Positions 1-64,000 of a DNA stretch of 64,000 nucleotides are shown piece by piece. This DNA is from Mantamonas sphyraenae STR306. Lineage: Eukaryota > Protista > CRuMs. Position 1 is the first letter of the stretch; each line of letters starts with the position of its first letter. Position numbers and translations under genes: made by a program. The notes under the pieces are model-generated. The model was not told the origin of the DNA and did no database searches. It saw nothing but the letters and a program-made list of their open reading frames with translations. The stretch spans positions 124,001-188,000 of the forward strand of contig JAPMXV010000044.1 of assembly GCA_026936335.1 (NCBI GenBank). The letters are read 5' to 3'.

Positions 1-1202
1 GACGACGAAACCTCGTCCTCGTCCTCGTCGCCGACCTTGCCCTTGCCCTTGTTGTCCGGACGCATCTGAAAGGGACTGACGCCGCTGAGGGCCTCCAGGG
101 TCCTCCACGCGTAATGAGCCAGATGCAGGGCATCGTCCACGCTAAGGGCAGGCACCCACACCTCACCCTCCTCCAGATCGTCCTCGTCGGGGGGCTCGGT
201 GGTGCTGCGAATCTGCTTCAGCCAATGCTCAAGGATGCTGGTGAGCAAGTGACCAGGTTGTGCCAGGACACCGTGGTGGGCATAATCCCTGTCGAGTTTG
301 GCCATGGCAGTGAACGCCTCGACCTGTGCCTGCGGCTTGTTCTCCAGGACCGCAGCCACGTTGAGCCACAGTGTGCACATCGCCTTGTCCAGCCTGCTAC
401 TGGGCATGCTGTGTTCTCCGTCTCGCTGAAAGACAGCCAGCCCTGCGATGCGCTGGGCAATGTCCTCCAAACGCGTGCTGAAGCTCATCTTTTCCCACAG
501 CTCTACGCGCTTCTCCGCCAGCCCCACCATAAGCTCCCCTGTGCTCCACGCCTGCTCCAGCTCTCCTTGTTTCAGTTGCATGCGCAGTAGCTTCTCGGCG
601 TAGTCCATGCACACCAGGTTCCAGTCCGCCGCGCGAAAGACGCTCTCGTTGCATTCGATGTCCGTCACAAAGCGGCACAGGCGCAGCAGACCCGGCGTGG
701 GTTTGATGGCTCGGTTGAATGCATCTTGCTCCTGGCCATACTGAGCAAGCAGCGCCTTGGCCATTCGTGACCCCTCCTGCGTGTCGCCCTTTTCCAGGGC
801 GCTCTCCAGCGCCTCCAGCGCCGCTTCGTCGTCCTCCTGCTTGCTACCAAACAGAGCGTTGGGCATGCCCGGCTTGCCGTAGAACTCGCTCACTTCTGCT
901 GCCATGTAGCCCAGGTCCTCCCTACGTTTGCGTGTGCTTCCGCGTTTGCCCAGCCCCTTTCCGCCGCCTCCTTTGTCTCCATCGGCCCTGTTGGCTTTGC
1001 TGCTTGTCGATGCCCGTGAGCTACCCGCTGGTCCGTCGCCATTGCTGCCCTCTGTGGCCGCACTGCCCGTCCAGTATGCGGCCAGGGCGTACCCGGCCGC
1101 AGCCACCCCCAGCGCGGTGGCTGCGTATGGTACCCAGCCGTAATCGGAGTCCGACTCGTTGCTGTTTGATGATACTCCAGTGTGCGTGTCTCGTGAGCTC
1201 AT
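1..1202 (-). CDS. Hypothetical protein with an N-terminal hydrophobic signal-anchor and a helical body; runs off the window edge
   Basis: Open frame from ATG 1202 to position 1, missing from the ORF track because it has no stop in the window: MSSRDTHTG...YGWVPYAATALGVAAAGYALAAYWTG...EDLGYMAAEVSEF...; no family recognised. Confidence 0.7.
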   Translation of the reverse strand, partial: MSSRDTHTGVSSNSNESDSDYGWVPYAATALGVAAAGYALAAYWTGSAATEGSNGDGPAGSSRASTSSKANRADGDKGGGGKGLGKRGSTRKRREDLGYMAAEVSEFYGKPGMPNALFGSKQEDDEAALEALESALEKGDTQEGSRMAKALLAQYGQEQDAFNRAIKPTPGLLRLCRFVTDIECNESVFRAADWNLVCMDYAEKLLRMQLKQGELEQAWSTGELMVGLAEKRVELWEKMSFSTRLEDIAQRIAGLAVFQRDGEHSMPSSRLDKAMCTLWLNVAAVLENKPQAQVEAFTAMAKLDRDYAHHGVLAQPGHLLTSILEHWLKQIRSTTEPPDEDDLEEGEVWVPALSVDDALHLAHYAWRTLEALSGVSPFQMRPDNKGKGKVGDEDEDEVSS

Positions 1203-1313
1203 TTGTTGGGTTCCGGTCTTGTTGTTTGTTTTGTGGCTTCTTCTGCTGCGTTGGCAGGCGCGTCCTCGTGCAATGCACGGCTCCAGCCCACCCACAGAAA
1301 AAGCAAGAGATCC

Positions 1314-2627
1314 ATGCATACATTGGTTTGGCTGTGTGCTGTGGCTACCTTTCTGATGAACGGCACCCGTGCTCTGATGAGTACGGCTGTAATTCCGCTC
1401 GCGGCGGAACTGAACATGGACCCCGAGGCACAGGCTGCCGTGCTGTCATCCTTCTTCTGGGGATACCTGTTTACTCAGGTGCCTGGCGGATGGCTGGCTG
1501 CCCGGTATTCCCCCGAGGCTGTGTATGCCGTCTCCGTCGCTCTGTTTAGTCTGTTCACCCTGCTCACCCCTGTTCTCGCGTACATGGACACGGTGGGACA
1601 CGGATGGCTGTACATGGCCCGTGTTATAGTGGGTCTCTCCCAGGGTGTGTTCTATCCTGTGCAGAATCAACTGGTCGCCAAGTGGGTTGCTGTGCACGAA
1701 CGATCCACCGCTCTCGGCTTCCTCGGCGCGGCTGCTTCCAGCGCCATCCTGTTTATCATGGCCCTTTTTGGTCCCATGGACGCAGCCATGGGGTGGCACG
1801 GCCCATTCGTGTTGCTTGGAGCGTGTGGGTTGGCCTGGATGGCTGCCTGGCGTGCAGTGACAGCCGCGACCACGCCCGAAGGCCGTCCGGGTCTTGCGGA
1901 CGAGGAGCAAATGGCACTGATTGGAAACGGGGCTGATAACCATGCCAAGGACCAAGCGTCGGATGTGGTGGCCTTCCCGTGGTCCCGCGTGTGGTCTGAG
2001 CCAGCGTTGCGGTGTATTCCTGTGAACCACTTTTGCCTGAACTGGGGTGGCTTTGTGCTGTTCTCGTGGATGCCAACGTACCTACACGACGCCTTGGGAG
2101 TGCACAAGGACATGGTGGGTGTGTACACCGCCGTGCCCTACCTCTGCTCCTTTGTGAGCGTCTATGGAGCGGGCCGGCTTGCAGATCGACTGGTGTCCCA
2201 TCAGCATTGGTCTCTGCTTCGAGTGCGTCGTGTGATGAATGGCGTAGGCATGGCCACCCCGGTGGTCTTTCTGTTCCTTGCAAGCGTGTGCACAGGGGCA
2301 GCAAGCGTAACTGCTTGCATCTCTGTGGCTCTGGCTGCGTCTGTGTGCACTGTGGCAGGATACGAAGCCAACATGCTGGATGTGGCACCTCATCACGCCG
2401 GTCTTCTCATGGGGTTGTCGCAAACGGTCGGTGCTGTGCCGGGCATCGTCGGAGTGGGCTCGGTGGCCACGCTCGTCCAATGGGCAGGCGACTGGTCTCT
2501 TGTGTTTTACGTCACAGCGGCCATGTATGCAATCGGAGGCCTGTATTTCCATGCCAACGTGTCCACCTCGGTGCTGATCGATGCCCCTGCGCCGTCGCAA
2601 CCAGCAGCAGTCGACGCAGCCGAATGA
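1314..2627 (+). CDS. MFS anion:cation symporter, SLC17/sialin-like; intronless
   Basis: About 12 hydrophobic segments; SLC17 motifs LSSFFWGYLFTQVPGGWLA, GLSQGVFYP, KW..HERS, NWG...SWMPTYL, LDVAPHHAGLLMG; first in-frame ATG at 1314. Confidence 0.9.
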   Translation: MHTLVWLCAVATFLMNGTRALMSTAVIPLAAELNMDPEAQAAVLSSFFWGYLFTQVPGGWLAARYSPEAVYAVSVALFSLFTLLTPVLAYMDTVGHGWLYMARVIVGLSQGVFYPVQNQLVAKWVAVHERSTALGFLGAAASSAILFIMALFGPMDAAMGWHGPFVLLGACGLAWMAAWRAVTAATTPEGRPGLADEEQMALIGNGADNHAKDQASDVVAFPWSRVWSEPALRCIPVNHFCLNWGGFVLFSWMPTYLHDALGVHKDMVGVYTAVPYLCSFVSVYGAGRLADRLVSHQHWSLLRVRRVMNGVGMATPVVFLFLASVCTGAASVTACISVALAASVCTVAGYEANMLDVAPHHAGLLMGLSQTVGAVPGIVGVGSVATLVQWAGDWSLVFYVTAAMYAIGGLYFHANVSTSVLIDAPAPSQPAAVDAAE

Positions 2628-3684
2628 AAGACGACGTGCCTGACGTCAACACAGCTTTGGCGTTGGGCTTTTTCGCCACGGCCTGCTTCACACTCCAATA
2701 CCTGCCGCAGGCCATCTTGAATTGCCGCCGTCAGAGCATCAGCGGCTTCAGCACCCTGGGCATCATCATCAAGCATGTCGGCGCGTCCTTCCTGCTGGTC
2801 AACACATATCTGATCAACGGTGAGTTGCGTGCTCAAAGAGCGACCGCATGCACATACATCTGGACTGGAGTGGCACGTGTGCAAGGTGCGTGTGAACGTC
2901 CAGCGACGACTGACTCGACTTTTCTCTTTGTGCGCACGCGAAAAATCCCGCAGAGCCCGTGCCGGTTGTTCTGTACGGCCTCTTCAATGTCTTGCAGCAC
3001 AGCATGTTCATGGTTCAGTTCACCGTGTATGAGTCGGACACCACCTTTCTCAAGTGGTTGCTGTTCCCGCTGCTGCCGCTGTTCCTTGGCCAGTATGCGC
3101 CGTGGACCCTCTGTGAGTTTCGGGGTGGGAAACGGTCCGGGAGAAACAACGCGCGTCGGCTGACACCCTGGCCTGTACTGCTTGCGCACAGATTATACAA
3201 ACTTTGTCAAGCCTCTCGCACAGGTGTTTAGCCACTTTCCTCAGCTCTACGTGTGCTACCAGACCAAATCGACCCAGGGCTGCTCCAAAATGACGCAGCA
3301 TCTGAACCTGCTTGGAGGCATGGCTGGCCTGTACAGTACGTGCCCAGGCCCGCGCTTGTCCCAGCCAAAACCGTGCACATGAAGACTGACGCACACACAC
3401 ACACTCACACACACACACACACACACATCCACATCCACTCCACAGTGTGCTACATTATTCCGCCATACACAAACACAACGTACCTGATTTACATCAACAG
3501 CTGCTTCCAGGCCATCTCGCTGTACATAATGGCCTACCTGTACGACGGTTACCCGTTTGCTGACACGTCGGCACTGATCATGGAGAAGGTGGGTGCGGCC
3601 AAAGGCCATGCTCCGTCTGGAAAGGAAGGCAAAGAAGGCAAACCCGCGGGCAAGGGCAAACGCTTGTTGGTTGCGGATGTGTGA
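2624..3684 (+). CDS. PQ-loop repeat membrane transporter (cystinosin/PQLC-like), 4 exons
   Basis: Exons 2624-2819, 2954-3112, 3192-3335, 3446-3684 join in frame through GTGAGT/GTGAGT/GTACGT..CAG introns; two PQ motifs (LQYLPQAILN, FSHFPQLYVC); ATG overlaps the SLC17 stop. Confidence 0.85.
3392..3427. repeat. Interrupted (CA)n microsatellite in intron 3 of the PQ-loop gene
   Basis: Visible cacacacacacactcacacacac... run. Confidence 0.9.
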
Positions 3685-3756
3685 CGGGACAACATGGAAA
3701 GTGGAAAGATGGGAAATGAAAACAACACTCGTACATTCATATAATCATCATCTGCG

Positions 3757-5436
3757 TTAGCCGGAAATGAACGTTTCAGCCGCGTTGTGTGCGGTGAACA
3801 CGAGGACGGGAAACATGATTGCAAAGGTCACACTGATCAAGGCGACACGCTTGTGGCGTTCACACAGGGCAGCTGCAAGCTGCACTGGGTCATAGTGCAC
3901 TTCCGTCACCATGATCTTGCGTACCAGGTAGAACACAATCACCACGGCGACCAGGTTGGCAAAGGCGTAGCCACAAGCCACGAGGATTTCCTCATCGTTG
4001 AAATATGCGGCTCCAAACTTGTAGTACTCGGTGTTGTTTCCCCAGCGAAAGAGAACAATCATAACGATAAAGTTAATGGAGTTGATGATCTCCGAGACGA
4101 TCTCCAACCCCATGCGCTCGCTGACAGTGGTGCGATACTCGTGAAGATCGACCAGCCTGCGGATGCGTCGATCCTGAAGGCCCTTCTCCGCTTCAAGCTG
4201 CTCGTTATCCAACCCATCTTCTGGGTCCTGACTGCGGGAGGCGTTGCGAACAGCGAGCCTACGCAGCGGCGTGCTGCTGTCACTCTCGTCTGCCATCAGC
4301 GCTTCTTCTGGCTCCACCATAGTCACAGTGGAAAGCAATGGCTTTTCATGCCTGAGGAGCTTCTGCACAATGCCCGTTTGCTTGACCCTGTTGCGCACAT
4401 TGTACCCCTGCGTGCTCATGGACCACATGTACGAGCCGGTGGTGACGCACACCTCTGCAATCAGATAGGCAAGGAAGGTCGACAGCGCCGAGATGGAGGG
4501 CAGCAGCAACATGCCAAACAGATCTCCCACGCAACTGGCCACAAAGCCAAACAGCAGACCTGCATCCTTGTCGATGTTGCTGGCCAGCATGCCCGTCAAA
4601 CGCTCAAACATCACCATCAACAGCGGATATGCAATGACAGACACCGTTTGCACCATAAAGTCCCCAACCGCAAATGCTGTGCTGAAGGAGATGCACACGA
4701 TGAAGAGCATGGGTGGCAGACCGAGCATTGCCTGGCACCGCAGGAACATGTTGAAAAAAGTCGCTCCCCGCTCGGCGGCCATCTGCTCTTTCTCTTCGGC
4801 CGTGTACGCAAACCACCACAAAACTGCAGATGCGGACCACATGCCGATGCCCAACGTGGCTGGGGCAAACGGGATGGGAAAGACGCCGCCGCCCAAAGCG
4901 AGAACGCAGTACATCAGAGGTATGCCGACAGAGAGGCACAAGAACGGGACAAACCACCGCTTGGAGGGTGCAAGGAACCGTTCCACCCAGATTCGTTGCA
5001 TGCATGCAATGAGAACTGACCAGAAGCAGCTGTACCCAACGATGTAGCTGATGTTCCCCTGGGCGCCGTCTGCAATGGGTGCCAGAGGAAACGAAACCCA
5101 CGCACAGATGAATGCGAGCGGTACAAATTGCAGGAGGGCAAGGAGGTAGAGCATATGAGACATGCTCACAGGATGTGGATTTTCGCACGCGCTCACTGCA
5201 CGTGCAGCCGAGTAAACGGCGTGGTCGGCGCCGCTGGAAAGTTCGATTTTCCCCCCTTTTTGGAGCGCAGCCTTGAGAAGTGCAGCCTGGTCGTCCAGCA
5301 TGCAGTATGCACGCGCAAGTTGTGCATAGCGTTGACGCAGATCAGCCACGTCCTCTGACGTGCTGTACACGCTCCGGATGCTTCGTTGTTGCTGCGAGTC
5401 CTGCCAACTCCTTTGAGGAAGGGTCGGGCGGGACAT
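3757..5436 (-). CDS. Uncharacterised multi-pass membrane protein (about 10 TM segments); start uncertain
   Basis: About 560-codon ORF with repeated hydrophobic helices and a charged loop before the last 3 TM segments; no family recognised. Confidence 0.75.
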   Translation of the reverse strand: MSRPTLPQRSWQDSQQQRSIRSVYSTSEDVADLRQRYAQLARAYCMLDDQAALLKAALQKGGKIELSSGADHAVYSAARAVSACENPHPVSMSHMLYLLALLQFVPLAFICAWVSFPLAPIADGAQGNISYIVGYSCFWSVLIACMQRIWVERFLAPSKRWFVPFLCLSVGIPLMYCVLALGGGVFPIPFAPATLGIGMWSASAVLWWFAYTAEEKEQMAAERGATFFNMFLRCQAMLGLPPMLFIVCISFSTAFAVGDFMVQTVSVIAYPLLMVMFERLTGMLASNIDKDAGLLFGFVASCVGDLFGMLLLPSISALSTFLAYLIAEVCVTTGSYMWSMSTQGYNVRNRVKQTGIVQKLLRHEKPLLSTVTMVEPEEALMADESDSSTPLRRLAVRNASRSQDPEDGLDNEQLEAEKGLQDRRIRRLVDLHEYRTTVSERMGLEIVSEIINSINFIVMIVLFRWGNNTEYYKFGAAYFNDEEILVACGYAFANLVAVVIVFYLVRKIMVTEVHYDPVQLAAALCERHKRVALISVTFAIMFPVLVFTAHNAAETFISG

Positions 5437-5606
5437 GTGGGCGAAAAGTGTGCGTTTCGCTGCGCAATGGGAACACATGTTCCAGGAAGCATTGACACCA
5501 CGCAGGTGGTCTCATGCCCCCCTCGTGGAACAATCGCGCCATGTGTACAGTTTGCTGATGCAAGCAGTCCGCATGCAGAAGCCAGAAGCTGCGAAAAGAA
5601 GGAAGG

Positions 5607-5668
5607 TTCCCGTCTGCACTGCACTGCACTTCCCGTCTGCACTGCACTGCACAACAGTTCCCGTGCAC
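5607..5668. repeat. 23-bp tandem direct repeat (2 perfect copies plus a partial third) in an intergenic region
   Basis: TTCCCGTCTGCACTGCACTGCAC at 5607-5629 and 5630-5652; partial TTCCCGTGCAC at 5658-5668. Confidence 0.9.
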
Positions 5669-5804
5669 AAACACACACGCACAGGGAAAAGATGTCAAAG
5701 TGTGTGGAACAAAGAGCTGCATTGCATCCTTCCTTCTTCTCTCCATCGCACGAGCCTCTGCTCCACATGTCCCAAGGTTCCCAAAGCCCACAAAGTGCAA
5801 CACC

Positions 5805-8073
5805 TCACAGCTTGTCCAAAAAGTCGGCGGCACTTGGCGCCTGCATCTTGAGACCCTTGCGTTCGCGAGCCTCCATCATCAGACTCCAGGCCTCGCTTCC
5901 CTCATTCAGCGGATCGGACTCCACCGTTTCCCAGTGGTCAAACACCATCTGCGGGAAAGCCTTGCCGCTGGTCTCGGCACGCAGGTCATCTGTGAAGCCA
6001 AACGACTTGGCCACAGGCAAGTAAGCCTTGAGAGTGTACTGCGGCGTACCGGGCCGGTTCTCTTCCCAGAACACTGTGCCGCGCCGCTTGGCCACCACGC
6101 TGTACACGCCACCCATCACTTCCTCCGGACACGACACATCCACCAGGAACACAGGCTCCTGGATGCGTGCGCTGCTCGACAGCATCGTGCCGTTCATCAC
6201 ACGCCGCGTCGCCGGGATGATCTCGTTTCCACCACGGTGCACGCTGTCCTGGTGCAACAGAGCGTCCACAATGTTAAACTTGACCGAGCGCATGGGCTCA
6301 TCACACAGCGGTCCTGCGTGTGTAGCCACCTGGAAGGCACTCTGGCACGCGTCCCTCACGTCGCGCATGTGAGACTGTCCGCTGGTCTGGTCCACCAGCA
6401 CATTGGCCCCCATTTCCTCCGGTCCAAACGCCCACAGTCGCTTCACGTCGTTTGCGTTCCAGTCGTACTTGTCAACCAGGAAGCGCGTGCGTTCCTTGTC
6501 GTCCCGCATATCCTTCATGACCCCATCTTCGATGGCCACCGCCAGTTCCTCAGACATCGGCTCCGCCACCATAAACAGTCGGTTCAAGTGGTTCTTGCTC
6601 TTGGCCAGACACGGTTCCGTGACCACCTCGGTCACCGTCTCGCGCAACGGCACCACAGGGTCGCCCACCACAATCTCAAAGCCGCAAAAGTCTTCCAGAT
6701 CGCGCATGCACACAGTCAGCTGCAGCTCTCCTGCTCCAGCCACCACGTACTGGCCGCTCTCTTCCTTGCTCACTTGGATGGCAGGGTCGGTGCGCTCCAG
6801 CTGACGCAGGGCCTTGACCATGGCGTTCAGGTTGCTCGGGTTCTTCGGCTCCACCGCCATGCGCACCACAGGCGACACGCTGAACTTCATGCTCTTGAAC
6901 GTGTACGCCTCGCTCCAGTCTGTCAGCGTGGCCGTCTTGACAATGTACTCGTCCAGGCCAAACACGCCGCAGATATTGCCGCTGCTGCACGAGTCGATGG
7001 CCTCCTGGTGGGCACCCATCATCAGCACCACACGCGACACCTTCTTCTTGTACGAGTCCTTCTTGTTGCCCGGCTGGTACTCCGGACCCAGAATACGCAC
7101 TTCTGTCCCTGACCTCAGCGTGCCCGAGAACACGCGACCAAACGCCACGAAGCGACCCTGCTTGTTGGGCACCATCTTGCTCACATACATCATCAGAGGG
7201 CCCTCCGGGTCACACGCTCGGATGGCTGTGGCCGCCTCGTCGTCCATGTCGCCGTTGTACAGCAATTCTGCGCGGTAAGCCTGTGCCTGTGCGGGCGACG
7301 GCAGGTAGTTGACCACCATCTCCAGGATAGCCTTGGCGGCGCTCCATGTCTTGGGCATCACCACCTTCATCAGTTCGGCGCCGTACAGCGCACGTTCCTT
7401 CTCGCTGAGGGCCACGTCGAAATTCTCGCGCAGATCCTCGTAGAGGGCCTCACGTTCCTTCACGCCGTCGTACGTCGAATCCTGGCAGTTCTGGTAGATG
7501 CGATACAGAGGCTTGAGCACAAAGCGCACAAACGCACGCTCTGTGTTCTTGTTGGGCTTGGAGCGGAACTTCTTCTTCTCCGTGTCCCAGTACGACTCGC
7601 CCCACAGCTTGCCCATGAGCACATCCTCGTCCGCACCCAGACGCTTGGCATAGTATCGAGCCCAGTCGCGGAGGGAGAAGCCCCAGCCGTAGAGACCCGA
7701 ACCGAAGCACACGGTGCCCTTGCACGGATCCACCTGCAGGTCGCGACCCAGCGACCCGTCGTCGTAGGTGGCAATGACGGCGTTCACCGACTCGATCGAC
7801 TGTTCCAGTGTCCTGTACAGATCGTCTGGCTCCAGTTGCAGCTGATCGATGGCGCGGTCCACCTTGTTGATGAAGAGAACCGGCACGATTCGCTCGGCGA
7901 TCGCCTGTCGCAGCACCGTCTCGGTCTGCACGCACACCCCGTCGATGGCATCCACCACCACCAGAGCGCCGTCTGTAAGCCTCAGTGCAGCCGTCACCTC
8001 ACTGGAAAAGTCCACGTGGCCCGGCGAATCGATCAGATTCACCAAGAATTCCTGCTTCTTGTCCTCTTCCTCC

Positions 8074-8108
<35 letters not shown>

Positions 8109-8189
8109 GTCTGTGGTTTCCACCTGTTCCTCCACCACCTGTTGTGTCTGTTCTTCCACCTCTTGGCTTTCAAGCACCACCTGCTCTTC

Positions 8190-8229
<40 letters not shown>

Positions 8230-8528
8230 GTCGAGGCGCTGCTGCTGCCCACACCTCCCTGGATCAGTTCCAGGACCTCGCTGCGCATGTGCTTCTCCAG
8301 AAGCTGATAGTACATGGAGACGGAGGTGGACTTGATGGTGATGCCCTGCTCCTTCTCGTCCTTGCGGGTGTCCATAAACATGTTGCCCGAACCGATGCCG
8401 AATTTCTTGATCAAGTTGTCCGTCAGCGTCGTCTTGCCGTGGTCCACGTGTGCGATCACAGACATGTTGCGCACGTTCTGCTTCTTGTCCATGGTGGCTA
8501 GAAGCTCGTCATATGTGAATTTGACCAT
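5805..8528 (-). CDS. EEF2: Elongation factor 2 (divergent, probable paralogue); intronless
   Basis: MVKFT..MDKKQNVRNMSVIAHVDHGKTTLTD, NLIDSPGHVDFSSEVTAALR, INKVDR, AFGRVFSG, MKFSVSPVV, diphthamide-loop region LHQDSVHRGG, C-terminal GKAFPQMVFDHW...FLDKL. Confidence 0.95.
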
Positions 8529-8872
8529 GGTCTTGTCTCTTGCTCTCTCTTGCTACTCTGTTGCTCTGTGGCTCCCGGTGTGTTTTCACTCGCTTGCGAT
8601 TTGCCCTCTTTGGTTTCCTCGCCTTTTTGCCTTGCTTGTCTTTGCAGTGCTTGACATGGCGCCTGCTTCCACATTTCGCCTTTTCAACCCTGCCTACTCA
8701 CCCTGTTCCAGGAAATGGGCCTCTTCGCCAAGCTCGCCCCTCTCGCGCATGGCCCTTCTTCCCAGAAAATCCTGGCGCGCCGCCACACCCCCCCCTCCCC
8801 ACGTGCCACCAACAATTCACTGTTGCGCACACAGACAAACCCTCACTCCTACAGGCTCCCCCAACCTGCACC

Positions 8873-10227
8873 ATGAGCAAAGAGAGTGACGAATTCGTGC
8901 CTCTGGCCGCCCAGCGAGCCAGCCGCGCGTCCCGTGGTCAGCGGTACGTGCCTCATGCCACATATCCAGTCTGACGGCCGTCCCATCCGCATTCGTGGGG
9001 GCTTTAGACATGATCACGTGTGCACTGACACCTTTTCTGTGCTTGGCACCCTCTCTTGGGAACGCCATGGGCGGGGAAACCGATCAAACGCAGGATGACG
9101 GCGCTGATCGGGGAAGCCAAGGAGGCCGACGAGCAGTTCTGGGGCAACGACATATTCCGGGATGACGAAGAAGGCGATGACGAGTTTGACGTGGAGGCTG
9201 TGGATGGCGAAGAGGACACATACGACAGCGACTTTGACGAGGAGGTGGAGTCGGACGGCGAGGACGGAGAAGAGTCGGTTGTCAAAGAGCGCCGCAAGAA
9301 CAAGCGCTTGTACAAAGACCCCGCGCTAAAGAAGGGGAAGGGCGGACGCAAGACACGCACCGCTTCTGGCACCACCAAAGAGGCGTCGGAAGCGGATGGC
9401 GAGAGCAGCAGCCGTCGCAGCACCACCAGTAGCAGCAGGAAGCGCGGACGCGAGGAAATCGAAGCCCGAGGTGAGTGACACGTGTTGTTTGGTGGTTGCG
9501 GATGAAGGCACGGCCCGTGGCATGTGCATGGTCCGCGCTGCACGCAGGTGGATCAGGAAAGATCCTCGCAAACGTTCAGGCTGCTCACACAAGCACACAT
9601 GCAGACAAATCGTCACTAAGAAAGCGGACACGAGTGGAGAGTGAACACGCACTGATGCGTGAAAAGGCCCAAAAGGCAGAGAAGGCAGCGCGAGCGAAAA
9701 CACGGAGGAAGCCCGTTCCCAAGGTGGAGTACACCCAGGAGATGTACCTGGCCGAAGCCAAAATCATGGAGGAAATCAACACAGCATACCTTCAAGAGTA
9801 CCTTCAACAGGAGCAGCAGGAAGCAGAGGCACGCAAGGCGTCGAAGAAGAAGGCCAAAGGTCCGCACACGCGCTTCCGCTCCACCCTCGTCGCACAGGAC
9901 GAGCAAGCGTCGTCATCATCCTCATCATCATCATCATCATCGAGCAGCAGCAGCAGCAGCAGCACAAACACAAGCACACGACGCAGCGCACGCACGCAGA
10001 AAGAGTCCCTGGCGCGCCTGAACACAGTGTCGTTCAGTTCGCCCGAACTCGTGCCCGTGTTCCTCCGAAACGGAGGCCAGTCCATCGACCAACTCACCAA
10101 ACGACCACCGCGCACATGCGCAGTGACAGGCAAGCCCGCACGCTACGTCGACCCGCTCACCAAGCAACCGTATGCAGATGCGGCTGCATTTGCCGAATTG
10201 AGACGTCGCGCCGCCTCCTCACGTTGA
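8873..10227 (+). CDS. VPS72: YL1/Vps72 subunit of SWR1/SRCAP, 3 exons
   Basis: Exons 8873-8943, 9094-9470, 9605-10227; RASRGQRM, acidic DTYDSDFDEE, YTQEMYLAEA, and YL1_C domain CAVTGKPARYVDPLTKQPYA. Confidence 0.9.
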
Positions 10228-10287
10228 GTTGCGCTTCCAGAATGCCGGCCCCCAACACAATACAAATTCACGATCCCAACTCAATCA

Positions 10288-11280
10288 ATGCAACGTGTGT
10301 CACTGCAAACCATTGTGCGACGCATGCAACTTTCTAGCCAATTGGACGACGTGCTGACCACGTCATGGCCACTCACAGCTCTGCTGGAGCGTGTGACAGA
10401 CCTGGACACGCGCACATGCCAAGCACTGGTTGCCAAAGAGCGACAGCACAGAGCCGAGGGCAGGCAGGAACAAGCCGAGGTGTACGTCGAACTTGACGAG
10501 ACCCAGCAGCAGCGTCTGATGGATCTGCTTGCCATGCTGGAATTGCACATGCCTGTGCAATACCTGTTCAGCCCACAGCCCTTTTTAGACCTCAATCTGC
10601 ATCTGAGTCCTCCTGTCTTTCTCCCAAGGCCAGAGACGGAGGCGTGGGTGGACGACTTGCTTCCGCAACTGCGTCCTCACACCGAGAACGGGACTCCCTT
10701 TCGCGTCCTCGACGTCTGCTCGGGCTCCGGATGCATTGGACTCGCTGTGGCTGCGCATCTGCACAAGAAAGGGTCACAGGTGTCTGTGCTTGGCGTGGAC
10801 CAGGGCCACCACGCCGTCAGCACAGCGATCCGCAACGCACGCGCCAACCAGCTACCTGAGCACGTGTACCACGCCGTGCAAATGGATGCCCTTCATCTCA
10901 ACCAAACAAGCGAATCAGGGCACTTGGTGTGGCCCAGCTTGCCCAGCAGCCATGCCTGGGCGGCCGACGACAACGTGGAGGTGGATCTCGTCGTAGCCAA
11001 CCCGCCCTACATCCTACCGGACGACTATCGCCAACTCGACCCTCACATCCAACTGCACGAGGACCCGCTGGCCCTAAGCCATCCACACATGGAGCAGATC
11101 ATTGATTCCATTGTCAACTTTGCCGCACGTCGCCTACGCGAATCCCCGCCGTCGCAACCGGCCCTTTGCCTCGAAGTCGGCGCTGAGCTCATGGCACACA
11201 CCATCGACAGCGCCACACAGATGCACATGCGCACTCTGCGGCAGTCGCTGGGCATGGTAGCCTTTGCTTCGCCTGCGTGA
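10288..11280 (+). CDS. HEMK1: HemK/PrmC-type release-factor glutamine methyltransferase (HEMK1/MTQ1-like)
   Basis: PVQYL, VFLPRPETE, SAM motif DVCSGSGCIG, NPPY, HEDPLAL. Confidence 0.85.
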   Translation: MQRVSLQTIVRRMQLSSQLDDVLTTSWPLTALLERVTDLDTRTCQALVAKERQHRAEGRQEQAEVYVELDETQQQRLMDLLAMLELHMPVQYLFSPQPFLDLNLHLSPPVFLPRPETEAWVDDLLPQLRPHTENGTPFRVLDVCSGSGCIGLAVAAHLHKKGSQVSVLGVDQGHHAVSTAIRNARANQLPEHVYHAVQMDALHLNQTSESGHLVWPSLPSSHAWAADDNVEVDLVVANPPYILPDDYRQLDPHIQLHEDPLALSHPHMEQIIDSIVNFAARRLRESPPSQPALCLEVGAELMAHTIDSATQMHMRTLRQSLGMVAFASPA

Positions 11281-11292
11281 TCTCTCGGAGCC

Positions 11293-13014
11293 TCACTTCC
11301 TGCCGCGCAGCTGCTTCTTCGCCCTGTTGGCCAGGGTCAACGAGCTGGCCACTCGGTACATGGACATCTTCTTGGCAGACGACTCGAGGTGGCTGGTGGA
11401 CAGGTTTGCGCGTGCGGCACGTGGGCTGCTGGCAAGCATGCGCGAGCGAGCAAGGAGGTCGTTGTGCTGCTCGACACGCGCTTTCAGGGCGTTTGCATCG
11501 CGTGCCTGCATCAGCAGTTCCTTGTCTTCGTCCACAGTGGCCTTTGCAAACAGATTGCTGCTCTCCTGCGCCTGTGTGCCCTCCACGTAGATGGGCACAT
11601 ACCATTTGGCCTTGTCCACACTGTTGGAGATCACCAGATTGCCAAACCATTCACCTGCCTTGCGTGGGTGCACCAGCACATCGATGTGCTTGCTCATCCC
11701 GGGTGCAATCGAACTGGGCTTGTATACCGTCGTCACACAGGGAAGATTTCCCAGTGTCAACACCTGCACTCGCAGCGGTTGGGCGTGCGCCAACGCCCCG
11801 TTTGCACTCAGTGTGATACGCATCTTTCGCACCGTGTTCACACGCACTTTCCCTGCGTACAACACCTGGTGTTCAAACTCCTCGTACACTCTGTGTGTGC
11901 CCTGCCGGCCCCCGCGCACCACATCCATCGACTTTGGCAAGTGGTCGAACATGGCGTTGTCCCTGCTGTCGTAGCATGTGCGCACCTGCAACACGGTACT
12001 CCTCGGCGCCTGCCCCACCGTCCATTCGTACAGCGTAAAGAACCGTTTGAGCGTCTTTGTCCGTGTCACAGCCTCAACCACCGGCAGGCCTCGTCCGCCA
12101 CCCTGCAGATCCCGAGGCACGTCCTTTTCCCCCGTATACTCCTCCAGAAAGCGGTTGGTCACCGTTTTCGGAATAAAGTCGTACTGTTCCCGCAGTCTGG
12201 CCTTGTGTCGTTCCGCCTCCACGCTCTCTCGATTGTGCAGGATGTCCACCACCCGTCGCACCAGCTCCGGCACCTCCACTTTCACCTTTCCCTCGCCCTT
12301 CTCCACCACTGTTTCCTCCACCTCCTTGCCTCCCACGCGAAAGCCTCCTCTTTTCTTCCACTCCCCACGCGAGCTTGTCTCTGTGCCTGCACTCATGCTG
12401 CTCGTGCTGCTGCTACTGCTACGTCTGCTGTTCCCTTTCCCTTGCGACTGATGCATGCCGCGTCGTGGACGTACCACCTCAAACTGAGAGTGTCCTGTGT
12501 TGTTCTTCTCCTCCTCCTCCTCTTCCTCTTCCACCTCTGCTTCCCAGCTGTAGCTCTTGCGCGGACGTGGAGTTGCAGCGTACTTCTTGCCCTGCCGTGC
12601 GGGTGTCGAATGGCTGCCTGCGAGCACAGTAACTCGTTTCTGCGGGCTCTCATCCTCTGAAATGGCGACTGCAAAGCCCACGCGGCCCTCACGATGTCCC
12701 CCACGCCCTCCCTGCTGCGCTGCCTCGGAACCCGGAAATCTGTCCGTTGTCACCTGCGAGCTTTCGTCCCCGCTACTTGCGTACGACGACGACAGCGACA
12801 CTGGGAGCCCACCCATGGCGTCACTGGAGCCGTATCCACTGTGTGAAGAAGGGTCTCCTACGCCCTCAGACTGTGGAGAGTCCTCCAGGGGCTGCACCAC
12901 AAACCGGGTGCCCCGCTCTTCAAACCCAACATCCACCTGCAACTTGCGCCCATGTGCTCGTGGCTGTGCCCTTCGCACCCTCGGCGACTGTGTGGCCGAG
13001 CCCAGCGGGAGCAT
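11293..13014 (-). CDS. Protein with a disordered N-terminus and a C-terminal ASH/PapD-like Ig domain; possibly ciliary
   Basis: Long ORF; VYKPSSIAPGMSKHIDVLVHPRKAGEWFGNLVI resembles ASH-type Ig domains of ciliary proteins (from memory); start uncertain (13014 or 13065). Confidence 0.65.
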   Translation of the reverse strand: MLPLGSATQSPRVRRAQPRAHGRKLQVDVGFEERGTRFVVQPLEDSPQSEGVGDPSSHSGYGSSDAMGGLPVSLSSSYASSGDESSQVTTDRFPGSEAAQQGGRGGHREGRVGFAVAISEDESPQKRVTVLAGSHSTPARQGKKYAATPRPRKSYSWEAEVEEEEEEEEKNNTGHSQFEVVRPRRGMHQSQGKGNSRRSSSSSTSSMSAGTETSSRGEWKKRGGFRVGGKEVEETVVEKGEGKVKVEVPELVRRVVDILHNRESVEAERHKARLREQYDFIPKTVTNRFLEEYTGEKDVPRDLQGGGRGLPVVEAVTRTKTLKRFFTLYEWTVGQAPRSTVLQVRTCYDSRDNAMFDHLPKSMDVVRGGRQGTHRVYEEFEHQVLYAGKVRVNTVRKMRITLSANGALAHAQPLRVQVLTLGNLPCVTTVYKPSSIAPGMSKHIDVLVHPRKAGEWFGNLVISNSVDKAKWYVPIYVEGTQAQESSNLFAKATVDEDKELLMQARDANALKARVEQHNDLLARSRMLASSPRAARANLSTSHLESSAKKMSMYRVASSLTLANRAKKQLRGRK

Positions 13015-13167
13015 CGTGGTGTGTGGTGTGTGTGGGTTGGTTTGGCGCCTGCAGCGACACTTCATTGCTTGCTTGCTTCCTCAACACCACCAGCATCTTT
13101 CTCCACATGCAGTGTGGAGGGTACGGTGGGACATGGGAATGCGCTTGCACTGCGATGCAGAAGCGCT

Positions 13168-14190
13168 TTAATGCTGCTGCTCGAGGGCCGAGCGGCACTG
13201 GGACGGGATGTTGAACACCGACGGGTCCTTGATGCCCGGGGTGATGTTCCAGAAGTCCATGACATCGACACCACGGTTGGAGAAGATAAAGGTGTTGTGC
13301 ACGGGGATGCAACCCTCGGCGGTGACCGAGGCGAAGAAGTGGTCGCCAGCAAAGCGGCCATGGGTACCCACAACCTCAAAGATGTTGGTCTTCAGCGAGC
13401 CACCAATGGTCACCGAGGCCTTGAAGTGAGCGTCCTGCGGGATGCAGTCCTTCCTCATCGGGTGGTTCACCTCCTGGATGATGCACGAGTCGTTGAAGAT
13501 CACAAAGCGCTTGTTCTCGCTGTGCAGAGTGATCTCGCTGTACTGGTAGTGGTGGCCGTCCTGCTCCACAAAGCCGTGCGAAGCCTCACGCTGGTTCTTG
13601 TAGTCTTTTGTGTGTGTCAGTGAATACAACAAGCGAAAAAGAGGGAGCACATGGCTCTCCAACGCCGCGTTTCCCCCGTGCGAAGAGTTTGGAGCAAAAA
13701 AAAAGGGGTTGGCTGTGCTGCTGCTTGCGTGGACACACAAGCCTCTCTGCCTGGTGCTGTCCTCAGCGCCTTGCGCGTTGTCAAACACTGCCACGTACCG
13801 TAGTGCATGCGGTTCATGTTGAACTCCTTGCGGTCGGGGAACCAGTTGTTCAGGTCTCCCTCCTGCGCAAAAAAAGCGGAAAAGTCGACGGCGGAGTCAG
13901 CCTCTTGTTCTCTTTTTCCCTCCCCGCCTGCTTCCCTTGCATCTCTCCTCCTATTTGCCCCGGGCTGTTCTCTCTTCTCTTCTTCCTCTCTCCTCTCACT
14001 CTCTCTCTGTCAACGTACCCACTGCTCCGGCGAGCAGCATGGCGAAGGCGGGGTTTGGGCGACCACGAGGGCCACCAGAGCGAGCACAACCACAATTGCA
14101 GTCTTCCTGTCGGACCCAGTGGGTGTTAGTCATCACACACACACAACCACACACAGTATTCATGGGCCACGGTTGACCCAACACGCACAT
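13168..14190 (-). CDS. Ependymin-related (EPDR-like) secreted/lysosomal protein, 4 coding exons
   Basis: Exons 14190-14189 (AT), 14106-14019, 13862-13799, 13604-13168 give signal peptide MKTAIVVVLALVALVVA, then PSPCCSPEQWEG, HYDYKNQR, CIPQDA, GCIPV and FWNITPGIKDPSVFNIPSQC, the ependymin-family Cys pattern. Confidence 0.85.
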
Positions 14191-14395
14191 GTTTTGTTTT
14201 CCGGTGGGTGGCTCGACGCTCGCCCGCTCTCTTCCCTCTTCCCTCCTTCAACCCTCCACCTCCACCTATGTGCTTGTTCCCATTCCCCCCCTCCCCCCCA
14301 AGCCCCACAACCCCCCCACACCCCCACTTTCCCTCTGTGTCCTTCTCCTCCCTTCCGTCCATTCCTCGCGTCGTTTGCACCAACCAACAACAGCA

Positions 14396-15289
14396 ATGCG
14401 TGCCATCACCGCCTTTGCCATTCTCGCCATGTGCACCATGGTGCTTGCTTCCCCTTACCTGCGCAACTTCCACCTGGAGCGTGTCAGCGAGGTCGCCCCC
14501 GTGACCAAGGCCGGCGTCGACCCTGAGAAGGCCATCGAGCAGTTCCTTGAGGGCTTTGCTCTCGGCCTCGGTACGTACCATCCATGACTGGTTGCCCCTC
14601 GCTCTCTCCACCTTCTCCCCCAACAAGGTGCACCCGTCCGTCCTGTCCTTCGTGCCCACCTGTCCTCGTCCCAACAGCCCCTCCCAGCGGTCCCGCTCAC
14701 CCCCCCGTTTGCCCTTTCCACCGTCCGTTTTCCTGGCCTTGCAGAATCCGACATCGGAAACGTCAGCCAGTGCATTGTTGATGCCGGCGCCACCTACCAG
14801 AAGTTTGACTCTGCCTTCCACGACCTCGAGGAGGGTTTCAAGCACATCAGCGCTGCTCTCATCCAGAAGGGCCTTGCCGGTACGTGCACTACGCCGCCCC
14901 CTTTTTTTCCCGCTGCATCCTAGTTCACGCCGATTTCCGCCCCTTCCACGCCTGCTCTGCGCTTCCCACTCCCACTACGCCCCAGCTCACCTCACCCACC
15001 CACACCGCACTCGTGCACAGAGCTTGGCCAGGGCGTGCAGGACATCTCCAAGGCCGCCAAGGACTGCGGCGTCGGCACCCTCGCCGACGACATCGAGACC
15101 ATTGCCAAGGAGTTTGAGGAGCCCGATGGATGGATCAAGGTCATCATCACCGAGGTCGTCAAGATCTTTTCGCACGACCACGAGATCACTCAGGACCTCA
15201 AGGGCGCCATTGCCGCCTTCAAGGCCGAGCAGTTCACCCCGGCTGGTCTCTACGTGGGCAAGATTGTCGGCGTGCTCCTCAACAAGTAA
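14396..15289 (+). CDS. Small secreted alpha-helical protein of unknown function, 3 exons
   Basis: Exons 14396-14570, 14745-14879, 15021-15289; signal peptide MRAITAFAILAMCTMVLA; FLEGFALGL..SQCI..AAKDCG..AGLYVGKIVGVLL. Confidence 0.8.
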
Positions 15290-15311
15290 ATGCCGTGCAT
15301 TTCTCTCCTCC

Positions 15312-18300
15312 TCACATGATTGTCACCTGCGCACCAGAGCTCGAGCTGCTCGCTCCGCTGCTCGAGCCTGCCTCGTCGTTGTTGTTGGTCAGCTGCGCCT
15401 TTGCGTTCAGCTCCTCCTCGCTCAGCACCAGCTGGCTCTTGAAGATCTCTGTGTACGTGGAGCGCAGCAGCGGGTACGGGCACGCGTTCTCCAGATAGTT
15501 CATCGTCAGCACGGGCGACGCCTGCACAAACAGATCCAAAAACACAAACATCGAGGCCAGGTTCTCCGGAGGCGAACGCGTCATCCTCAGCAGCACCACT
15601 GCAGACACCTCCACAAAGTTCTTCAGCGTCTTCTTCACCAACGTTGCCGTGGCCCCCTTGTTCAGCGGGATCAGCGTGGTGATCAGTGTGTGGATCGTGT
15701 CGCCCACCACGTGCGTGTTGTTGGCATGCGCCGCAAGCTTTGTCGAGTACTGGCTCGTCGTCCAAATCTGCGTCGTGAATGCGCTCGCGTAGATGTACGG
15801 CAGGTACAGCCACAGCGCGTTGTCTGCTTCATCCACGTTGAACTGCCTCCACGCAGACACAAGCACAGGGTCCGCCATCACGTCCAGGCCGGCATCCAGT
15901 GCCATTGCGCTCACCTCCTTCCATTCCTTGTCGTACATGTATCCGTTCTCCACCTGCGACAGACCCGCAGACAGCAGGCTGTGAACCAGCGGCGCGTGCT
16001 CCATCGCCACCTCCTCCTGCGCCTGGCGCAGCAGCTTGCGGAACTTGAGTCCGCAGCCAATGTGAATCGAAAACGCCATCAGCTCGTTCGTGCCCTGCAT
16101 TGCCGCCAGGTTGTTGCTTGTCGACGGCTCAAACGGGAAGTTGTCCACCAGGTTCTTCAGCGTCGTTTCGTTCTTGCTCAAGATCTCCTTGATCGGATCC
16201 AGCATGTCCGACATGCGCCTCACCAGGTGGTAGTCGAGACAGCGCACACCCGAGGCGCCCACCAGACGCACCAGAGCCTTCAGCTCCTCCAGGTCGCAGT
16301 ACTCCTCAGCACGGAACGCGTCCATGTCCTCCTCGTTCTTCTTTGACTTGCCCGAAGACTGCTCCTTGACCGTCACAAAGCCCTGCTGCACTCCAGAGTA
16401 CAGAATACGTTCTTTGGGGATGCGGTCAAACACAAGGTCCATGTACCAACTGGCAATGGCCCACACCAGCGTCTTTTCCGACTCGCCAGCCTCGTCACGG
16501 AACTGCTTGAAGTTGTTCAGATGCTCGTCCGTGCCGGCAAACGCAGGCAGGCAAAAGTGGCCCGAGAACACCATGTGCACCACTGCGTCCACGTCCAGGC
16601 CCACATAGTGCTGCACGCTCTTGATCACGCTCAGGTACGTGTTCACCTGAGCTTCCAGCAGCGTCGGGCGCTGCATCTTGTTCTCCTCCAGGAAGCATGC
16701 CTTCATCACAAACGTGGCCACGCAGAACACGAGCTGCTCGCGCAGGTACTCCACGGGGCTCACCACCGTGTCCCAAATCACAAAGTTGCCCACGGACTTG
16801 ATGGCGTTGCAAAACATCACCAGGCTCTGCTTGTACAGCGCCAGAGCCTGGATGTTGTCATCCTCTACGCCGTAGCGCGACTCGCTTCCGGGTTCCGGCG
16901 GCATCACAAGGTCCTCCTCCTTGTTCTTGCCGCTCTTCTTCTTCTTTTTCTCGTCGCTGCGCGCCTGAGCTCGCTTGTACTTGATCTCCTGCACAAGTGC
17001 GGCTTGCGTAGGCAACAGCTGCATGGCCAAGCTGTTGTAGCCCTTGTTGCCCGAGATCTGCGCAATCACCGCCGCAATGCGCGCGGAAATCTTGGCGCAC
17101 GTGTCCTCTGCAAACTCGATGGCCGTCAGCGCCAACGAGGCCTTTTCGCCGGAAATGGTGGATGAGCCCGTGGACGGGAAGTGGCGTGCGATGCGCGCGC
17201 ATGCGACCACGTGCAGCGGGTCCTCCGAAGCGCTGTGCAGACAGTCGTCGATGGTCAGCGCCAGTTTGGCCGGGAACCAGCACAATTCGCCCAGGGTGCA
17301 GTCCTCGCGCACAATGTCCATGGTGTTGCGTGCGTAGCGCGCGTGGCGGTCGAGCAGCAGGGCGCTCTGGACCACCTTGGGAATCTTGAGGATGGTGATG
17401 TGCGAGTTGGTGACAAACTGCACCAACAGGCGCAGCCAGTTCAGCTGGGCCAGCTCCAGCGCAGCCATGTCCTCCTCCGAGCCCGTGGCGTCTTCGCTCT
17501 TGAGCTTGCGCGCCGTGTCCCACATCTGCTTGAACATGCTCATCTGGTTCTGCGAAAAGTCCTCACCAAAGGGCTCGACCTCCGTCTGCAGCGCGTCGGC
17601 GTCCACGTTGGACAGGTAGTCGATGTAGTACAGCTGGATGACACGCAGGTACTTCTGCACCAGGTCGGTCAATGAGTCGGCCAGGTACAGCAGCGCAGAG
17701 AAGTTGGGGTCAAAGAACGAGTCGGCATCAAAGTTCTTGACGCCCTTGACCTTGGGCGGCGTGGTGTCCACGTGCATGATGTACCACATGATCTCCTTTC
17801 GAGCCAGAGCCAGCGAAGCAAACACAATGGGCAGCTTTGGGGGAAGGAGGCCAGGCTTGCGCTTCAGAAGCGCCAGCGTGTGGGACATGTCGTAGCGCAG
17901 CACGTCACGCACCTGCATGTGCTTCAAGGCGCTTGTGGTCACAGACGTCACCGCGCACTCTTGAAGGATCTTTTTGTTGGCGCTGTTGCTCAGCTTCAGC
18001 GCCTTTGTTTTGTAGTTGCCAAACATCGTTTCGTACTCCGCATGCATGTTGATGGTCATGTCACGGAACACATGGAACACAAAGGCGTCCGACAGTGCCA
18101 CCTTGAGCATGCCCATGTGGTTCGGGTCGGCCAGAAGCGACGGGCACACCAGATACGACCAGGTCATCCAGCGGTAGTAATCGTTGATGTGTTGGAGCTC
18201 CAGCACAAACTGCGTGCACGTGCGTTGCAGAGACCACACAGCGCGAGTGCGTATGGCAGAAAGGGTACGTGTAGATGCAGGTCGTGGGGCATGGCGTGTG

Positions 18301-19342
18301 AATGTGTGTGTTTGGTGTGTGTGTGTGTCAGTGTGTGGACGAAGCGCAAGCGCGTAGCTCGGGGTGCTCGCGGACGTTTTCACACACTTCCCCCTTTTCC
18401 CAGCGGCTGTCCATTGTTGCCTGCTTTCGCGGCCACACACGCCCCTCCATTATGCTCCAATCTGTGTGCCTGCACACATGCGAGGTCCACGTGCAGCACG
18501 TGGGGCATGCTGGATGGCCGCATGGCACGGTTTGCGTCACCGGGAGGGGAAAACCCGCCGCGAAAACTCTCCCTCTCACTTTGGGGGCTTTCTCCTAGCC
18601 CCTTTTGTCGCCCTTTCTCTCTCTATGCACCTACCTGATCCGTCACCGGCTGGGTCTGCTCCTGGCTCTTCTTGTCGGTGTGCAGCGAGAGCTCGCCGTT
18701 TGCACGCATGGTGTCTGGTTCAGTCGTACGGTAGATGCTCATCATGACGTCGTCCATGATGGAGCCCACCGTTTCGCACAGCGGCAGCATGGTTTCCTGC
18801 AGCGCCTTGAATGGCTCGTCCGTACCCTGGATCAGTGTGCTCATTACGCCAAACGTGGGCTCGTGGCGGTTCTCGTTCGCCTGGAAGGCAAGCGCATAGA
18901 GACCGGAAATCAGGCGCAGGTCAGGGATGCGCGAAACCATCACGTCCATGCGAATCACGTCCACAAACAGGTTCATGAAGCCCACCAGCAGCTGCGGCGT
19001 CGTCTGGAACTTGATCATGGTGGCATTGCGTGCCATGTCCTCCAGCAGGTCCATGATGGCGCTGCGGTACTCCACCCAGTCCACCAAGGAAGTGTACGCC
19101 GGCCCCAGCACCTCCAGGTACTGGATGCAGTCGCGCTTCAGCAGGTCGAACCCTGCCACCGTGTCGATGTTGTTGAATTGAGGGTACTTGCTCACCACCG
19201 CCTTCACCACCTTTTCCAGCGCCTTTTCCCGATAGAACGGGATGGCCTGCTGCGACAGATCCTTCTGCGTCTTGTAGATCCGTGCCATGCAGTCGCGTGT
19301 CGACGAGCGCAGCACAGTCAGTTGTTCCGCAATCGAACTCAT
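15312..19342 (-). CDS. NCKAP1: Nck-associated protein 1 (Nap1/Hem), WAVE/SCAR complex subunit, 2 exons
   Basis: Exons 19342-18635 and 18209-15312; IAEQLTVL..MARIY, KPGLLPPKLP, PGSES, VSPVEYL, AEEYCDLEEL, LAAHANNTH, YLENACPYPLLR. Confidence 0.92.
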
Positions 19343-19490
19343 GATGTGTGTGTGTGTGTGGGTGTGGTGTGGTGTGTTGCTGGGTGCGACGGCGCAACCA
19401 CTTCCCTTTCCACCCACACACGGTCCCCCAAAAACAAACACCCCACCCCACCATCTGCCTTCACACGGACAACCTCCACAAACAGCACCC

Positions 19491-21085
19491 ATGAGCATCA
19501 GCAAGAAGGCCTCCAAGAAAAAGTTCAACTCGTACCTCGTCAACGGCGTGCGCTTTGACATCACCAACGACTACGAGTTGGACAAGCCCATCGGCCAGGG
19601 AGCATACGGATTCGTCTGCTCCGCCTACAAGGGGGATGAAAAAGTCGCCATCAAGAAGGTTGGCAATGTGTTTGATCATCCCACAGACACCAAGCGCACT
19701 CTGCGCGAGCTCAAGATCATGAAGCATCTCGGCCAGCACGAAAACGTACGGTTTCCCGGCTCCTTTCCTTGGCCACTGCCCCACCCCTGTCCGCACGCCC
19801 TCCCGTCCTCCCACCTTGTTTCCTGCCTCCTGTTTCCCATGCCCCTCCACCCCTTCTCGCTGGGCTCTTGTCCACGTGGGCCCCGTTCGTTGAGCGATTC
19901 ACCCGGACTCCGGTGCGTTTTCCCCTCTTCGAAACGAAAACCGTCTGTTCCCTGACACCCAATTGCCCGCACGTCCCGTCGGCGCCGCACACGGCTGATG
20001 TTGGCAACACACTATCCACCTCTGCAGATCCTTGCCATCAAGGAGATCATGGAGCCGAAGAACAAGGACTCGTTCAAGGACATTTACATTGTCAGCGAGC
20101 TCATGGACACAGACCTGCACCAGATCATCATCAGCCCGCAGGAGCTCACCGACGACCACAACCAGTACTTTCTCTACCAGCTCCTCCGTGGCCTCAAGTA
20201 TCTTCACTCGGCACACGTCATGCATCGCGATCTCGTGCGTTTTTTTTTCTTTCTCGGCCACGTCTGTGTTTGCTCTCTTTCGATTTGGCCATTTCGCCTT
20301 TGCGCGCTCACACGTCCACACGTCACCCACCTGCACCCGCGACCCCCCACCACTGCCTCCCCCACTGCCGCCTGCTGCCGCCCATGCGCCCTACCACCAT
20401 ACAGAAACCTTCCAACTTGCTTGTGAACGGCAACTGCGACCTCAAGGTGTGCGACTTTGGCTTGGCCCGTGTGGCAAACCCCGAGGAGAACTACGACGGC
20501 TTCATGACAGAGTACGTGGCCACACGTTGGTACCGTGCGCCAGAGATCATGCTCTCGTGGCGCCAGTACACCAAGAGCATGGACATGTGGTCCGTGGGCT
20601 GCATCTTTGCCGAGCTGCTTGGCCGCAAGCCCCTGTTCCCTGGAAAGGACTACTTGGAGCAGATCGACCTCATCACCGATATCCTCGGCTCGCCCAGCGA
20701 GGAGGACATCGAGCAGATCACCAACGAAAAGGCACGTCGGTACATGCGCTCCCTTGACCAGAAGGACGGCGTGCCCTTTGAGGAGCTTTACCCGGACGCC
20801 AGCGAGCTCGCCATCGATCTCCTCTACAAGATGCTGACCTTCAACCCGGAGAAGAGGATAACCGTTGAAGAGGCACTGGCCCATCCCTACCTCGAGGCCC
20901 TCCACGACGAGGACGACGAGCCCGAGTGCTCGGTCGCCTTTGACTTTTCGTGGGAGAAGGGAGAGCTCACAAAGCCCATCCTGCGCGACCTTCTGTTTGG
21001 CGAGATGCTCGTGTACCATCCGGAGCTCCGCGACAAGCGCAAGAAGAGCAGCAGCAACAGTGGCAGCAGCAGCAGCCGAGAATGA
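19491..21085 (+). CDS. ERK1/2-type MAP kinase (TEY activation loop), 3 exons
   Basis: Exons 19491-19745, 20028-20234, 20405-21085; [49 protein letters not shown] domain LHDEDDEP. Confidence 0.95.
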
Positions 21086-21175
21086 CAGACACCACACACA
21101 CAACCAAACAAAATCTGCTGGATCTGCATCACCACCCTTCCATTTTTCCTTCTCCCGCACCCTCTCCTCCTGTTC

Positions 21176-22060
21176 TTACGCCACACTCAGCAACAGCGCC
21201 GTGCCTCGCTTGGTCCAGAAGCTCGGGTCCTTCGAGCCAGTCTTGAGATCCACATGCAGCATGAAGCTTGGTCGCTCGCGCGTGCCTGTGCGTACGGGGT
21301 AGATGTAGCAGGGGCAACTGTACAGACCCGTCTTGTTCACCAGGCCCTTGCGCTTGCCCTCCGTCACTGGCTTGTACGGACGGAAGTGAATCACAGGCAT
21401 CTCGCACATCAGCTCCAGCGTGTCCGGCTCGTCCAGGCAGTTGGAGCCCAGGTTCCACGTTGCTCCTTCCAGGTACAGCCCGCTCACGTAGGCACCGTCC
21501 TCCGGTTGCGAGCCGATCTCGCTCGGGTCCTGGTTCACAATGTTAAACTCCCACGACAGCAGGTCGATACTGTCCTCCATCTTGCGCGCATACTTCTGCT
21601 TCAGCGCCGTCAGGAAGCCCATCGGGAAAGTAAAACCGGCAAGCCAGAACACATTCGGCTCGCCCTTCAGTGCCCAGTTGGTCAGCTGGTCGATGCGCTG
21701 CTGCAGGTCCTTGACCCACGGAGCCAGTGTCTTGACGCTCAGGTAAGCAAAGCTCCACAGCGGCGGCACGCGTCCGTCGTTCAGGTACGCAAACACCTCG
21801 TCCAGCTCCTCTGACATCACCACCAGACCCTGGATACCCATGCGCAGGTCCACCAGCGACTTGCGCACCACACGCAGCAGCACGTTGTATCGGCCCATTT
21901 CCTGCAGGAGCACCACGTCCAATGGACTTCTCTCTTCCTGCTTCTGCTGCGCCTGCACCTCGTCCACACGGAAGTCTTCCGGCAGTGTCTGGAGGATATC
22001 CGACGCAACCTTGAACACCTTGTTCGCCACAGGATCGGTGCCTACTGACGGTCCGCCACC

Positions 22061-22093
<33 letters not shown>

Positions 22094-25000
22094 GCTGCTG
22101 CTTCCACTCGCTCCGCCTGCGTTGCTGCTCCCTGCGCCCGTCCCTGCAATGACCGTTACACCACCCAGCGCTCCTGCGGCTGACGGCGTCGACGGCACAC
22201 TCTGCGGCTGCAGCGACAGTACCGTGTCCAGCAACGTGCGCGTCTGCTGGATCTGCGATGCAATGTCTGCGTTGTCGTCCTGGCCAAACACCTGCGGACG
22301 GTCCACGCTCGGCAGCGTGTTGATGTACTCCAGGTACGAGCTCATCGGGCCGTCCTCCGGGATGTAGTACGTCACCAGGTCTTGGCACATGCGGTAGTTC
22401 ACCTGCTCAAGCGCTTCCTCGCAGAAGTACTCGTTCATGAACACGTGAAGCAGGCGACGGTCGTTGTCGTCCGTCACACGTCCACCGTACGTGTTGTCTC
22501 CAATCAGCTTCTTCAGCGCCATCCACGGCGTCTCTTCGTTCTCCTCCAGGTACAGGTGCAGGATGTTCTCCGAGATCTCAAAGTCGCTGTCGTTGAAGTC
22601 GTACATGATGTTCCAGCCCAACGACAGGAACTTCTTGCGCTCCAGCAGCACACTGTGGTAGAAGCACAACGCAAACAGCAGCTTCTTGTACACCTCCGGT
22701 TTGCTCGAGCTCTCAAACTTCTCCCGGTCCAGCGAGTTGTACAAACGCAACAGGTTCAGCTTCATGCCTCGCGGCGGCTCCGCCGTCATCTTGACGCTGT
22801 TCTGCAACACGCTGATCGGGAACTGTCGCGTCGGCTTCGACGACAGCCACAGGCGAAAGTCCGGATGCGGATCGCGTTCGCCGATGCTCGCCACCTCCTT
22901 CTCCAGCGTGTCCATGAAGCTGGTCATCAAGTGACAGTTGGCCAGGAACACCCAGTGGCCCATGCGGATGCCCGTGTCAATTGCCTTGAGCGCTGCCTTG
23001 GCCTGTCCCTCGCCCAGCGCAAGGCGTTCAAACCGCTCCTCCGTGTACTCCAGCTCCACGGCAAGGTGCTTCAGTGCGTTGGTCGGATCCACACCGGGCG
23101 ACAGCACAAAGATCATGGGCGACTCGGGACGGGACATCTCGTACGCTGCGCCAACGTCAAAGTTGGGCGGGTCCACGTACTGCTGGCCCAGGTTGGTCAC
23201 GATAAACTGCGTCACCGTGCTCACCACACGGTCCGGTCGCAGCACACGCACCAGAATCATGTGCTGCAGCTCTGTGCACTTGCGGCCCCATTCGCCAGGG
23301 AACGGCTTCTGCTCGGGCTCGTTGCTAAAGTACCACTCTCGCCAGTAGCGCGAGTTCTGCTCAAAGCTGCTCACCAGGTTGCGGAAGCCCGAAAGCTTCT
23401 CCAGCTCCACCAAGTCGTCCCACGCACGGTCAGGCAGCCATTCCTTGCACGGGTTGCGCTGTGTGTTCTCCAGCGCCACGCCACCCCGCAGGAAGAACAT
23501 GTACTCCTCCTCGTTGATCTTGTTCTGCTCCATCATGATCTTCACACACATCTGGAAGGCAAACAGCAGCTTGTGCTTGCCAAACAACGCACGGCACGTG
23601 TACTTGTACACACTCTGCGTATGGTAGATGTTCAACTCTCGCAGACGCACCTGGATGTCGTCGCTCTTGGGCGCGTTGCTGATGCTCTTTTCAAACAGGG
23701 CCACGTACGAGCCCAGCGAAAACTGGTACATCGGGTCTACCTGCGCCAGGTCCGTCAGCACAAAGAACAGGATCGACGAGCGCGTCGCCACGGGCAGATA
23801 CGCCTCACGAGCGCTGTCAATTTGCTTCTCTGTGCGTGTGCTGATCTCCAGTTGCTCCTTCACACTCTGTGCGGTGTTCTTACTGCTCTGCAGCGCCGTC
23901 AGAAGCACCTCGTCGTCAAGGAAGTGGCCCGACTCGGCCGTAATCAACAGCCGCAGGATTTCGTCTTCCAGCTCCTCCAGCTTCTTGTTGGCGGCAGCCA
24001 ACTGGCGCACAAGCATGTCTTTCTTCTCCTCCAGGTCGGGCTTCTCCTCCTTCACCACAATACCAAGCAGCTGCGCCTGCAGACCCGCCTGCTTCACCGC
24101 AAAGTTCACCAGAGTTGTCTTGGTCGAAATCTCCGGCGAGTAGTGCGGGTTTGCGAGCTTCGTCGTGATGTACAAGCGGAAGTCCGGGTTGTACGGAATG
24201 TCGTTTTCGCCCACGCGCATCACCCATGTCGTGCCCTGCTTGATCAGCGAGCGCGTCAGGATCGGGTCCAGCGATGCGTCCAGGTCGTCCAGCACGTTTT
24301 CCAGCAGCACAGGCGCGCCAAACTTGATGGCAGTCTCCATCGAGCGCAGCATGTCCTCCTGCTTCAGGTTGGTCACCATCAGTCGGTCGCCCTCCTTCTT
24401 CTTGATCCACTTGTTTGCCTGGCCCTGCGGGTCGATCATCAGTGGCCAGCGGTGGCAGTTGGTCACAATCACGCCATTGTCCGTCGAAAAGTCGTCCGAC
24501 GGCAGGCCCTGGATGTGCCACTCGCGCATCTCTGTTGGCGTCGACAGGAACTTGCCCACACTCAGCTTGTCACTGTACGGGATCTTTTGGTCTCGCAAGC
24601 TCCACATCCAGTTGTTTCGCACCAACTCTGTCCTGTACGACGATGTGAACGCACCGGCGTAGCTCAGGAACGCCTGTGCAATCATACTGTCGCCCACAAG
24701 AGTCGCCTGCTCCTGCGTAAATCGCTCAATCGATGCTTCCCAGCGAGTTCGCTCGTCCGCCAGGTTCGTCACAAGCTTCTCAGCACGCACCAGCTTGGTC
24801 TCCGTCTCTTCGGCGTCCTTGCGCAGCTTTTCGCGACGCGCCACACTCTCCTCGTACTTGGCCTTCAGCGACATCACCTTTTCCGTCGCTTCCTGCAACC
24901 TCGCCTTGCTCTCGCGCAACGACTCCTGCTTCTTGGCCAGCTCCTCCTCCAGAGCTGCCACGCGCAGGCGCTTCGGCGTCACCTTGCGGTACACCTGACC

Positions 25001-28000
25001 GTACTTGCGCATGGCAAACACCCAGTAGCACATCGAACGCGCCGCCACAGACACCTTGCCCACCTCCGCCGGCGTGAACATCTCGTCCTCGCAGATCTTT
25101 TCGATCTTGCGCAGCACCGAGTCGCTCATCGACGACTTGTCGAACGTCAGCAGGCGCTCCTTGAAGTTCGGGTCGTTCAGCTCCTTCTTTGCAGACGCCC
25201 ACGTAGTCTCCTTGCGGATGATAAGCATCACTGCCTTCATCACATGCTCCACAAGTGTCGGCGGGTTGTTGTACGCGCGAATCTCGGCCAGATCCTGCTT
25301 CGGCAGGCGCTGCAGCTCCTTCTCCGCGTTGCGGAACTCGGGCATTGCCTCCTCCAGATCTTGGTTGGCCGCCTCTGCCAACGCCTTCACCTGCTCCTCC
25401 TCCTTGGCAATCTTTTCCGACTCTGCACCCACCTGCTTGGCCTTTTCGTCGGCCGAGCGACGCTCGCCCACAATGATCACCAACAGGTTCTCACACTCCT
25501 CTTGCGACTTGGCCACCTTTTTCTTCTGCGCCTCCAGGTCCACCTTCATCTCGTGCACCTCTTCTTTGGTCTCCTCCAACCTGCTCAGACCGTTGCCCAA
25601 CTTGTCGATGCTCTGCTGGTACGAGTTGCGCTTTTCCAGCAACAGGTTGCGGTAGCCCTCCACAAGCTCCAAGTAGTGCGTCGGAGTGATGTAGTTGTGC
25701 CTGCGCAGCTCGCTGGCCATGCGCACACTCTGTGCGCCCGCCGTGCGATGCACCTTGACAAACATCTGAATGATTTGGTTCTTCATGTCCTGGGAGCCGA
25801 GGTCAAGATCATGCGTGAAGCGTTCTGCCACCTCAAACAATGCCTCGGTCGGCCAGTCGGAGAACCAGTCGATGGTCGTGTTGTTCACCAGCGCAGGGTA
25901 GTTGCGCACGCGGTTGCGGAACGAATTGCCGATCGGGCTCATGCACAACACCAGGTGCATGTTGAACACGGCGCGGTCAATAAAGAATTGAAACAGCGCG
26001 TCCGGCTGATCGGGCTTTCCTGCGGCCAACGCGTCCTCTCGCACCTGGTCGCGGATCTGCAACAGCTCGTCCTTCTCAAACAGAGACGGCACCTCGCCGC
26101 TGCTCAGCATGTTGTTGATGTCCTCCAAGAAGTCTTCCTGGATCTGCGACTCGCCCACAAGGAACACCGTGGGCACCTTTTCAACACCCGTCTTCAGGTA
26201 CAGCTTCTTCAGATCCTCGCGGAACTCGTTCAAGCGATACTGCTTGGTGATCTCGATGGTGAACAACGAACAGCCGGCCATGAACGAGGCGATGCGCGCA
26301 AGTGAACGCCTGCCCGAACCACCCACGCCAATCAGCAGCGCGTTGCCGCGAGGCTGGCGAAGGATGCGGTGGATGCGGCAGATGTGCTTGACTGCGTCGT
26401 CAAACAACACAAGGTCCAGCGGCGTCACATACGGCTCCACGTTGTACTCCTCCATCTTGTACTCGATCAACTCCTTCAGCGCCTCCATATCCGAAATCTC
26501 CTCGTACACAGGCACCTCTGTGATGCCCTCCTTCATAAAGTCGCCAAAGATGGGCGGCTCGCCGCTGCGGAACAGCTGCTTCCAGCCCATGTTGAAGGTG
26601 CTGATCAGACGGTCACTGAGCATCTTGTTGAACCACGCACGATCTGCGTCGTCGTTGAGGCGGTCGTGGAACACGCGGTAGCACTCGTGCACCCACAAGC
26701 GCAGGATGCTCTCACGCGAGTCGTAGTACTCTCGGTTGGCCAAAGCAAGGCCCTGGAACACCTTGCTCATGTCGCGCATGTTGAACACATAGTGCGACTT
26801 GCTCGGGATGGGGCGCATCTCCTTGATCACACTCTTGTACACATCCACGGTGGCCTCTGTCAGGGGCTCGGCCAGCGCGCGGATGTCCTCGTAGAAATCG
26901 CTCAGCTTCTGCTCCATGATCGATCCAAAGATACGACGCACCTGCGAGTCGTGCGGGAACGTGATGTTGATCAGGTTGAACTTGCTCTGCAGGCGCTGCG
27001 ACAGTTCGCTGCGTCCTCCACCCGGAGGGCCCATGGCCGCAAGCAGCTGCATTCCCTGGATGTACTTGGGCGCATGCTTCTCATGATCGTACCAGAATCC
27101 ATACTCCAGCCACTGACGCAACAGCTCCAGAGGGGGTTGTGCGCCGAATTCTTCCTTGGCTGGCATGTTCAAGTCGTCCACAAACGTCACCATACGCTTG
27201 CCGTTGTACGGCACGTACTTGTCCTTGGTGCGCTTTTCCACGCGCGACTCGATCAGGTCCACAATGCGTTCCACCGTCGTGCGTGCGCTAAAGTTCATGT
27301 TCAGCGACACAAAGCGCGAGTCCTCCAGCTGCGACAGCGCCGAGTTGATGATGGCCGTCTTGCCCACGCCCGTGTCACCCACCAGCAGCACGTGCTTCTG
27401 CGAGCGCACCAGTGCGTTGATCAGGAACGAGTAGCGGCGCGTGTCCACCGTCGGCACAAGAATCTTGTAGAACGGGATGTCCGAGCGGTAGCGCCAGTGC
27501 TTCAGCGTGTCTTCCCACTGGGCCCAGCCCTTCTGCACCGTGTCCACGTAGTACTCGTACACCGTCGTGCCCATTTTGGACGGGAATTGGCCATCAATGT
27601 CGCGCAGACACATGTCCATGCGCTTGCGGCCCTCGTCGTCCACCGAGCCACCCACACTCCAGATCAGCGAAAACAAGAACCACAGCTCGATCATGCGGTG
27701 GTAAAAATCCGGATCCTGAAGCGTCACGCCGTTCTCGGGCGTTGCCAGCGAGTCGAACAGCCTGCACAGCGACATCACCGCGTTGAGGTCGGTGATGGGC
27801 ACCAGCTCGTCACAGTTCTCCTTCTTGTACCGCAGAACAGGGGCCACCCACTTCTTCACCAGCTTGGCCAGCGTCTCGGCCATTTCCGTTTCCGTCTTGC
27901 TGGCCAACCAGCTGTCCACAAACGGCTGCCACCCGAGCATATCTGCGTCCAGATACACCATACCACAGCGCGACACCGTTGCCGGCGATGCCTGATTCAA

Positions 28001-31000
28001 ATCCTCGACCTCAAACAGAAGCGAGACCTGGTGCGGGATGTCGATACGCTCGCTGTTGGCCAGCGTCAGCACCTTGTTGTCGTCCAGGACACTGTTCATG
28101 GACTCAATCCACAGCGTATCCACAGGGCCGTCCAGAACCAGCCACTTTTGCTTTGGCGACGTGTCGTTGGACACGTCGGCCATGATCTGCGCCAGTGTGC
28201 CGTCCGTCCACTCGCGTGTGCGCTTGTCGTAGTCACCAAACAGCTGGCCACGGTCCATCGACTTGGGGTTCAGCGTGTGCACGACCACCTCCACAAACGG
28301 ATCCACGCCGGCCTCGGCCAAGCGCGTCATTGCGCCGGCCAATACACTCCACGTTGTCGTCTTGCCTCCACCCGACGGTCCGATCACCATCACACCGTGG
28401 CGTGTCTCCTTGGTGTCGTACAGCTGCACAATCCTGCTCATCAGATGATCGCTCTGCTGCAGGCCACGCTCCGCCATCTCCTCTTCGATGGCACTCTCCA
28501 GATCTGCATAGTTGTCGTCCACGAGCTCCACGTGCGGGAACAGGTCACCCAAGATGGCCTCAAACAGGGGCAAATCATCACCCACAAACTTGGGCATGTT
28601 CATCTTGCGCAACGCACGCATGAGCACGATCTCTTCGCTGGCGTCGCTCACGCGCTTCATGGCACCAGCCGCCGCAAGCACACTCTTGATGGCACGCAGA
28701 CCGAAATCGTAGTGGTTCTGCTTGCTCAGCTGCTGGCTTGCCAGCTGGTACAGCGTGGTGATCTTCTTGAACAGCAACGGTGCCGTGGTGAATCCTTCGG
28801 AAAACAGAGTGATCTGCACAATCTGTGACGCATCCGGCACCATCATGGCCACTGGGCGGAACAGACTCTTCAGGTTGTCTGGCAGCTCTGTGCGGCCCTT
28901 GTATCCCGGGTTCATGGTCACAAAGATACCGCAGGTCGGGTTCAGGTTGATGTCCCGGCCCTGGAAGTTGAAGCGGTGCTTGTTCTCCGCAATGGCACCC
29001 AGGATGTCGGTCATCTGTTGCGCCACCACCGACAACACTTCCGCCTCAATGCGGTTAAACTCATCCATGCACGACCACACGCCAGTCTGCGCCAGACCCG
29101 AAAACGTGCGGTCCATGGCCTTGCTATCCAGGCCCTCGGAGCAGTTGAACACAATCACATACTTGCCCAGCGCTTTGCCCAGATCCTTCACCGTCTCTGT
29201 TTTGCCCGTACCGGCGGGGCCTTGTGGCGACCCGCCACGCTTGAAGTGCAACGCCGTCGTCAGCGTCATGTAGCACCTGTCTGTAAGTGGCGTCACCACC
29301 AGGCGGCCACTGTTGCCCAGATACTCGTAGCCGTAGATGAACTGGGCGTTGGTCTGCTCCACAAAGCAGTCGTCCTGCACCTTGTCCCAGTAGAAGCGCA
29401 ACTGCGACAACCATTCGAAGCTGTTGGGCGACGTCGTGTTTGTCGCAATCATGCGCTGGATCACGTCGCGGCTATGCACCTCGATGGTCATCAGTGCGTT
29501 CAGCTTGGTGCGTGTCAGCTTGTCCAGTTGGCCTCGCACCATCGAGGCCAGGCTCTTGACGTAGCCCACCTGCTTGCGGCGCAGCTCACGCAGCGCGTGT
29601 CGCTCGCCCTTTTCGATTTCACGCAGGGCGCGTTCGCACTCGTGCGTCCAGCTGATCTGTCCGCTTGTGATCAGCAGCTGGCCGGCCCACTTTTCGATCC
29701 AGCGGTCGCGCGATGTCTTGCGCATGCTCGAGAAGCACTCGCTCAGAAGGCGACGGATTGTTGTGCGCATTGTGGCCTCCACCATGGACAGCCACATCTC
29801 CACAGGGCCCTCTGCAATCACAGGGTTCTCAAATGGCACGTACTCGCCCTCGGGCGAGTGCATCCCAAGCACCTCGTGGCTTGCGCGCCCATCCTTGCTC
29901 GCCGGGCTAAACTTGACTCGGTCGATGGCCGCAAAGCACTTTTTCAGGTGCGGCTGAACCGCTTCGGGGTCCTTGGCCTGACCAAGGATCTGCAGCAGCT
30001 CGCCGTCAGACAGGAAGTAGAAGCGAGGGAAGCGCTCGCGCTTGGTCTCCAGGTACTGGTCCAGCGCCTTTTGGATCTTCACCATCTTGTTCTCCATCTC
30101 CACGAGCATTTCAAACATGCCCTCGACGTGAGTGCCTCGCAGCGCGTTGCGGTCCTCCTTCACGATGCGGTTCATGATGGTGCGCCAGTTTGCGTTGACA
30201 GTCGCAAACGTAGCCGCCTCGGCTGGCAGTTGCTTGCGGATGTCCTCGCTCGTGCCAAAAATGTTCTCCAGGTACAGCCACTTGACCTGCACCTTGAGGA
30301 TCATCTCCACAGTCTCCAGGATGCGCGACAACGTGCGTTCCCACCGCTCCACCTTTTCCTCAAACGCCACATAGTAGCGCGAGGCCTTGAGCATGGACAG
30401 CGCAACCTGCGAGTCCTCCAGATCTTTGTACAGCTTGTCGGCGCTGGTGAGGCGGTAGTATTCGCGACCCGGGATGGGGGCCACCTCCAGCGTCTGCTCC
30501 TTCCACGTCGCCTCGATTTTGTTCAATTGGTCCTCCACGTCCAGTTCGTTGCGCGCATCGCTGGCCAACTGAGAAATCAGCTCGCTGTAGTTGTCCAGGC
30601 CCAGCGACAGGATGGACTCCAGGTTAAAGTCATCCGCCGTGGGGTCAAACGTCTTTTGCACCTCGTCCATGAGCGTCTCCCAATGCCTCTGGCGCAGCGC
30701 CTCTGTCTTCAGGTCGTTGATCAGCGGCATGGTCTTCTTGAACACGTCGACCCTTTCGCGGATGTAGATCCACACCTCCCAGTTCTTGATTTCGCGCAGA
30801 CGCATGATGCTGCGCATAAACTCGACGGCGCGGCCTTCCATGTCCTTCTCGTCCACCTCGCGGAACGTGGTGGTCTTCCACGACTCCCACGCCACGTTCC
30901 ATTCTTGCACAATCGTCCAGATCTGCCGCAGCAAGCCCAGCTCGCGCGCAGTCTGACCGATGTCCTTGAACGGCGGGTGTTCGATCTGAAAGATGGCCAG

Positions 31001-34000
31001 GCCGCGGCGGATGGCTGCGTCTTTGGCCTTCATCTCGTTGATCTGGTCCTCAAACGACTGGATGATGTCAAACGCCTGGCGCACGCTGACCACACTTTCA
31101 AACGGGCCGCGCACACTGAACTGCTTGCGCATCTCCTTGACCGAAGTCGTAAAGTTCTCCAAATCCTGCAGGAGCTCGACTTTGAAGCGCTCCTTGGAGC
31201 CCTCCAGCATGTGCTCGGTCTCGTCGAGCGTCTTTTTGAACTGCGTCCATTCAGAGCGGATGCCCGCGAGCAGCTCCATGTCCTCGGCCGCAGGGCTGAC
31301 GTCGAACTTTTGCAACGTCTTGTACTGGTCCTCCAGCGGCGCGAACTGCTTCTCCGTCTCGGGCATCTCTTTCTTGAGCTTGCGCAGCAGGTCGACACTC
31401 TCACCAAGCATGTCCAGCGACTCGGGCCGCTGGCTAAGCTGCTGGCTGTGCTTGACAAAGTCGTTGTGCAGCTTGTGCAGCTGTGTGCTTGCGTTGTCGC
31501 TGAGCAGCTCTGTAAACTTGGCTTGCCACTCGGTACAGTGCGCAATCAGGGCTTGCTTGAGCAGCGAGCAGTCGATGCGCATGAACGACAGCGACGTGAT
31601 GGTCTCGACAGTCTGAATTTCCTGCTGCAGTTCGCGGTAGCGCGAGATGTCTGTCTCAAAGGCGTCGAGCGGGCGGTCGGCCAGGGCGTAGCGTCGGATG
31701 AACGCGCGCTTGTTGAGATCCCAAATTTGCTTGTACTTGTCCCAGTCCTTCTTGTAGCCGTCCAGTTTGTGGACGTTGCTCTTCATGCCCTTGCTGATGT
31801 TGATGTTGATCTTGACGATGTCCATCTCCTCCTCGACAATGATCGCGTAGAAGCTCTTGCGGGACACCTCGGGCTCGGCCGTTTGCTCCACGTCTGCGTC
31901 TGCGCCTCCTGAGACGGCGGAACGAGGCGACGAGGGCGCGTCTTCACTGCTGGAGGAGGACGAGGACGAAGATGACGGCTTGAGGGTGTTGCTTGTGGGA
32001 CCGGCGTCCGCAGAGGCGGAGGCCTCGTCGCCGTTGTTGGCCTCGCCGTCGCTGTCGTGTGTGTCGTCCTGCGGGTCGCTGAAGCTGCCGGGCATGGTGC
32101 GTGTCTGGTACACCCCGAGGGTGTCTGTGAGGCGAGGCACGACTTTGACCACAGTGATCATCTCTTGAGAGATCTGCTCGACGGTTGCGGTGAGTTTGTC
32201 GAAACTGGGCGAAAAGTCGACCTTGCCTTCGAGGACCACGTTGACGGTGAAGAGGGGAATAGGAGCGGTCTTGCCGTCGCCAATGATGGCACGCGAGATC
32301 TCTTGCAGCGAGCGCTTGACGGTGAGGGTGAGGGCCTCCTTGACGAGCTCGTCGATCTTCTCGGTGGTGGAAGCCCACTCGCGTTGGACGACGTCGGAGC
32401 CGTCCTTAAAGACCTCGTAGGCGTTGTTCATGATGCTTGTGATCTGCGCGTGCATGTCTTCGAGCTTCTTGCGGCAGCGCTCGCGGTGCTTGTGCTGGAG
32501 CTCCACAAAGGCGTCGACCTCGTAGACACGCTTCTTCTCGATGCTCACGAGGGTCATCTCGGAGATCTGGGTGCAAATTTGATACACCTGGTCATACGCA
32601 TCCTTGTAGTCTGTGACGAGGCGGTTGACCTCGCGGCAGTTGCGGCGGCATTCTTTGACAAAGTACTCAACCAGTTCTTGCTGGACCCAGGTGTGCTTGG
32701 TGAGGCCCGGCAGGATCTTCTTGTCGAGGCTGTGGATACGGTCGGAGAACAGGCGAGAGTCGTCCTCAGCCTCGAGGGACTCGATGATGCTGTTGTAGTC
32801 GCGCACGACAAGGAGGACGTTTTCGCGCAGGACGCGCAGCGACTCGCGGTTGTTGTACAGGTCGAGGATCTGGGAGCTGATCTCAAACAACGAGAGCTTC
32901 TCCCAATACTGCACCTCGTGGAAGAGGCGCATGAGGCTCTTGTCAAAGTTGTTCTCGAGGAGGCCGTTGCGTTTGCGCATCAGCGAGTTTTCCAGGCGGC
33001 GGTCGGACTTTGTGTCGTGCACCATGGCCTGCTGCTCCCACACCTCGAAGCAATAGGTCTTGATGTAGGTCTGCAGGCTGTCCTGGAGGGTATGGTACAT
33101 GGCGCGGACGTCGACGGAGGCTTCGGGCACGCTGGGCAGAAAGGTGCTCTTGTCGAGGAGGTCGAAGGACTCCTCGATGCGGTCTGCGAGAGAGAGGGCC
33201 CAGATTGCGGCGCCTGCGTAGCGCGGGTGGCTGGGCTGGATGGGCGGGTTGTTGCGTCCGCGGTCAAACTCGGCCGAGACGAGCTCGAGGTCGGCCTGGA
33301 ACATCTTCCACGTCTTTGTGGTCTGGGAGACGATTGCGCGGCGGATGTCCTTCCTGCGTGCAAGGTACTCAAAGACCTCAAGCATCTCGACGGCGGCAGC
33401 GACGTTGCTGACGGATGAAAAGGCGGTTGTGATGACGTTCTTCATCATGACCTCGAGTTCCTTGATGCCAGCCTTGAAGCTGTTGAAGTCGTCGTGCCAC
33501 TTGGTGGCTTTGACGTCAAGGATGTCGTAGGGGAGGTTGCGCAGGTTGCCGATGAGGCGATAGAAGGAGGCCTCGATGTCGTACAGTCCCTTTGCGATGT
33601 CGGGGCCCTTGGAGCCGCCAAAGGCAGGCAGCTGCATGGGCTCGGAGCCGCCCATCTTGCGCGCAAACTGGACTTGTCCTTCGCACACCTCCATGAGGTC
33701 ACGGCAGCGCTGGACAAAGGCGTTGATCTGCGCAAAGATGCTGCTGTTCTGGTCCTTAAAGTCCCACTTGCGCTCGCCCTGTCGGTTGTCGAGACCCTTT
33801 GCGGTGCGCTCAAAAATGACTTTCCACTGCTCGCCGCAATGGATGGACTGCTGGAGGACCGAGATGGACTCCTGGACGTTCCCGTCAAAGATCTCGTCGA
33901 GAGAGATTGCGGCGCAGCAGCGGTTGATGATTTCGTTGCTGACCTTGCGGAGGAGGCCCGTGAGGCGCTCGGATGTGTTGTAGTGTGCAGAAATGCCCCA

Positions 34001-35442
34001 GATCATGCGAATGTAATTGAGGAGGGTGGGGAGGATGCCGGGGATTTCGCGCGGCTCTGCAGCGGCAAGCTGCTCGCAGGGCTCCTTGAGGGCACTGAGG
34101 AACTTGAGGTTGTCCTGGGCCTCCATGGACTTGCTCTCGATCTGTTGGGAGAGCACCTTGAAGGGGCGGACGTAGGAGGATTTGCGGTTGCGGAGGTAGG
34201 CGACAATGTCCTGAACGGAGGGCCTGTTGATCTGTTCACGCAGGCCCATGAGGTCGACGGTACGCGAGGCCCAGAACTGGATCTCTGCGAGAGGACCTGC
34301 ATTTTCGCTGTGGTCGCTGCTGTCCTGATTGTTGAGGACCTCCTTGATTTGGCGGGTCCAGTGAATGAGTGCGTTTTCGTAGCGCTCCTTGAGGCTCTTG
34401 TCCTTGTCCTCGCCGTCCTCGCCGTCGACGGTGTCACCATCGTCGGCAGCGGAGGAGGAGGAAGAGGAGAAGTTGGACTCGGGCACATAAAGGACAGTGA
34501 AGCCTTTTTGCTGGTTGGCAGTCTCTGTGAGGGCAGCCATGTACTTGTGGAGCTGCTCTGCAAACTCCTTCTTGATGCTCTCTGGCCAGTTGTTGTTGTC
34601 CAGGAAGATGGGCACGTAGACGGTGGACATGAGGCGGAAGAGGGAGTCGATGGCGTTGCCGGAAAGGTTGCCAAACTGGACGAGTTTGTCGAGGTTGTCC
34701 GGATGGGGCTGCTCGTTGCTGGTCTGGCGCACAAAGAACATGAGGTGTGCAGGCGGTTCTGTGGGCAGGGCGTACTGTGCGCAAAGGCCGATGACCGGGT
34801 CGATGTACACAAACAAGCGACGCACGCTGTCGTTGTTGAGGAACTCGGCGATGTTGTGATTGTGGTCCTGTTGCGGGGATGGGTGTAAAAAGAGTGTGGG
34901 AACAGGCACACGAGTGTGAGGTGGGTGTGGAGTGGATGACAAGGGAGTGCGTGGGAGAAGGGTGGGCAACGGCACACGCATGACACAAACGGGTGCGCAA
35001 AGGAGGCGAGGAGAAGCAACACGGGAAGAACACACGGTGCGTGGGCAAGCACACAAGATGTGCGGATGCAATGAGGGGGGGTAGGAGGTGACATTGGGAG
35101 GTGTGGAGTGTGTGCGGGCGGGAGTTGGGTGGCGTTCCGTTTTTGCGAGTGGCGACACAAAGGGCACGTACCTCCATCCACATGTCCTGGGACAAATCCG
35201 GCAGGATGACACGTTCGCGGATCCAATGGATGCAGTAGTCCTGGACGGCAGCGGCCTCATCGGCCATGATGAGGTCGTCCTGGGTCTGAAAGAGGGCGGC
35301 GTGTGAGTGAAACGGCTCTTTCGCGCCAATTTGTAGTTTGAGGGAGGCGGGAGGATGCGGGCGGGGTGCATGGAGGGCGAGGCAGAGGCAGGAGGTGACG
35401 GGGGTGGAAACGTACATGCGAGGATGCCGAGGAGCCAAACGT

Positions 35443-35477
<35 letters not shown>

Positions 35478-35643
35478 CTTGGGCGGCGGCCGAGGCGGAG
35501 TAGGCCTGAGGCGGCGGCGACGAGGTCTCCCCCTGCTGTGTGGTGGGAGAGCCAGCCTGCTGCTCCAACATGTCGTCTTCGTCCTCGGACGAAAAGTCCT
35601 GAGGCGGTGGCGAGCTCGAAGAGGGTTGCTCGAGGTCGGCCAT
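21176..35643 (-). CDS. DNAH2: Axonemal inner-arm dynein heavy chain I1-beta, 3 exons (last exon about 13.7 kb)
   Basis: Exons 35643-35416, 35285-35172, 34867-21176; DHC_N1 tail GPLAEIQFW; P-loops GPAGTGKTET, GPSGGGKT, GDTGVGKT, GVGGSGR; C-terminus WTKRGTALLLS typical of DNAH2. Confidence 0.93.
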
Positions 35644-35702
35644 GGTCGTTCTTGTTGGGTTCGGTTGGTGGCAGCGACGGACGGCCCAAAGCCGCCTCTT
35701 GG

Positions 35703-36912
35703 ATGTCGTCATCGCAAAAGCAGTCGCAAGCCAGCGGGGGAGGGTTTGAGCTGTGGCTGGAAAAGGATAGGCGACAGCGAGAGCTGTGGTACCAGCTGAA
35801 CCAGGGGGTGAAAAAGGTGCGTGTTGATCACACATCGTGACCCAAGTACGTTTCCTGCGACTGACACAGGTTGCGAGTGCGCGTCGACTCTGCACATCAC
35901 AGATCAAGGGCACATTTAGTTTCCACCGACTGCAGGGGCTGAACCACCTGCTGAGTCTGCTTCTGCGCTTCTCCAAAGAGGAGCTGGCGTGCTTCCAGGA
36001 GCTGCAGAACAACGCAGGCAAGAACTGTAGGTTTTGCGCAGCGCAGGAGAAGGCGGCAATGCACGCAGGGAGAAGGGCCGGAGGAGGGTGGGGAGCGCCC
36101 GGTCGTTGTTTGTCAATGTGTTGTGGAGGATGAGATATTGACACTGCGTGACGGCCTGGGGGCTGCGTTTTCCAGTGGCGAGGCTGTTGCTGAACTACAT
36201 TCTGGCACCCGTGTCTCCGCCGACACTGAGCCAGATTTCAGACGACGAGGTGGTGGTTGCGCTGGACGTGCTGCAAGGTGGGTGTATTGTGTTGGCCTTT
36301 CGGTTACTTTCGTTGTGTGTATGCGTCCAAGTCCACTGTGGGAGTGTGTGGACGGGGGGCGTTGCAAGGAAAAGGCCCTCTCAGCCTTGTCGTGGCGCAC
36401 GGGACGGGCGCGAGGGCGTGTGGATGTGCGTTGTGGCTGACACGTACAGCACAGGTGTGTTGTTGATGCACAACGCAAGCAAAAAGGTGCTGCGGACAAG
36501 CAATGGCCTGGAGGTGTTGCTGGAGTTTGTGAAGCATCCGCGAGAACAGGTGCAGAGCTCTGCGCTGGATGCTCTGCTGACAGGCATGCTGGACAGTGCG
36601 GCCAACCAGGAACTGTTTGAGGAGCTGAACGGCTTTGTGGTGCTCGGCTCACTGCTGATGGACCGAGGCGCCGTGACTGAGATCCGGGCCAAGTGTGCCG
36701 AGGCTTTGTGTCTGCTCGTGGCGTACATGGACGAGACGGCGGCGGACGAGGGGGTGGCGGATTACTCGGAGGCGGAGCGGGTGGACAGCAACAAGAAAGC
36801 GCTGGTGGAAGTGCTGGGCCAGCAGACAGTGGACGAACTGATAGCCGGCGTGGAACCGGCTAACGGCGAGGAAACGGCCTTCAAGTTTGTGTCGTGGCTG
36901 GACGGCAGGTGA
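35703..36912 (+). CDS. Armadillo-like protein of the fission-yeast SIN Cdc14 / plant ISI1 family, 4 exons
   Basis: Exons 35703-35816, 35903-36026, 36176-36277, 36455-36912; FSFHRLQGL, ALDVLQGVLLMH, ALDALLTGMLDSAANQELFEELNG, IRAKCAEAL. Confidence 0.75.
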
Positions 36913-37000
36913 GGGCAGCTGGCGGGGCCAAGCTGTTGCTCATGCAAGGAAATGTGGATCGGCAGTTCATGCATAATACAGATACATTCGTGTGGGTTGC

Positions 37001-37258
37001 TCAGCCAAGAAGCGGGACGCGGTTGGCCTTGCCCTCCTTGTGGTCGGCCACGACCTTTTCCAGATTGTCCTGGGTGAACCACTGTGCAATGTAGGCCTCG
37101 GGGTCACTGGGTTTGTCCGCAAGAATGGCCGAGTAGAGCGCGTCCATGATGTGTTCGAGCTCGGGGTGCTTGCGCAAGTAGCGCTCGTTTTCGATGCGCA
37201 GCGCGACTCGCTCCTTCTTCAGCTCGCTGATCTCAAAGTCTGTGAGCACATCGGTCAT
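37001..37258 (-). CDS. RIIAD1: RIIa dimerisation/docking-domain protein
   Basis: RVALRIENERYLRKHPEL..AILADKPSDPEAYIAQWFT, 85 aa. Confidence 0.85.
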   Translation of the reverse strand: MTDVLTDFEISELKKERVALRIENERYLRKHPELEHIMDALYSAILADKPSDPEAYIAQWFTQDNLEKVVADHKEGKANRVPLLG

Positions 37259-37378
37259 AGCAGCCGTTGTTGTGCGAGGGTTGATGATGGTGACAGGTGT
37301 GCACGTGTGCGAGTGGGTGCTTGTTGGGTTGGATGGCCAAGGGCGGCGGGCCAAACAAAGCGAACGCCGGGGCCATCA

Positions 37379-38662
37379 ATGTCCAGCAGCAACGTGTTTG
37401 GCACGGGCTATGAGCGCAACATGAAGCACTTTGTGCAGTACGCAACTCGGTACGACCCAAAGCCGCTGCCAGAGTCGACGGCGACGCTGGCGTACGGCGT
37501 GGAGCGGTTCCACAAGATTCAAACGACGCTGGCGGACAGTAGCCAGAGCACACAGTACCTTCTGGACACACAAGGATTGCTATTGGACCTGTTGCACAAG
37601 AGGGAGCAGATTGTACAGGCCATACAAGCCGGTAAGTGGGCACAGCAGGCGAGGGCCGAATCAACGGTCGGCTGACACGAGGCGCACAGGGCTAGTGAGC
37701 ACACTGCTGAACCTGGTGGACCACAAGAATGCAAACATCCGTCGCAACTGCGTACAGGCCTTTGCAAAGATGGCTGAAATCAGCGCAGGAAGAAAGGCAC
37801 TGGAGGAGGACGGGGTCATTTCGGCGATGGTGAAAACGGTAGGTTGGTCAGAGGCGCCAAGACGAGGCCTGGGTGCATCGGAAAGCGATGACAGCTCGCA
37901 GCAAAACAACGCAAACTCACACATGTGCAGATTGAGGACCAGAATGTGCTTGTGCGCAGTCATGTGTGCGCTCTGCTGCGCGACTTGACCGCGTCTCGCG
38001 AAGGAGCTCGCGCTGTGCTTGCAGAGGACTTTATGCGCATTGTGTGTGTGAAACTGCAGTCTGAATGTGCTGTGGCGTGCCAGAATCTGCTGGAGGCAGC
38101 GAGGAACATGCTGTGTGTGCAGGAAGGGGTGGACGACGCGTTGGCAGAAGGTCTGCTGGATCACCTGACGCTATTTATCAACACAAGCAGCGAACATGAG
38201 ATTCGAGTGACATCAGCCAAGTGCGTGGCGTTGCTGAGCGGAGACGAGGTGGGCAAACACGAAGCTGTGGTGTCTGGCGTGATGGAAGGGCTCGTGGACC
38301 TGTTGCGCAACAAGGACTACGAGGCCAAGGTGGCGGCGACAGCGGCGTTGATGAGCATGACAATCCACAGAGAGGGCAAGGAGATGGCCATCGAGAGCAA
38401 CATCACGCCGTACCTTGTGTTTCTGCTGAACCGGTGCAACGTGGAGGAGGAAGAACTGAGCACCAATGTGCTGCAGCTGACAGTGAATCTGGCCGAGGAT
38501 CCTACGGGCAAGCTGATCCTGAGGGGCACGTTGTCACCCATCAAGGACATGCTTGAGGAATGGACGCAGACACAGGGCGACGGATTTGACGAGGTGCGCG
38601 CGTCGTTGGCCAAACGCGCCTCGATGGCCATCAAACTGCTGACCAAGACACGGGGAGAGTGA
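37379..38662 (+). CDS. RSPH14: Radial spoke head 14 homologue (armadillo repeats), 3 exons
   Basis: Exons 37379-37631, 37690-37838, 37931-38662; TLAYG..FHKI, ARM repeats, AALMSMTIHREGK, NLAEDPTGK. Confidence 0.8.
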
Positions 38663-38757
38663 CGAGCGATGGGTGGGCGGGAGATGGAGCTGAAATGGAA
38701 CCCCTTGAAAGTATGCGTGTGTGTGTGTGCGCCGTCGATGGCAGCCAATTGTTTTCG

Positions 38758-39838
38758 ATGGACGTGGAGACCGAGACAGCGAGGAAGAGCAGTCGCACGT
38801 CGCGGAAACGCAAGGCAGAGTACGAAGAAGAGGTGGAGGCGGATGTGGTGGACGAAGTGGACCTACAGGTGGGGGAGCGGGTGGTGACGGATCTTCGGGG
38901 CAACCGCATGGGTCAGGACAATGTACAGAACAACGGCAAAGGGAAACATGCCGGCAACGAGGATGCAGACAACGACGATGAAGAGGAGGATGAGGAGGAT
39001 GAGGATGAGGATGAGGAGGAAGAGGAGGACGACGGGCGGTAGGTTGCAGCGGAAGGCGCGCTTTGCAGAGACCGGGAAATGGAGCTGACACGCAGTGGGA
39101 TTGAAACAAATGGGCGGGGCGTGCATGGGTGCGTGCCCGGGTTACACACTCACATCTGGGATTGGGCTCATGACAGACCGGTGTTTAAGTTTCGCAACTA
39201 CGAGCCGCGAAACGAGGACGCGATTCGGTTTGAGCTGATTCCTCCACCGACTCAGCCGGATCTGCTCGTGGACCCATCGTTGGAGAAAACCCTGCACGCA
39301 GCACCAGGAGAAACCAAGTTTACGAGCTTTGTGGCTGCCAATGAGAGCAGCAAAACGGGCGCCGAGCTGCTTGAAGAGGCCGAGGTAGGGCGCGGGCATG
39401 TGGTGACGTGTTGAGAGACGGGTGCAGGGAGGGACAGGCGGGATGATGGGTTGCGCTGACACCAATGGTGCCTATGTTTTGTACACCGTTCGCAACACGC
39501 GTGCACACACAACTGACCACACTGAAACGCACGCACAGGGGGACAGCCTGCTGGATCTTGCGCCCAAGAAGGCAAACTGGGACCTGAAGCGGGATGTGGC
39601 GAAGAAGATGGACGTGCTGGAGAAAAGGACAAAGCGGGCCATGGTGGAGCTTCTGCGCATGAAGCTGGCAGACGAGGCAAGCAGCGACGAGGACGACAGC
39701 AGCGACGATGAGGAGAGCGACGAGGAGGAGGAAGAGGTTGAGGCCAGCCAGCAGGCAGTCGAGTCTGGCAACGCACTGGCACGGGCAGTCATGGCACGGG
39801 AGCTGGGAGACGAAGGAAATGAAGAGGATCTGGTTTGA
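38758..39838 (+). CDS. CCDC12: Cwf18/CCDC12 splicing factor, 3 exons
   Basis: Exons 38758-39038, 39177-39384, 39539-39838; KFRNYEP and LAPKKANWDLKRDVAKKMDVLEKRTKRAMVEL. Confidence 0.9.
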
Positions 39839-39884
39839 TGGATGATGAAGCCCGCGATGTCGCAGCCACCTTTTCAATTTTCAG

Positions 39885-41283
39885 ATGGTGCGTGAGAGCG
39901 ACAGGGACGCGTGTGCTTGCCAGTGACACACTAACATATACAGGTGGCGGGTGCCTATGTGTGTGGGGGCTTGTGTGTGTGTGTGGGGGGGGGCAGTCGA
40001 CGCGGTGGGACAGTGCAGAGGCTGCGTTGCAAGCGGCACAGGCCCAGGCGCAGCTTGTGGCGGCGGCTGCGGCGGGAAACACGGGCGACGGAGGAGGAAA
40101 CGGGATGAAGCTGACAGGGACTGGCGGCGGAGAGGATCTACTGATGGACACGGTGGACTTGAACGCAGCCACACCAGCAGCACGCACGTTGCTGACGCGC
40201 TCGGCGACGCACAAGCAAATCGGCAATCGCACGGGAGCCATCATCACGTCACGGGGAGTGTACCAGGCGCCCGGAACGGTGCTGCCCGAAGGCGAACAGC
40301 CTCTCCATCTGCTCATCGAGGCCATTGACGTGCCAACTATGCAGGCGGCCAAGAGAACCATCGACGAAATGATGCGTGACGCAGATGCGGAAGAACGGTC
40401 GTCGAGCGGCTTTGGAGGCGGCTTTGGCGGGGGTGGGGGAGGCTTTGGAGGGCCTGCTGGAGGACGAGGTGGACCCATGGGCTCAAGTGGTGGCGGGGAA
40501 AACAGACAGATTCCCATCGACGTGCCTGCACATCAGGTGGGTTCCATCCGCGGCAGGCTGATTGGGCGAGGCGGCGAGAACCTGAAGTACATTGAACGGC
40601 AGGCAGGGGCACGCGTAAACCTGCGAGGAGGCAAGGGGGAACCCTTGTACATGAACGTGTCGTCCGGCTCGCAGCAGGGCCTGGAGTACGCAAGCTTCCT
40701 GGTGAAGAGCCTGATCGAAACCACCCTGGACATCCAGCGAGAGGAGGACGAGCGCTTCCAAATGATCCAGCAGCAACAGCAGCAGCAGCAGCAACAGGCA
40801 GCACTGGCCGCCCAACAACAGATGTTTGGGTACAACAGCCAGATGGAGCAGCCTGGGTTTGGCAACGTAGCATACATGCCATACCCCGGTGCACAGGGCA
40901 TGCAACAGCCGCCGCCGCCGCAGCAACAGTATCAGCAGCAGCAGCAACCGAATGAGCAGCAGGACCCTCTGGCTCAGGGAGTGGCTCAGGAACAAGGGAC
41001 GGTGCAGCCGCAGGACTTTCAGTTCCAGTACGGCCAGCCTCGTGGGCCGCCTCAGCCCCAGCAGGGGATGTTCAATCCTGGTGATGGGATGCAAGGGATG
41101 CAGGCAGGACAGAAGCGGGAGCGAGACGACGAGGGAGAGGAAGACGGCCACGGTGTGCAGCAAGACGAGAAGCGGGCGCGCGTATCATCGTCCCTCACCG
41201 ACGAGGAGAAGCTCAGTCAGCAGCAGTTGGCAGAGAAGAAGATGGCCGAGGTGATGGCCATGATGGGTGGAGGCAGTGGGTGA
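39885..41283 (+). CDS. KH-domain RNA-binding protein (KHDC4/BLOM7-like) with a Q-rich tail
   Basis: ATG 39885-39887, intron 39888-39996, then STRWD; VDLN..ARTLLTRSATHKQI..GAIITSRGVY..PLHLLIEA; second KH IRGRLIGRGGENLKYIERQAGARVNLRG. Confidence 0.8.
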
Positions 41284-41330
41284 GTGATCATCGCACTCGC
41301 GCCATGCAAGGCAACAAAAACCTTTTCGTC

Positions 41331-42072
41331 ATGTTTGTTCGGCGTGCTCGTGTCGGCGTGTCGTTGGTCCAGCACGGATCGAGGTCGGCCAAAGCAGTGG
41401 CACTCCGTGTCCATGGTGCCTGTGCGCCGTCAGTGCAGAGCCAACTGCCTCGTGCGGTCCTTGGGGCCTGCAGCAACACCGTTGATCAACGCTCCGCAGT
41501 CCCTTTGAGTTGTTTTGCTTCCCCCCAGCCGGGACGCACCTTTCACGGCGTCGTGCATCGTGTACAGAGCATGGCAGACACAGGCTACGTGCCTGCGGAC
41601 CAGTAGGTTGGGCGAGACGGTCGAACGAGAGACAATACTTTCCGCCCGCCGCCTAGATTCGGCTCCGGCCTGCTCACGCACCACCACAACCCGTGCACGC
41701 AGCCCAATGGCAGACGAAACTCACTTTAAGCGTGTCACGGGTGACCTTTTGGAAGCATATGCCGACCTGATTGAAGAGGCAGGCGAGGGAACGCTGCCAG
41801 GGTTTGACATTGAGTACACATACGGCGTGCTGACCATCACTGTGAGCCCTGGAAACACGTATGTAATCAACCAGCAGACACCCAACCGCCAGTTGTGGTG
41901 GAGCTCCCCCGTTTCGGGCCCCAAGCGCTTCGAGTTTGCGCCAGACTCGGGCCAGTGGGTTTCGACACGCGACAAGACGCCGCTTCACGAGATTCTGCAG
42001 CAAGAGCTCAACGATGTGCTTCCTGAGGATATGCACGTGGAGTTGCCTCATCCAGATGAGGTGGATTTGTGA
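41331..42072 (+). CDS. FXN: Frataxin with a probable mitochondrial presequence exon
   Basis: Core GVLTI..GNTYVINQQTPNRQLWWSSPVSGPKRF; Arg/Ser-rich first exon (ATG 41331 or 41304) joins in frame via intron 41603-41702. Confidence 0.88.
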
Positions 42073-42114
42073 CGAGCAGGGGGAGGGGGGGGAAAGTTTG
42101 GGAGAAACCTGCGA

Positions 42115-43202
42115 TCATCCTCGATTCAACGCCTTTGTCAACACTCCTTCCTTCACCTTGGACTGCACGTATTCCAGCAGGCGGTTGCTGCCACAAAAAA
42201 CCCATCCTTGACCTCCCGCGTCGTGCATGGCCAGCACACGGTGCTGCACCTGGCCCGAGTTGTCCCGAAACGTCACCACAAACTGTCCCGGATGCCGCAC
42301 GGGCGACGTACGAATAAGAAAGGCGCCTGCTGGCTGGTGATTGAATAGCGGGGCAACTTCTCCGCTGCCCTTGGCCCCGTGAAACCACGGCGTGTCCACG
42401 ACCTCTTCCGCCTCCCGAAAGATGTTTCCGTCCTCTAGTTTCACAAACAGCGACACAAAGGCCATCCACCTCATCACCGTCACTGCATCTTGCTTTAGCA
42501 TCCAGCCGTCCTTGCTCATGGTTGTCACCTCGCTCACGCTCTCGTCCACTAGGAACTCCTTGCACTTCAGCACTGTTTCCACCGGGACATCCATCGTCGT
42601 GCAGACGCTGGCCACAAAGTAGCACCATGGAACGATCACCATGGCCATCCCGTCGTCCTGTGCGGTAGGCAACACACGCAGAGAGAAACAGTGAATGTGT
42701 GTGAGTGGGTTGTCTCTCTGTGAGATTGTGTGTTCGAGCCGCCTGCTCATCTGCATCCCACGTGTGGACATCGCGCATCCCAACTTCATCCAAATCGACT
42801 TACCCGTCCATAGGCAAACTCGGAGCACCAGAACTCCGATGCCTCTTGGTCGACGGTCTTGACCTGTTCCGCTGAACACAACGCCCCCGACGGTTGCGAC
42901 ATCGCCTGCCAGTCACTCTTGTACTTTGCCAGCATGTCCATGTGAGACACTGACCACTCCTCCTCTTTCTCTGTCCACTTGTCATCCTCCTCCGCCTTGC
43001 AAAGGTCCTCATCCCCCAGCCGCTTGCTGTATGCCAACGACCTCCAGTCGGCGGTGTTGCTGAAATGGTGCTCCAGGAAGCCGTACAGAGACGAAAACAG
43101 CTGGTTGGACATCTCCAGCTTCAGCTGCGATGACGACATATCCTCATTCCACAGATTCTCCATTTTCACAATCAGCTGCGGTGGTGCCATGGATGATTTC
43201 AT
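42115..43202 (-). CDS. SH2 protein B: Cbl/SHK-like EF-hand-like segment plus SH2; may be the 3' half of one gene with the next feature
   Basis: Exons 43202-42804 and 42657-42115; ASEFWCSEF..VPWCYF..VTVMRWMAFVSLF then PWFHG..PAGAFLIRTS..PGQFVVTF..VQHRVL. Confidence 0.75.
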
Positions 43203-43213
43203 ACACACGAGTG

Positions 43214-44253
43214 TCAGCCAAGATCGCAATTGACTACCAACGTTTCGTTTGCGTCGGCCACGACGTGCCGGTGGCCACTCACATTCCCTTGGCTCGGGTG
43301 TTTCTGGCAAAACACAAACGAGCCCAACCCAGAGTTTGCGCTCAGACGCACCAGCCACGTGTTGGAGGGCTGCGTTGCCAATGTATGTGTCATCCACTCA
43401 CGGCTGTGGTAGATGTGGTGAAACCAGGGTTCACCCAGGAGCTGTGTGGCCTGCCCTCGTGCCGTGGCGAGCGTGTGTGGTCGTCTCTGTGTCAGCCTCG
43501 TTCCCTCTCTCCGCCTCTGCACGTCCCACGAGGCCTCTCCCACTCCAGAAACTCCGCCGAATCGACAGTCAAACCTACATGCTGCAACGACTGTACATGG
43601 AGAATGGAGCCAAACAGGTGAATAAAGGCGTTGAGCGTGGCCAAAGAGACGACACGCGTGCCCGACCTCTGCAGCACCTGTTTGTCCAACAGATGCAAGG
43701 AGCACACACCCAGATCAACCTTGTCCATGGAAGAGCCGTGCAGCATTTCAACCTGGTTGACAAACATGCGCCAGGGCACACAGCGCAGGAAGCGTGTGTC
43801 GTCCACGGCAAAGTTGTTCATCCACCACGCACTCATGGGTGCGTTCATCACGTGCTTTTCCACCTCTTCCTGCAAGCACACGTTGTGACAGCCAAGCATG
43901 TACATGGACCGCGACGGCAAGAGCTCATTCACCACCGCTTGCACTACGGGCAGGTTGTTGACGTCCACCTGCTCGCTCGAGTCCAGTCCAGCAGATGTCC
44001 AGATGCTATCGATGCTTGCATCGTCATCCAGATTCACCCACGAATCACTTTCGGATGATGGTGACGAAGAAGACGAAGAGGAGGCCATTGCGCTGCTCTG
44101 AACACGGAGTTGCGTCACCTGCGGCTTCTTGCGCTGGGGGAACCGCTCCATGCTCAACTCCTCGCAGCGTCGCATCAAGTCGGCGATACTGGACGTCCTT
44201 TTCTCCCCCACATACAGGTAAAGGTCGCCCTGGATGTCCAGCACCAGCGCCAT
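43214..44253 (-). CDS. SH2 protein A: same EF-hand-like plus SH2 module
   Basis: Exons 44253-43579 and 43450-43214; AWWMNNF..VPWRMF..VSLATLNAFIHLFG then EPWFH..PSNTWLVRLS..GSFVF. Confidence 0.7.
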
Positions 44254-44335
44254 GGATGAGAACCAGAGCGGGTTTGGTTGGTGTTGGATGCGGTGTTGTT
44301 CAGCCTCCCAACAAGCATGTACATGTCCATTCCCT

Positions 44336-44981
44336 TCAATCCTCCTCATCCTCTTCTCCAAAGACCTTCAAGCGGTACACCGTGATGCGTCCGTGGAAAT
44401 CGGTGCTCTCCTTGAAAACCAGCAGCAACTGCGACATCGGAGCATCGGTCTCGGGCACATCAAACGTCTGCCATCCGTTTTGGTCGCGAGGATAGAACGA
44501 TCCAAGTGATTCGATGTGTTCCGAGTCGTCGAGGGCCTCCAGTGCCTTCCAAACGCTTGGGTACTCGCTGGCGCCGGACTGATCTCCACCTGTGTTCAGC
44601 ACAGAGGCCTCCAGCGTGCACTCCTTGCCCACAAAACCACCCTGGAAGTTGATTTGCAACTGTTTCACCGCAAAGTAAGACTCTAGCTGAATAAACACCC
44701 ACTGTGGCGAGCCCTGGTCGCTGTTCCAGCACGTCGCTAGGTCGTCGTCCAGCATATTGTTGCACCCGTACTGCTTCACGTCGCGGTTCAACGTCGAGCT
44801 CACACTTTCCAAAGCCAGTTCCACCACACACGTGTTCCCACGGATGCGTGTCCGTGTCAGCTTCGCTGCGTGTCCCCGAGAGGTTTGCGCGGCCGGAAAA
44901 CACCTACCGCAGCGTCACACCGAGTTCCTGCTCCTGCTCCTGCCCCTGTTCATCTTCCTTGCCTTTGTGTGACGTCGACAT
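44336..44981 (-). CDS. NR2C2AP: Nuclear receptor 2C2-associated protein homologue (galactose-binding-like fold), 2 exons
   Basis: Intron 44907-44805 with AAG acceptor gives RVSSTLNRDVKQYG..TCWNSDQGSPQW..FQGGFVG..STDFHGRITVYRL. Confidence 0.88.
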
Positions 44982-45056
44982 TATGTTGGGTACTGCAGAA
45001 GGGACTGGATGCGCAAGCGCACGCACACTTTCCCAACACCACTTCCACGGCCGACC

Positions 45057-48000
45057 ATGCCCTGCGACGACTGCGGCTGCGAACGGTTTGTGCCGCACAT
45101 GTTCAAACGTGGCGTGTGCAACAATTGCTTCCACGACGAGTCCATGCACAAGGGCGAAGAGAAGCAGGAGGAGGACAGCAAACCCAAGGCCGCAGCGCCA
45201 GCCATTCCCAAAAAGGCAGCAGCTGCCAGCTCTGCATTTGCACAAGCCTTGGCACGTGCACAAGCATCGAGTGTCACACCTCGAGTGGCACCCCAGCCTG
45301 TAGAGGCGGCCCAGGACACTTCTTCGGACGCTGAGGAGTCCCGCAGCACGGCGTCGTCCACGACCACCTCTTCGTCTGCAGCCAGCACGGCCTCGACCAC
45401 CGAGGACGACACAGAGAGCAACAGGGGCACAGAGGAGAACCAAGGCACACGTGAGCAGGTGCGCACCTTTGGGGTGAAAAAGAAGCCTGTGCCCACCTCG
45501 GTAGGGTCCATCAAGCCGAAATTGCCTGGCGCAAGGCCAACGACCATGTCGCCCGGCTTTGCCGGCACCTCAGCCTCCTCCACAGCCTCCTCCACCACCG
45601 CATCCACTGCCAACAACACCAACAATACCAACGAAGCGCCTCCCCTGCCTCCGTCGAGGAGACCCGTCACCATGGGTGTCCAGAGCACCGCGTCAGAGAA
45701 GGAGGACCTGCCTCAGCAGCTTCCATCGTTTGCGCTGTCCTTTTCAACGACCCCCGCACAGGCCCAGGAGACGGCAAACAACACCCAAGGGCAGCCCAAG
45801 GCAGAAACTGTGAAGGAGAAGCCACAGGAGACAGCCCCCAAAGAAGAGGCCGAGGCTCCTCCATTGCCTCCGCCGCGCCGATCTGTGGCGGTGTCCCAGC
45901 TTCAGCCGCAGCCGGCCGCACGCAGCACCATCGCCGCCTCTGTCACCACCGATTCATCCCTTCCAGCCCTTCCGTCCGCACTGCCTGCGTTTGACAGCAC
46001 AGGCAACAGCTACCGTGGCAAGAGCACACGCGGGGCGTCGCAAGGCCTGGACGACGATGGCGACAGTGCTTCGACCCGGAGCCAGAGCGACGTGCAACTG
46101 GACAACCTGTCCAACAGTCTGCAAGCAGACATGCTTTTGCGCGAGCGCAGCGACACCGAGCAGCGCCAGGCGGAGCTGGACAGCCAGATGCGGTCGCTGG
46201 AGTCGCCGCCCAAACAACCTCCCAAGGCCGGCGTCTCCATGGCCAACGAACTCCAGGGCAGAATCGTAGGACGCAGGCGCACACTTAGCAACGCACGCTC
46301 GCGCAGCGCAAGTGTGGCCTCCACCATGGAGTCTGGCTTCCCGGGCATCGTCAATGTCGCGTACACCGCTGCCGACACCGACGAGCTGTCCCTGGAGACG
46401 TTTGAGGTGGTGCGTGTCACACAAACAACCACCTCCAAGGTGGGATTCTGGCTTGGCACCAACGAGTTGGGCAAGCAGGGCTTGTTTCCTGCCGAGTGTG
46501 TCGAACGCTTCATGGACGCCGAGGCGCTTATCAGCCCCACCCCCGCACTTCCCACCACCAAAGCTCCTCCTCCTCCGCCCCCAAGAGCCCAGGACACCAC
46601 CGCAGCTTCAACTGCTGCGCCGTCGGTTGTCCACACGGCCTTCACCTCCAGCGACGAGGACGAGGACAACCTCGACGATGAGGATGGCCAAATGCCGCCT
46701 CCTCCACCGCCACCTCTGGACGAAGACACCGACGACGACGACGACGACGGCGACGACGACGACAAAGACGACGACGCCGAAGCGGGACACAGTGACAGTG
46801 TGGCGGAGCAGCCCAGTGCAAATAAGCCCCTTGCAACCAAGGGGGTGAGGTTGTCCACATTGCCGCCTCCGCCTCCTGCACCGCGTGAAGAAGCAGCTTC
46901 CACGGCCACCAACGAACGTACCCAGGCCAAAATGGCCCTGGAGAGCGCCCTGTCGCGTGGATTGGCGCCCGGTGCTCCTCCAAAGGTGCCTCCCAAGCGC
47001 AAGGGTAGCGAGGTGGCGCAGGTGGAAACAGGTTCGATGCCACGCAGTGGCAGCAGTGGCAAGCCGCGTACTCTCAGCGTGGCTGCACGCGAGTTCAAGG
47101 CAGGCCAGGGTCCGTCGTACGCGTCGTCGCCGTCGCGTGGAGGGTCGACCTTGTTGGGCCAGGGCTCGCCCAAGACCCAAACCGTGCAGGAGCGGCTGGT
47201 GGCCGAATCGGCACGAAGCAGCCGACTGGAACAAGAGAACAGCGAGCTGCGACGCGAGCTCAAGTCGATTCAGGACGTCCTCGTTGGCGCAGGGTTCGCC
47301 ATGCTCAACGACCAGGGCAGGGTCATGCTGAACAAGAGTTTGGAGAGTGGTAGCGTTGGGAGCAGCAGCAGTAGCAGCGCTGGGAGCAGCAGCGCCGGCA
47401 TTCGTCGAAGCAGCAGCAGCCAAGGGGATGGCGGCGTCGGCAACGGTGGCGGATACACAAGCGAGGGTCGAGCCGGCGCCTCTGGAATCCTACGCAACCT
47501 GGACTTGGACAAAGTGGACAAAGTGGGTTGGCTTTGGAAGGAAGGGCGGCTGGTGCACTCGTGGCGCAAGCGCTACTTTGTGCTTCGCGGCAAAACGCTG
47601 TCGTACTTTGAAAAGCCGGGTGACAAGAAGCCCAAGGGGGCTCTGGACGTGGAGGTGATGATCCTGCGCACGGTTAGGCGACCCATGGAAGACAGCACGG
47701 AGGAAGAGGAGTTGCTGGAACTCGTGGTGGACAACCGCAAATTGTACTTCAAGGGCGACACTGTGAGCGTCAACAGGGAATGGGTCATTGCCCTGAGCAA
47801 CAAGATTGCATTGTTGGACTACCTCAAGCGAACCCACGAGACAAACGACGTCGACCAACAGCTGTTGCAGTTGTTTGACAACTGGAATCTGGCCTCGTTG
47901 GATCTCAGCCACAGGCCTCTGGCCCTGCCCGCCGCCTCGGCTCTCGTCACCCCGCTTCGCTATCACAACAACCTCTCGTGGCTCGATCTGACCAACACCA

Positions 48001-48674
48001 ACCTCAATGAGCTGTCGCTCGAGGTTGTCTGTGGCGCCATGGAGACCAACTCGGGCATCCGCACCCTCATCATGGACCAGAACCCATGGACGTACGAGGA
48101 CTGCAAATTGGTCAGTCGCATGCTTCGTCAGAACTTTTCCCTCATCCACTTTAGCATGAACGACTGCGAGGTGGGCGACGACTCGTTGCAGCTCATCCTG
48201 GGCGCCGTCATGTCCCACAAGCCACGCCTGCGCTCCCTCGATGTCGCCGGCAACAATCTAACCAACGTTGGCGCCCATGTGCTTGTGTTTGCCGCCCTGC
48301 GCGAGGATGATCCGCAAGAGGCGGCGCTGCCGTTTGAGCGATTGCAACTGGCGCGCAACAATCTCGACGACGGTTGCATGTCCTCTGTGGTGCAACTGAC
48401 GCACGGGTGTGCCACCTTGGTGGACATCAACCTCAGTGGAAACGGCTTCAGCGAGGCTGGGGTGCACGAACTGTGTGCGGCCTTGGAAGACAACACCTCG
48501 GTGACCTCGCTTAACCTTGCGTCCAACCCGCTGTCCGGCACGGGCAAGCGAGCGTTGGTGCAAATGCTGCAGCGCAACAGCAGCATCCGCAGTTGCCAGA
48601 TGGCCGAACGCAGCCTGGATTCATCCGCGCTCGATTTGTTGCGGCTTATGGGAGACATCGGAGCGGGATTGTGA
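45057..48674 (+). CDS. Multidomain scaffold: Cys/His motif, Pro-rich region, SH3, coiled coil, PH, RI-like LRR; intronless
   Basis: CDDCGCERFVPHMFKRGVCNNCFH; SH3 AYTAADTDELSL..FWLG..GLFPAECVE; PH KVGWLWKEG..SWRKRYFVL; LRR units such as LRSLDVAGNNL and LVDINLSGNGF. Confidence 0.88.
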   Translation: MPCDDCGCERFVPHMFKRGVCNNCFHDESMHKGEEKQEEDSKPKAAAPAIPKKAAAASSAFAQALARAQASSVTPRVAPQPVEAAQDTSSDAEESRSTASSTTTSSSAASTASTTEDDTESNRGTEENQGTREQVRTFGVKKKPVPTSVGSIKPKLPGARPTTMSPGFAGTSASSTASSTTASTANNTNNTNEAPPLPPSRRPVTMGVQSTASEKEDLPQQLPSFALSFSTTPAQAQETANNTQGQPKAETVKEKPQETAPKEEAEAPPLPPPRRSVAVSQLQPQPAARSTIAASVTTDSSLPALPSALPAFDSTGNSYRGKSTRGASQGLDDDGDSASTRSQSDVQLDNLSNSLQADMLLRERSDTEQRQAELDSQMRSLESPPKQPPKAGVSMANELQGRIVGRRRTLSNARSRSASVASTMESGFPGIVNVAYTAADTDELSLETFEVVRVTQTTTSKVGFWLGTNELGKQGLFPAECVERFMDAEALISPTPALPTTKAPPPPPPRAQDTTAASTAAPSVVHTAFTSSDEDEDNLDDEDGQMPPPPPPPLDEDTDDDDDDGDDDDKDDDAEAGHSDSVAEQPSANKPLATKGVRLSTLPPPPPAPREEAASTATNERTQAKMALESALSRGLAPGAPPKVPPKRKGSEVAQVETGSMPRSGSSGKPRTLSVAAREFKAGQGPSYASSPSRGGSTLLGQGSPKTQTVQERLVAESARSSRLEQENSELRRELKSIQDVLVGAGFAMLNDQGRVMLNKSLESGSVGSSSSSSAGSSSAGIRRSSSSQGDGGVGNGGGYTSEGRAGASGILRNLDLDKVDKVGWLWKEGRLVHSWRKRYFVLRGKTLSYFEKPGDKKPKGALDVEVMILRTVRRPMEDSTEEEELLELVVDNRKLYFKGDTVSVNREWVIALSNKIALLDYLKRTHETNDVDQQLLQLFDNWNLASLDLSHRPLALPAASALVTPLRYHNNLSWLDLTNTNLNELSLEVVCGAMETNSGIRTLIMDQNPWTYEDCKLVSRMLRQNFSLIHFSMNDCEVGDDSLQLILGAVMSHKPRLRSLDVAGNNLTNVGAHVLVFAALREDDPQEAALPFERLQLARNNLDDGCMSSVVQLTHGCATLVDINLSGNGFSEAGVHELCAALEDNTSVTSLNLASNPLSGTGKRALVQMLQRNSSIRSCQMAERSLDSSALDLLRLMGDIGAGL

Positions 48675-48723
48675 GGATTTGAGGATGACGCACGTGCACA
48701 TACATTGCCATGGATATGGACAA

Positions 48724-49847
48724 TCACAAGAAAAAACGACGCTTGCTGGCCATGCCCTTCTTCTTGATCCACAGGTACTCGCCGCTCTTGCGATTGAGCA
48801 AGCCCCGCTGCAACGAGCGCAGTTTGAGGGTGAAGCGCGGACCCAGTTCCTGCAACCTGACCTTCTTGGCACTGTCGAAGATGTATCGGTGTTGTCGGAA
48901 AAAGATAAAGTCGCGCTGGTTGTGAAAAGTGATGACACGGCGGCCGTGGAAGTTCGGTTCCTGCGGACTCAGTGAGGCAAACATGCGGCCCACTGTGTGG
49001 CCCAAACGCGTGGTGAAGTTGTTCAGCACAATCTCTGGCTTGTGGGAGGTCATGCGTCCGTGGCCGCGGATGTCTTCGGGCATCACGAGGCTGGTCAGTT
49101 TGAAATGCGCAGTGGGTCCGTCCGGCAGATGCATCAGCCACATTTGGTCTGTGCACATGTGTTAGTTGCCTGTCACTGGCTTGTAGGTCGCCCCCACACC
49201 CAAAGCATCTCCTGCAACTCACTGATCTTTTTGGACTTTTCGTCCACGATGATAATGGCTGTGTAGTCGTGTTTCAGGCCGTAGTCCACAAGTTGCTGCA
49301 CCGAGTTCTTGAGCCGCTCCACAAAGTAGGAGCCCGGAAACACGTTGAGGAGCACACGGATAAAGTCAAACATGCCTGTGGTCGGCTTCCTGCATGTGGT
49401 GATCATGATTTTCGGCTGCTTGCCTGCAAAGTAGGTGCTGAACTCGTCCGTCGCCTCGTCGAAAGCCACCTCTTCGTCCTGTGCATCCACCGTGGTCTCA
49501 TCGTGCTCGCGTTGGTCCTCGATGGTGCGCTGCTTGGCACGTGCAGGCAGCTCCTCGCCCGCTGCCAACAGTTCGGCCTCCTCTCTCTTGCGCTTCTCGC
49601 GCCTCTCGCGCTTGGCACGCGCCTTTTCCTTCTTGCGCAGGGCGTACACCTCGTTGCGCGTCTCTTTGTTGGTGATCTCACTGGTTGGTTTCTGGTACGC
49701 AAAGAACTGTGCGTATCGCTCGGCACGTCGTTCCCGGCTTGACTTTTCCTCCTCTGCCACCTGCTTGGCCACGTGAACACGTTTGGCCTTGTGTGAGCCA
49801 CTGCCGCTGCTGCTGCTACTGCTGCTGCTGCTGCTGCTGCTGCTCAT
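48724..49847 (-). CDS. RPF1: Ribosome production factor 1 (Brix domain), 2 exons
   Basis: Intron 49222-49149; [58 protein letters not shown]-terminal RRFFL. Confidence 0.95.
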
Positions 49848-49922
49848 GTTCGATGCAGGGGGTTTCACTGCGTGCGTCGGCGCAAGAAGACCAAACCTCG
49901 GGCACACACATTCCACCCCCTC

Positions 49923-52235
49923 ATGACGGCTTCACTCGTTGGTCGACAGCACGTGAGTGAGCTGACAAGGAAGCTGGTGCAGTGCAACACGCTGCATGTG
50001 AAGCTGACGTCGTTGTTTGGGAGTCAAACGTACAAGAGGCAGCGGCAAGAACTTGCGTGTGTGGGAGAGGCGGTGGCGAAGCTGCAGACCGCTCTCCAGA
50101 CCCATCTTCAGGAGACATTCAAGCGCAAGCGCAAGGGAGAGCTCGTTGAATCGTTGCGCAACCACAGCAGCAGCTCGTTGTCGAGCCTTGGCAGCGAGGA
50201 GAGCGGTGAGAAGGATGGCGGAAGTCGGAGCAGCAGAAGCAGCAGCAGCAGCAGCAGCAGCCACCACGACGGCGATGCAGGAGAGGGATCGCATGGCTCT
50301 GGGATGGACAGCGGAAGCCTGGATGTGCGAAAGAGGCTGGTGCTGGACATGGTCGGGTTGCTGCTGCCGCTTGTAAACCAGACGCGGACGCTGCTGTCGA
50401 ACCTGGTCGACGCAAAGAGCAACGACAGCTTTGAGTACGCATACACGGACGAAATGCACGAGTTGCGTGTGTTGCGGCAAAAGATGCAGCTTTGCCTGCC
50501 ATACGTGGCGATGGAGGACTTGGTGTTTCCCGACACGTATCTCACGCCCGATTGCGAGGAGTGCAGTCCGTTTGTGCACGTGAAGTACGTGGACAGCAAG
50601 GCCAAGGCGCAATATGACGCGCTCATGCACCTCATCAACGTGACCAACGTGTTTATGGACGGCAAGAGCGGATTCTTTGGGTCGCTGAGTTCGCTGTTTA
50701 GCCCGCAGAAAGCAGCTGTGCGCAGCGACGATGTACAGCTGAACGGGAACGTGCACAAGTTCAAGCGCGTGTGGAATCTCCTGGAGACTGGATCTGTGCG
50801 CACTTTTCAGAACATTGCCATGCCCAAGGTAGGCACGAACCAGATGTTCAGGCTGTTTGAATCGGGCAACATCGACGAACAGCAGGAACAGGACATGCAG
50901 AAACGTCACAGCGTGAAGGCGCGGTTGTTGTATCCGCACGACATCGAGTACCTGCAGGACAAGGTGAGCCAGCAGTCACAGAGGCAGCGGGAGATTGCCC
51001 GGCGCACAGGCAGCAGCGCAGGCGTACAGGAGAAAGACGAAAGCGATGATGGAGTTGTGCTGATGATCAAAGACGATGGAAGCAATGCCTGCAGCACAAA
51101 AGAGGCCATTCACGTGTCCACGGTGATTCTGCACCTGCACGGCGGCGGGTTTGTGGCCATGAGCTCGTTCTCGCATCAAGTGTACACACGTCAGTGGGCT
51201 CTGGACAACGACACTGCCATTGTGTCTGTGGACTACCGCTTGGCACCCGAGGACCCGTTTCCGGCTGGATACCTCGATTGCATGATGATTTATCGTTGGA
51301 TGGTCACGCACGGCCTGGAGCAGCTGGGACTGACGTTTGACCACCTCATCATCACGGGCGACAGCGCAGGCGGCTGTTTTGCGTGCACAGTCACGCTGAC
51401 GGCTTTGGCAGAAGGGCTCAAGGCGCCAGACTATGTGATGCTGAGTTACCCGGCAACATGTGTGGACGACCAGTACTTTCTGCCCTCGAAGCACAGGCAC
51501 ATGGAAGACAAACTCCTGTCGCTGCCGCTTGTGAAGACGGTGTTTTCATCATATGTGCCGGACAAGGAGAGCACTCTGGCAGAATGGGAGCCGTGGCAAG
51601 TAAGCCCGCTGTTTGCGCCGCAGGAACTGCTGGAGCGCTTCCCACGCACTGTCATTCACGTGGGAGACCTGGATCCTTTGCGTGACGATGCGTTGTACTT
51701 TGCACATGCCCTGTACAACGCCGGACGGCCTGTGCGTGTGCGTGTGTACGAAAACCTGGCGCATGGCTACCTAAACATGCAGGACGCGGTGAAGGACAGT
51801 GCACGTGCGTTTGATGACGTGCGAGCGTGGCTTAGGGTCATTGTAGACACGGATTGCAGGGCAGATGTGGCCCACGTGCTGGCAGCTACGCAGGAGAACT
51901 TGAAAGAGGCCATTGATCTTGCCCAGAAAAGCATCCTGGGGCGCATGGTGGCTCGGAAGCAAAATGCGCTCAACGCAGACGACTCTTTCGTGGACGTGGA
52001 GCTGGAGGAGGAGGATGGCGACACGGTGGAGATTGTTCTCGACGACACAGACCGGGAGGCGGCTATCTTTGGCGGACCTGCTGTGATGGCCCACGTGGAC
52101 GAGGAAGGCCACCCTGAGGACTTTGGCGATGTCGGTGACGAGGAGGACAAGTTGGTCGTGGCTGAGCTGGAGAACAGCGTGCGGTTGCTGGAGGCCGAAA
52201 GCGGCGGGGGATCAAAATTAAACGCAGCCCAATGA
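49923..52235 (+). CDS. Hormone-sensitive lipase family esterase; intronless
   Basis: HLHGGGFV, SHQVYTRQWA, SVDYRLAPEDPFP, GDSAGG, DPLRDD, HGYLN; VWNLLET segment typical of eukaryotic HSL. Confidence 0.92.
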   Translation: MTASLVGRQHVSELTRKLVQCNTLHVKLTSLFGSQTYKRQRQELACVGEAVAKLQTALQTHLQETFKRKRKGELVESLRNHSSSSLSSLGSEESGEKDGGSRSSRSSSSSSSSHHDGDAGEGSHGSGMDSGSLDVRKRLVLDMVGLLLPLVNQTRTLLSNLVDAKSNDSFEYAYTDEMHELRVLRQKMQLCLPYVAMEDLVFPDTYLTPDCEECSPFVHVKYVDSKAKAQYDALMHLINVTNVFMDGKSGFFGSLSSLFSPQKAAVRSDDVQLNGNVHKFKRVWNLLETGSVRTFQNIAMPKVGTNQMFRLFESGNIDEQQEQDMQKRHSVKARLLYPHDIEYLQDKVSQQSQRQREIARRTGSSAGVQEKDESDDGVVLMIKDDGSNACSTKEAIHVSTVILHLHGGGFVAMSSFSHQVYTRQWALDNDTAIVSVDYRLAPEDPFPAGYLDCMMIYRWMVTHGLEQLGLTFDHLIITGDSAGGCFACTVTLTALAEGLKAPDYVMLSYPATCVDDQYFLPSKHRHMEDKLLSLPLVKTVFSSYVPDKESTLAEWEPWQVSPLFAPQELLERFPRTVIHVGDLDPLRDDALYFAHALYNAGRPVRVRVYENLAHGYLNMQDAVKDSARAFDDVRAWLRVIVDTDCRADVAHVLAATQENLKEAIDLAQKSILGRMVARKQNALNADDSFVDVELEEEDGDTVEIVLDDTDREAAIFGGPAVMAHVDEEGHPEDFGDVGDEEDKLVVAELENSVRLLEAESGGGSKLNAAQ

Positions 52236-53146
52236 CCGACCACACTGTTTCCCTCGACACAGGAATCGATATGCACTACCTCGAGTATAACGGGGATGTC
52301 CATTCGGACGTTGTCACGATCGTCTGTCTGCACGGCCGTGCGCAAACGGCTCACAGTTGGGACGATTTTGCACCCGCTGCTGAAGCTGAAGGGTACAGGG
52401 TCCTCTGTTTGGATTTGCGAGGTCACGGCGATTCCTCTTGGCCCAAAGACGGGGAATATGCTCTGAATTGGCTTGCAGAAGACCTGCGCTCATTTGTGGA
52501 GCTGGTTGTGGGTGAAGGCCGGTTTGTACTTGTCGGCATGTCCCTGGGTGGCCTGACGATGATGCGCTTCCTTGTGGACCTGGTGGAACAGGACAACACA
52601 GAGGTATTGCATCGAATCCCACGCGTTGTGAGCGTGGACATCACCCCGTTTGAAAACAAGGAGTTTGCAAAAGACAAATCGTCGTCGTCTTCTTCGTCGT
52701 CGTCGTCGTCGTCGTCCTTCACGGCCCAGCTGATGCGGGATACCTTTGAGGAGTGGGTCGAGGCTGCACACGAGTTTAATCCGAAGCGTAGCAAGGATGA
52801 CCTGCGCTCTCGGCTCCAGTACTCGCTGCGGGAGACGGACGACGGGAAGTGGACGTGGAAGTATGACGCCGTGTCGCTTCTGGACCCTGAGAAGCAGCGA
52901 GAGCGGAGCACAAAGTACGGTGAAGAGCTTTGGACAGCTCTCAAGGACGCCTCTGCTTCGCTGCCACCCGTGTTGCTTGTTCGTGGGGGCAAGAGCACGT
53001 ACACAAACGACGAGCTCGCAGCACGCTTCTTGGAGACTCTGCAAGATGCCAGTGATGTGTGCATCGAAGAAGCAGGCCACAGTGTGGCTGGTGATTGCCC
53101 CGAAGAGTTCAACTTGGCAGTGTTGAGCTGGTTGCAGAAGATTTGA
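52232..53146 (+). CDS. Alpha/beta-fold hydrolase (Abhydrolase_1/6); intronless
   Basis: LHGRAQTAHSW, DLRGHGDS, nucleophile GMSLGG, LLVRGGKS, AGHSV; ATG overlaps the HSL stop. Confidence 0.9.
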   Translation: MTDHTVSLDTGIDMHYLEYNGDVHSDVVTIVCLHGRAQTAHSWDDFAPAAEAEGYRVLCLDLRGHGDSSWPKDGEYALNWLAEDLRSFVELVVGEGRFVLVGMSLGGLTMMRFLVDLVEQDNTEVLHRIPRVVSVDITPFENKEFAKDKSSSSSSSSSSSSSFTAQLMRDTFEEWVEAAHEFNPKRSKDDLRSRLQYSLRETDDGKWTWKYDAVSLLDPEKQRERSTKYGEELWTALKDASASLPPVLLVRGGKSTYTNDELAARFLETLQDASDVCIEEAGHSVAGDCPEEFNLAVLSWLQKI

Positions 53147-53218
53147 GTGACAATTGCCGCAACTTCCGGCCTTCATTGGGTGTTGACAACGGAATCAAAC
53201 ATGTCCCTCATTCCACAC

Positions 53219-55145
53219 TCACATGTTGCTAGGCTGAGTGCCCTGAGCGAACCACTTCTTGAGGTCAAACTCAATGTAGGAGTTGCAGGCGGCCGGGCGC
53301 CACTGGTCGAGGTGGCCGTTCTCCCACGCACTCCAGGCAATCTGGTTACCTGGTTGGAAGGCAACACTGAGGACGTTGGATCCGTCGGTGTTGTCGGTGC
53401 AGGTGAACTGATGGTGACCCTTGTCGCCAAGCACAGAGGTGATGTTGATCGCCTCCAGGCCTGCAATGGCCACGTTGTTCTGCTCGTACCACTGGAAGGC
53501 ATCGTGGGCCATCATGTAGCGAGCAAACGACCATGAGTTGGGCGACTGGCTCCACTCGTAGTGCTTGCGGATGGTCGGGTCGTAGCCGTGGTTCGTGCGC
53601 CACACGGCGTTCTTCAGCGGGAAGCCGATCTGCACCGTGTTGCCTGCCTTGTCGGTGTAGGTGGCGTTGGCCTCGCGAGCGTCGTTGTCGTTGAAGTATG
53701 CGGTGTAGTCGTACATGGTCTCCATCGCCACCGCGCCGGGCTTGCCCACAGACGCGTCCTGGGCGCTCGTCACCATGTGGTTGAACCCAACCGTGTTGTT
53801 GGTCGACTCCCACACTGTACGCGCCTGGTCCAGAGTGTAGGCGTTCTCCATGACATAGCGGAGACGCAACACCCACGGGAAGCCGTCAAAGGTGATTTCG
53901 TTCTCCTCCAGGTTGGCCTCGTGCACAGACACTCCTTCGGAACTCATGCCAGCCAGAGAGCCCCACAGACCCAGGAATCCAAACGTGGCGTGCGAGATAG
54001 CACCGTCGTTCGGGCGGAACACAGTCACCACCTTGTACTTTGCAATGCCCGTGTCCTTTGTCCAGTCCAGGTTGCGCCCACTGAACAGCTGGCCACCCTG
54101 CGTACGCTCGCTGCTCCACACGCCAAACATGGAGCACTGGGCGCCGGTAATCATCGGCTTGGATTTCTCCACCAGCGGCTTCAGCACGTCCGTCACAGTC
54201 GTGTCGTTCCACTCACTGTGTGTCCGCATGCGTGGCGAGTGTTTGTGTGTGCACGTTTGCAAGAGTGTGCGCGCAAGTGTCCGTGCGTTGAGCATGCGTG
54301 TGAGCGGAGGTTTGTCCACGCGTTCAATTTCCGGCGGCGTTCCTGACCAAAGAGAGCGACGCTTTTTCGGCACTGCACGCCGTCGGTGGAGCGGAATTGC
54401 GGCCGGGAAATGACAGGAGAAGGGAAAGAGGGCGAATGGATGCAATGGACGCCCGCGACGCTCTCAACTCACCGCAGAAGAATCAGAATAAAGTCCTGGA
54501 GATCGCCGGGAGCGTTGGCGAGGAGCACAATGCGCGTGACGTAGCGGTACATGTCGGGCACGCCGGCATCAACGCCACCCTGGCGCATACCTGCAGGAGG
54601 TGAGACGATGACAGGGGCACAGTCGCAGCAAAGGCACACGTCGTGGTGAGCGTACGGGCCGTGTGGTGTGCGGTGGAGGGGAAAGAACGGGGTTTGGCAC
54701 AAACGAGCGGGCATTGAAACACACCTTCCAGCTCCTGCTTCATGCTCAGAGGCACCTGCACGCTCAGATACTTGTCCCACTGGTGGTCGATGACCTTTTC
54801 GAGAGCGTCGAGGACAAAGGGTTCGTACCACTTGTCGCCCAGGAGGGACTTGAAGAAGGTCTGGTACATGTCCTCGGCAATCTTGGCAGACAGGATGCCT
54901 GCGTCGTAGCCCATCTGGTGACGCGAGCCGGTGAGGTCCAGCACATACACAGGGTCGACATACGCGCGGTGCGGCAGCTCCACAGCGTACAGAGCGCTGC
55001 CTGCGCTCGAGTTGATCTTGGCAAAGCCCGTGGGCGTCTGCACCGTGAAAGAAGGCGTGAACGGATCCGTGGACGCCTCGTGTTCCAGCGCATGCACACA
55101 GCACACAATAAGCGCCACAGTGGCAATCAGCGTGGCGGATTTCAT
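53219..55145 (-). CDS. Secreted Ntn-hydrolase, peptidase C45 / acid-ceramidase-like, 3 exons
   Basis: Exons 55145-54725, 54590-54473, 54215-53219; signal peptide; autocleavage-site Cys in QCSMFGVW, GRNLDW, GMSSEGV, RTNH. Confidence 0.85.
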
Positions 55146-55346
55146 GTTGCTTTTCGTTGCCTCACAGGTCGCTGTGCGTGCCTCCGCGATCGCCATTCGA
55201 TGCCCGGTCCGAACAGGTCCGTGGGATCGATGACACGCAGACATGAGGGAATCGTCCTCTCTTTCTTTCCCGATGAGGTCAGGGAAGTTGAAATCGAATG
55301 CTCAGGCGGCTCCAGCAGAAACCACAGCACACAACCTTGCGCTTGC

Positions 55347-58300
55347 ATGGACGAGCTGGACAAGCTGCTGACATCAGCAGCAGAGGTGAATGAATCGCAG
55401 CTTCAGATGTTGCTGGACACGCTGCAGGAGCGTGAGCAGAGAGCTGTGGAGGAAGAAGCGCAGGCAGTGGCTGCGATGGAGGAACAGCTCGTGCAAACCC
55501 AGCAAACCGTCGCCAACAACCGGTCCTACCCACTGGTGGCGCAACTGTGCTCACTCATCGCCCAGTACCAACAGCAAAATACACAAGAGCGAGCAGAGAC
55601 CGAGGTGGCACAGCCTCAGGATGTCGCAATCACCAAAGAACTGTGCGTGCAGCTGAAAACGGCTTGGAGCGCGCTCAACGAGTTTCTTTCACGACACGAC
55701 ACGACTCGGCCGTACGCGCAACGCACGGCGGAAGAAGCACACGGCGACCTCATGCATGCCTTTAAGTTATATCTGGAGTTCACCACGCGCTTCCACACCT
55801 GCCTGGACCATGCGCTGGGCGAGGCTCTGTCCGAAGTGCTTGTCCAGGACGCAGAGCAGGCACAGTCCCAGCAGCGAGCACGCAAACAGCAGCAACAAGC
55901 ACTTGCCACCGCCTCTGTCCTATTGAGTGACAAGCCATCCGACGCACCTGCCTCACCCGCCCGTGACCGCATCGATCGTGATCGCTCGCCCACCAAGCTT
56001 TCGTCGCTTCCCGGTAGCATGCTGGATGAGCAGCAGCCGCAGACCGAAAATCCAAATTATGGATCGTCGTCGTCGTCATCATCGTCCTCCTCCTCCTCCT
56101 CCTCCTCCTTTCCGCTCTGGACGGAGCTGGCAAACGACGTCCTTGGCCGCCCTCCGCCCACGGACGATACAGACCTGGAAACCGCACAGGAGGCTTGGAT
56201 GCACATGCGTGTGTTTTACACGGCGTACTTTGTGCACCGAATGGAGGGATTGAGTGGCAACGAGGCGCAGGAGACGCTGGAATGGCTCTCTGGCCTTGTT
56301 CCACCCAAGCACGCATGGCGTGTGTATGCTCGTCATCGCAGCCACGCCTTTGCCTCCCACTGCCCCATATCCTACAACGCGGAAGCAAACCCGCTGGCGC
56401 GCTTTGAAGCTCTCAGTGATCGCGTCGTGCAGCAGATCTCTCTCGATGCCCCTCTCGTCGCCCGCTGGTGTGAATGGCCTGCGTTGGCCCAGAGCTATGG
56501 CGACGATGACAACGAAGACGATGATGATGACGAAGACGAGGAGGAAATGGACGATTCGAGCGAGGGGAGCGACGAGGACGAGCAGGAAGGTGTCTCCGCG
56601 TCGTTCAATCGTGCCATGCGCATGCGTTCCGGTCCTCTACTGAGTGTGCTCAGTGATCTGTGTCTGCGACAGTACACGTCATCGCTTGGCGTATTCTTGA
56701 GTGTGGAACGGCCTCGCATGCACAGCACGAGCAGCAGCAACGGTGCATCCGCCGGCGGCGACACGCACGCTCGCACGATCCAGGCACACCTTCGCACGTA
56801 TGCACGCTTCATGCAGGTGTTTTCTCACCACCTGCCGCAGGTGAGCGCACGTATCAACACCCTGCTTGTGTCCACGTGCGCCTCACCGTTGCTCAGTGCA
56901 CATCGTCCACCAGTCAGTGTGGCAGTGTTTTTCAACGCCGTTGCAGGTGACATGGCCACACCGCTCACCGCCGTATTCAACGCCTACGTCGATGCAGTCC
57001 TCTTTGCAGAGTCATACCAGTACAACTTGCTCAACCTTTGCCATGTGTACGACTACGCAGCTCAGGAGATCGAAGTGTTGGAAACCCTGGATCTCAGCGA
57101 GCACATGGCTGCGGAGGATTTGTACGCGGGTGCCACCACTGCACGCCATGATTCGGTGGATTCTACCGACGGAGTGATGCCCAAAGGCGGCGGCCGCTCC
57201 TCGTCGCTGAGCCAAGACGCAGCCATGTCCCCTCGCAGGCACTCCAGCACTGCAAGTGTGGTAACAAAGCCACCGAGTGTCGTGGAAGAGGACTTTGAGG
57301 GACTTGTGGAGTTGGGCAGCCGGGCATGGCTTGACGCTCAGCAGCCCACGACCGGGAACAACGAGGAGGGACGTCTCACGTCGTCGATGTCGCCCACGCA
57401 GGGTTGCGTGCTCCTGTCCTGCCACAAAATCATGTGCTTTGTGGACACAGTGCTCATGCCCATGCTCATACACGTGCCTGTGGTCGATCTGTACGAGTTG
57501 CACATGGACAGCCTGGTGGCGTGCATGCGCACATACACAGATCGTCTGCTGCTCGTAACCAGCGACGTACCCGATCACAACCCGCTTGCCTTCCTCTACG
57601 CGGCTCTCAACAGCGCGCTGATGCTGCAGCAGCGAGCCAATGCCTGGGTCGATGTCCTTCCTGGCAGCGACGAGGATCTCAGCCAGCTGCGTGCGCAGAC
57701 GGCACACGCCCTCAACTCGTTGCTGCTGCCCTGCATCCACACACTGACCACTCGTCTCACCGACGCCCACGTGCGCATCCTGCACGCGGCCATCCTCTCC
57801 GACCTCTCCGTCAAGGGTTGGCAAGACCAGAAGCAGTTTATGAAGGGTCAGCGCTGTAGCTATGCCGTGCAGATGCTCCATGTGCACCTGCACACTCTGT
57901 GGGATGCCCTGCATAGTTTTTGCACGCAACCATCCGTTGCAGTCGACGTCTTTGCCACTGTCCTCGACCACGCTCTCCTTGCCATTGCTGCACACTACCG
58001 CAGCATCAGCCCAGGCCGTTCCATGCAGGAACTGTACAAGATGGATGTGCTTGCAGTCGGCCATGTCACAGCTGAATGGTTGTCATGCATCGAGGAGCAC
58101 ACCAGCGAGCAAAATGCATCGCCGACGGTCCACCAACACCTCGACGCTATCCTCGACGCCATCCTTCTCCTCCTTTCTGAAGCTTCGTTCGTCGTGGGTC
58201 CTCTGGAATACGTCAACGAGCGTCTAGCCAGTCCGCCACCGGCGCCACTTGGCAACGACGACCTGCGCGACGTCCTGCACGTGTTCCTCGCCAGCAGCAG

Positions 58301-58607
58301 TGGAAGCAGCAACAACAGCAGCAGCAGTGAATCGATTGGCAAGAGAACACCCTCACCACGGCCGTCGGGCAGACTGGCACGCATGGTGGCCGTGGGCAAC
58401 CAGCTGGCCAAGGATCGGCTGCTCAACCTCGATCTGGACTGGTCTCGTCTGCTGGATTCCGCTCATGCCGCGTTGAGTGCTCAACAACATGTCATCAGCC
58501 TCGTCCAGCGTCGTCCCGAACTCCGTGTGGATGACTATCCGCCCGTGAGCGAAGACGAACAGCCGCTTGTCGACGCCCTCCAAGCACGCCTTTCCGCATT
58601 GGAGTGA
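55347..58607 (+). CDS. Large helical protein similar to KIAA0825/DUF4495; intronless
   Basis: C-terminal WQDQKQFMKGQRCSYAVQM..LW..VLDHAL..HY..SP..DV resembles the recalled KIAA0825 segment [20 protein letters not shown]. Confidence 0.7.
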   Translation: MDELDKLLTSAAEVNESQLQMLLDTLQEREQRAVEEEAQAVAAMEEQLVQTQQTVANNRSYPLVAQLCSLIAQYQQQNTQERAETEVAQPQDVAITKELCVQLKTAWSALNEFLSRHDTTRPYAQRTAEEAHGDLMHAFKLYLEFTTRFHTCLDHALGEALSEVLVQDAEQAQSQQRARKQQQQALATASVLLSDKPSDAPASPARDRIDRDRSPTKLSSLPGSMLDEQQPQTENPNYGSSSSSSSSSSSSSSSFPLWTELANDVLGRPPPTDDTDLETAQEAWMHMRVFYTAYFVHRMEGLSGNEAQETLEWLSGLVPPKHAWRVYARHRSHAFASHCPISYNAEANPLARFEALSDRVVQQISLDAPLVARWCEWPALAQSYGDDDNEDDDDDEDEEEMDDSSEGSDEDEQEGVSASFNRAMRMRSGPLLSVLSDLCLRQYTSSLGVFLSVERPRMHSTSSSNGASAGGDTHARTIQAHLRTYARFMQVFSHHLPQVSARINTLLVSTCASPLLSAHRPPVSVAVFFNAVAGDMATPLTAVFNAYVDAVLFAESYQYNLLNLCHVYDYAAQEIEVLETLDLSEHMAAEDLYAGATTARHDSVDSTDGVMPKGGGRSSSLSQDAAMSPRRHSSTASVVTKPPSVVEEDFEGLVELGSRAWLDAQQPTTGNNEEGRLTSSMSPTQGCVLLSCHKIMCFVDTVLMPMLIHVPVVDLYELHMDSLVACMRTYTDRLLLVTSDVPDHNPLAFLYAALNSALMLQQRANAWVDVLPGSDEDLSQLRAQTAHALNSLLLPCIHTLTTRLTDAHVRILHAAILSDLSVKGWQDQKQFMKGQRCSYAVQMLHVHLHTLWDALHSFCTQPSVAVDVFATVLDHALLAIAAHYRSISPGRSMQELYKMDVLAVGHVTAEWLSCIEEHTSEQNASPTVHQHLDAILDAILLLLSEASFVVGPLEYVNERLASPPPAPLGNDDLRDVLHVFLASSSGSSNNSSSSESIGKRTPSPRPSGRLARMVAVGNQLAKDRLLNLDLDWSRLLDSAHAALSAQQHVISLVQRRPELRVDDYPPVSEDEQPLVDALQARLSALE

Positions 58608-58702
58608 ACCCCATGAAGAATGATGTGATTGTGACCTAAACTCTTCCGAACACTCATTCTTGTGTGCATTGCATCCGTTCATTCACGGGTTTTTCACTCA
58701 AT

Positions 58703-59950
58703 TCAGGCGTCGCTCAGTGCCTCAATTCCTGGCAGCACCTTGCCCTCCAGCAGCTCCAGGGAGGCACCGCCGCCTGTGGACACATGGGTCACCTTGTCTT
58801 CGGTGTCCATCTGCTTGGCACAGGTGGCAGTGTCACCTCCGCCAATGATGGTGGTGGCACCCTCCTTGGTCAGTTGCACCACCGCATCCATGATTGCCTG
58901 CGTGCCTGCCACAAACTTGTCCATCTCAAACACGCCCTGCGGTCCGTTCCACACCACCGTCTTGGCCTTGGCCACCGCCGCCACGTTGAGGTCACTTGTG
59001 GCCGGCCCGCAGTCCAAACCCATCCAGCCGTCAGGGATCCCTTGTTCCTTGGTCACCGTCTGCACGTTTGCGTCGTTGCTGAACGCATCTGCAATGACAT
59101 AGTCCACAGGCAGGATGAGCTCCACGTTCAGCTCCTTGGCCTTGGCCACAAGCTTCTCCACAACAGCTGCGCCGTCCTCGTCATAGAGCGACGACCCAAT
59201 GTCCATGTTGTCCAACACCTTGGCAAAGGTGAACGCCATGCCTCCACCAATGACCATCATGTCCACCTTTTCCAGCAGGTTATCAATCAACTGGATCTTG
59301 TCCTGCACCTTGGCTCCACCCAGAACGGCCAGCAACGGCCGTTCCGGCTCGCTCAGCACCTTGGCAAACGCCTCCAGTTCCTTGGCCATCAGGAAACCCG
59401 CCGCACGCTGTTCAAGGTTCACGCCCACCATCGAGCTGTGCGCGCGGTGTGCCGTGCCAAACGCGTCGTTGATGTACACATCCGCCAGGGAGGACAGTTC
59501 GGCACAGAACGCTGCCTTCTGCTCGTCGCTGGCCACCACTTTGTTTCCGTCTGCGTCCACACCCTTGCCTTCCTCCTCCACGTGGAAGCGCAGGTTCTCC
59601 AGAAGCACCACGTCACCCGGCTGCAACGCAGCACACGTCTCCTGCACCTCGCTGCCCACACAGTCGTCCAGGAACTTCACCTCACGATCCAGCAGCTTTG
59701 CCAGCGCCGTGGCCACCGGCGCCAGTGACATCGACTTGTCCACACGTCCGTTGGGTCGACCCAAGTGGCTCATCAGCACCACCGACGCTCCTTTGTCCAA
59801 CGCATGCTGGATCGTCGGCACCGCCGCCTCCACGCGCTGCAGGTTGGTGATTTGGCCCTCGTCGTCCAGCGGCACATTAAAGTCCACCCGGATCAGAGCA
59901 CGCTTGCCCTCCAGGTTAACATCGTTGATCGTCAGCTTCTTGGCATCCAT
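58703..59950 (-). CDS. PGK: Phosphoglycerate kinase; intronless
   Basis: [62 protein letters not shown]. Confidence 0.98.
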
Positions 59951-60265
59951 CGTTGGTTTCGTTCTGCTTGCAGGTGGTTGCGATGGGGCGGTTGCGAAGA
60001 GCGCGGCAACGAAACTTCTTCGCCACAAAAGAGGTACGTCCAATCCAGGCCCAAAACGTGCCCATCCAATCGCCTGGTCGACCAGAGATCACTCCCGTGT
60101 ATTGTCCCTTGTTAATGGTGCCGCTCCTTTGGGGATACTTACTGCACAACTATTGCTGTGCCAGCAATAGTTGTCGCCTTGGGCAGCGGCTGCCGCGTAT
60201 CAGTTAGTTCACGCAAACACTCACACGCGCCAAACACCCGCATGTGCACACCCTCTGGACACAGA

Positions 60266-63022
60266 ATGAGACAGTGGACTCTTGTGGTATTGTGTATTGT
60301 TTGTGTGGCCTTGGTTGCACAGGCAAGCCGTGTGTCGATCCCCATCACCAGCGAAAGCGAGCGCGTGGTCAGCAGCGGCCAATGCGAACCGAATGCTCCG
60401 CGCCGCGACTGTGGCTACGTGGGCATCACGCAGCAGCAGTGCCAGGCCAAGGGCTGCTGCTGGAACCCGTACAAGCACTATGCGTGGTGCTTCTACCCGT
60501 CGGCTGCCCCGTACTACGTGGTCAGCTCCGTGCAGAACACTGCCGCCGGCTTGCAGTTTACGCTGAGCGGCAACGGCACGGCGCCCGCGCTGTACGGCAG
60601 CGACATCAGCCCGCTCACGGTGAGCGTGACCATGGAGACGCAGCAGCGCCTGCGTGTCAAGATTGTGGACAGCAAGAATGGACGATGGGAGGTGCCGCGC
60701 GAGTGGTCTCCGGACACCCAGCCGCCCAGCCATGCACCCAGCACCATGGACTACAACTTTGAGCATGCGGCCCAGGGGGAGGTGTTTTGGTTCCGTGTCA
60801 CGCGTGCCAGCACGGGCGAGGTGCTTTTTGACACGCAGACCACAGCCAGCAACGGTCTGCCGCCCCTTGTGTTTGAGGACCAGTTCCTGCAGCTTAGCAC
60901 CGTGCTTCAGGCCAACCCCAACATTTATGGCCTGGGCGAACGCATCCGTCAGCTGCGCCTGGACATCCCGGGACGCTACACCATGTGGAATTACGACATT
61001 CCCGACGCCGTGAACGACAACCTGTACGGCTCGCACCCGTTCTACATGGACGTGCGCCAGGAGACAGGCAACGCCCACGGCGTATTCCTGCGCAACAGCA
61101 ACGGCATGGACGTGCACCTGGACGACGGCATGCTGACGTACAACACCATCGGCGGCGTCCTCGACCTGTACATCTTTACGGGTCCCACCCCGGACTCGGT
61201 CATCCAACAGTACACCGACGTCATCGGCAAGCCCTATCTGCCGCCCATGTGGACCTTGGGTTTCCACCTCTGCCGCTACGGCTACCACAACGTCAGCGAG
61301 CTGGACTACGTCGTCACACAGATGGCCCAGGCCAAGATCCCCTTGGAGGTCATGTGGACCGACATTGACTACATGGACGCATACAAGGACTGGACGTTTG
61401 ACCCAGTCAACTTCCCGGTGGACAAGATGAACGCGCTGGTGAGCAAGCTGCACCAGAACAACCAGAAGTATGTGGTCATTGTCGACCCAGGCATCCACAA
61501 CGAACAGGGCTACAAGCCGTACGACTCGGGCATCCAAGAGGACATCTTCATCAAGGACGCCCAGGGCCAGGTGTTCATTGGCAAGGTGTGGCCCGGCACC
61601 ACCGCCTTTCCGGATTTCCTCAACCCCAAGGCCAACGCATGGTGGGCAGAGTCCATCCAGGACTTCCTCAACCTCGTGCCTGTGGACTCCCTGTGGATTG
61701 ACATGAACGAAATCAGCAACTTTTGCAACGGCGCATGCAGCAGCAGCAGCAAGCACCACCAGCGCAAGCAGCAACGCGTGGCTGGCCGTCCGCTGGGCTT
61801 CGATCCCAACAACCCGCCGTACGCCATCAACAACCAGAACAACCACGCCAGCCTGGAGACCAAGACGGTGGCCATGGATGCGGTGCACTTCAACAACACG
61901 CTGGAGTACGACATCCACAACCTGTTTGGCTTGTCCGAAGCCATTGCCACCAAGGCCGCGCTGGACAAGATCCGAGGCAAGCGTTCGTTTGTGCTCAGCC
62001 GCTCCACGTGGCCCAGCAGTGGCGCGCACACGTCTCACTGGACTGGTGACAACACCGCCAACTGGGACTACCTGTACTACAACATCCCGGGTGTGTTGCA
62101 GTTCAACATGTTTGGCATCCCGCAGACCGGCTCCGACATCTGTGGCTTCCTGGGTGACACCACGGAGGAGTTGTGCACACGATGGATGGCCATGGGCTCC
62201 TTCATGCCCTTTATGCGCAACCACAACACCAAGGGTGCCGCGCCGCAGGAACCGTTCCGCTGGCCCCAGGTGGCCCAGGTGTCCACCAAGTACATTGGCA
62301 TCCGATACCGCTTGCTGGCGTACTACTACACGCTGCTGCACACGGCGTCCCAGACGGGCAGCACCATGGCACGCCCGCTCTTCTTTGAGTGGCCTGCCGA
62401 CACAACCACCCTGGGCATCGACAAGCAGTTCCTGCTGGGCAGCAGCCTGATGGTAGCACCCGTCATCACCCAGGGCGCCACCAGTGTCTCCGTCTACTTC
62501 CCCAAGGCCAACTGGTACGAGCTGGAGAGCGGTCGCCTGGTGGTCAGCGCAGAGAATGCCACCCAGACCATCACCGTCAGCGCTCCCATCGATTTTGTGC
62601 CGGCCTACATCCGCGGCGGATCCATTCTGCCCATGCTCACCGACGGTATGACCGTGCACGACACCATGCAGAACCCCATGGGCATGCTCGTGGCCCCCGA
62701 TGACGAGGGAGACGCACAGGGCTCGCTGTACCTGGACGACGGCGAGTCGCTGTCGCCCACCACTGTCCTGCAGAGTCAGTTTACGCTGTCCATGCAGGGT
62801 GGCCAGGGCACCATTGCCTGGACCACCACCACCGCCTCGCTGCAGACCCCCAAGCTGATGAACATCGAGCTGCTGAGCACCGTGCATGTCACCAGCGCCT
62901 CGCTCAATGGCGCCGCCATTGCCTCGTCCGACATTGTGTTCAACGGTGCCGCCACGGTGTTCTCCAACCTCAACGCACAGTACCAGCAGAGCGGCAAGCT
63001 GACCTTCAGCTACGCGCAGTGA
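60266..63022 (+). CDS. GH31 lysosomal-type alpha-glucosidase with an N-terminal trefoil domain; intronless
   Basis: Signal peptide; trefoil RRDCGYVGITQQQCQAKGCCW..WCFYP; LYGSHPFY; catalytic WIDMNE and HWTGDN. Confidence 0.95.
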   Translation: MRQWTLVVLCIVCVALVAQASRVSIPITSESERVVSSGQCEPNAPRRDCGYVGITQQQCQAKGCCWNPYKHYAWCFYPSAAPYYVVSSVQNTAAGLQFTLSGNGTAPALYGSDISPLTVSVTMETQQRLRVKIVDSKNGRWEVPREWSPDTQPPSHAPSTMDYNFEHAAQGEVFWFRVTRASTGEVLFDTQTTASNGLPPLVFEDQFLQLSTVLQANPNIYGLGERIRQLRLDIPGRYTMWNYDIPDAVNDNLYGSHPFYMDVRQETGNAHGVFLRNSNGMDVHLDDGMLTYNTIGGVLDLYIFTGPTPDSVIQQYTDVIGKPYLPPMWTLGFHLCRYGYHNVSELDYVVTQMAQAKIPLEVMWTDIDYMDAYKDWTFDPVNFPVDKMNALVSKLHQNNQKYVVIVDPGIHNEQGYKPYDSGIQEDIFIKDAQGQVFIGKVWPGTTAFPDFLNPKANAWWAESIQDFLNLVPVDSLWIDMNEISNFCNGACSSSSKHHQRKQQRVAGRPLGFDPNNPPYAINNQNNHASLETKTVAMDAVHFNNTLEYDIHNLFGLSEAIATKAALDKIRGKRSFVLSRSTWPSSGAHTSHWTGDNTANWDYLYYNIPGVLQFNMFGIPQTGSDICGFLGDTTEELCTRWMAMGSFMPFMRNHNTKGAAPQEPFRWPQVAQVSTKYIGIRYRLLAYYYTLLHTASQTGSTMARPLFFEWPADTTTLGIDKQFLLGSSLMVAPVITQGATSVSVYFPKANWYELESGRLVVSAENATQTITVSAPIDFVPAYIRGGSILPMLTDGMTVHDTMQNPMGMLVAPDDEGDAQGSLYLDDGESLSPTTVLQSQFTLSMQGGQGTIAWTTTTASLQTPKLMNIELLSTVHVTSASLNGAAIASSDIVFNGAATVFSNLNAQYQQSGKLTFSYAQ

Positions 63023-63068
63023 TCTTGGACCAATGAATGTGAACAATGAACCCCATTGATTGCGTTTT

Positions 63069-63759
63069 TTACTCCTTCTTCATGCCGTCCTTGTAGTTGG
63101 ACTGGAGGTGGCGGTAGTAGAGGGCAGGGAGGCCAATGGGCACAAAGGCGAGGGCTGCAAAGGTGAGCCATTCGCGCACGTGCGGGGTGGTGTTGCGGTC
63201 GAGGTCGCGGGCGGTGAGGATGTACATCTGGCCAAGGTTGTTGGAGAAGCCCAGCTGCTTGTTGCCGGCGTTGTCAGAGTACTCCATGGCGGCCGGGACC
63301 GAGTTGTAGATCGCCTTCTTCTTGGGCACCACCACAATGGCCTGCGACACATTGGCTCCACTGTGGCAAGGCGGCGCAGGGGTCAGCCATGGCACGTGAC
63401 GGCAGACAAGCGGCAGGGAACGCGTCAAAGGCAGGGCAAAAGAGAATGGGCGCGCTCAGGTTTGAAGAGATGTCGACACGCGGCCTGTGTCATTGCCGCC
63501 CGCTAAGGCAGCCACACAGGCCGCTGCATTCCGACTTAGCATAGAATATCAATGGGTAATCATCATTGACGCGCAAGCGCTGCATAGGTGGGACGGCTAC
63601 ACACAGGCAAGCCGCGCACAGCGGGCGAGAGGGTTGTTGGCGGCGAAAACTCACGGGGCAATGCGCGACCACTTGACCTTCTTCAGGCCGATGATGGGCT
63701 CAAACAGGTCCGGTTCCTCAAACCACGAGTCGTCCAGGACCGAGACGTCATGGGCGGTG
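63069..63759 (-). CDS. SSR2: Translocon-associated protein beta (TRAP-beta); last two exons, 5' part not resolved or outside the window
   Basis: Exons 63759-63655 and 63360-63069: AHDVSVLDDSW..VKWSRIAPGANVSQ..DRNTTPHVREWLTF..PIGLPALYY. Confidence 0.88.
63450..63574 (-). ncRNA. Candidate intronic box C/D snoRNA (about 125 nt) in the SSR2 intron
   Basis: Same strand as the host gene; box C AUGAUGA (63566-63560), box D CUGA (63459-63456), 6-bp terminal stem GCGCGU/GCGCGC, and a perfect 11-bp internal stem (63480-63490 with 63514-63524). Confidence 0.75.
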
Positions 63760-64000
63760 CTGTGGACACATGCGTCGGGCACACATACAGTCGGTGTGAG
63801 GCGGGGCGAAGCCGTGTCAGCGGGCGCGAGGTGAAGCGCGAGAGCGGCGAAATGCAACGCCACGTTGGCAACCGCACGCTGGCACAGAGAGGCAGGTGCA
63901 CAGCAAGTGAGACGCACACAAAGTGTCGCATACGCCCGAGATGCGGGTTCACTGTGTGTGCTGTGGCGTTGTGCAGCTGAAACATGTGCGTGGTGTGGCG

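Follow-up and report, generated by a model that had tools for sequence, protein, structure and literature searches.

The question raised by this locus is how one nuclear gene comes to begin within the stop codon of another, and whether such an arrangement marks a functionally linked bicistronic unit, as an earlier note on this DNA had proposed. The junction lies in a stretch of 64,000 nucleotides, referred to here as the window. The plus-strand open reading frame (ORF) that begins at ATG 1314 terminates in GCC GAA TGA, and both direct reading and the ORF listing placed this stop codon (TGA, 2625-2627) in an ATGA overlap with the start codon (ATG, 2624-2626) of a PQ-loop gene on the same strand. 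The overlap between the SLC17 stop and the PQ-loop start is therefore real, and the locus consists, as the note had it, of two complete, co-directional nuclear genes with a common ATGA. The upstream part of the locus comprises the following features.

1203 to 1313, no strand: divergent spacer of 111 nt from the ATG of a minus-strand gene (1202-1200) to the MFS ATG (direct reading, coding-segment map)
1314 to 2627, plus strand: SLC17/ACS-type MFS transporter gene, intronless, 437 amino acids and a TGA (Pfam MFS_1, PDB matches, database search)
2624 to 2627, plus strand: ATGA stop/start overlap (direct reading and ORF listing)

The upstream protein matched Pfam MFS_1 over residues 9-380 (3e-42). 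Its closest solved relatives were VGLUT2 (8e-52) and sialin (1e-49), in an alignment spanning residues 16-415; among other solved transporters, DgoT scored 5e-22 and further MFS proteins approximately 1e-3. Database matches included ACS, ANTR/PHT4, and SLC17A9 proteins, the top match being a bacterial ACS-family transporter with 36% identity, and no homologue above 36% identity was found in the protein collection searched. The nearest characterized relatives are SLC17/ACS proteins and not other MFS families, in agreement with the earlier description of the ORF as SLC17-type. The assignment of a full 12-helix MFS core follows from the VGLUT2/sialin alignment and not from a crude hydropathy scan, which flagged fewer than 12 strongly hydrophobic stretches (nine, of which two overlapped). 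A bacterial origin of the gene was considered but found no support in the tree, which had long branches and gave no resolved placement within SLC17/ACS. The genome contains only one MFS paralogue, which no PQ-loop gene adjoins. The spacer at 1203-1313 is the sole non-coding DNA on offer for the MFS promoter and 5' UTR.

The downstream gene occupies 2624-3684 of the plus strand in four exons. Its three introns are spliceosomal, with GT..AG borders throughout, as had been claimed.

2624 to 2819, plus strand: exon 1, encoding a short N-terminus, TM1, the first PQ motif, and TM2 (Pfam PQ-loop, 1.4e-11; homologue alignment)
2820 to 2953, plus strand: intron 1, GTGAGT...CAG, 134 nt, with a CTGAC branch-like motif (direct reading; exon co-linearity with homologues)
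2954 to 3112, plus strand: exon 2, encoding TM3-TM4 (translation; homologue alignment)
3113 to 3191, plus strand: intron 2, GTGAGT...CAG, 79 nt (direct reading)
3192 to 3335, plus strand: exon 3, encoding the second PQ motif (Pfam PQ-loop, 1.9e-6; homologue alignment)
3336 to 3445, plus strand: intron 3, GTACGT...CAG, 110 nt, with a CA repeat inside (direct reading)
3446 to 3684, plus strand: exon 4, encoding the end of TM6, TM7, and a basic C-terminal tail, with a TGA stop (direct reading; homologue alignment)

Exons 1 and 3 each encode a PQ-loop repeat (Pfam PF04193) with its PQ dipeptide, seen as LPQ and FPQ motifs in the translations. In searches made exon by exon, not with a joined spliced model, the four exons covered protist PQ-loop homologues of 196-252 amino acids end to end, giving a complete, co-linear 7-helix protein; exon 1 shared 60-72% identity with these homologues, and its N-terminus aligned to theirs. 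The nearest relatives were unnamed protist proteins (Physarum, Cavostelium, and dictyostelids). We found no orthology to a characterized lysosomal member (cystinosin or PQLC2), the cystinosin match being 6e-6 and limited to a single repeat. As judged by its relatives, the PQ-loop protein is a member of an uncharacterized protist subfamily with no named lysosomal orthologue.

These identities bear on the proposal that the two transporters are functionally linked, which we could not sustain: the PQ-loop protein has no lysosomal orthologue, the nearest relative of the MFS protein is bacterial, and the pair are not neighbors in the foreign contexts compared. Since all MFS homologues had at most 36% identity, linkage was checked only around distant PQ-loop homologues. 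In the seven foreign contexts compared, all from distant relatives, an MFS gene adjoined the PQ-loop homologue in none (0/7), and the upstream neighbors, where sequence was present, included an MRPL44-like gene and an Nrap gene. Nothing in the two proteins or their neighborhoods points to a shared pathway.

The earlier note had also taken ATG 2624 to be the only in-frame ATG before the first PQ motif. This is wrong, as ATG 2480 lies in the same frame with no intervening stop codon. We rejected ATG 2480 as the PQ-loop start on the grounds that the codon score of 2480-2623 was -36.6 in the PQ-loop frame versus +13.2 in the MFS frame, that the segment of coding potential opened exactly at 2624, and that the N-termini of homologues are equally short. 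The start codon of the PQ-loop gene was shown to be 2624, and both the MFS and the PQ-loop genes were shown to be complete.

It is extremely improbable that the junction is an artefact, whether through an assembly indel hiding a spacer or a fused ORF or through a PQ-loop gene that starts at ATG 2480. ATG 2480 is indeed in frame. In 200 kb of the assembly, moreover, 17 direct frame switches interrupted long conserved genes (a topoisomerase-II-like gene and one for a dynein heavy chain are examples), so residual assembly indels are likely. However, a rate of approximately 1 indel per 10 kb leaves a chance of <1% of one falling within 60 nt of the junction, and even with an indel the last MFS helix and the first PQ-loop helix would be only approximately 100 nt apart. 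The PQ-loop homologues are free-standing proteins of 196-252 amino acids with equally short N-termini, and in the PQ-loop frame the stretch 2480-2623 does not resemble coding sequence (-36.6). A fusion is also implausible on topological grounds, since in these families a 12-TM MFS protein ends in the cytosol, whereas a 7-TM PQ-loop protein begins on the lumenal side.

The two genes leave no space between them in which a conventional intergenic promoter could lie. Within 2440-2630, ATGs occur at 2480, 2523, 2527, 2551, 2581, and 2624, and the last two are separated by the following feature.

2584 to 2623, plus strand: AUG-free stretch of 40 nt closing the MFS coding sequence (ATG listing, 2440-2630)

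A PQ-loop transcript with its putative start in this stretch would have 2624 as its first AUG. K-mer and positional analysis upstream of 28 divergent starts found no promoter or initiator motif, only a C/G preference at -1; such an internal PQ-loop start site is therefore one that we infer and do not recognize by a motif.

The ATGA itself lies within a hexamer that recurs at the ends of genes.

2623 to 2628, plus strand: AATGAA hexamer, candidate poly(A)/3'-end signal for the MFS gene, within which the MFS stop and the start of the PQ-loop gene both fall (position, 3' enrichment, de novo motif, coding depletion)
3715 to 3720, plus strand: separate AATGAA of the PQ-loop gene, its first base 33 nt past that of the stop codon (3682) (position)

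With copies at 2623 and 3715, the MFS and PQ-loop genes each have their own gene-end hexamer. The wider distribution of AATGAA was followed in a sample of 264 kb of the 25-Mb genome, containing roughly 100 genes and approximately 27 curated tandem junctions. Tandem spacers in this sample held 8 copies in sense and none in antisense; the corresponding counts were 0 and 0 over 7.5 kb of divergent (5'-5') spacers, and 5 and 5 over 3 kb of convergent spacers. Altogether, 17 of 48 copies in the 264 kb lay in sense orientation between -2 and +104 nt from a gene-terminal stop; in 4 of these 17 a TGA stop was embedded in the hexamer, and 2 of these 4 cannot be starts. An unseeded expectation-maximization (EM) search over 47 gene ends returned GAATGAAG. 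In coding sequence, we observed 3 sense copies versus 23.2 expected by codon usage, a depletion of approximately 8-fold, and the one-base variants GATGAA, CATGAA, and AATGGA showed no coding depletion. Genome-wide, there were 5,810 copies versus 968 for a control of the same composition. The stop codon of the MFS gene (TGA, 2625-2627) thus sits inside a genome-wide, strand-specific 3'-end motif that is avoided in coding sequence. AATGAA behaves as a general strand-specific 3'-end signal of this genome, and from its distribution we infer a probable role in cleavage/polyadenylation as well as the likely position of the cleavage site.

Only about 15-20% of gene ends had the hexamer within approximately 50 nt, and other gene-end signals must therefore exist. 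When the stop codon was left out, the de novo motif search gave only a weaker TG-N-ATG-R pattern, and broader degenerate versions of the motif had little strand asymmetry; for these reasons, our argument is based on the exact hexamer. The shorter word ATGA was rejected as a general gene-end word, since an apparent 3-fold enrichment came down to 5 of 38 unambiguous convergent ends versus approximately 3.5 expected, which is not significant.

Because the hexamer looks like the usual gene-end signal, the overlap is more likely a matter of packing than of operon-like coupling. On balance, we lean toward two overlapping transcription units, the product of extreme genome compaction and not an operon-like functional unit. 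In such an arrangement, AATGAA 2623-2628 would be in triple use, serving as the MFS 3'-end signal, as the MFS stop (a "dual-use stop codon"), and as the first codon of the PQ-loop gene. Cleavage and polyadenylation of the MFS mRNA would most likely fall inside PQ-loop exon 1, a few tens of nucleotides from the start of the exon. The PQ-loop mRNA would be transcribed separately and overlap the MFS mRNA, beginning in the final ~40 nt of the MFS coding sequence and having 2624 as its first AUG. The coding fraction of the sample is approximately 85-88%, and divergent start codons lie as close as 45-111 nt; promoters and UTRs inside neighboring genes must therefore be routine.

Among the approximately 27 tandem junctions in the 264 kb, the spacer was exactly -4 in four and between 0 and 27 nt in none, and hence the -4 state is over-represented, albeit in a small sample. 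At three of the four ATGA junctions the sequence is AATGA; an A in the -1 position is characteristic of the hexamer but rare at ordinary starts (1/28). The junctions recur between unrelated genes, in one case between a gene for an acidic nuclear-type protein and one for a secreted protein with a signal peptide from the ATG. The window contains a second example, at which an alternative ATG lies 35 nt past the stop.

52232 to 52235, plus strand: second ATGA junction in the window, context CAATGAC (Abhydrolase_3 gene 49923-52235, then an Abhydrolase_1 gene)

Several other candidates were discarded. The 12-mer GCMGCCSAATGA is common to three junctions but has 12 genome-wide sites in mixed contexts and was rejected as a junction-specific signal. 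The near-zero junctions at 49175 and 42788 of the window proved to be introns, the former within a Brix-type gene, and those at C2 147244 and C2 187597 were frame switches within single genes.

As a counterpoint to compaction, an excess of -4 spacers with an empty 0-27 nt class is equally predicted by translational coupling. A bicistronic mRNA would require that some or all MFS transcripts pass the hexamer and that ribosomes stop at UGA 2625-2627 and reinitiate at AUG 2624-2626, in the manner of prokaryotic ATGA pairs, caliciviruses, and influenza B, a reading that we consider unlikely. It is favored by the exact 4-nt overlap with 2624 as the true start, by the lack of a promoter spacer, by the over-represented -4 and missing 0-27 nt spacers among the ~27 tandem junctions, and by the signal peptide that begins exactly at the ATGA of another junction. 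The stop/start overlap (ATGA, 2624-2627) also has the geometry, an overlap or a spacing of a few nucleotides, of viral-type termination-reinitiation. However, no UGGGA resembling TURBS motif 1, the 18S-complementary tether, was present within 100 nt upstream (TGGGA sought in 2521-2623), and reinitiation past an ORF as long as 437 codons is established to be inefficient in known eukaryotic systems that lack a tether (review, PMC10275272). Moreover, the MFS stop coincides exactly with a hexamer that coding sequence strongly avoids, an argument for MFS transcripts ending at the junction. Gene orientation gave no hint of operons either: there were 27 divergent spacers and a similar number of convergent ends among roughly 100 genes, with no sign of the co-directional clustering of operon-bearing eukaryotes, and the MFS/PQ-loop linkage is not conserved in the distant relatives compared. 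Leaky scanning was already thought unlikely in the earlier note, and with a 437-codon first ORF containing many AUGs we concur. The note's special bicistronic unit, in contrast, is not upheld, given that the ATGA sits in a general 3'-end hexamer, that the same junction occurs between unrelated genes, and that the TURBS-like motif is missing.

A broader form of this reading, in which many nuclear gene pairs, including the MFS/PQ-loop pair, are carried on read-through bicistronic mRNAs and the second ORF is translated by termination-reinitiation at the AUGA within AAUGAA, seems to us distinctly unlikely. If true, the two proteins would be made in a ratio governed by whether transcripts are polyadenylated or read through, and the arrangement would be a genome-wide eukaryotic analogue of prokaryotic translational coupling.

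Alternative processing of transcripts from a shared promoter at 1203-1313 could also yield two mRNAs, with polyadenylation at the hexamer giving the MFS mRNA and splicing to AG 2618-2619, either in cis from a 5' leader exon or in trans from a spliced leader, giving the PQ-loop mRNA. An AG does lie 5 nt before the ATG, and a YTRAY-type branch candidate (CTGAT, 2571-2575) lies approximately 44 nt before this AG, a spacing within the range of the three PQ-loop introns. However, an AG and branch motif of this kind are expected by chance, a consensus GT donor is absent from 1203-1313, and the intron would be approximately 1.3 kb long, versus the 50-500 nt seen here. The 20 nt before start codons are T-poor, with no polypyrimidine tract, and no Rfam family, spliced-leader RNAs included, had a match in the window. 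Taken together, these observations make alternative processing very unlikely.

Returning to overlapping transcription units, confirmation of AAUGAA as the signal would mean that this lineage extends the idea of the dual-use stop codon, with one hexamer acting as poly(A) signal, stop, and next start. CRuMs are placed near the base of Amorphea. The locus would also be a clean natural example of the limits of nuclear gene packing in a free-living, intron-containing eukaryote, and would demand an account of how transcription and translation of the downstream gene proceed. In practice, annotation is affected: such junctions will go on being flagged as operons or fusions, by gene finders as well as by readers.

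Translational coupling at ATGA or TGATG is described in bacteria and archaea (PMC6728339), and viral termination-reinitiation in norovirus VP2 (PMC2793014) and influenza B BM2 (PMC3035654). The present case shares with these systems an identical stop/start geometry and an over-representation of -4 spacers among tandem pairs. Unlike them, it has no Shine-Dalgarno sequence or TURBS-like tether, its genes are nuclear and spliced, and the overlap falls on a 3'-end signal.

The first ORF of green-algal bicistrons tends to be short and poor in AUGs, and a spacer precedes the second ORF. Single mature mRNAs with both ORFs have been shown for such polycistronic nuclear loci (PMC7896298), and translation of the second ORF is ascribed to leaky scanning in the excerpted text of PMC11291117. 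Both cases place two co-directional coding ORFs at one eukaryotic nuclear locus. The present locus, known here from genomic sequence, differs in its 437-codon first ORF with many AUGs, in having no spacer, and in the gene-end hexamer at the junction.

Neighboring genes are transcribed in overlapping fashion in the compacted genomes of microsporidia and nucleomorphs. There, as here, intergenic DNA is too short for genes to have promoters and terminators of their own, so transcripts start or end in neighbors, as they probably do at this locus. The genomes in question, at 0.5-3 Mb, are the reduced ones of parasites or endosymbionts, whereas the present genome, at 25 Mb, is that of a free-living organism with spliceosomal introns, and at this locus it is the coding sequences themselves that have 4 nt in common.

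A stop codon lying inside the poly(A) hexamer has been described as a hallmark of compact protist genomes, with examples in Giardia (WGURAA, including AGUGAA), Spironucleus, and Naegleria (AAUAAA), according to excerpts of PMC11529991. As with the Giardia-type stops in those excerpts, the stop codon here is part of a gene-end hexamer that is enriched just past stops, avoided in coding sequence, and linked to very short 3' UTRs in gene-dense genomes. The differences are that the hexamer is AAUGAA, that the host is a free-living, intron-containing flagellate of the CRuMs type, and that cleavage at the hexamer is here a prediction from genomic DNA. A third use, as the start codon of the next gene, is not mentioned for Giardia-type hexamers in the excerpts of PMC11529991; AAUGAA can supply that start codon because it contains an AUG.

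Two genes on the same strand meet at the junction:

1314-2627, + strand, intronless MFS gene
2624-3684, + strand, four-exon PQ-loop gene
2820-2953, + strand, first PQ-loop intron, GT..AG
3113-3191, + strand, second PQ-loop intron, GT..AG
3336-3445, + strand, third PQ-loop intron, GT..AG
2623-2628, + strand, hexamer AATGAA enclosing the ATGA junction (2624-2627)

Analysis of the 437-aa MFS product showed a Pfam MFS_1 match (3e-42), and its best solved relatives were VGLUT2 (8e-52) and sialin (1e-49), with residues 16-415 aligned. These matches make SLC17/ACS-type MFS a fair label for the predicted product and bear out its earlier description as SLC17-type. The best database match was a bacterial ACS-family transporter (36% identity) on a contig with bacterial gene context. 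Eukaryotic SLC17/ANTR proteins ranked behind the bacterial ACS matches, at ~28-32% identity, and a quick tree did not settle the origin of the MFS gene. The downstream gene had been described as a PQ-loop gene with three introns, and it is one, with PQ-loop Pfam matches in exons 1 and 3 and three GT..AG introns. A CA microsatellite lies in the third intron. The PQ-loop exons were searched and aligned one by one, as separate queries; the protein collections searched appear to be without M. sphyraenae predicted proteins. The PQ-loop protein is a member of an unnamed subfamily of protist proteins with representatives in Physarum, Cavostelium, and dictyostelids, and its match to cystinosin was weak.

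Direct reading and ORF listing showed that the MFS ORF from ATG 1314 closes with GCC GAA TGA (TGA at 2625-2627) and that the PQ-loop ATG (2624-2626) overlaps this stop as ATGA, so the stop/start overlap claimed in the earlier note is real. The accompanying claim, that 2624 is the only in-frame ATG ahead of the first PQ motif, was mistaken: ATG 2480 lies in the same frame with no stop between. As the PQ-loop start, ATG 2480 was made implausible by the codon score of 2480-2623, which was -36.6 in the PQ-loop frame versus +13.2 in the MFS frame, and by the coding-potential segment of the codon-usage model, which opens exactly at 2624. Since the four exons between them cover free-standing PQ-loop proteins from protists (196-252 aa) from one end to the other, and since homologues have N-termini as short as that of the PQ-loop protein, ATG 2624 is the start codon.

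The assembly comprises 25,061,354 bases in 78 contigs with GC near 59%; the published assembly, GCA_026936335.1, is given as 25.06 Mb in 78 primary contigs with a GC content of 59.19% (PMC10492846), and the text of that paper makes no mention of "polycistronic," "intergenic," "introns," "polyadenylation," or "UTR." Apart from a genome-wide hexamer count, all junction and hexamer statistics were derived from 264 kb, namely the window, at 124001-188000 of contig C44, and positions 1-200000 of contig C2. Coding calls were made with a model of codon usage that had been trained on long ORFs and that labelled 85-88% of this sample coding. The closest divergent start codons were 45, 75, and 111 nt apart, and in the first two pairs this short interval must accommodate the two 5' UTRs as well as any shared promoter, unless these overlap the genes. 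Among 47 gene ends of the sample, TGA was the stop in 40 (85%), TAG in 4, and TAA in 3. Introns were short (about 50-500 nt), with GTGAGT, GTAAGT, or GTACGT donors, a CAG acceptor, and a branch-like CTGAC/CTAAC motif 25-55 nt ahead of the acceptor. Within long conserved coding regions of C2:1-200000 we found 17 direct frame switches without intron signals, or ~1 per 10 kb of coding sequence.

C2:50621/50667 (piece L016), divergent pair, starts 45 nt apart
Window 49847/49923, divergent pair, starts 75 nt apart
C2:48769, frame switch in a topoisomerase-II-like gene, near the YYKGLG motif
C2:147253, frame switch in a dynein heavy chain gene

The frame switches are most simply residual indels of a long-read assembly; if real, they would mean frameshifted genes. 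With probable indels at a rate of about 17 per 200 kb, the assembly leaves some room for an artefact or mis-model of the junction itself. However, an MFS/PQ-loop fusion is implausible by topology and the PQ-loop homologues are free-standing proteins, and we regard this explanation as extremely unlikely.

An AATGAA-like word recurred at 38 convergent gene ends, where AATGAA and its reverse complement formed the most enriched specific 6-mer; ATGA alone, present at 5 of the 38, was not significantly enriched. De novo discovery by unseeded EM on 47 gene ends returned GAATGAAG. In the 264-kb sample, tandem spacers held eight sense and no antisense copies of AATGAA, convergent spacers held 5 + 5 copies in 3 kb, and 7.5 kb of divergent spacers contained no copy on either strand. 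The sample contained 48 copies, 17 of which lay in sense at -2 to +104 nt relative to the stop codon that ends a gene, and the PQ-loop gene has its own copy at 3715. In coding sense, AATGAA occurred 3 times versus 23.2 expected from codon usage, and GATGAA, CATGAA, AACGAA, and AATGGA were at expectation. Genome-wide there were 5,810 copies versus 968 for a same-composition control. Among the first 100 sites of contig C1, we observed nine close (within 100 nt) plus-then-minus pairs versus two in the reverse order, as expected of convergent genes each carrying the signal. AATGAA behaves as a poly(A)-type signal does. The hexamer at 2623-2628, which holds the MFS stop and the PQ-loop AUG, is therefore probably the MFS 3'-end signal as well. 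A TGA stop was embedded in AATGAA in four cases (window 2623 and C2 58907, 135575, and 140353). In two of these the ATG cannot serve as a start codon: at one, just a 4-codon ORF follows, and the other faces a convergent gene.

Once introns and frame switches had been set apart from real gene boundaries, ~27 tandem junctions were left. Four had a spacer of -4 (window 2625 and 52233; C2 125086 and 135577), none had a spacer of 0-27 nt, and the remainder had spacers of 28-330 nt. The -4 spacer is thus over-represented, in a small sample, as it likewise is in prokaryotes. Of the remaining three -4 junctions, two joined unrelated partners; the pairs at all three were as follows:

Acidic nuclear-type protein, then a secreted protein with its signal peptide starting at the ATG
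Large low-complexity protein, then a small protein
Two hydrolases of different Pfam families

An AATGA context was present in three of the four -4 junctions, and A at -1 in only 1 of 28 ordinary starts, which suggests that the conserved element is the hexamer and not a start context. Window 48724-49853 (- strand) was rejected as two genes 14 nt apart: it is a single Brix/IMP4-type gene whose in-frame stop sits in a 74-nt intron (GTGAGT...CAG, with a CTAAC branch), a warning for other apparent near-zero junctions.

The operon-like interpretation of the pair was not supported. The earlier note had proposed a functionally linked unit, but no MFS neighbour was found at PQ-loop loci in seven foreign contexts, all from distant relatives, and the single MFS paralogue in the M. 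sphyraenae genome, on contig C52, has no PQ-loop gene near it. A read-through bicistronic mRNA, with the second ORF translated by termination-reinitiation, would fit the junction geometry and the -4 excess. It is nevertheless unlikely, as the first ORF runs to 437 codons, no UGGGA tether lies in the 100 nt upstream, a gene-end hexamer is located at the MFS stop, and gene orientation shows no co-directional bias; genome-wide termination-reinitiation is more doubtful still. A model in which both genes share one promoter and splicing uses the AG at 2618-2619 is very unlikely. The best reading, to which we give slightly better than even chances, is that the two genes form overlapping transcription units, in which the MFS mRNA would end shortly past the hexamer, within PQ-loop exon 1, and the PQ-loop mRNA would begin within 2584-2623, a 40-nt stretch free of AUGs, making 2624 its first AUG. 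Under scanning, any transcript starting upstream of a neighbour's hexamer would meet the hexamer AUG first. This would be tolerated only if that AUG were in frame, which would yield the -4 class. In all other cases transcription would have to start beyond the hexamer, giving spacers of ~30 nt or more. Such scanning would account for the missing range of spacer lengths.

In Giardia, Spironucleus, and Naegleria, a stop codon that lies within a poly(A)-type signal has been termed a "dual-use stop codon" (PMC11529991), and the MFS TGA within AATGAA is placed in the same way. The hexamer at the junction may thus be a dual-use stop and candidate poly(A)-type signal that additionally supplies the next start codon. 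What would be novel beyond the known dual-use stop codon is that the hexamer also gives the downstream gene its AUG.

Follow-up and report, generated by a model that had tools for sequence, protein, structure and literature searches.

A stop/start overlap between two alpha/beta-hydrolase genes of Mantamonas sphyraenae lies within a probable gene-end motif

Two genes of the CRuMs flagellate Mantamonas sphyraenae, one similar to hormone-sensitive lipase (HSL) and the other esterase-like, overlap by the four letters ATGA, which hold the stop codon of the first and the start codon of the second. Operon-like translational coupling of the two genes is not supported. The overlap lies in a motif, AATGA(A), that is probably a gene-end signal in dual use with the TGA stop, as in Giardia. 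We argue for separate HSL-like and esterase mRNAs that have one AAUGA in common, and we give this explanation about an even chance of being right. If it is true, bacterial-looking ATGA junctions in a free-living, deep-branching eukaryote are explained by a gene-end signal that carries a start codon. It would also extend the protist poly(A) signals by one new hexamer, from a lineage near the root of Amorphea. Our literature search found no published 3'-end signal for CRuMs and no paper on gene overlap, operons or poly(A) signals in Mantamonas.

Two genes with a four-letter overlap

The window is the whole stretch of 64,000 nucleotides that was analysed. The features at this junction are listed with their basis.

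49903..49903, + strand: 5' end of the HSL-like mRNA, 20 nt ahead of the ATG (start of an X3 contig)
49923..52235, + strand: HSL-like gene, 770 codons from the first ATG (ORF, translation, Pfam)
51126..51773, + strand: Abhydrolase_3 catalytic domain of the HSL-like gene (aa 402-617, E 2e-47)
52128..52229, + strand: segment absent from RNA contigs (contig tables, k=31 arithmetic)
52210..52229, + strand: A-rich stretch with rare codons in the HSL frame (coding score, 5'-flank k-mers, start contexts)
52231..52236, + strand: AATGAC, a copy of AATGA(A) and putative poly(A) signal, holding the HSL stop and the esterase start (sequence, motif statistics)
52232..52235, + strand: ATGA stop/start overlap (sequence and ORF list)
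52232..53146, + strand: alpha/beta-hydrolase (esterase-like) gene, 304 codons (Pfam, alignment, RNA contig)

The overlap is real, and both ORFs are complete genes of different alpha/beta-hydrolase families. Positions 52230-52235 read CAATGA, with CAA at 52230-52232, TGA at 52233-52235 and ATG at 52232-52234. The ORF list gives 49872..52235 (+) and 52232..53146 (+). The first-pass annotation had reported the same HSL end and esterase ATG, and its coordinates hold. In two Illumina DNA runs (X1 and X2) a single contig spans 50278-53900 with zero mismatched letters or indels relative to the window, which excludes a frameshift or other assembly error.

The HSL-like protein has an N-terminal part of 400 aa with no Pfam match, followed by the catalytic domain and an acidic tail. 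The HGGG, GDSAG, DPLRD and HGY motifs can be read in its translation, the acid and His motifs included, and together with Abhydrolase_3 they place it in the hormone-sensitive lipase family (esterase family IV). Its homologues carry the name hormone-sensitive lipase. The metazoan HSL N-terminal domain PF06350 is not among the Pfam matches of the protein, so HSL-like is the safer name. The X3 contig that marks the start of its mRNA begins at 49903, immediately after 22 letters of Illumina adaptor. At the other end of the gene the coding score of the HSL frame is positive to ~52190 and negative from ~52194. The final ~10 codons are 5'-flank-like rather than coding-like, and the stretch at 52210-52229 is similar in k-mers and start contexts to the A/CA-rich 5' flanks of other genes.

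The esterase matches Abhydrolase_1 (2.7e-22) and Abhydrolase_6 (8.1e-21), and its best solved relative is 3p2m/6wym, a 'possible hydrolase'. In a full-length alignment S104 in GMSLGG, the nucleophile elbow Ser, and the C-terminal H283 are invariant. A Ser run is inserted at aa 150-163. The homologues are free-standing proteins of ~277 aa with query coverage of 96-100%, and the bacterial ones align from residue 2-5. They are aligned from their own N-termini, which rules out a fusion protein. Residues 2-13 of the esterase match the N-terminal strand of these homologues, including a common D-H-x-V. The next Met is codon 14. Read back from 52232, the frame reaches a stop ~70 nt upstream with no other ATG on the way. 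These points make the overlapping ATG the best choice of esterase start, as had been proposed before. No match of the exact esterase sequence to public assemblies is on record.

The earlier reading of both products as alpha/beta-hydrolase folds is borne out by the Pfam matches. Its further proposal of sequential lipolysis is not. The two belong to different families (Abhydrolase_3 versus Abhydrolase_1/6), and the nearest relatives of the esterase are bacterial esterases of unknown substrate.

The AATGA(A) motif at gene ends

Motif statistics were taken from 89 rough ORF calls in one 258-kb stretch (C44:1-258000) that includes the window. AATGA occurs from 2 nt before to 60 nt after the stop in 31 of these 89 genes, compared with 3/89 in each of two controls, the last 63 nt of the CDS and +61..+123. 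AATGAA is found near 18-20 stops against 0-1 in the controls, and AATGAC, the form at our junction, near 4/89 against 0. The broader pattern A[AG]TGA is near the stops of 44/89 genes but only 5/89 in controls (Fisher p 2e-11). AATAAA has a single occurrence near the gene ends. The TGA stop itself is embedded in AATGA in 11/70 TGA genes, where codon use predicts 4% (p 1e-4); embedded AGTGA does not exceed its codon-use expectation (p 0.21).

Most genes that end in this way are not followed by a co-directional gene. There is a convergent neighbour for 11/20 ORFs with an ATGA end, and A[AG]TGA lies on the stop in 15/54 genes with a convergent neighbour. This implies that the motif belongs to gene ends. 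Two further sites in the window illustrate the two situations.

53207..53212, - strand: AATGAG of the convergent neighbour gene, whose stop is at 53219-53221 (sequence, contig depths)
2623..2628, + strand: AATGAA holding the stop of an SLC17-like gene and the ATG of a PQ-loop gene; together these form the window's second genuine pair (ORF pairs, motif)

At the first of these, high-depth RNA of the neighbour gene extends no further than 53206, 1 nt past AATGAG, with depths of 298 and 208 on the right and 30 on the left; this is the single 3' end in the RNA contigs, and it abuts adaptor, with no A run seen. AATGA(A) contains ATG, so an abutting co-directional gene can start within the motif. This is also seen when the motif is past the stop: at C44:8790 the ATG of the next gene is the one within the AATGAA of the upstream gene, 12 nt past its stop.

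In the mechanism that we propose, two separate, complete genes abut with zero spacer. The genome of M. sphyraenae is 25.06 Mb in 78 contigs and ~86% genic (gene density: PMC10492846). The core of AAUGAC supplies the shared letters, and AAUGA(A), which sits on stops or at most a few tens of nt after them, is most likely a poly(A) or 3'-end signal in dual use with UGA. When a co-directional neighbour is pushed onto the gene end, the AUG inside the motif could become its start codon; left unused, that AUG would be a harmful upstream AUG. A single hexamer would then do the work of a stop, a gene-end signal and a start. Most likely the esterase would have an mRNA to itself, whose very short leader starts just before the end of the HSL frame, and ribosomes fresh from finishing HSL would not be the ones to translate it. 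We infer in this way a poly(A) role for the motif, a cut site for the HSL mRNA and a transcription start of the esterase's own.

The -4 overlaps can also be counted. Among 81 co-directional ORF neighbour pairs in C44:1-258000, four have a first-ATG distance of -4. Two are genuine separate genes (52232-52235, and 2624-2627 in the window) and two are unspliced-intron artefacts. Spacers of 0-50 nt occur in about 13 pairs, which sets the expectation for any single position at ~0.26; the two genuine cases give a Poisson P(2 or more) of 0.03, a mild local excess for 258 kb. It must be noted for annotation that ATGA overlaps here have three sources: genes that truly abut, gene ends that no gene follows, and unspliced introns. 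The first-pass annotation had taken the ATGA pairs as the sign of a genome-wide mechanism. A widespread feature does exist, in the form of the AATGA(A) gene-end motif across 258 kb, but operon-like coupling is not supported.

The sites at 2623..2628 and 52231..52236 have the same 8 letters, ACGCAGCC, just upstream, and they are the sole such sites genome-wide. With only these two window sites in 25 Mb, ACGCAGCC-N-AATGA was rejected as a general junction motif; a shorter form has 11 sites versus 2 for the reversed control, near chance. A start-codon preference for A at +4 was rejected too, being absent (~28% of 60 starts).

RNA contigs and competing explanations

The RNA evidence consists of unstranded contigs, whose ends are not true RNA ends and which cannot prove single molecules. 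Their depth is 83 and 110 over the HSL-like gene and 30 over the esterase, a 3.7-fold drop between the ORFs. The esterase contig runs from 52230 to 53235 and starts 2 nt ahead of the ATG. No adaptor-abutted 5' end is reported at 52230 in the RNA contigs, unlike at 49903. The 93 nt at 52137-52229 are missing from every RNA contig, and 52128-52136 are found solely in a 69-letter contig of depth 42. It consists of 39 collinear letters and exactly k-1 = 30 more, which are listed neither as a loose end nor as a joint. Arithmetic with k=31 suggests in-frame RNA junctions 52136|52230 and 52127|52230. It also suggests that some HSL-derived RNA, joined to 52230-52259, continues into the esterase ORF for 28 nt or more.

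A canonical intron was considered for this gap, but the GTGACG..GCAG candidate (52135-52227, 93 nt) is 2 nt off the contig coordinates 52136/52230. Neither GC-AG nor AT-AC introns fit the coordinates. Addition of poly(A) at 52127 or 52136 is unlikely, as it would leave no stop codon and there is no AATGA upstream; adaptor-type hubs also left 13-22 spare letters, not 30. The one intron that was checked in the stretch is canonical, GTGAGT..ACTAAC..CAG.

One can imagine a bicistronic mRNA on which ribosomes end HSL at the UGA and restart at the overlapping AUG. The overlap itself fits this scenario, as does a -4 count slightly over expectation. The inferred junction contig (depth 42) would connect the body of HSL with the opening 30 nt of the esterase ORF at a depth similar to the 30 of the esterase contig, and a separate esterase 5' end is not documented in the RNA contigs. 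However, eukaryotic reinitiation after long ORFs requires special elements, and here the upstream ORF is 770 codons. A UGGGA-type core is absent from the 160 nt upstream of either genuine ATGA pair. The fold around the junction is not significant (z -0.3), no inverted repeat was found there, and a search of Rfam matched no family to it. The depth drop between the ORFs also argues against one message, no ORF follows downstream of most ATGA gene ends, and an ATGA within a gene-end motif predicts cleavage just inside the esterase ORF. We consider reinitiation unlikely. The translational coupling implied by the earlier annotation finds no support either, given that AATGA(A) overlaps TGA with or without a following gene, that RNA depth differs between the ORFs and that collinear RNA is missing. 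A reading we rate as quite unlikely is unusual RNA processing, in which an in-frame piece of 93 or 102 nt is removed from the HSL tail (from 52137 or 52128 to 52229) with non-GT-AG ends, and this sets how much RNA reaches the shared AAUGA and the esterase ORF. It would explain why 52137-52229 has no RNA contig between flanks at depth 110 and 30, why the 69-letter contig has 30 extra letters, and why 52230 is exactly where the following contig begins. The two inferred deletions each have a length divisible by 3 and would leave HSL ending in CAA-TGA. Against this, the extra 30 letters were never seen directly and holes in contig cover are no proof. The ends would be GA..CC, at odds with the checked intron, and no significant structure or repeat links them. 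If true it is the most surprising part of these data, with contig arithmetic as its one basis.

The motif may also have nothing to do with polyadenylation. AATGA(A) near stops could be a translation-termination context or a source of back-up stops; the overlap would then have arisen simply through deletion pressure and involve no common signal. The RNA contigs contain no poly(A) junction, and the stop itself partly inflates NNTGA patterns, as the embedded AGTGA indicates. Yet AATGA is enriched off the stop as well (20 matches at +2..+60 versus 3 in controls), A is favoured directly after TGA (31/54), AATAAA is missing, and the RNA of the neighbour gene stops right past its AATGAG. We regard the termination reading as improbable. 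It is hardly credible that the whole arrangement is an artefact, be it an assembly error, a wrongly placed esterase start, or a single gene that is fused or frameshifted. Half of the nearby apparent ATGA overlaps are intron artefacts, but no GT..AG pair connects these two frames, the assembly agrees with both DNA runs, and the esterase homologues are free-standing. None of 73 HSL homologue matches is fused to this esterase; one weak match, P0073 (490 aa), also carries Abhydrolase_1/6. The separate-mRNA reading with one common AAUGA is the one we prefer. Its most ambitious version makes AAUGA(A) the main poly(A) signal and, in triple use as stop, 3'-end signal and next start, the element that allows spacerless nuclear genes. 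It adds a non-GT-AG in-frame excision of 93/102 nt that joins the HSL frame to this element and would point to a previously undescribed processing step. We offer that version tentatively and think it somewhat doubtful.

Comparison with known systems

Viral stop-start sites are comparable in that restarting at an AUG that overlaps a stop is in principle open to a eukaryotic ribosome. Such termination-reinitiation is found in caliciviruses, in influenza B M1/BM2 and in some fungal viruses, and it depends on pairing between 18S rRNA and an element further upstream. No such element is evident at the HSL-like/esterase pair, and the upstream ORF there is far longer. Overlapping transcripts are also a feature of the compact genomes of microsporidia and nucleomorphs. 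The likeness is that gene ends and starts are pushed together, with the downstream transcript starting inside the upstream gene. To our knowledge a shared stop, start and 3'-end hexamer has not been described in these groups.

The closest parallel to the preferred reading is the dual-use stop codon and poly(A) signal of Giardia lamblia (WGURAA), Naegleria gruberi and Trichomonas (PMC11529991; PMC9014877). In these systems too there is a short hexamer near or on the stop, with very short 3' UTRs. The share of overlaps is comparable, 7-18% in Giardia versus the 11/70 TGA genes with AATGA in Mantamonas. The hexamer differs, being AAUGA(A) instead of AGURAA or AAUAAA, and it includes AUG, which makes a start for the next gene possible. 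Mantamonas lies outside the dual-use survey, and the poly(A) role that is known in Giardia is a predicted one here.

Prokaryotic ATGA/TGATG coupling (PMC10666635) has the same four-letter geometry between co-directional genes. There, however, the genes are on one mRNA and -4 is a dominant class, whereas in Mantamonas RNA depth is unequal, collinear RNA is missing and -4 accounts for ~2 of ~80 ORF pairs.

The overlap and the genes that share it

The stop codon of a lipase-like gene (HSL-like) and the start codon of an alpha/beta-hydrolase gene (the esterase) share sequence within ATGA. The features are:

49872..52235 (+), open reading frame of the HSL-like gene, with its first ATG at 49923 and CAA-TGA as its last codons in the ORF listing
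52232..53146 (+), esterase reading frame, whose start ATG overlaps the HSL-like TGA stop
52230-52235 (+), c-a-A-T-G-A in the window sequence

The overlap is confirmed. The first-pass annotation had proposed it, and both the HSL-like TGA (52233-52235) and the esterase ATG (52232-52234) are read directly from the sequence. An assembly frameshift is out, since two DNA runs are identical to the region letter for letter. That the overlap is an artefact is extremely improbable.

The upstream product carries an Abhydrolase_3 domain (Pfam, aa 402-617, E 2e-47) and its translation shows HGGG, GDSAG, DPLRD and HGY motifs. Its relatives bear the names hormone-sensitive lipase or acetyl esterase. The metazoan HSL N-domain is missing from it, and we therefore prefer the more cautious label HSL-like. 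The esterase itself is a complete enzyme of the Abhydrolase_1/6 type. Its top homologues are about 277 aa long, come from bacteria and metagenomes, and align at 35-42% identity over 96-100% of the length. Ser104 (GMSLGG) and His283 are invariant across the alignment. The choice of the overlapping ATG as the esterase start was sound because residues 2-13 align with the homologues' N-terminal strand, starting at the next Met (codon 14) would remove that strand, and there is no other in-frame ATG upstream of 52232. The two products had also been called related. Both are indeed serine hydrolases sharing a fold; their families differ, however, and nothing tested here gave a pathway link between them.

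The esterase has a 14-Ser insertion that its relatives do not, and no close eukaryotic relative is among the matches listed. Its nearest relatives are bacterial or metagenomic, and on sequence grounds it may stem from an old gene transfer. Its codon score is typical of this genome.

The genome spans 25.06 Mb in 78 primary contigs at 59.19% GC (PMC10492846), and the window is at about 59%. It holds 9,416 genes, mostly mono-exonic, with a mean of 2,282 bp (PMC10492846); from these two figures we compute a genic share of about 86%. Packing around the pair is extreme. The HSL-like gene and a Ser-rich gene on the minus strand diverge with just 75 nt between their ATGs (49923 and 49847, respectively), and the HSL-like mRNA has its 5' end at 49903, which leaves very little room for the promoter region they share. 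On the other side, 72 nt separate the convergent stops (53146 and 53219).

AATGA at gene ends

We examined the window together with 200 kb of adjoining sequence (258 kb, C44:1-258000 in coordinates of the whole contig, where the window is 124001-188000), calling ORFs by codon-usage score and keeping the 89 most confident. The leading k-mers after their stops are AATGAA (21-fold), GAATGA, AAATGA and ATGAAT. AATGA lies between stop-2 and +60 in 31 of the 89 genes, against 3 in the final 63 nt of the CDS, 3 at +61..+123 and 7 in 5' flanks. For AATGAA the counts are 18-20 against 0-1 in controls, and AATAAA is seen once. The stop itself is embedded in AATGA in 11 of 70 TGA genes, against a share of only 4% for NAA among all codons (p 1e-4); AGTGA on the stop shows no excess over the codon-use expectation. 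ATGA ends 20 ORFs; for 11 of these the neighbouring gene is convergent and no coding sequence follows the ATG. Stop-borne AATGA is therefore a property of gene ends. The HSL-like stop reads cAATGAc, and that of an SLC17-like gene, which overlaps a PQ-loop gene at window 2624-2627 (+), reads gAATGAAa (2623-2628). The esterase's convergent neighbour (-) has AATGAG nine nt past its stop, and high-depth RNA ends one nt beyond this hexamer.

AATGA(A) is thus a candidate poly(A) signal of Mantamonas, judged by its sequence distribution. It fits the pattern of stop/poly(A) signals in "dual use" known from Giardia (WGURAA), Naegleria and Trichomonas (PMC11529991). Neither Mantamonas nor AAUGAA appears in that survey, and we found no paper on AATGA(A) as a Mantamonas signal.

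A second way for start codon and gene-end motif to coincide is seen at C44:8777-8805 (-). There the ATG within the preceding gene's AATGAA, 12 nt past its stop, opens a gene of 783 codons (C44:8790).

RNA over the pair and competing explanations

The published data comprise paired-end, mate-pair and PacBio DNA plus one poly(A)-selected TruSeq RNA library (PMC10492846). Our RNA evidence is contigs from four runs of one study. One run, X3, seen as k=31 contigs, behaves as an RNA library. It is without the 74-nt intron (GTGAGT..ACTAAC..CAG) of the minus-strand gene upstream, its depth shifts per gene (101; 83 and 110; 30; 208 and 298), and TruSeq adaptor abuts fixed ends, including 49903, 20 nt before the HSL-like ATG.

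In X3 the HSL-like body contig ends at 52127, and a 69-letter contig of depth 42 covers 52098-52136 plus 30 extra letters. X3 contigs leave 52137-52229 uncovered, and the esterase contig (depth 30) begins right at 52230 with no spare letters. These three records account fully for the depth table. Thirty spare letters equal k-1 in a 31-mer graph, adaptor-bound ends leaving 13-22 instead, and they are assigned to no loose end or joint. All three boundaries would follow most simply from a graph bubble of two arms, with putative RNA junctions at 52136|52230 and 52127|52230. Such junctions would remove 93 or 102 nt, each a multiple of three, and the HSL-like frame would still end CAA-TGA. The excised piece would have GA..CC ends; a canonical GT..AG candidate of equal length sits 2 nt to the left and does not fit the coordinates. 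No fold or repeat pairing the ends was found. The piece scores well as HSL-frame coding up to about 52190, and a putative in-frame excision within such sequence is unexplained.

Judging by the X3 contigs, most RNA from the pair does not appear to be a plain collinear bicistronic mRNA. The operon-like coupling read into the overlap by the first-pass annotation is not supported: AATGA marks gene ends, no RNA contig runs collinearly from one gene into the other, and depth differs 3.7-fold between the genes. We argue that the pair is better explained as a variant of the known dual-use arrangement, here extended to the start codon, on the strength of sequence statistics over 258 kb and the contigs of one RNA library, with one RNA feature left over.

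The most likely mechanism, to which we give about even chances, is that the spacer was lost and AAUGAC serves as stop, 3'-end signal and esterase start, with the esterase on its own transcript. The stop does lie in AATGAC; every further step we infer. Deletion pressure would have removed the spacer, and the HSL frame would now run through what appears to be the A-rich 5' flank of the esterase (HSL-frame codon score is negative from about 52194). The HSL-like gene would stop at the UGA of AAUGAC, also its own 3'-end signal, and the AUG within would start the esterase, an arrangement that keeps its very short leader free of any earlier AUG. If cleavage follows the example of the neighbour gene, the HSL-like mRNA would be cut one or two nt past the hexamer and would therefore lack the esterase coding sequence. 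The esterase's own transcript would begin just before 52232, where an AAUGAC so near a 5' end is presumably ignored as a signal.

One can instead imagine termination-reinitiation on a read-through RNA. The putative junction contig would enter the esterase ORF by at least 28 nt with about the depth of that ORF, and the X3 contigs show no 5' end at 52230. However, the upstream ORF is 770 codons long, no reinitiation element is recognisable in upstream sequence, fold or Rfam, and RNA depth drops from the HSL-like gene to the esterase. We consider this unlikely, and slightly less likely still that the odd RNA excision plays a role. A function of the motif other than poly(A) signalling is improbable.

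A 121-nt X3 contig (53206-53326) has adaptor at both ends, with Read-1 adaptor after 53326, and overlaps the minus-strand gene's last 108 nt and 13-nt 3' UTR. It has no Rfam match; it may represent a separate small RNA, or transcripts whose ends happen to coincide.

Frequency of ATGA overlaps

Four of 81 co-directional ORF neighbour pairs in the 258 kb have a first-ATG distance of -4, and two are genuine: HSL-like/esterase and SLC17-like/PQ-loop. About 13 pairs have spacers of 0-50 nt, so about 0.26 would be expected at any single position, and at least two has P = 0.03. Start codons show no overall bias towards a following A (about 28%).

The other two pairs are artefacts. One, at C44:52184, arises from an intron (GTATGT..ACTGAC..CAG) that joins both frames into one protein, and the spliced product (C44:52100-52190, outside the window) reads ..RLLQ-YTPKVVDMTSLED... 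At window 42786-42789 the ATGA between EF-hand-like and SH2 ORFs (42786-42805, minus strand) follows a GGTAAGT donor by 15 nt, so the two probably belong to a single gene as exons. Going by this sample, a sizeable share of the apparent ATGA overlaps in this genome would be intron artefacts. A TGATG (-1) candidate also lies at window 39836-39840, between two co-directional ORFs amid tightly spaced genes; its downstream start is uncertain, the next ATG being 266 nt later.

Both genuine pairs have ACGCAGCC-N-AATGA in common (window 2614-2627 and 52222-52235), and it occurs nowhere else in the 25 Mb genome. Because of this, their upstream proteins end Ala-Ala-Gln or Ala-Ala-Glu with identical codons. 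The shared sequence may be a coincidence or a small shared element.
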